A stretch of DNA of 64,000 nt from Camelus dromedarius (lineage: Eukaryota): NCBI RefSeq assembly GCF_036321535.1, contig NC_087472.1, positions 77,314,001 to 77,378,000 of the forward strand, written 5' to 3'. The stretch's first letter is position 1. The number at the start of each line of letters is the position of its first letter. This document shows positions 1 to 64,000 of this stretch, in pieces. A program made the position numbers and the translations under genes. The notes under the pieces are model-generated. The model had not been told where the DNA came from, searched no databases, and was given only the letters and a program-made list of their open reading frames with translations.

Positions 1-21251
<21,251 letters not shown>

Positions 21252-21275
21252 ATACCCACCCCTCCCCCACTGCTC

Positions 21276-21281
21276 AATAAA
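21276..21281 (+). terminator. CACNA1F polyadenylation signal AATAAA
   Basis: AATAAA 25 nt after the TGA stop (21249-21251). Confidence 0.8.
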
Positions 21282-23109
21282 CCTCCTGCCCTCCCTTCTG
21301 CAGAAGGAGACAGGCATGGACCACACCCCTGGATTTTGGTATCTTTGCACTGGAGGCCTGGGGCTGCCCAGTGGCCACCATCCATCCATCCCATTTCAGC
21401 CCTCAGCCACTGCCCACACGCGAGTATTTCCAGAAACCAGGACAACCAGGCCTGATTATTCAGCGTCAGGGAAGGAGGGAGGAGGAGGAGGAAGAGACAG
21501 CAGGCAAAAAAAGCTGGAGACAGAGTGGAGGTGGTGGGGGGAGGGAGGGTACTGGACAGAGATGGGGAAAGTGGAGAGAGAGGATGTGTGGAGGCTTGGC
21601 TGAGGGATGAGGGGAAGTCAGAGATTCCACAAGGGGTCAGTAAGGTCAGATGGAGGCAGGAGCAGGACAGGTGGATGGGAAGGAAAGGATAAGGAAACCT
21701 TCAGGAGAGTCCTGCCAGCAGAAAGGCCTGGAGGTTAGAATGAGCCTAGTATGGGATACGTCTTCAACAGGGGGGTCCTCTGACAGCTTCAGGAATTTTA
21801 GGGAGGCTAAATTGGAATTGTCCTGTCTCCCACCTCCCCGCTTCTGCCTGAGAAAAAGAAAATCTATACCCACTGTTAGAAGACATGGGTGACAGCAAAA
21901 GGTGAGGCTCCCCACCTGGGGTAACCCACTCAAAGCCCACCTGGCTCTCCTGGGACCAACTAAGAGTCCCCCACTCCCAGATCCAAGCTCCTCTTTCTGC
22001 TTCTTGTCCTACCTTTAGTCATCACCCAACCTTTGGGGTCTCACTCATTCTGTGAAGGTTTATTGGGCATCTATTCTGTGCCAGGTACCGTTCTGGGTTT
22101 CCCCCAGCACAAACTGAGCTGGCTTGTCCAAAGTGGTAGTCATCCCCACTCCAAAGGAATTGGAAGCAGTGTTGGAAGTGGCACAGGATGGGGCCACCCC
22201 TGGGAGGGGTATCTGAACTAGGGGCTCCACCCAGCTCTCAGAGCAGGGGTTCCTCATTTGTATACTTTGTGTCAATTAAGCCAGGACTGAAATTTGGGGG
22301 AAACCAGAATTGGAGACGAGGACTCAGAATATAAGAGTTGCACTAGGTCTTGAAACAAAGGCTTGGAGTGGTTGGGCTGGTGTGTTGTGGGAAAGAAAGT
22401 CATGGGCAGGGTAAAGAGAGTGGAGGGAGATAGTTGTGGGATGATGTGGGACAGGCCACCAGTGGCCAGATGATGCAGACCCTTGAATGCCAGATCCCAA
22501 GCCCTAGGATTTTTCCTGAAAGCAGTGGGGAGCCATGGGAGGGATATGAGCAGGGTAGTGATATAGTTAACTTTGCATTTTAAGTAGATGCTCTGACGGC
22601 TGAGCTGAAAACAGAAGGGAGGGGGAAGAGACTGGAGATGCTAAAATTGGCAGAATGATGGTTACCTTAGCCAGGGGAGGTGGCAGAGGAGATGACGAGA
22701 AGTGAGTAGATTCCAGAAATGTGTAGAAGGTAAAATGAACCATTTACTGGGCCCTGTGCTAAGTGCATTACCGTGATTATCTTGTTTAATCAGTGCAACA
22801 ATCCTATGAATATCATTTTAAATTATCTTGCCTATCCAAAGTCATACAGGAACAAGTATTAGAGGTGGGATTCAAATTCAGGCAACTGAATGCCAAAACC
22901 CATGCTCTTCCCCCAATAAGGCAATAACTGGGAAGTATCTATTGCATATTTGTGTGAATTTGAGTGTGTTCTTTTAAAAAATAGCTATACATTCAGATGG
23001 TTAAAAATTCAAAGGTACAAAGGGATATAAACTGAAAAGTTCCCTTCCCTCGGGAGGCAACTGGTGTTATCAGATATCTTAGCCAGGTATGGGATGCTGT
23101 GCTGATAAG

Positions 23110-23310
23110 TTAGCACAGTGGCTACGAGTAACAGGTGCTGGAGCCATACTTCCTGGGTTAAAGTCCTAGTCCTATCATTTACCAGCTGTATGACCTTAGG
23201 AAAATTCTTTCGCCTCTCGGCACCTTAGTTTACTCAGCTGTAAAATGAGGCTAGTAGTAGTACCTAACTCGTAGGGTTGCTGAGGATTTAAATGAATGAC
23301 ATATGTGAAG
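23110..23310 (+). mobile_element. MIR SINE
   Basis: ctgggttaaagtcctag...tgtatgaccttagg...ccttagtttactcagctgtaaaatgagg. Confidence 0.7.
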
Positions 23311-23349
23311 CTCACAGAACAGCCACAATTTAAAATGTTAATTTAAAAT

Positions 23350-23900
23350 GCTAACATTTTAAAATGTCTCCCTATAATTATGATATGACCCTTCCCTTCT
23401 CTTTGTACACAATTCCCACATAGTTTGACCTCTACATTTCTTAACTAAATATCTTGGCAATCATTACATAGCTCCATATTAGTGACAGCTACACAGTACT
23501 CCACTTTGTGGCTCTTGAGTTTTTTTAAACAGGCCAGCAGTAATGAGCACTTAGGGAGTGTCCACTCCTATTATAAACAGCGATACAGTGTATCATCTTA
23601 TACATACATCTTTTAGCACATGTATGACTCCATCCATAAGATAAACTCCTAGAAGTGCAAACCCTGAGCGAAATATATGGATTTGTTAGTTTGCTAGATT
23701 TTGCCAAATTCTCCTTTACACAAGTTACACCAACTTAACTTCCACTGGCAATTTATGAGAATGCCTATTTCTGACCAACCTGCTAATATTGAGCATTATC
23801 AAACTTTTTTTTATATGCACCACCCTCAAGATGAAACAGTGTCTTAGTAGCTCTTATAGGCATTTCTTTTAGTATGAATGAAGTTAAGCATCTTAAATTC
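23350..23900 (-). mobile_element. Ancient LINE-1 (L1M-type) 3' fragment
   Basis: AT-rich; cctagaagtg...tagattttgccaaattctcct...ccactggcaatttatgaga resembles L1M 3' UTR sequence. Confidence 0.55.
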
Positions 23901-24169
23901 CAACTTGTATTTATCCATTGGATTTTTGCAACATGGCAATTGCCATTGACCTTGGTAGGCCTAGTTTTAGTAGCATGAAGAAGGAATGGTCCAATTAAGA
24001 GAGGACTGGGGAATAAACAAGACGTAACGAGTAGAGTTGGAGTAGTAAAGACTTAGACTATGGAAGAGAGAAATAGGGAGACGGTTGGAGGGGGAAGGAG
24101 AGGTTTTCTTAATGTGTTTAAAATGCAAACGAGAAGAAACCCTCAAGACCCTGAACTATGCTTACAGTG

Positions 24170-24345
24170 CAGGGACTTTGGGCACTGCCAATAAGTAGCT
24201 GGGCGACCTTGTACAAGTCGCTTAACCTCTCCCGGGACTAATTTTCCTCACCTGTAAAAATGGGACCAAGAGTCCCTACCACATAGGGCTGTTCTAAAGA
24301 ATAAATAAATGAACATATTCGACAAATTCAGCAAAGGGCCTGGCA
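24170..24345 (+). mobile_element. MIR SINE just upstream of the SYP promoter
   Basis: gcgaccttgtacaagtcgcttaacctctc...tttcctcacctgtaaaaatggg. Confidence 0.7.
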
Positions 24346-24632
24346 AACTCATACTGTAGGACCGAACAGTCCACCTCTCCCCAGATCTCTAGTTGTATTT
24401 TCGGAGATAACGATCTTCCTAGAGCCGTTCTCACGGATCCAGCCTACGGGCTGGAATGGCGGCCGGGGAGATTTAGGCACGGCCCGCTGTGCGCAGGCGC
24501 GCGGGGCGAGCGAGGTGGGGGCGCGAGGGGCGGAGCTGCAGCCTCCTGGGCTGTTCCGACGATCGCGCGCCACCCCCGCCGCGCCCCGCGCCCGCCCTTG
24601 CTAGCAGGCGCCTCCCGCCCCCCGCATTGCTG

Positions 24633-32507
<7,875 letters not shown>

Positions 32508-33279
32508 CCTGGTGAGTGACGGGCGGGCGGTGCAGCCAGAAAGGGTTCATGACAGGAGACGGGCGGGTCAGTGAACCAGTAAGAGTCAGGAGTAAATAGT
32601 ACGTAGCTACGCTAGCCGGACAAGTGAGGATGGGAGTCTGAAGGAGTCAATAGGGAGGCGGAGCTATATACTAAGGGCGAAAAACTAGCCAATGATGGAA
32701 GTCAGGAGAGTGGAACTTGAAAATGGGCAGAATGAAGAGCCAATGGGAGAGGGATAGAAAGGTTTCTTTGAGGGAAGGGAGGGGCGAGAGAAGTGGGCAG
32801 AGCAACCAATGAGGGTTGCAACCAATAAAGGAGGAACTAGCGGGAGGACATGCGTAGTGGGGAATCAGCCGGGCTCAGGAGCTGAGAAGGGACGACCAGG
32901 GGTGGGGGTGGGGGTTAGCCAAAATGTTAAGATAAGTCCAATAGATGCTTAGGGTAACCTGGCTTGGATCATGAAGGTCAGACAAGCTCGCCAATCCGGG
33001 AGAAGGTGGTAGATCCGCCACCTCTCCGCAACCCTGGAGGTGAGGGAGGTGGTGTGAAATTTCAAAGAGGCAAAGGGGCGGGGCGGGGGAATTGGAAAGT
33101 CTTGCCAGCCTTCTTGTTGGGCCTCCAAAAAGAAGTGAAATTTCCCTCACATATGAGGAGGGAAGATGGAGAAAAGAGGCATCTGAGGGAATGGCGTGAG
33201 AAGGGAAAGGCAAGGAGGTGGAAACAAGTGGGTAAAGGTAGCTTCTGGCACTTGGCCAGGATGGAAAGGGGACAGAGTT

Positions 33280-34480
33280 TCTTAGGCATCTCATCTCCAA
33301 TTCATTTAAAAATCTTATTGGCTCTATCTTCAAAATATATCCATAATCTTTCCACTTCTCACTGTCCCCCTGGACGTCTTCACTGGTTTCCACCCCTATT
33401 CGCATTATATCCTACTCCCAGCATGGGGAAGGATCCTGTTAAATCCTAAATCACTCCGCGACCCTCCTGCGTTCATGGCACAAATCTCTGCTGGGCCTCC
33501 CATCTCACTCAGATTAAAAGTCAAAGCCTTCACTATGGCCCATGAGGCCCTATACAATCCAGCCCCACCCCTCACTTCTCTGATACCTCACCTCCAACCA
33601 CTGCCCCCACAACTCTGTTCCAGCCACGCTGGCCACCTCAATGTGCCAGGCACCATCCAGTCTTGGTACTTGCTTTCTCCCTAGAGTTTCACACCCACAC
33701 ACACTGATAACCTTATCTGGCCAGCTCCTTACAAGTCCCCTTTCTTATCTTATCAGGGAGCTGTGCTTTTCTTTATCAGTCTGTAATTATTAGTTTATAT
33801 GTTTATTGACTTTCTCTTCTACTAGACTAGGGGATGTGACCATAACTTATTCATGCTATACACACATCACTTAGAGCACTACTAATGTTAAGAAACATTT
33901 GTTGAGGAAATAAAAGAAACTATATAGCATAAGACATTTTACTATCATTTTACTCTTCTCTGCTTAAAATCTTCCCATGATTTACACCTCACTGAGAGTC
34001 AAAGCTGAAGTCCTCACAGTCTTGTCCACAAGATCCTATGACCCCGTTTCCTACCTCCCCGATTTCACCTCCTACCACTCTCCCTTGCTCACTCCACTGG
34101 AGCCCAACTGACCTCCTTGCTGTTCCTCAAACACACTAGACATGGTCCCACCCCAGGGCCTTTGCACAGGCCCTTCCTAGAATTCTCCCCCCCCCCAAGT
34201 TATCTGCATGGCTCATTCCCTCACCTCAAGTCTTTATTCCAATGTCACTTCTTCAATGAGGTCTTCTCTGACTACCTACTTACCACAGTTACCTTTCTTC
34301 CCCACCTGGCATTCCTAATCCCCCTCACCCCAGTCTACTTTTTGTTTTTCCATTTCACTTATTATCACCTTATGTCATACTAGATAACTCACTTATACAT
34401 CTTGGTCATTGTTTGAAGTCTGTCTCCCCTGCTACAATGTAAGCTCCAGCAAGATAAGGATCTTTGCTTTGCTCAACATA
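33280..34480 (+). mobile_element. LINE-2 fragments in SYP intron 6
   Basis: ctcttcaaaatatatcc...aaagtcaaagccttcactatggcccatgaggcccta...ccagccacgctggcc motifs, repeated in two blocks; boundaries approximate. Confidence 0.65.
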
Positions 34481-34770
34481 GTTTACCACCAGTGAGGAGA
34501 CCAGCATCTGTTAACGGACTTTTTTGGGCTGGGGGAGAGGAAACCATCCTTTCTTTGGGACCTAACCTAGTGGGAGCAAGGTATATCTTCACAGTAGGGG
34601 CAGCTGGGATGAAGCTGACTCCAAGACTATAAGTGAAGGAAGAAAGGGAGAAGAAAAGGCATGGCAGGTAGAGGTTAAAGCCAGGGCAGAGGCACAGCAG
34701 CCCAGCCCTTCCACAAGAGCATCACCTGTGTCTGGACCCCCTCTCCTTTCTGTGTGTTTTGTCTCCACAG

Positions 34771-36390
34771 GTCAGTGCAGCCCGGGAGGACCCCATGGTA
34801 GGCAAGAGCTCAGGAGAAGGCCTGCCCCCCCAACATCCCACTCCTACACCCTGGTCTCCACCCCTCAAGCCAGGAGACCCTTAACTGTCTTTGCTGTTTA
34901 TATATATATATATTATATATAAATATCTATTTATCTGTCTGAGCCCTGCCCCTACTCGACTCCCCTCATGCATTAGGGCCCAATCTTGAATGGACCCCTC
35001 TCTTACCCCTTCCCCTGCATCCCTTGGCACCTCTCTGTTCCCTGGCCCTGTGCCCTGAGGTTGGGGGACTCTGAAAGGGGGTCAGGGAGGAGACAGAAGG
35101 CTGTGTGGGGAGGGTGGGTGTGACTTCAGACTCTCTCCCCTCTCTCTCTCTCCATCCCAACTCTGGCCTCAATTCCTCTAGCAATGCCTGAACAGGGGCC
35201 ACTAGGAAAAATTCAACCCTGAGCAGGGGAGAAAGGCAGAGACCAGAGGAGCTTGGGACCCAAGGTGTTCTTGGAGAGAGCCTCTGGAGTAGAGGAGACT
35301 AGTAAGCAGGGAGGTTGGATTCCAGACATACTGGGTCTGGAGTCTCAAGAAGAGGGGTCGCCTTAGAGCATTCTGGAGTGGGGCTTGGAAGGAGGCTGAG
35401 GGTATGGTTCTAGGAGGGGTGGAGCTTTGAGTGAGGCAGCAGGTGGGCCAGGAGTGGGCAGGGGTTGGAGTAGAACAGGGTTCTATGGAAGGGGTGTGAC
35501 TTGAGACCTGGGAACTGGGTTTGGAAGAGTGCTGAGGGCTTGGCTGTAGGAGTGGGGTGGGGCTTGAACCAGGCAGCAGGTGAGGCTCCAGGGTGGGTAG
35601 GTCTTGGATTGGGACCAGAATCGATGAAAGGGGTGTGGCTTGGAACATTCAGGAGGCTGACTTTGATTCTACAGGGGGCAGATCTTGGGCAAGGCAAGAA
35701 GTGGGATTCAGGAATGGATCAAACTTGAGGTGAGGTCGTGGTCTGGGTTCTAGAGGGTTCAGGGCTTAGAGTGGGGCGTGCATGGTGTTTTCAAAAGGGG
35801 CAGCCCCGCCCCCGCAGTGGAGCAGTGAAGAAAGTATGTTTTAGAGTAGGTAGGTTTGGCAGTGGGGAGGGCGGGGTGAGAAGCCTGGGGAAGGGTTTTG
35901 TTAGGGGTAGGGGGGAATATCCCTGGACAAGGCTGGGGACTGAGGTGGCCTGGGAAGAACTAAGAGGTAAGGCTTGAAGGGTAAGGGATGGGATCCAGAA
36001 AGAAGCACCCAGTAAATGGGATTTGCTGAATCCCTTGCTCATCCCCCGATGGGACAGCTAGGCAATCAGAGGACAGAGCCAAAGGGTCTGTGGGGCCGAC
36101 CCACCCCTCTCCCCGCCTTCCCTTGCCTCTTCCCTCCCTCCGCACGCCCATCCATCCCGGGGTGGTTGGAGGCCCGGTCTGGAGCCCCTATCCTGCACCC
36201 TCTGCTGTGTCTGTGACGTCGGTAGTGCCTGTGATCGTGTGTTGCCATTTTGTCTGGCTGTGGCCCCTCCCCTCTCCCCTCCAGACCCCCACCCTTTCCC
36301 GTGCCCTTCGGTATTGTTTGAAGACTCCCTCCCCAAGGAAGAACAAATATGATTAATTCTCCTCCCCTAAATAAACTCAACCACCTAGTC
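34771..36390 (+). other. SYP: SYP non-coding terminal exon (3' UTR), AATAAA at 36370-36375
   Basis: Donor 4 nt after the stop (CCTG|gtgagt, 32512); strong acceptor tttgtctccacag at 34770; canonical polyA signal. The exact 3' end is approximate. Confidence 0.85.
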
Positions 36391-37699
36391 CACAGGGCTC
36401 TGACTTCTCGATGTGTCTTTTTTTGGGGGGTGGGGGCGGATGGATGAAGGGAAAGATGGGGAAGAGGAGGCTAGAGGAAGCTCTGCCTCCAACCTGCTGG
36501 GCACTGCTCAAGTCACCCCAGAGTTTTCAGACCCTCCAACAGTGTTTTGCCAAGCTGCATCCTCTGTGAAGCCTGGCCTGCCGATCATTTTAAGTCACAC
36601 TCTGGATAGCCCTGCCCACTGCCCCGCTACTGGCCACCAAATGTCCAATCTTTCTAGGGTTCAGTTCTCATTCCGGTCCCTTAGCCACACCCCTTCCCAG
36701 CCCCTGTGGAGCCCTGTCCTCGAATCCCCAAAGGGTTCAAATAGGACACCCATACTTCACAGGGAGACTTCCTTCTAGGCACCCCTCTTGCATTCTTCAG
36801 ACACTGCCCTCTCTCCATTTCCTTGCCTTCGCTTCAGCTGGAGAACCGAAAGACTGGCTAGGCTGCTAGGCCCGGAGGTGGGGGTGCCGAGGTGACTTGT
36901 TAGTTCATTCATTCATTCCCTATAACATGTTCCCGGTTCCTCCCAGGGGGAGGGAGGGACAGGAAGTATCAGGGATGTGCGTAAAGGGGCAGGGGTCGGG
37001 GTGTGAGGTCCTGACGCCCACGATGAAAAGGCTGGGCTGACCGTCGCCACCACGCGGTGCCTAATTAGAGACCTCGGCTGGGCACGAGAGTTTTGACTGT
37101 GGCCAGGAGACCCCCCCACTTCCTCCCAATTCCGAGGCACAGCAAAGCCTGGAGCGCGAAGGAGAGACTCTCAGCTCTGAGAGTGAGCTCAGGGAAAGGA
37201 ATATCTAACTGGAGAGGGAAAAACGGGAGCAGGGGAGAAAAGACTTTAAAATATATTTCTCAGGACTTAGGGGGCACCACAGCTGGGCCTGTAAGGATGG
37301 GGAGTGAGCAGGGAAGAGGGTCTCCGAACCTGGTCAGTAACTTTAGCCCCATCCCTATAAATCTCAAATAATCCTAGCTCTGAAAGGGGATGGGAGCAGG
37401 GGTGGGAGGGTTGTAAGATCTAGCTCTCTGATGGGGCAAGGGAGCACCAGCTGGGGCTGCGATGGGGTTGGGGACTGTTCTTACAGCATTCATCCGGGGA
37501 AAGAGACCTTCGTAACATCACCAGTGGGGAGGGGGCCAAGATGTGGTTTTAACCCGTCCCCCAAATAAACATCCAAGCTAAATCGACACGAAGCGTCAAT
37601 AGAAGTACCGTAGAGCACACCTCTTGAAGTCAGGTGGCCACTTCCAAGTTCCCCCTCCTCCTCTACAGAGCCCTCAAGCGCTAGAATGTCCTGTGAGAG

Positions 37700-38100
37700 A
37701 CCATGTGGAACTTTGGGGTTCTGGGGGCCGTGCCTTCTGAGGCCCAGCTCCCGCCGCCGGGGCAGGAGCGCATGGGGAGCTTTCGCGCACGGCGCTCCTG
37801 GGCTGCGGGCCCCTCACCTCTAGGCAGGGGGCGCCTTGGCCCGAGAGAGACAACAGGCCCAGGGGCGGACCCGGCTGGGCGCGCTCCTCCCCTGCCGGTG
37901 TCAGGTTTACGGAACAGAGCTCCCCTGCTGGACGCGCGGTGGCCAGACGGCCACAAGGATTCCATTCGCCCGACCCGGCCCGGCTTGACCCTGCTCGGAC
38001 GCGCCATGTTCGCGCGTGGGTCCCGGAGGCGCCGCTCTGGGCGCGTGGTGAGCTAAACTCAGGGCAGCGGCGGGGGTCGGGGTAAACTGAGGCCCAGGGG
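37700..38100. promoter_or_regulatory. PRICKLE3 CpG-island promoter
   Basis: CpG-dense with GC boxes upstream of the ATG; boundaries approximate. Confidence 0.75.
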
Positions 38101-41100
38101 AGGGGGCAGGGGAGAGGGATAGTAAGGAGGTGCTTCACAGAGGATCTAGGAATCCTCATCCCCAGGATTCCCAGACCCGAGGGTCTGGAGCTATTGGAAG
38201 CATGTGGGTGAAGGAACTGGAGATCAGGTGGCCCTTGCTCCGTAATTACCTCTCCGCACACCTTTATCAGCACCCCGCGGATCTGGTGCACTCCCCTCTC
38301 GGTGAATTATGAGAGGGGATTCTGAAAGCCAAAAGATTGAGTCCTGGAGTCCTGGATTGAGTAGGGACCTTCTGAGCTTCTGAGGAAAGGAACCTACCCC
38401 TGTACCTTGGCGGAAGGTGAACTGAGGATTGAGGCCCTACACTTCTGTGGTGTCCAAATACTGAGAGTCCAATGAATGGGATTTGCTGAAGAGGGCTTCC
38501 AGGCTTCCTCTTGTGCCAGGGAGTTTTTTACTTTCTAGATAGGAGGGTCTCTATCTTCCTTTGGTGGGGCTGTCTGGGTGAGGTCTGGGTTTGGCGGTCC
38601 AGAGAAGAAGTAAATAGCCCTAGGATACGAGGGGTTAGGGCCAGGCTTATTGGGGTGTGGGTTTCTGAATGGCTCAAGGGCCTCCTGAGATCCTGGAGGA
38701 GGGTCTCATTTCCTTGGATATGAAAAGGTGAAGCCAGGGCTTGCGGGAGGGGCTCTTGAGCTTCTGAAAAGAGGAGCAGGGTTCGTATGGGGATCCCAAG
38801 TAAGGATGGGGTCTCAGAATCCTACCCTGTGGAACTGGAGTGCCTCTGGCTTTGTGGGTGTTGAAGGGGCCGAGACGAGGCCTGGGAGAAGACATTCACA
38901 TTAGGGATTCTGCTCTGGTGGTGAGAATGCTCTGAGTTCTAGGGTAGGTGTTTTGAGGCATAGAAGAGTCAGAGGCTGGGCGGAGGTACTGAGGCTGGGT
39001 GAGGGGATTCTGAGGCTGACTTGGCGAGGGGAATTCCTTGAAAAAGGGACATTTAGGGAGGTGGCCTCGGCTATCCCGCCTCTACCTCGGTTGTGTCCCC
39101 CACCCCCGCGCTCTGGGCGCTGTCCCAGCCTGCCTGGCGTTGCCCTGGTGGGACAGGCCCCAGCGTGCGGTTGCCGGTCTTGGACTGGAGAGGTGGGCGT
39201 TGACTTCTCTCTCAATCCCTCCCGCGCACCTTGCTCGGTCCGCGTCTGCCCTCGCCCACTACAGCCTCCAGAGGCAGAGGACCCAGACCGCGGCCAGCCC
39301 TGCAACTCCTGCAGGGAGCAGTGCCCCGGCTTCCTGCTGCATGGTTGGAGGTAGGTGACCATCCCAGGGCCTAGTCTTCGTCAGGGTCCTGCTGTCAGGG
39401 GAATCCCCTGAGATTTAGGCCACGCCCCTAGGCTTGAGCCGGGACATCGGAGAAAGCTCAGATTCAGAGCCCCGCGCCTGACTCACTCCCAATTGTCTGG
39501 TTCCCAGGAGAGCTCCGCCCACTACACAGCCCCGCCCCCAGAAGTGACCTCCCCAAGCTTCCGAGTCCCATCTCTAGGGAGATCCTCCGTCCCAGGCTCT
39601 GAGCACCGCCCACTGAACACCAGCCCCCGTCTTGTGCTCAGAACTCCTCTCCCAGACCCAGTGTCCTATCCTCCTAGGACGCAAAACGTGCCATAAGATA
39701 TCTCAGACAGAGCCCTACCCACAGGCTCAGAGCCCCACCCGCCCACAAGAGCCTCAGCGCAAGCTGGAATCCATCCCTAGGGAATATTCCCCCACAAGGG
39801 CCAAAGTCCCGAAGGAAGCCCCTAAATTTATAACTCCAATCTCAGACTCAGAGTCCTGCCCCTATTCAGGCCCGCTGCGGGGAGAGTTTGACCCAAGTCC
39901 CAGCAGTGAAAGTCAGGGGATGGCTTTGAGATCTCCCCACAGCGCCCCTACCCCTGTCGCATCCACGGCCCAGGCCCACAGCCCCACCTTCAGCTCTCAG
40001 GCACGCCCCCCGCCCCTGTCTCACAGCCCTGCCCCCAGCTGGCCGCTCCGCCCCTCACAGCCCGACCACTCCCCACAGCGGTTTAGTTCACAGCCCCACC
40101 TCCGTTCAGCACCGCCCCCAGGCCCAGAGTCCTGACCCGGCTCCGAGTCTTTTGCTGGTGATAATCTGCATGTCCCTGCCCCTTAATTGGACTTCCTTGG
40201 GCTGCCGAGGAGTTCAAGTGGGCTATCCCTTAGTAATCACCTCTCATCCCGGCCTCCTCAGAAAGATCTGCCAACACTGCAAATGTCCGCGGGAGGAGCA
40301 CGCCGTGCATGCGGTGCCTGTGGACCTGGAACGCATCATGTGTCGGCTAATCTCAGACTTCCAGCGCCACTCCATCTCCGACGATGACTCTGGCTGTGCC
40401 TCGGAGGAGTATGCCTGGGTGCCCCCTGGTCTCAAGCCCGAGCAGGTGACCAGACGCCGCCACCCACTCTTGCTCACCAGTGGGTGCACACACACACGCA
40501 TTAGCCTGCGCACACACAGGTGGGAACCTATTTCCCAGGAAACGCTAGAGTGTGTGGTCAGACTGCGCATGTCATTCTGGCCCCTCTTTGATCTAGGGGT
40601 GGTCGGTCCCCCATAACTCACAGGAAACTCTGCATCAGTTCCTCAGGGCCTGTTCACCACACTCCTGTTCTCCCACCTCAGGTCTTATTCCAGCACTTCA
40701 TTCACCACGTCTCCATTGACTGATTCATTCAGCAAATAGATATTAAGCACCTACTGCATGTCAGACACTGTTCTAAACACTGAGAACACAGCATTGAACA
40801 AGACACACACCAAAAAAAATCTGCCCACATGGAGATTTTATTCCCAAAGGGAGCAAGTGCCAATAAGCAAACCTGTAAAAATGTCAGATAGTGTAAGGGC
40901 TATGGACTTTTTCAAAAGCAGGAAAGTAGGGGGCAGAGAGATGTTAGAATTGTAAATAGGGTGCCCAGGTCAGCTTCTGTGAGAGTATGATGTTTGAGCT
41001 TCCTGAAGGAGGTGAGGGTGGGAGCCATGCATATATCCAAGGTTAGAGCAATCCAGGCAAAGGGAGGAGCTAATGCAAAGGCCCTGAGGCAGGAGTGTAC

Positions 41101-44100
41101 TAGGCGTGTGTAAAAAACAATGAGGAGATCTGCGTATCTGGAGCATAGTGAGCAATGAGGGGAGTGGTCAGAGGTGAGGTCAGAGAGATGGCAGGGGGCC
41201 ATGGAGAGAACTTTGAGTTCTACTCTGAATGAATGAGGACGCAAGAGGCTTGTGAGCAGAGAAAGGATGTGATTTGTCTTAGGATTTCACAGGATCCCTC
41301 CACATGCTGAGTTTAGAATGAGCTGTAGGAGTGAGGGCAGAAGCAGGGGATCAGTGAGGGGGAGGCTACTGCAGTAGTCTAGGTGACTGACGATGGTGCT
41401 GGCAGTGGAAGTAGTGAGCGGTGGTCATATTCTGGTTATATTTTGAAGGTAGAACTGAGAGGATTTGTTTGTGGGTGTGAGAGAAGAGTCAAAGATGGCC
41501 TCAAGGATGAATGGGTTGATTGATATGGGGCAGGCCAAGGCATAAGTCCGGTTTTGGTCATCTGGAGTTGGAGATGCCTGTTGGACATCTGAGTGGTCAT
41601 GTTGTCTGGAACACATGGAAGAGGTCCCAGGGCTGGAGGTATGCATTTGTGAGCCATTAGCCACAAGATGATATTTATAGCCATGAGGTTGGATGTGAGT
41701 CCCAAGGGGAGTGAAGGTAGACAAGAGGCAAGAGGACCAAGGATTGAGCCTGAGGATCCTCCCACATTTAGGGGTCGGCTAGTTGAGGAGGAACCAAAAA
41801 TGGGACAGAGAAAGAGCAGCCAATAAGGTAGGAGGAAACAAATCCAGGAGTGTGTGGTGTTCTGGAAGCTAAAGGAACAGAGGGTTTCCAGGATGGAGTG
41901 ATCAGCTGTGTCCAGTGCTACTAATGGGTCAAATTGGATGAAGATCAAGACCTGAACACCAAGATGAATGATATAGATGACATTGATGACTGAAAGGAAC
42001 AGCTTTGGAAGAGGGGCAGGGACGAGGGAGCCGGGAAGCCTGACCAGAGTGGGGTCTAGAGAGAATGGGAGGAGAGGAAGTGGAGACAGCAAATGCACAC
42101 AACTCTTGAGGAAGTTTGCTGTAAAGGGAAATTAACAATTGGAGTGGCAGCTGAAGGGAAAAGTGGGGTCAAGACAAGATGGACCTCTCAGCATATTGGA
42201 GAGGTGGCAGAAATGACCTGGCCTGTAGGAAGGAAGGATGGAGGGGGTCAGTAGAAGTTCCCTCCTGCTGACTTTAATTTTCTCAGAACAGTAAGGCCCC
42301 ATCATCCCACTGCAACCCAACTCACCCTGTTTCAATTGTTTTCTCCCACCCCCCATGTCCTCCCAGGTATACCAGTTTTTCAGCTGCCTCCCAGAGGACA
42401 AGGTCCCCTATGTCAACAGTCCCGGGGAGAAATACAGGATCAAGCAGCTGCTACACCAGCTGCCCCCACACGACAGTGAGGTGAGGAGAGAGAAGACATG
42501 TCAGATTGGGGGCACAGCCTAGACAAATGCTTAGCCGCTGGAAAGGAATGGGTAGGGTCAGAGGAGGAAAGGTGAGCTGATCTGAAGTGACATGCCTGGA
42601 CAGGCAGGGGCAATCAGGGGACACTCTTTGGCAAAACCACAGTTGGGCCTTGGGAGAAGAGGTAAGGGGTAAAAAAAAAAAAAGAGGGGTAAGGGGTGAG
42701 TATTGCAGGCAGGAAGCACCACCTATACAAAGGCCTAGAAATAAATTCTTTGAGCCTGGATGGAATCTGGAAGAAGGTCGGGGCGGGGCAGGCATCAGGG
42801 GAGGAGCCTGGAAGACCCCCACTACTCCAGGCACAGTACTGCACGGCACTGGAAGAGGAGGAGAAGAAAGAGCTCAGAGCCTTCAGCCAGCAGCGGAAGC
42901 GGGAGAATCTGGGGCGTGGCACCGTCCGCATCTTCCCGGTGACCATCACTGGAGCCATCTGTGAGGAGGTGAGACATGGAGGGAGGGCCTCAGTGAGTGG
43001 GCAGTGCCTTTGCTCCAAGCCCTGAGGTGCAGGGCCCATCTCCCAGGCCCTGGGAAGATGAGGCCTGCCACTTAAGCCCTAGTGATCTGTCTAGTGTCCC
43101 CTCTGGAGGGCGGGGTCTTTTCCTTACGTTTTTTTTTAGTGGAGGTACTGGGGATTGAGCCCAGGACCTCGTGCATACTAAGCATGCATTCTACCACTGA
43201 GCTATACCCTCCCCCCTTTTTCTTTACATTCTACTGTTAAAGAGGGACCATTTCTAAGGCCTGCCAGGCCAGTGAGTTCTGTCTCCAGTGAGTCTACAAA
43301 CTGGTGGACTGATGGATGGAAATCTGTCCTCAGATCCCACTGTTAGTACCGTCTGTCTGTAAGGAGGCCCTCATGGATCTTCTCCATTAGTTTCCTCTCC
43401 TCCATGCAATTAACATGGGGCATGGGCTGTCTCTCTGATCCTCTGTGATTGAGACTTATCCTTAAGAACCAACCCACAGTGGCAGGGCCTGTCTCTAAAG
43501 CCCAGTGATGGGTGGAATTTGTCTCTAAGCCGCTCCCCTACCCATGGGAGAAGGCTGAACTTAGATCTTACCGTTAGGTGAGACCCGTCACTAAGGTCCC
43601 TCCACTGGGCCTGGCCTGTCTGTATGGTTTCTCCCAGGGCAGGGTCAATCTCTAAGGTGCCTTCTCTCACCCCCAAGCCCAGCCATGTAGGCATGGGCCT
43701 GTCTCAAAGTTAACCCCTGGATGGGGCCAGTAACAAAGGCCATAGGAAGGCCCAAGTGTGACACATCTCGGCTGACCCCATCTGTCTGACCATCCTGGTG
43801 ATGGGGACGATATCCCTCTGTCATTTGGCAGTGCGGGAAGCAGATTGGAGGTGGGGACATTGCCGTGTTTGCCAGCCGTGCGGGCCTGGGTGCCTGCTGG
43901 CACCCACAGTGCTTTGTATGCTCCACGTGCCGGGAGTTGCTGGTGGACCTCATCTACTTCTACCATGCTGGCAAGGTCTACTGTGGTCGCCACCATGCCG
44001 AGCGCCTGCGCCCACGCTGCCAAGCCTGTGACGAGGTTTGTGCCTCTCTGTCCACGGGTGAGAACGGAGGGCGCACAGGGCCAGGGGCACCCCCTTCTGA

Positions 44101-46630
44101 CAGTCACAGATGGCCTGTGCCCCCCAGATCATCTTCTCCCCTGAGTGCACGGAGGCTGAGGGCCGACACTGGCACATGGGTCACTTCTGCTGCTTTGAGT
44201 GTGAAGCATCCCTAGGAGGGCAGCGCTATGTTATGCGTCAGAGCCGCCCCCACTGCTGCGCCTGCTACGAGGCCCGCCACGCGGAGTATTGTGATGGCTG
44301 TGGAGAGCACATTGGTGGGTGAATGTGGGACTGGACGGGGAAAGATAGACAGCTGGGCCACAGCCCCACCCCCAGTGTTCCTCCTGCCTTCCAGGCCTCA
44401 TCCCCCATTATACCCTGTACTTTAAGTCTAGCCCCAGCGCCATAACCCTATATCCTTAACTGTAATCCCATCACCAATGTCTCCCATTATGCCATACTTT
44501 CTAAACCTCACCTACAAAACACTAGGCACCACTGCACATCTAGGCCCACCTCCAGAGTGTCCTCTAATTCCTAGCTTCCCAGGGAGACCCTCCTACACTC
44601 TCAGTTTAGCCTCTACTCTAAGCCATGCCCTATTCTCCAAGATTCTCCTCCATCAACATAGGTAAACCCTACCTTCTAAGCCAGACCCTACCTTCTAAGC
44701 CCCACTCCCTTCCCACCAAGGCCACATCCTACCTTCTAAGCCCTGCCACCACCACCCAGCCCTCTTCTTCAGGTCCACCTTCCACTCTTCTTCCACCTGA
44801 AGCCACTTCTTAATGTCTAAGCTGACTCACATCTTTGACTCCAATGCCCACCCCTACTCTGGGAGGGGCCACCCTGGTAAAGAAAGGGAAGCAGAGGAGG
44901 AGACATTTATCAGCCCGTTTCCAGGAAAGGAGGATGAGGATCCCTGGGATGAGGGCCCCATTCTTGAGAGGTGGGGGGAGAGGGCATCTCTGAGTACCCT
45001 GCCTCAGATTCCCTGTCTCTTTTCAAGAAGGGCCCCCATTCAGGAGGAGTAGGGATATACCTGGGGACTCCGCCTCAGTTTTCCCCATCGTGTTCATCCC
45101 TACAGGCCTAGACCAGGGCCAGATGGCTTATGAGGGGCAGCACTGGCACGCCTCAGACCGCTGCTTCTGCTGTAGTCGCTGTGGGCGAGCCCTCCTGGGT
45201 CGCCCCTTCTTGCCACGCCGTGGCCTAATCTTCTGCTCTCGAGCCTGCAGCCTGGGGTCTGAGCCCAAGGCTCCGGGGCCTGGCCGCCGCAGCTGGAGCG
45301 CGGGCACGGTCTCTACACCTCTTGCAGCCTCCACAGCCTCTTTCTCTGCTGCGGAGGGAGCGTCCGACACCTCCACCAAAGGCACCAGCACCGAGCCAGC
45401 GCCTGGTGAGCTAACACTCGAACCACGCCCAGCCACTCCGTGTCCCCGCCCCCGCCTCAACCCTGGCCCCTCCCCTTGACTCAGGCCCAGGCCATCAAAC
45501 TGTAGCATCCCTGGCCCCGTCCCCGTCTCCGCCCTTGTTCCGTCCCCAAACCATTCCGGGCCAAGTCTCCATCCCAAACTACATCCCCACGTGAACTCTG
45601 GTTCCGCCCCACTGTACAGCGCTCTTCCCCTACCTCAGCTAGTCCCTATTTGAGCCCAAGTTCCGCCTCCTTTCCTCCAAACCCTTGACTCCTCTCCCTC
45701 CGCCCAAGGCCCGCCCCCTACTTTATCCCAGCATTGTCCGCCCACCTTTGCCACGCCCTTCTTACCAGAAGCCACGCCCACCCCAGCCACACCCCATACA
45801 CCGATCCAGTCCTGCTTCTCGGGCCTTCAACCTCGTTCTCCACCCAGAGCATGCCCCAGGCCTTATATTTCCCAGACCCCCACCTCGCTGCCCCTCTCCG
45901 ACGCCTGCCCCCACTTTCCCAGTCCTTATGGGGGAAAGAAGAGAGAAGGCTATTCCAAGGCCTCCTCTGGGCGGAGGTGGAGGGGAGGGAGATAACAGGG
46001 AGTTGCTCCATCTCCTTCTTTCCAGCTTCAGGCCCCGAGGAGCCTACCTGCTTTCTGAGAGGGGCCCCCCACCGCCACTCCATGCCAGAGCTGGGGCTCC
46101 GCAGTGTCCCGGAGCCAACCCCGGGGCCTCCCGGCCAGCCGGACCCGCGCCCAGAAGATGATGCCTTTGGTCGCCAGAGCACCCCGCGAGTCAGCTTCCG
46201 TGACCCTCTGGTGTCTGAGGGAGGCCCGCGGCGGACCCTGAGTGCCCCCCCAGCCCAGCGCCGCAGGCCGCGCAGTCCCCCGCCCAGGGGCCCCACCCGT
46301 CGTCGTCGCCACCGCCACCACCACCACCATCACCACCACCATCACCGCCGCCACTCTGGCAGACGTCGCCACCATCAGTGTGACTTGGGATCAGGGTCTG
46401 ACTCAGGATCTTGCTCTAGCTCGCCGTCCAGCTCCAGTTCTGAGTCCTCAGAGGACGACGGCTTCTTCCTAGGGGAACGCATCCCGGTGCCCCCGCACCT
46501 GTGCAGGCTCATGCCAGCGGTGCAAAACACTGCAACTGAGCCCGCCAACTCCCCATCTCCACAGCTCGCCCGGAACTCCCGCCCAGGGATGCCTCGCCAG
46601 GCCAAAGACAAGAATTGCATCTTGGCTTGA
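38006..46630 (+). CDS. PRICKLE3: Prickle planar cell polarity protein 3 (PET + 3 LIM domains), complete
   Basis: Exons 38006-38047, 39265-39350, 40262-40445, 42367-42480, 42831-42968, 43832-44035, 44128-44314, 45106-45405, 46026-46630. Translates [12 protein letters not shown]..., the PET domain, three CxxC...HxxC LIM domains, a His-rich tract and the C-terminal CaaX box CILA. Confidence 0.98.
40715..42130 (-). mobile_element. LINE-2 fragment with degenerate reverse-transcriptase coding remnant (PRICKLE3 intron 3)
   Basis: L2 3' end (tgaatgaatca on the minus strand). Minus-strand ORFs contain [20 protein letters not shown] and [11 protein letters not shown], which resemble the RT motifs AFDTVDH, GVPQGSILGP and YADD. 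Confidence 0.85.
43128..43216 (-). mobile_element. tRNA-derived SINE (camelid vic-1-like)
   Basis: Reverse complement reads GGGGGAGGGTATAGCTCAGTGGTAGAATGCATGCTTAGTATGCACGAGGTCCTGGG... followed by an A tail. Confidence 0.85.
46308..46352 (+). repeat. Coding (CAC/CAT)n His repeat in PRICKLE3 exon 9
   Basis: Encodes [14 protein letters not shown]. Confidence 0.85.
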
Positions 46631-46880
46631 AGGAGAGGCAGTGATGGGGGGGGGGGGGGATCCATTCTCAAATCAGTGTCGGCGATGACCCAACCCTCAA
46701 CTTAAGTCATAGATCCCCTTCCTTCCTCCTTCCTTCGTCTGTTTGTATTATTGAAGTAATTTAATATGTGTTGTAAAACAGGCCTGGCTTCTTTACCTCC
46801 TTGTTCCAGCTGTCCCCTCCCTCCCCAATTTCCCCCAACCCTGATGCTTGAGATTTATCTACATTTGATCAAAGCATTAA

Positions 46881-46924
46881 TTTATTTGTCATCATATGTT
46901 CTAACAATCTACTTACTATTTATT
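46881..46924 (-). terminator. PLP2 polyadenylation signals (two AATAAA on the minus strand)
   Basis: tttatt at 46919-46924 and 46881-46886, about 360-400 nt past the stop. Confidence 0.7.
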
Positions 46925-47284
46925 TACTCCTCCACAGAACCACCCCCACCCACACACACGCTGAGGTTATTTGGAGTGGATCACAACCTGGGGCCTGGAG
47001 TCTGAAATCCAAGGCACCTTCCTTTTGTAGCTGGGGTGGGGGCATAGTCCAGGCAGAACTGGAGTCTCGGTTTGGATGCTGCAGAAGAAAGGGGGACCTA
47101 GGCACACCCGTAAACGTGGCCACACCCAGGAGGGTTGAATGGCAGGCTAGAAGACAAAATCTCCCGATAAAGGCACTTTTACCTCAATAGAGGGCTGGGA
47201 GTTGGCTGGGAGTATTGTAGGGGAGGGGAGGAATTATTTCGATGGAGGTGTTCTTTGCAGGTTGCTGAGAGAAACGGAGTTCAC

Positions 47285-49659
47285 CTACACCGGACCATCT
47301 GCAGGGTCTGCAAGTGAGGAAAAGAGAGAAAGCATTGGCTGGATCCATATGTCCATTTTACAGATAAGACTACTGAAGCTTAAGATACTTCTTGGCAATA
47401 AAGTCTTACGTGCCAATAAGGGACAGAGTTGGCATTCACGCCCTTGAAAGACTCATTTCCTTCTCAGCCCTCTTAGCAACACCCCCTCCCACACACAGAC
47501 ACTTACCAGTAGGGGCTGCTGTATGTCTTTGCTGCCGCAAGGGGAAGGTAATGTAGGCATCATAGCCAAAGAGGCCTGCGGCGACTAGGCCCAGTACCTG
47601 GAATGGGGATGGGAATGAGAGGGGTTGGATTAAGCTGATAAGCCTACTCAACCTCTTACCTCCTGGTATCCACCACCTCCAGTGACTGCCCCCACACAGG
47701 GGTGGTGACTAAAGCCCCAGGTTGGGAAGCCAGAGAGCCCGAGGGAAAGGCCAGAAGACTGAACTGTACCCCACCCTCCCTCTTCCTAGTACCTCTCAAC
47801 ACAGTGCAGCCACACAGTGGCCCCACATATAGGTGGAACCATTCATACTGTACAGTGAGACAAAGCTTTAGCAGATGGTAGTCTAGCGTGATGACAAAGG
47901 GGCCACCTCTTTGTGCTTCACACAAAGGTCCCCATGTTGGACAAGGGATGCCCCTTTACACCAAATACGACTTGGGGAGAAAAAACAGGGCCTGGGTCAG
48001 AGTTTCCTGCAGACCCTGAGGACAAAGGTGACCTACTGTAGGTCACACACTTCCTGGCAGAAGCAGAGGCAGAAATGGCCCCAGGATCCTCAAACCCCTC
48101 TCTCTATGCTTTGGAGCAGATTCTACAGCCTTTACCCCTGCGGCAATTTTGGAGTTGTTTCCTCTCTCAACAAGCACAACAATGGAGGTGATCAGGTAGA
48201 GGATGACTGCTATGAGGGTTCTGAAGAAATCCTGTGATGTGCAGGGAGAAAAGAGAAGTCAGTATCCAGAATTCCCTCTACAATACCACCTTCCCAGACC
48301 CCTCCCTAGCCTGGCCATTGTGGCCCCTTTCTCACACTCCAAGGCCAGTTGATGATCAGTATCTTGGTGTGCAGGTCACACATGTAGACGACAAAGAAGA
48401 TGGCAGCAAAGATCATCTCAATCACAGACAGGAAAGAGTATTCTGATGCTGAGGCACCGAAGCAGATCAGAATCACCAGGCACAGTATCTGGAAGAATGA
48501 CACGTGAAAGGGGACCTCCATCAACTCCCAGGGCGGAGAAGATTGGTTTAAATTGGGAGTTTCAGACTCAGATGCCTACCAGGACTGGGAAGATGGCAAA
48601 TAATAATAGCTAAACAGTTATTGTGTGCACACTGTATTCCACATATTGTTCTAAGAGTTGTACAAGTATTAATTCGTTCAGTCATCACAACAACCTAATG
48701 AGCTGTGTACTATTAGTAGCGTCTTTATCTTATAGATGAGAAAAGGGAGGCACAGAGACAGACATTAAGTGATTTGTCCAGGGTCACCCAACTAGTAAGG
48801 GATAGGGTTGTGCGCATCAGTTTCTCCCCTTTTCCCTTCTGGAATAGTGGCAGCCTTCGGAGAGTGGTGCCTTCAGGTGTTTTTTGTAAGCACTGCCAGC
48901 ACCAGCTTCAGGGCTTTTGACGGGGCGGGACGTGCGGTTCCCCCGGCAACCCCTTTGAGAAGCGGTGAGTGTCACACCGAAGGGGCAGAGCTCAGTTAAA
49001 GGCGCCGCACCCCTTTTACAAGTGACTCAAAAACGGCGCCCACTTTGAGAGGGGCGATAAGCCGAGGTTTCCAAGCGGCCCAAATATCTAAACACCTCCC
49101 GCCCCACCACAGAAGGGCGAGGAAGAACTTGGGAAGGGCGGATCGCCCTGCCCTGCGGGACTAGCGCGCGGGGCCCCACCCCAAGAGGTCCCGCCCCTGG
49201 GCGCTCTGCCAGCCCGCCCGCCAGTGCCCAGGCCGCACCACGCCCTGTCACGGGAGACCCTCCTCCACCTCCCAGCCCGTGGGGACCCCTTGGATGAGTC
49301 CACCGTGTATCCCTCCACGGGGCCCCGCAAATGCCCTATGGGCCTCTTGTCTCACCCCGTGGGTCAGCAGCTCCCAACCACCTTCAAACTTCACTGACCC
49401 GCCCTGCGCCCCTGGTTTCGGGCCTCCGCCACCAATCTACCCACCCCGCGCCCCACGGCGCAGAGCCCCTCACCACGCGCCTGCCTCCCCTGGGGCTGTC
49501 CGGATCCGCGTGGTCCAGCCACCCCACCCACCTTTGCCCACCCGCCTGTCCCGGGACGCTCACAATCTCAGAAAACAGGAGAATCCCCTTTCGGGTGCGC
49601 GAGAAGTTGGTGCAGGCGGCCCAGCAGCCGGGGGCCGAGAGGCGCTCGGAATCCGCCAT
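47285..49659 (-). CDS. PLP2: Proteolipid protein 2 (A4, MARVEL domain), complete, 152 aa
   Basis: Minus-strand exons 49564-49659, 48336-48488, 48136-48231, 47507-47597, 47285-47307. Translates MADSERLSAPGCWAACTNFSRTRKGILLF...TDPADGPV*. Confidence 0.98.
48600..48810 (-). mobile_element. MIR SINE in PLP2 intron 1
   Basis: ttatagatgagaaaagggaggcacagag...aagtgatttgtccagggtcacccaactagtaag. Confidence 0.7.
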
Positions 49660-50000
49660 GGCGTGGACCGGAGCCCGTAGGGGCGCAGAGGATCTGCTCG
49701 CTTGCTCGTGCGTTCGAGGACGCTGCACACCCAGCAGTCTTGCCCGCCGTCTGGCCGGGAAGGGGGCCCCGGGGCGAAGGAGGGAGTGAATCACCGCGCG
49801 GAGTAGAAGCGGGCGGGGCCGAAGCAGGCCGGGCCAGGTGGCTGCCGCCCCGGAAGCCCCCTCGCCCCGCCCGCCTAGGATACTCCCCGCCCGGCGCACA
49901 GCCCCCCAGGGCGCTCTATCTCCGGGACCGCCAGCCTCTGAGGCTTGGCAGTTCTGCGTGCCATGTGTTGCAATGGAGAGATCTTTCACGCTTTTAGAAT
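49000..50000. promoter_or_regulatory. PLP2 CpG-island promoter and intron 1
   Basis: CpG-dense with GC boxes; AP-1 site TGACTCA at 49023-49029; boundaries approximate. Confidence 0.75.
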
Positions 50001-50084
50001 ACAAACGCGCCTGGGGCTGCCTCAACTCAGAACCGTGGGGATTTCGCTTTGGAGGGGGAATGCCTCAGTTTCCTTAGTTGTAAA

Positions 50085-50402
50085 TACGGCCAAGGCCAGG
50101 GTTAAACTCCAGTACGTTTCCAGAATTCCGAATATTTTGGATTTTAGAAAACAGTGCGTGTAAGGTACATTATTTAACACTCTCGGCGAGGGTCTGAGGC
50201 TGCCCCGTTTAAAAAAAAAAGTTAATATTTCCTCAAGGAAAGGTGTGGACAGCCACAGTAAGTGGGATAAGCCAGAACCAAAAATTGTTCCTGGTTAAGT
50301 CAGATCAGGATTTTTAACCAAAAAGTGCCCAGCTTGTGGGAAAACTGTTGGTTTTCAGAGCTTTGGGGATTTTGAAATTGTGGATAGAGGATTGTGGACC
50401 TT
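50085..50402. mobile_element. Probable Tigger-like DNA transposon remnant upstream of PLP2
   Basis: ttccgaatattttggatttt and ggattttgaaattgtggatagaggattgtggacc resemble MER46/Tigger ends; family uncertain. Confidence 0.35.
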
Positions 50403-50825
50403 GGAGTAAATTAAGCCGTGATGGGAATGAGACCTCGACCGTGAACAGGCTGAGAGGGAACAGGGCCTGCTCAGCAAGCTGCTTGGTAAATGGAGGTGGA
50501 CATTATAATAGTGTCAGAGCACAGGGTCTGATTCTCAGTTCTGCAATTCTAGGGAGGTCCTGGCCCGAAATGCTGGGCCTCCATTTCCTGGTTCTAAGGA
50601 GAAGGGCTGTCAGCTCCAGACTTAGATGAAGAATGAGGAAGGAATACAGGTTTATTTACTGCTGAGAGCTTGGCGAGATGAGGGGAAGTCTCCTGGGGTG
50701 CCAGGCTGGTTGACAAGGCTGATGACATTTGAAGAGTGTGTTATCCTGAGTGAGTAATGTTTCCTGACTCAGCCTTGATTTCTGTGTCTGAGACATGCAC
50801 CTGGTCATGGGAATCAGTATCTCTA

Positions 50826-50953
50826 TTTGGGGGGGGGGGGGTAATAAGGTTATTAATTTGTATATTTATTTATTTTAATGAAGGTCTGGGGATTAAACCC
50901 AGGACCTCCTGTGTGCTAAGCACGTGTTCTACCACTGAGCTATACCCTCCCCC
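50826..50953 (-). mobile_element. tRNA-derived SINE (camelid vic-1-like), longer form
   Basis: Same head, an AT-rich middle and a poly-C segment. Confidence 0.85.
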
Positions 50954-51589
50954 TGTGGGTGCTGGTTTCATTCTCATCTCATTTGAGGAGAGCAGAGCCA
51001 TGGCTGGAAGACCAGGATGGTTCCCCAAGGGACTGACTGTTCCCCCCCAACCCAGGGTCCCACAAAATCAAGGAAGGGGCTCCCCTCCTTCAGCCCAGGA
51101 TGTTGAAAGAGTGATTGGACAGTGGAAGATATGAGGCATACTTTTCCCAGTGCTGGATGTGTGCTTTCCAACTCTGTGAGGACATGCCCGAGTTTCTAGA
51201 ACAAAACAAATTCTGTTCTACATCAGGGTCTTTGAACTTGCTGTTCCCACTGCTGTCAATGGTTGCTGTTCCCCAGTACTTCCGACACTTTGTCTCCGGT
51301 CATTTAGGTCCCAGCTCAAATATTAAGTCTTCAAAGAGGCCAACAGCCCACCATCATTACCTCCCTCACAATAACCTCCTTTTGCTATCTTCATAACTCT
51401 CACTTCTCTCTGAAATTATCTTTTATCTTTTCCTTGTCTTTTCTGAAATCTGTCCCCCTCCACTACATCAGCTACACCAGGATAGAAATCTTTATGTTTC
51501 ATTCCTCCAGCATCTCACCAGTACCTATCACAGTGCAAGGTAAAACAGATGGGACTCAATTCATACCTGTCAAATGCTGGTGAAATTAA

Positions 51590-51810
51590 GAGAACGGGCT
51601 TGGGAATGGGACAAGATTAAATCTCGCTTCAATCCCCAGCTCTCTCAAGCTATTTATACTCGCTGGGCCTCATTTCTCTCCTCTGCGAAATGGACACATC
51701 AGGATTGTTGAGTAGATGTGTAACTAGACGGAAATAGGTAATGTGAGTAAAGCCAGTAGCAGGGATAAGGCTAAATAAATGGTGGTCAGGGTTACTGTTA
51801 TTAGTCTCTT
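51590..51810 (+). mobile_element. MIR SINE
   Basis: ttcaatccccagctc...tgggcctcatttctctcctctgcgaaatgg. Confidence 0.65.
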
Positions 51811-52980
51811 GGGTATGACTGTGCTTATAGGGCTGGGGCTCTGAAGCCCTTTCCTGACTTCTCCAGAGCCACACCTCTACCAGGCTCTGAGTCAGGGTCA
51901 GCTAGAAGCCCCAGCACACTCCCCCACAATGCTTACAGTGCTAATCATTCAAGGGTTCACTTCTTCACCTCTTTATACCCCAACTCCTTGCCTGGCTTTG
52001 AAGTCTCCCTCTCCTCCCCAACACCACCCTGGACACTCACACTCGGGTCCTTTAATTTCTCTCCCCCACCTCTCCAGCCCCTCCCCATAGGGGTGAGAGT
52101 TGCCCATTCCCTCCAGACCACAGCTTCCTTCCTTGCGGGGATGGGACCAAGTGTTCAGGAGGTGGTGACAGCAGAGGTGACTGGACATTTCTGGCCTCGG
52201 TCAGCTCCTGCTTAGGGGCTACCCCGATTGGAGTCTGGCTGGCCATATAAGCCCTGGCTTTGTGGCTCTGTTCCCAGGATGGAGGAAAACTCTGGCCTCT
52301 CCCAGGACTGGGAACGCCCAGTGTGTAGCGTGTGCACACAAGCCCGGCCGGCCACAGTTCTTCACCATCTATGGAAGCGGGGGCGGGGGGGGGGGGGCGC
52401 GGCCCAAAGGTTCTAACAGCCTTTTTTAGCCCGGCCCGCTGACTCACACCTTCCCGGCTCCGCCCCGAAGGGGGCACCAGGGCCCCAGCCCGTGCCCTGA
52501 GGGTGGCAGTCTACCTGCTTGGGAAAGCTGGCCGACCAGGCAGGAAGTGAAAGACCTCAGGCTCTCGGCAAAGGAAGCTACTCTGGTTCTAGCCTTGCTA
52601 TCTGGCCCAGCTGAGGATCTGGACGACTCCTGGCCAGGGCTGTGGGTATGCTGGTGCACTGGTCACAACAGGCCCACCTCTGCATTCCCCACGCCGCGCG
52701 CAATAATTATCTGTGAGCCCTGCGCACCTCCAAAAAAGTGAAATGAATGAATGGGAAAGAAGCAGGAGTTGACGAAGGGAATCGGAGTTGGGAGACAGCC
52801 CGCCGGCAGAAGCAAAGGTCTCTCTAGGGGCATGAAAGAAACAGCACGAAGTAAGCCTGTCAACAGTTGCTAGAAGAGGCCCTCCTCGAAACCAGATCGA
52901 CACACCCCCTCCTTTACGGGTGGACTCGGCAGCCCCACCCGGCCTAGAGCACCCGGCAAGTCAAGACTGGATCGAACCAT

Positions 52981-52986
52981 TTTATT
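52981..52986 (-). terminator. MAGIX polyadenylation signal
   Basis: tttatt (AATAAA on the minus strand) about 200 nt past the stop. Confidence 0.7.
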
Positions 52987-53188
52987 ACTTCCCCTGCCTG
53001 AAACAAGAAGCGCAGGGCTGGCCGGTCCGGGAGGGTCGTACCACTGACGCCGCGAGGGGAGAGCGGGCTGGTCGACTGCGCAGCAGGAGGGGGGACAAGT
53101 GGAAGCTCTCACCGCGAAGCTAGAGAGCGGAGGGCGGAGCGTGCCAGATCCAGGTTGGGCAATACCAAGTGAACTGTCTGATGCATGT

Positions 53189-56100
53189 TCAGTGCCTCCG
53201 CCTTCCGGCTGCCATCTCCAAGGCTAGCTGCGCGGTCCCCGGGACCCCTAGAGCCTGCGAGAGCCGTTCCTCACTTGGCACCAGCCAGGGTCCAGGGGAA
53301 TCTGGGGTTTGGTCTTCCGGGTCCCTCGTGCGGGGCTCACGAGCAGGAACGGCGGGGCCGTCGGCTGCCCCTTCTGGGCTAGGCTCCGGGCTGCCCTGGG
53401 TTTTGGGCGTCGTATAGGGTCGAGGGTGCTGAAGTGGGGAAGCGCTGGCGCTGTGAGACCTCATCACCTCTGGTTCCCCAAGATTTGGGCTTTGATCTGG
53501 GGATGGCAAGACTGCGGGTTAGATTGGGCGATAGGGTGGGGAAAGGAGGTCGGGATCCCTTGGCCATGGATGGCCGGGAGACTCCAAAGGCTGCCGGAGG
53601 CAGCGGCCCCGGTACTTAGAGAAACCTCCCTTCAAGGCATGGACATGCCCTTCGGGAACCGATGCCACCCCTCAAGACCCGACACCTCCTTTCCCAAGAC
53701 CCCTCCCCTCCTGGATCCAGAACACTCCCCTCAGAAATCAATTCCAACAACCCCCAAAGGAAATCAAATCCCTCCCATCTAGGATCCCAGACTTTCTCCT
53801 TGCTCATCCTACCTTCTTCAACTCCCAACCCTTTCTCTTACCCCTCTCTGGGTCTCTCTCTGACCCCTCTCCTTTTGGGACTAGACCTCCTACTTTCTGG
53901 ATCCCCATCCCATCCCCTCTCTCTTTAGAGCCACTCTTCCTTCCCATCCAAGGACCACGACCCTTCCTTCTGAATACCCACTTTTATCCCAAACCCCTTC
54001 ATTCCTCTTCCCTTCTAGTACTTCAAAAACCACCCTTCTGGAAATCCACCTTTATTCCTATCCTGTGACCCCGCCCTCCCCACCGCAACTTTGGAGACTA
54101 TCATGACCCTCACAAACACTGAAGCCTCGACCCTCCCCATTGAGACCACCAAACCCTTCTCACCCAGGACACCAGCCTCACCACTCTGCGACCCCCTTTC
54201 CCCCTCACAGATCCTTGACCCCTCTCTTCCTGGGAAACCCACCATCTTCTTTCCGGGGCCCTCCCACCCCCTCAGGCTTGCTGGCGTGGGTCTCAAGAGG
54301 CCTGCTTAGCACGAGACAGAGCCTGGGGCCGCCTGCACGAATCCGCTCCATGACCTGGGCATGGGTGAGGCCTTGAGTTGACTCTCCATTGATGTGGAGC
54401 ACTAGATCACCGACCTGTAAGAGTGCAAGGCAAGGGGTGTTGTAGGAAGGGCAAAATGGAGAGCACACTGACAAAGGGCAAGGACAGGGCTAGCACCGTC
54501 GAATGGGCGGTGCCTTACAGTTCACCTGCAAGCGGCCGCAGCGCTGTGCCGGCCCGTCCTTCAGCAGCCCGCGCACTGCCAGCGGAGCGTCCGCGCCTGC
54601 ATCTCGGCCTCCACTAAATGTGAGGCCAAAGCCCGCAGAACCCCGAACAAGTTCCACACAGAATCGACCAGAGGTCTGGGACGGCTTCGAAGCACAACGT
54701 GCCTTACCCTGCGTCACTTGGGGCGGTGCGGTACGTGCACCCAAGGTCTCTGGCCGACGGTGCTGGAGTAAGGACACAAGTGTACATGTGAGTGCCAGTC
54801 TCGAGGCAAGTGGCCTCGATTAGGAGGGCGAGGTGGTACCTGGGGCCGATGTTCCATGAAAGTGGCATTGGGAAGGCGACTGTCTGTGACCTCTATGTCC
54901 GCAGAATCGAGCACGCTAATGGCTGGGGGACGAAAGAGGCAGTCGGCAGAGTACGATACGGAAACCATCTAGGATCTGCTAACTGAATTAATATACTAGC
55001 CTCAGCTCATTTCCTTCCCCCTAGAAAGCACAGACTTGCCTATCTATTTAACTAGGCTCCGCCCCCACGAATAAGTATCCAGATCCCGCCTTCTTAACTA
55101 ATAATCTTGGAACTGAATAACCCTCCAGACCTTCCTACTTTCTTCTAGTAATACGAAGATCCCGCCTCTCATATTAAACCCGTAGCCCCCACCCTGGAAA
55201 GAGCTACTCTCGGATTCGGCTGCTGAAGATTCCAGGGCCCGCCCTCTTATTAGCCTATGAACCTCAACCTCTCCTTGACATTTCAAGACACGCCCCCAGT
55301 GCGTTTATAGGCTCCACCCCTTGACTACTAGTCTAGGCCCGCCCCGTAACTAAATCCCCATTCTCTACCCTCTCCAGGCTCTGCCTCCTCAGAAATGCCA
55401 CTCGAAACCCAGCTGACAAAAGACAGATCCAATCCCGCACCAACGATGAATCTTGCAACGTTCACCTACTGCAATAACCCTCTCTGTGTCACCTCCTAGA
55501 GGAATATTCTAGGATAACCCCAGCCGCCTCGAATCGCCGCCGAGCCCCGCCCTCCCAACTCACGCCCATGGGCCCCACCCAGCGGAGTAACTAGCAATCC
55601 CGGGCCCGCCACCTCAGAACCCAGCGCCACTCCGGCCACGCCCTCCAGGAGGCCCAGCCCCCATCACGCACCCTCCTTGGGGCGCAGGCGCAATGAAACG
55701 CCGGCCCTGCGAACCAGCGCCGCCACGTCGGCCGCGGCTCGGGCCGCCAGGGGGCGCGCGTCCAGCCGCGCCAGGAGCTGCCGGGCGCTGGGGCCCGCGG
55801 GCGGGGAAAGGCCGCGGCCTGCGCGAGTGAAAAGAACAGATCAGCGCCCACCCTGAGCCTCAGCGAGCCACCACACCCCCGACGATCGAAGACCTAGTAT
55901 GCCCCTCAAGATCCCCGGGGACCGAGACCACGCCCTCCGTAGTTCCAGAGGTCGCCGACTGTCCCTCTCACCTCCCGCGATCCCCGACCATCGCGGGTGT
56001 GCCCGTGGACCCCCCGCCTGGCCCCACGATATCCCTGGAGATAGCTGTTTAACCTCAGTACTCCTGGACACCTCCGAACACCCCGCAAATACCTCTGGAG

Positions 56101-56707
56101 GTCTCCGACTGCCCCCTTGTAACCCCGGACTACAAACTCTCCTCCCCAATATGGAGAGGGACCTAGATTTCCCCCAGATGTCCCGACAGAACACGGTCTG
56201 CCCCCCACCCCAGTGGCCGCGGCACCCCCGAGTCCCATTCCAGATATCCTAGGCAACCCTGACGGCCCACGTGGCCCCAGAGTGCCCCCTCCACACATCT
56301 CCAGAGGCCCCCCGCCTCACCCCCCAAAATGCACCACAGACCCTGAGTGCCCAGGTGTCCCCAGTGACCCGGGCAGACCCCTCTGACACATCTCCCCCGA
56401 GATTCCCGAGAGCCCCCGGGTCTGGTGCGCTGCCCCGCAGCGCGGGTGTGGGTGCGGGTGCAGGTAGGGGGCCTCGAGCCCAGCCCCGGTCGCTGGGCCC
56501 CTGCCCTCTACGGCCGCCGCCCGCCCGCCGCCGCCGCCGCCGCCGCTTGGGCGCCAGGGCTGCTTTGTTTACCACCTGTCGCAAGGAAAAGGTGAGGAGC
56601 AGACAGGCGGGGCGAGGGCTGGCAGGGACGCGCCCGCTCCCTCCCCCCCGCCCCGTACCTCCTCTGCTCCGCCTAGGGTCCGCGGCGCCCCCCGCAAGCC
56701 GCTCCAT
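53189..56707 (-). CDS. MAGIX: MAGI family member, X-linked (PDZ domain protein), complete, 336 aa
   Basis: Minus-strand exons 56659-56707, 55672-55818, 54840-54922, 54526-54762, 54243-54414, 53189-53511 (1011 nt, in frame). PDZ signature VELVRGSAGFGLTF...GPAQRCGRLQVGDLVLHINGEST; C-terminus EMAAGRRRH. Confidence 0.96.
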
Positions 56708-57388
56708 GACCAGGAGTCGGCGGGGTGGACGCACGGCCGCCAGCGACGCGTTTGGAGCGCCCGGGCGCGCTCACCTGGCGGCCCGCCCGGGCCTGGACGC
56801 GGCTGAGGCCGGCCGGTCCCGTGCCCGGCGCCCCGACCAGCGCCGTGACCTACCTGGCGGCCGGCAAGGAGGCCAGGCTGTGGGAGCCAGCGCGAGCGCT
56901 TGGCCTCGCTCTGTCTCAGGCGCTGCCTCTGTTTCCCAGGACCGTGGGAAACCTCTTTCCACCCAGGGGATGTTGTTACTCCTCTGGTGAGAAGGGGAAG
57001 TCGAGGCCCAGACAAGTTAAGGGCCCCACCTGAGCTCTGACAACTACCAAGGGGATCCAGAACCCGAACCCAAGTTTACCAGGGTGTTCTGCCGCCTCCA
57101 ACAGAGCTTTGCACAGCCTAGGCACTCAGTAACTTTGCAGTGAATGCTTGCCTCAGCTGGTCCCTACTGGGGAACTGGAAGAGTGTGGTGGGCTGGGGAG
57201 GGTGGCGCCCTTGGAGCCTTTGGGGTCCATGGGAGGCTTGGAGGCCCTGAGCAGGATAAGGTTTGGGGACTCAAAAAGTAGGGAGGGGAAGGCCCCCTGG
57301 AGAAGGAGGGGCGGTAGGGGCCTGGACTTGAGGAGGCTTTGAAGGCACGTTGGTGGGAGGGGACGCCAGCCAGTGAGAGGTGAGAAAT
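55455..57388. repeat. Left arm of large inverted repeat (MAGIX promoter, exons 1-2, part of intron 2)
   Basis: Base-by-base reverse complement of 58663-60678. Confidence 0.97.
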
Positions 57389-59343
57389 GAAGTCCTGAAC
57401 GCCAGATTAGAAGCTGCCATTTCCATCTTCAGTGCGCGAAGTCTCAATAAGAACAGAGCCAGGCAGAGAGTAAGTTACCTTGTCTGGGCCTCTGTTTCCT
57501 AATTTAAAAAATTAGGGAATAATAATTGTGCCAGTGTTGGCTTATTTCTCCTTCCACAAGCCATAGGTAAGAAGTTTACATAGCATTATACAAAGCAAGC
57601 ATCCTGGCTTCTTCGAAGAGAAGGTGGGCAGATGCGGGCATCTTCTGCTGGGGATCCTGGGAGCTCACACATCAGCTGTACTTCCAGGGATAGCCAAGAG
57701 GGACACAGCAGATCCCAGTTCAGGCAGGCAGACGACCAGAGGCCAATGATCCCGGTGACCGGCACTGCCCTGCATAATTGGTGACATCCCCGGGGGAGGG
57801 AGAGGGGACTGGGCCCTAGAGGAGAGAGAGGCAAGGCTTCCTAATGGAGGAGAGGACATGGATGCTTAGGTCTCAGCCTTGGTTTTTCTCCTCAACCGAA
57901 TTTTCTTGGGAAGACTTAGGAAAATAAATCAGCCTGGACTCTTCCCCACAGACAGAAGCACTTTGGTTTACAATTCTTCATAGTCAATCATACACCATCT
58001 GCATATGAACATGTGTTCTTTCTTTGTTTCAGAAAGAGAAGAATGGACGATTGGAGTCTTTGAACTGGGCCTTGATAACATGCAGTGGTGGACAAATGTC
58101 AGAAAAGGCCTCCCAGGGAGAGGAACAGCATGGGCAAAGGCAGGGAGGTGAGAATAACAGAGGGCCTATTTGGGGATCTGTGAAAACCCCATGTAGTCAC
58201 CACGAGAACAAGGCAGAGGAGGGAAGGAGGTCCAGTGTGCCCCTCTTCAGACAAGGTCAGGTCAGAGATGGGAGGGGCATGAGATTGCAGGAGGAATGAA
58301 AGCAAGAGAACAATCAGCCCTTTCACCTACCACAACACTGGGACCCTGCGAAGTGGATGAGAGAGGCTGTCCAGCCAGCCAGAATGGATGTCAGGACACA
58401 GTGCATCTACAGCCCATAGTGGAACAGGAACTGGACCAAGGAAGTGTGCGGAGTAAGCTGCCAAATCCAGGGCTATTGTTGGCTGGCTATGGGGCCCTGA
58501 GCCCCTCCTGCCCTGTTTCTTCCTCCACAAAATGGTGGCCACAGACCTTCTCTCACTGCACCCCATTCGTCCTTCCACTATAGTAGCACTGTGTAAATCA
58601 CTCTCCCACTTGGGCCTTCAGCTCCGGATACCCCACCCCTTTTCAAACCTAGAAAGGACCTTATTTCTCACCTCTCACTGGCTGGCGTCCCCTCCCACCA
58701 ACGTGCCTTCAAAGCCTCCTCAAGTCCAGGCCCCTACCGCCCCTCCTTCTCCAGGGGGCCTGCCCCTCCCTACTTTTTGAGTCCCCAAACCTTATCCTGC
58801 TCAGGGCCTCCAAGCCTCCCATGGACCCCAAAGGCTCCAAGGGCGCCACCCTCCCCAGCCCACCACACTCTTCCAGTTCCCCAGTAGGGACCAGCTGAGG
58901 CAAGCATTCACTGCAAAGTTACTGAGTGCCTAGGCTGTGCAAAGCTCTGTTGGAGGCGGCAGAACACCCTGGTAAACTTGGGTTCGGGTTCTGGATCCCC
59001 TTGGTAGTTGTCAGAGCTCAGGTGGGGCCCTTAACTTGTCTGGGCCTCGACTTCCCCTTCTCACCAGAGGAGTAACAACATCCCCTGGGTGGAAAGAGGT
59101 TTCCCACGGTCCTGGGAAACAGAGGCAGCGCCTGAGACAGAGCGAGGCCAAGCGCTCGCGCTGGCTCCCACAGCCTGGCCTCCTTGCCGGCCGCCAGGTA
59201 GGTCACGGCGCTGGTCGGGGCGCCGGGCACGGGACCGGCCGGCCTCAGCCGCGTCCAGGCCCGGGCGGGCCGCCAGGTGAGCGCGCCCGGGCGCTCCAAA
59301 CGCGTCGCTGGCGGCCGTGCGTCCACCCCGCCGACTCCTGGTC

Positions 59344-60469
59344 ATGGAGCGGCTTGCGGGGGGCGCCGCGGACCCTAGGCGGAGCAGAGGAGGTACGGGG
59401 CGGGGGGGAGGGAGCGGGCGCGTCCCTGCCAGCCCTCGCCCCGCCTGTCTGCTCCTCACCTTTTCCTTCCGACAGGTGGTAAACAAAGCAGCCCTGGCGC
59501 CCAAGCGGCGGCGGCGGCGGCGGCGGGCGGGCGGCGGCCGTAGAGGGCAGGGGCCCAGCGACCGGGGCTGGGCTCGAGGCCCCCTACCTGCACCCGCACC
59601 CACACCCGCGCTGCGGGGCAGCGCACCAGACCCGGGGGCTCTCGGGAATCTCGGGGGAGATGTGTCAGAGGGGTCTGCCCGGGTCACTGGGGACACCTGG
59701 GCACTCAGGGTCTGTGGTGCATTTTGGGGTGTGAGGCGGGGGCCTCTGGGGATGTGTGGAGGGGGCACTCTGGGGCCACGTGGGCCGTCAGGGTTGCCTA
59801 GGATATCTGGAATGGGACTCGGGGGTGCCGCGGCCACTGGGGTGGGGGGCAGACCGTGTTCTGTCGGGACATCTGGGGGAAATCTAGGTCCCTCTCCATA
59901 TTGGGGAGGAGAGTTTGTAGTCCGGGGTTACAAGGGGGCAGTCGGAGACCTCCAGAGGTATTTGCGGGGTGTTCGGAGGTGTCCAGGAGTACTGAGGTTA
60001 AACAGCTATCTCCAGGGATATCGTGGGGCCAGGCGGGGGGTCCACGGGCACACCCGCGATGGTCGGGGATCGCGGGAGGTGAGAGGGACAGTCGGCGACC
60101 TCTGGAACTACGGAGGGCGTGGTCTCGGTCCCCGGGGATCTTGAGGGGGGGGGGGGGGAGGGGGGGACGGGGGGGGGGGAGGGGGGGCTGGTCGGAGCGG
60201 GGGGGGTCGGGGGGGGGGGGGGGGGGGGGGCTCGCGGAGGGGGGGGATCGTCGGGGGTGTGGTGGCTCGCTGAGGCTCAGGGTGGGCGCTGATCTGTTCT
60301 TTTCACTCGCGCAGGCCGCGGCCTTTCCCCGCCCGCGGGCCCCAGCGCCCGGCAGCTCCTGGCGCGGCTGGACGCGCGCCCCCTGGCGGCCCGAGCCGCG
60401 GCCGACGTGGCGGCGCTGGTTCGCAGGGCCGGCGTTTCATTGCGCCTGCGCCCCAAGGAGGGTGCGTGA
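59344..60469 (+). pseudogene. MAGIX: Partial inverted copy of MAGIX (exons 1-2 only); pseudogene or 67-aa mini-gene
   Basis: Exon 1 59344-59392 and exon 2 60315-60461 are identical to the minus-strand gene with intact splice sites; homology stops in intron 2; in-frame TGA at 60467-60469. Confidence 0.8.
59505..59540 (+). repeat. (GCG)7 / CGG-type repeat in MAGIX intron 1 (mirrored at about 56511-56546)
   Basis: gcggcggcggcggcggcggcgggcgggcggcggccg. Confidence 0.8.
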
Positions 60470-60699
60470 TGGGGGCTGGGCCTCCTGGAGGGCGTGGCCG
60501 GAGTGGCGCTGGGTTCTGAGGTGGCGGGCCCGGGATTGCTAGTTACTCCGCTGGGTGGGGCCCATGGGCGTGAGTTGGGAGGGCGGGGCTCGGCGGCGAT
60601 TCGAGGCGGCTGGGGTTATCCTAGAATATTCCTCTAGGAGGTGACACAGAGAGGGTTATTGCAGTAGGTGAACGTTGCGAATATTGGACTTCCTGTTTT

Positions 60700-60970
60700 C
60701 AAGACCATCCTCTGAGCCACTGTACTATTCTGCTTTCCAAACATTGTTACTATGTCCCATTTCATTTAATTATATGTATACTTTCACATTTAAAGGCTCT
60801 AGTATATTTGCTCCATTCAAGCCATGTGCTGTAACTCATTTAGCCCATCCCCTAATGTTGTTCATTTAAGTGGTCTTCAAGCTTTTGCTACAATAAATAA
60901 TACTCTGATGAATCTTGTATAAATTTTTTTTGCACATCTTCGATGATTTCCTTGGGAAGAATTTTTAGCA
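60700..60970 (-). mobile_element. Ancient LINE-1 (L1M-type) fragment abutting the right palindrome arm
   Basis: catcccctaatgttgttcatttaagtggtcttcaagcttttgctacaataaataatactctgatgaatcttg. Confidence 0.55.
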
Positions 60971-61207
60971 GATTTGTAGTATTCTTTCTTATGACTATTT
61001 AAGTATCAGTCTCTTAAGGTCCTACACAAGAGTAGTCTATCTCATTAATCTTCTGAAGCCTTAGGACCTGGCTCTCACGACATATTTAAAGTTGGTAGGA
61101 ATTGTTTCTGCTTTTGTTTTTGTTTTTGTTTTAATATCCATTTAAGTGTCATTGATCCCCGCTGGAGTAGGAGCCTCTAGAGAGGAGGCCCCTCTATTTT
61201 ATTAATA

Positions 61208-61412
61208 CAGTTGACCCTTGAACAAAGGGGGGTTAGGGCAGCGACCCAGTGCAGTCTAAAATCCCCATATAACTTTAGTCTCCCCTCCATGTTCCACATC
61301 CTTGGATTCAACCAATCTTGCATCATGCAGTACTGTAGGAGGTAGTTAGTGACAGATACCCACATATAAGTGGCCCCTTGCAGTTCAAACCATGTTATTC
61401 AAGGATCAACTG
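61208..61412. mobile_element. Tigger2-family non-autonomous DNA transposon (TcMar)
   Basis: Terminal inverted repeats CAGTTGACCCTTGAACAA and TTATTCAAGGATCAACTG (16/18 match), flanked by TA on both sides. Confidence 0.85.
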
Positions 61413-61639
61413 TATCTGAATCCAGAATTTGTCCAGTATTAAATCTGTCACGTGTAGGCACCATTTACATGTCTATTTTTTATTATCGTACACAACTGGC
61501 ACTCACAGATGTTTCTCTTAATGACTTTTGTTACCTACACTTCCCACACCAGTAGGGCAGAATAACGAGCACACAGTAAACGCCTACAGGAAGGAATCAA
61601 TACTTGGCAAGAACGAACCCACCTTCTATCAAGCCTACC

Positions 61640-61865
61640 TCCTCCAAGAACTACATTTCCCGGTATGCTTGGCGCCACGCTCTCCTGTGACGTAAAAAGA
61701 GCGGCAATTACTTCCTATGGCCCCTTAGCCTTTGACCACCAGTGCCGCACTGTTTCACGGGTAAAGTAGTTCTAGCGCTCGTGGTCCGCCCCCCGGAAAA
61801 GTGAGAACAAACTAAACTTCCCATCAAGCAGCGCTCCGGCCTGGGAAGAGGGGCAAGATGGCGGA
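61640..61865 (+). promoter_or_regulatory. GPKOW housekeeping-type promoter with ZNF143/THAP11 motifs and YY1 site
   Basis: ACTACATTTCCCGGTATGC 61650-61668, ACTAAACTTCCCATCAAGC 61811-61829, a weaker minus-strand copy at 61752-61770, and YY1 CAAGATGGCGG over the ATG (61854-61864). Confidence 0.75.
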
Positions 61866-62969
61866 CGCTGAAGATGGTATATTGCGGCCGGCGAGAGCCT
61901 CCAGCGTCCCAATTTCATTCAGCTTCAGTCGAGTATCTGCCCGGATTCGGCTGGCGGGAGACGGCGCGGGTGCGGCTCCGGAGGATAAGGATTTCTTGAA
62001 GACCGTGGAAGGGAGAGAGCTACAGAGGTGAAGCGCTGGGTCTTTCGTCCGTTGGAAACCAGTGCAGTGGGTGCCTGCGGGAGAGTGGAATCAGAGTTGA
62101 TTGTCTTGGTGACAGTGGCCTGTAAAGCCTAAAGCACTGCGTGAGGAAATTTCGTGGAAGCGAGAAGGCGGGAGTTAGTAGGAGAGGGGGGCGGAAATTG
62201 GACCTGTTGACCCTAGGGGTTGAAAGGAGAGGATATAATCCTGAAAGGGAGTGTCTTTAGGGCTTGGGGGGCCCTGAGGAGCCTGCGTTCTGAAAAAGGG
62301 AAAGAGGGGAGAATGACAGGACTCCTAGTGTCCCAGCTAAAGCGGTGGGGCTTGTCCAATATGGCAAGCGGGATGGAGCGGCAGATTCAGGTTGGAGGAG
62401 ACCCCCATCAGCTTAATTGGGAAAGGAGAGCCTGATACAGGGACTTCCAGAAGAGAATCAACCATCCAGGAGGCTGGTGTGGAGCCTGGAGCTGGGGAAA
62501 GAGTCCAGGCTGAAGATGGTGATTTGTAGGTCATTGTGGAAACCATGGAAGTGGGTCTTGGGGTGAATAGAGGGTCCAGAACTGAGACCGGTTCCTCAGA
62601 AGCATTGATATTTAAGTTGAGGGTGGGGCAGAGAATCCAAAGAAAGCCTCACCAGCGACCTAACAGGAGAGCCAGACAGAAGAAGGGAGGGGTTGAGTGA
62701 CTTGGGGCTGAGGGTGAGTTTGGCTCTTGTGTTTTTCCCCTGAATGAAGGGGTATGGCTCAGAACCCACTGATCGTGCTGCTTCCCCAACTTCACCCCTC
62801 TGTGTCCACATCAGTGTGAAGCCCTCAGAAGCCCCCAAGGAACTTGTCATCCCTTTGATCCAGAATGGCCATCGCAGGCAGCCACCCACCCAGGCCCCTG
62901 GACCATCCATACATCCTGAGGTCTTGGCGGATGGAATGCTGTCCCAAGCTGTGAAGGAACTCATTGAGG
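61858..62969 (+). CDS. GPKOW: G-patch domain and KOW motifs protein, 3'-partial (exons 1-2; exon 3 presumed in the gap)
   Basis: Exon 1 61858-62027 (MADAEDG...DKDFLKTVEGRELQS) and exon 2 62815-62969 (VKPSEAPKELVIPLIQNGHRRQPP...SQAVKELIE) match the GPKOW N-terminus as I recall it; canonical splice sites. Confidence 0.93.
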
Positions 62970-63056
62970 GTGAGTGCTCCCTCCTTTGCCTTGCCCTAGT
63001 GAAGGAAGAAGGGGAGGAAAGCGGAAGGATAGGGTGGGACCTCATTGCTCCCTCCC

Positions 63057-63196
63057 NNNNNNNNNNNNNNNNNNNNNNNNNNNNNNNNNNNNNNNNNNNN
63101 NNNNNNNNNNNNNNNNNNNNNNNNNNNNNNNNNNNNNNNNNNNNNNNNNNNNNNNNNNNNNNNNNNNNNNNNNNNNNNNNNNNNNNNNNNNNNNNN
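63057..63196. other. Assembly gap (140 N) presumed to hide GPKOW exon 3
   Basis: The gap starts right after a branch-like/pyrimidine stretch (ctcattgctccctccc); no exon-3-like coding sequence is visible afterwards. Confidence 0.65.
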
Positions 63197-63379
63197 AGCT
63201 GGCCCCTTGCCTCCCTCCTTCCCCAGTCTCTCATTACCCTGTTGGCCAGGCCGGCCTCCCTGAACACAGAAGGAAAAGTCTGTGTGTGTACTAGAGGCCT
63301 GCTGCCTCTCCCTTCCTCCTTTCATCATTTTTGGAAGCATTAACAAGTGAACAAGTACTCGGATTCTGGGATTATCTGA

Positions 63380-63800
63380 ATGAGACGAGGAGCAGAGGGA
63401 ACAGGAAATGGAGAAATCCTGAGAGTAGACTCTGCCTGGAGTGTTTGAGGAACACCAGGGAGACCAGTGGAGCTGGAGTGAGGGGTATGGGTAGTTGATG
63501 AAGTCAGAAGTCAGCCACAGTGAGGACTTTGGCTTTTACTCTGAGTGAGTTGAGAGCCATGGGAGGGCTCTGAGCAGAGAAGGGACAAGACTTATGATTT
63601 GACAGGCTCTTTCTGGCTGCTATGAGCAGAACTAGTGAGCAAAGGTGGAGGCAAGGAGACCAGCAGTCCAGGCTAGAGAGGATGGAGGCTCAGGCCAGAG
63701 CAGTAGGAGTGAGGTCAGGAAGGACAGAGAGGGTTTAGTGAGAGATGGCAGAGCAGGGTGAATGCTCCTAATGGCAGTGATGACCCAAACACTGGCATGG
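63380..63800 (-). mobile_element. LINE-2 fragment
   Basis: gaggactttggcttttactctgagtgagttgagagccatgggagggctctgagcagag; boundaries approximate. Confidence 0.6.
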
Positions 63801-64000
63801 TGGCAGGAAATGGCATGGGAGCAGGTGTGGTGTGTGTCCATCAGTGAGGCAACTTGTGGTGTGTTTGCAACAAATATAAAGAATTGAAGGACTGATGATG
63901 GGAGGTGATAACACGAGAAGTGAGGGGTGTGTCCACAGAAGTAACCAAGTCTGTTTTTCATACCCATGGACCCTACTTTTCACTCTTTACTCACAATTTT

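What the first reader, a model, noticed from the sequence alone, without database searches (positions are those of the whole stretch)
55455..60678. 5.2-kb mini-palindrome: inverted duplication of the MAGIX 5' end
Seen: 55455-57388 and 58663-60678 are reverse complements around a unique 1274-bp spacer, with sharp junctions. I count only 4 substitutions (right-arm 58762, 59469, 59730 and about 59750), one 1-nt indel (G run near 59740) and one G-rich patch. Each arm carries the MAGIX CpG-island promoter and exons 1-2, so two identical promoters fire away from a shared spacer. Established: mammalian X chromosomes are enriched in high-identity palindromes kept similar by arm-to-arm gene conversion, usually with much longer arms. 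Inference: this is either a young or gene-converted lineage-specific duplication, or a fold-back misassembly in a GC-rich region. The arm differences and the unique right junction into L1M sequence favour a real event but do not prove it. I do not know whether it is already described.
Basis: partly seen in the sequence, partly recalled or inferred. Interest (0 to 1): 0.8.

Follow-up and report, generated by a model that had tools for sequence, protein, structure and literature searches.

The report
Ancient conserved MAGIX–GPKOW mini-palindrome
The mirror-image duplication of the start of the dromedary MAGIX gene is real, and it is an old X-chromosome palindrome shared by camels, alpaca, whale, deer and panda (decayed in a monkey), with its two copies kept nearly identical by copy-correction between them.

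Summary
Window 55455-57396 and 58655-60678 are reverse complements (about 99.7% identical) around a 1258-bp spacer. Each arm carries the MAGIX CpG island and coding exons 1-2.

It is not a misassembly. The window is the dromedary assembly GCA_036321535.1, and separate assemblies of Bactrian camel and alpaca hold the same palindrome with identical outer junctions.

It is not young or lineage-specific:
- About 19 substitutions and 2 indels that separate camels from alpaca sit on both arms of each lineage. Arms differ by only 2 sites within Bactrian and within alpaca. This is concerted evolution by arm-to-arm gene conversion.
- The alpaca spacer is inverted relative to the camels', as expected from recombination between arms.
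- Blue whale (99.5%), fallow deer (99.1%) and giant panda have orthologous palindromes. Gelada keeps a decayed inverted copy (87%) in a colinear position. The origin is therefore probably before the Laurasiatheria-primate split.

The roughly 98-bp poly-G patch (60149-60246) is private to this dromedary assembly and is probably a consensus error.

The distal arm points at GPKOW. Alpaca and whale GPKOW gene models start exactly at the mirrored MAGIX ATG, so the arm may be an alternative GPKOW promoter and first exon. This is inferred, without RNA evidence.

It is a new member of a known kind, notable for short arms and deep conservation.

The parts
55455..57396 (-). Proximal (left) arm: the working 5' end of MAGIX, with the CpG-island promoter, exon 1, intron 1, exon 2 and the start of intron 2.
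   Evidence: It joins the MAGIX PDZ exons at 54205-54777 and matches the annotated gene in L001.
57397..58654 (.). Unique spacer of 1258 bp (GC 0.51, CpG-poor). It is inverted in alpaca relative to the camels.
58655..60678 (+). Distal (right) arm: the inverted copy of the MAGIX 5' end, pointing towards GPKOW.
   Evidence: The same arm is present in Bactrian camel and alpaca.
56659..56707 (-). MAGIX coding exon 1: the ATG plus 16 codons and 1 nt, followed by a GT donor.
55672..55818 (-). MAGIX coding exon 2 (147 nt).
59344..59392 (+). Mirrored copy of MAGIX exon 1, with intact ATG and GT donor. It is a candidate alternative first coding exon of GPKOW.
   Evidence: The alpaca and whale GPKOW gene models end exactly at this ATG's counterpart.
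60315..60461 (+). Mirrored copy of MAGIX exon 2. Read through into the intron it gives a 67-aa open frame.
60149..60246 (+). Poly-G patch of about 98 bp that replaces 14 bp present in the other five camelid arms. It is private to this assembly and is likely a consensus artefact or a private expansion.
   Evidence: The share of 31-mers missing from public runs fits its absence there.
60679..61600 (.). AT-rich flank that looks like LINE-1, between the distal arm and the GPKOW promoter. It marks where the distal arm is truncated in camelids.
   Evidence: The junction is identical in the three camelids and no counterpart appears in the whale, deer or panda loci. The LINE-1 identity is my reading of the sequence and was not tested.
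61832..62027 (+). GPKOW exon 1, with the canonical ATG at 61858. An AG acceptor at 61830-61831 lets mirrored exon 1 join in frame, adding 25 aa.

Best explanation
This is a genuine, old X-linked palindrome. An inverted duplication of the MAGIX 5' end (CpG-island promoter, exons 1-2 and part of intron 2) arose between MAGIX and GPKOW before the camel/alpaca split. It most likely arose before Laurasiatheria and primates diverged.

Since then, recurrent arm-to-arm gene conversion has kept the two copies more than 99% identical in camelids, whale, deer and panda. Crossing-over between the arms has flipped the spacer at least once, between the camel and alpaca lineages. In the gelada lineage conversion stopped and the distal copy decayed.

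The camelid form is a trimmed version of a longer ancestral palindrome. It has a deletion across the spacer and the inner proximal arm, and its distal arm is truncated at the outer end.

Shown here: the structure, its presence in independent assemblies, concerted evolution, and the spacer inversion.

Inferred: the single deep origin, and the idea that the distal arm serves as an alternative promoter and first exon for GPKOW.
For: **Identity of the window.** It is 100% identical to NCBI GCA_036321535.1 record CM070346.1, Camelus dromedarius.

**Independent assemblies.** Bactrian camel GCA_048773025.1 has arms L002 6105-8052/9312-11258 at 99.8%. Alpaca GCA_048564905.1 has arms L003 6105-8048/9312-11254 at 99.8%. 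Both have a spacer of about 1259 bp. Outer junction sequences are identical in all three species.

**Concerted evolution.** In the six-arm alignment about 19 substitutions and 2 indels have the pattern 'both camel arms versus both alpaca arms'. One site (57347) is Bactrian-specific on both arms. Within-species arm differences are 2 in Bactrian, 2 in alpaca and 6 plus one indel plus the patch in dromedary. Arms group by species in every lineage in maximum-likelihood trees, with support of 100/97 to 100/100 where the arms differ.

**Divergence.** Camel versus alpaca divergence is 1.18% in the arms, 1.7-2.1% in the flanks and 1.9-2.4% in the spacer.

**Spacer inversion.** Camel L002 6105-11258 aligns to alpaca L003 11254-6105 over 5159 bp at 98.3%. 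The two inner junctions, and the paralogous variant 5 bp inside the arm, are swapped in alpaca.

**Deeper orthologues.**
- Blue whale: arms 2215-4655/9175-11610, 99.5%.
- Fallow deer: 890-3284/8727-11127, 99.1%, with a decayed outer extension at 88.8% and 73%.
- Giant panda: 100% and 96.7% blocks.
- Gelada: an inverted copy at 87% that includes a pseudo-exon 2.
- The whale flank, distal arm, whole spacer and proximal arm are colinear with gelada and panda in eight or more blocks. Camel distal arm plus spacer is colinear with whale.

**GPKOW link.** The alpaca model (505 aa) and the whale model (504 aa) end exactly at the mirrored MAGIX ATG. Mirrored exon 1 joined to the acceptor 26 nt upstream of the GPKOW ATG is in frame and adds 25 aa (480 to 505) in all three camelids.
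Against:
- The shares of 31-mers held by public runs fit a real structure but cannot resolve the junction words.
- Because arms cluster by species everywhere, sequence trees alone cannot separate one ancient origin from repeated duplications. The single deep origin rests on colinearity and parsimony.
- Dugong shows no second copy within 10 kb, so the origin cannot be placed at the root of placentals.
- The panda arms adjoin assembly gaps.
- The two camel annotations list only the 480-aa GPKOW. The 505-aa product itself could not be fetched, and there is no RNA evidence for use of the distal promoter.
Confidence: 0.92

Rival explanations
1. Fold-back or haplotig misassembly in a GC-rich region of the dromedary assembly. 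On this reading the right arm does not exist in the animal.
For: The right arm carries a junk-like poly-G patch. It also has a small cluster of differences at 59730-59750. No read pile-up could be made.
Against: The same arms, spacer length and junction sequences occur in independently assembled Bactrian camel and alpaca genomes that lack the patch. Orthologous palindromes occur in whale, deer and panda.
Confidence: 0.01
2. A young duplication specific to the dromedary or to camels, whose arms are similar only because it is recent.
For: Arm identity of about 99.7% is what a recent duplication would show.
Against: Alpaca has the same junctions, so the event predates the camel/alpaca split. Yet the arms within each species are ten times more alike than orthologous arms between species, and about 21 changes are shared by both arms of one lineage. 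That requires gene conversion, not recency.
Confidence: 0.01
3. The camelid palindrome is old and gene-converted, but the palindromes in whale, deer, panda and gelada arose by separate inverted duplications of the same duplication-prone MAGIX 5' segment, not from one ancestral event.
For: Arms cluster by species in all trees. Arm boundaries differ between orders. For the FLNA/EMD inverted repeats the same doubt is stated in the literature (PMC8327919).
Against: - In every species the copy is inverted and lies upstream of MAGIX.
- The whale flank, distal copy, spacer and proximal arm are colinear block by block with gelada and panda and with camel.
- Deer shows an identity gradient of 99.1%, 88.8% and 73% towards the outer end, as expected from an old duplication with conversion confined to the inner part.
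- Five independent events are unparsimonious.
Confidence: 0.06

Closest known systems
Large X-chromosome palindromes of primates (26 in human, 12 shared with chimpanzee and macaque; Jackson et al. 2021, PMC8327919) and of Mus (bioRxiv 10.1101/800185)
   Same: Both are X-linked inverted repeats with more than 99% arm identity around a unique spacer. Both show arm-to-arm identity higher than between-species identity, which indicates gene conversion. Both show spacer inversions between species and structural change concentrated at the centre of symmetry.
   Different: - The arms here are 1.9-2.4 kb, below the 8-kb cut-off used to define the large palindromes.
- The arms carry only a promoter and the first two exons of a broadly structured single-copy gene, not whole testis-biased gene families.
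- Conservation reaches across mammalian orders rather than 25 million years.
- Neither MAGIX nor GPKOW is mentioned in that paper.
Inverted repeats flanking FLNA-EMD at Xq28 (human X palindrome P24; Caceres et al. 2007, as cited in PMC8327919)
   Same: Both are X-linked inverted repeats found in many eutherian orders, with recurrent inversion of the sequence between them.
   Different: [quoted passage not shown] Here the arms are the same MAGIX 5' segment in every species and the spacer is colinear. The arms are about 11 kb there, by my own recollection, against about 2 kb here. Whole genes lie in that spacer, and none lies in this one.
Human Y-chromosome palindromes P1-P8 (PMC8600007, PMC3723533)
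   Same: Both show arm-to-arm gene conversion that holds identity above 99.9%, paralogous sequence variants, and rare inversions.
   Different: Those are on the Y chromosome, with arms of 9 kb to 1.45 Mb (from my own knowledge), and carry multi-copy testis genes. This one is a small X-linked promoter module.

Membership tests
Sex-chromosome palindrome maintained by arm-to-arm gene conversion | Two inverted arms of more than 99% identity around a unique spacer. | tested here: met
   for dromedary, and for Bactrian camel and alpaca at 99.8%.
Sex-chromosome palindrome maintained by arm-to-arm gene conversion | An orthologous palindrome in other species, with arms more alike within a species than between species (concerted evolution). 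| tested here: met
   There are 2 differences between arms within a species against about 23 between camel and alpaca. About 21 changes are shared by both arms of one lineage. Trees group the arms by species.
Sex-chromosome palindrome maintained by arm-to-arm gene conversion | Spacer inversions from recombination between the arms. | tested here: met
   The alpaca spacer is reverse-complemented relative to the camels'. The inner junctions and the adjacent variant are swapped.
Sex-chromosome palindrome maintained by arm-to-arm gene conversion | Arms longer than 8 kb, the working definition of 'large palindromes' in PMC8327919. | tested here: not met
   Arms are 1.94 kb in camelids and 2.4 kb in whale and deer. 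The cut-off is quoted.
Sex-chromosome palindrome maintained by arm-to-arm gene conversion | Arms hold complete, multi-copy, testis-biased genes. | tested here: not met
   The arms hold only the MAGIX promoter and exons 1-2. The rest of MAGIX is single-copy. Expression was not tested.
Sex-chromosome palindrome maintained by arm-to-arm gene conversion | GC-biased pattern of substitutions in the arms. | tested here: inconclusive
   Of 13 polarised changes, 7 are weak-to-strong and 5 strong-to-weak, in a sequence of 68% GC. This is suggestive, but the numbers are small and a CpG island confounds it.
Sex-chromosome palindrome maintained by arm-to-arm gene conversion | Location on a sex chromosome. 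| tested here: inconclusive
   The record is a 114-Mb chromosome that carries GPKOW, MAGIX, PLP2 (MARVEL domain) and a PET/LIM gene in the order known from the mammalian X. No tool named the chromosome, so X-linkage is inferred from synteny.
Fold-back assembly artefact | The junctions are absent from independent data on the same or sister species. | tested here: not met
   The junctions are present and identical in the Bactrian camel and alpaca assemblies.
Recent lineage-specific segmental duplication | Absent from sister lineages, with arm identity explained by age alone. | tested here: not met
   It is present in alpaca, whale, deer and panda, and decayed in gelada.

The most novel reading that the evidence does not exclude
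A palindrome of only about 2-kb arms has survived for roughly 90 million years. On this reading it persists because gene conversion keeps one promoter-plus-first-exon cassette identical on both sides, so that the cassette serves two unrelated, divergently transcribed genes. The proximal copy starts MAGIX. The distal copy starts an N-terminally extended GPKOW isoform that shares MAGIX's first 16 residues. That would be a shared 5' module maintained by concerted evolution, rather than the usual palindrome of whole duplicated genes.
Probability: 0.3. Interest if true: 0.75.

Novelty: new member of a known kind. Interest (0 to 1): 0.6.

Why it matters
Conserved sex-chromosome palindromes are rare in the literature. 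The best set reaches back 25 million years, and the one claimed eutherian-wide case (FLNA/EMD) has non-orthologous arms (PMC8327919).

Here the arms are the same MAGIX segment in every species examined. They stay above 99% identical in at least three cetartiodactyl lineages (camelids, whale and deer), largely so in panda, and decayed in a monkey. This gives a compact natural experiment, spannable by PCR and by single long reads. It could be used to ask how short arms can be and still sustain gene conversion, how often spacers flip, and what happens when conversion stops.

It also shows that surveys with an 8-kb arm cut-off miss old functional palindromes. It flags a possible shared promoter and first exon for MAGIX and GPKOW.

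For genome users the practical points are these. The structure in the dromedary assembly is correct. The poly-G patch at 60149-60246 is probably not.

Tried and rejected
- **Junction-spanning ORF.** An exact look-up of the 82-aa ORF at 58532-58777 found nothing on record.
- **Arm ORF homology search.** A search with the right-arm-specific 275-aa ORF found no hits. The protein collection does not hold raw ORFs from mammalian contigs.
- **Metagenome scan.** A scan for the last 24 nt of the spacer found 0 matches.
- **Look-ups by non-longest isoforms.** Alpaca X3, warthog X2 and cattle X2 were not on record.
- **The 505-aa GPKOW product.** Searching with the first 40 residues of MAGIX returned only MAGIX proteins.
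- **Rfam.** A scan of 54500-62500 found nothing.
- **Self-BLAST.** Searching the spacer and flanks within the window found no other copies, so LINE-1 continuity across the distal arm could not be tested internally.
- **31-mer shares.** I considered using the shares held by public runs as a junction test and rejected it. The observed 0.96 and 0.91-0.92 equal the values expected if only the assembly-private variants and the poly-G patch are missing. The junction words overlap those variants, and sampling noise is about 0.02.
- **Missed-adapter palindromic reads.** I rejected this as a cause, because such reads have no 1.26-kb unique spacer.


Full report
**1. The observation**

The inverted repeat is real in the sequence. 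The repeat finder reports three exact inverted blocks, and BLAST of one arm against the reverse complement of the other gives 99.5% identity. A global alignment places the arms at 55455-57396 and 58655-60678 around a 1258-bp spacer at 57397-58654.

The arms differ in these ways:
- two more near the inner edge: 57389/58662 and 57391/58660;
- one 1-nt indel in a homopolymer;
- a right-arm patch at 60149-60246, almost pure G on the plus strand, which replaces 14 bp of the left arm.

The arms are GC-rich (0.68), with a CpG-island core of GC 0.78 and CpG observed/expected 0.87. The spacer is ordinary, with GC 0.51 and CpG observed/expected 0.20.

**2. Gene content**

MAGIX lies on the minus strand, with its PDZ exons at 54205-54777.
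- Coding exon 1 (the ATG, 16 codons and 1 nt, then a GT donor) is at 56707-56659.
- Exon 2 (147 nt) is at 55818-55672.
- Identical copies lie on the plus strand in the right arm, at 59344-59392 and 60315-60461.
- The deduced protein start matches the annotated dromedary MAGIX P0024.

GPKOW exon 1 starts at 61858 on the plus strand. The right arm therefore lies 1.2 kb upstream of GPKOW, in the same orientation.

**3. Real or artefact**

Public DNA runs hold 0.96 of sampled 31-mers from 57200-58900, and 0.91-0.92 from 59000-60900. These values equal what is expected if only the assembly-private variants and the poly-G patch are missing (0.963 and 0.915). They cannot resolve the junction words.

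The decisive evidence came from other assemblies. A profile-free search with the last MAGIX exon, followed by a homologue search, gave annotated MAGIX proteins. Their encoding loci were then fetched with 10-kb flanks.
- The dromedary locus L001 (GCA_036321535.1, record CM070346.1) is 100% identical to the window, so the window is that assembly.
- Bactrian camel (GCA_048773025.1, L002) and alpaca (GCA_048564905.1, L003) each hold the same palindrome. The arms are about 1945 bp at 99.8% identity, the spacer is about 1259 bp, and neither has the poly-G patch.
- The outer junction sequences are letter-for-letter the same in the three species.

A misassembly repeated at the same nucleotides in three species is not credible.

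**4. Not young: concerted evolution**

In the six-arm alignment, about 19 substitutions and 2 indels separate camels from alpaca, and each is present on both arms of its lineage. One site (57347) is Bactrian-specific on both arms.

No variant is fixed to one arm across species, with a single exception. The variant 5 bp from the inner edge (57391) follows the spacer end, not the arm.

Arms differ at 2 sites within Bactrian camel and 2 within alpaca, against about 23 between camel and alpaca. Because the breakpoints are shared, the duplication predates the split. The arms must therefore have been homogenised repeatedly by gene conversion.

Camel-alpaca divergence is 1.18% in the arms, 1.7-2.1% in the flanks and 1.9-2.4% in the spacer. 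Polarised changes are 7 weak-to-strong against 5 strong-to-weak in a 68%-GC sequence. That hints at GC bias but is not conclusive.

**5. Spacer inversion**

The alpaca spacer aligns to the camel spacer only as its reverse complement. The whole camel palindrome (L002 6105-11258) aligns to alpaca 11254-6105 over 5159 bp at 98.3%. The two inner junctions are exchanged in alpaca. This is the known outcome of crossing-over between palindrome arms. It is seen in about half of primate X palindromes between species (PMC8327919).

**6. Deeper history**

Other mammals carry the same structure:

| Species | Arms | Identity | Spacer |
|---|---|---|---|
| Blue whale | 2215-4655 / 9175-11610 | 99.5% | 4.5 kb |
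| Fallow deer | 890-3284 / 8727-11127 | 99.1% | about 5.4 kb |
| Giant panda | two blocks, beside assembly gaps | 100% and 96.7% | about 7.2 kb |
| Gelada | 3575-4332 / 10732-11496 | 87% | about 5-6 kb (arms decayed, boundaries diffuse) |

- The deer arms continue outward at 88.8% and then 73% identity.
- The gelada copy includes a recognisable pseudo-exon 2.
- Dugong shows no second copy within the 10 kb fetched. That is uninformative if its spacer is longer.

Arms group by species in every lineage. The evidence for one origin is therefore structural:
- The whale's GPKOW-side flank, distal arm, entire spacer and proximal arm are colinear, block by block and in the same orientation, with gelada and panda.
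- Camel distal arm plus spacer is colinear with whale distal arm plus the adjacent 1.1 kb of whale spacer.
- The camelid form can be derived from a whale-like ancestor in two steps. One is a single deletion across the spacer and 144 bp of the inner proximal arm. The other is a truncation of the distal arm's outer 350-400 bp, where the LINE-1-like flank now begins.
- Change concentrated at the centre of symmetry is what was reported for primate X palindromes.

I put one origin before the split of Laurasiatheria and Euarchontoglires at about 0.85. That split is on the order of 90 million years ago, by established dating and not tested here. Independent recurrent duplication gets the rest.

**7. 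How it likely works**

*Shown here.* Two identical CpG-island promoter and first-exon cassettes face outward. Gene conversion keeps them identical. Recombination between them flips the spacer.

*Inferred.* The proximal cassette is MAGIX's own 5' end. The distal cassette is probably an alternative promoter and first coding exon of GPKOW.
- The alpaca GPKOW model (505 aa) and the whale model (504 aa) end exactly at the ATG of the mirrored MAGIX exon 1.
- In all three camelids, that 49-nt exon joined to an AG acceptor 26 nt upstream of the GPKOW ATG (window 61830-61831) reads in frame. It adds 25 residues, which turns the 480-aa product annotated in the two camels into a 505-aa one, the length annotated in alpaca.
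- Against this, the two camel annotations list only the 480-aa product. I could not fetch the 505-aa protein and have no RNA evidence.

That frame exists if intron 2' is retained, but the GPKOW reading has at least gene-model support.

In gelada the distal copy has decayed, so whatever it does is dispensable in that lineage.

**8. The poly-G patch and private variants**

The patch, and the dromedary-only variants (proximal 57289, 56582, 56313 and 56300; distal 58662 and 59730), are absent from the other five camelid arms. The share of 31-mers missing from all public runs matches their absence. They are either consensus errors in a very GC-rich stretch or private alleles of the assembled animal. 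They do not affect the conclusion.

**9. Comparison with what is known, and verdict**

This is a sex-chromosome-type palindrome in every behavioural respect tested: arm identity, concerted evolution and spacer inversion. It fails two features of the described 'large palindromes'. Its arms are not longer than 8 kb, and they do not carry whole testis-biased gene families.

Full-text searches found no mention of a MAGIX/GPKOW inverted duplication. The closest precedent for eutherian-wide conservation is the FLNA/EMD inverted repeats, whose arms are not orthologous between all species. Here they are.

I class it as a new member of a known kind, unusual for its short arms, its depth of conservation and its arm content limited to a 5' gene module.

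Noticed in passing
window 5615-5770, 8014-8174, 63057-63196: The window has three N runs. The public locus L001 covering 63057-63196 contains no N at all, so that run is masked on purpose and is not an assembly gap. I did not read or use the letters.
   Followed up: no
window 55900-56400 (mirrored at 59650-60150): MAGIX intron 1 is a degenerate C-rich repeat of roughly 40 bp, resembling a minisatellite. The dromedary's clustered arm differences and the poly-G patch lie in it or at its edge.
   Followed up: partly
window 56513-56546 and 59505-59538: A GCC/GCG triplet repeat of about 11 units lies in intron 1, just downstream of coding exon 1 and inside the CpG island, in both arms. Alpaca has a 3-bp deletion there on both arms.
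   Followed up: partly
window about 49384-50025, minus strand: An ORF here holds the start of a PLP2-like protein (MADSERLSAPGCW...). L001 annotates a 152-aa MARVEL-domain gene and a PET/LIM gene next to it, giving the gene order GPKOW, MAGIX, PLP2, PRICKLE3-like.
   Followed up: no
P0139 (XP_031302491.1): An older dromedary RefSeq model named MAGIX is 488 aa, with an aberrant frameshift-like N-terminal 160 residues drawn from the CpG island and intron region. This suggests the region was troublesome in the earlier assembly.
   Followed up: no
L007 (dugong) 11100-20400: Dugong MAGIX spans 12 kb because of an insertion of about 9 kb in intron 2. The sequence directly upstream of dugong MAGIX corresponds to the part of the whale and camel spacer that adjoins the distal arm. 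The cause could be an old spacer flip, or a dugong distal arm lying beyond the 10 kb fetched.
   Followed up: partly
L006 (giant panda) 883 and 9550-9859: Assembly gaps sit inside both panda arms, next to an 882-bp block that is 100% identical between the arms. Part of the panda arm identity may be an assembly effect.
   Followed up: no
window 59000-60900, RNA runs X25-X38: RNA-labelled public runs hold 0.41-0.68 of the sampled 31-mers of the right arm plus flank. That is far more than the two exons would give (about 0.2). Possible causes are unspliced transcripts, DNA carry-over or read-through. It could not be resolved without laying reads.
   Followed up: no
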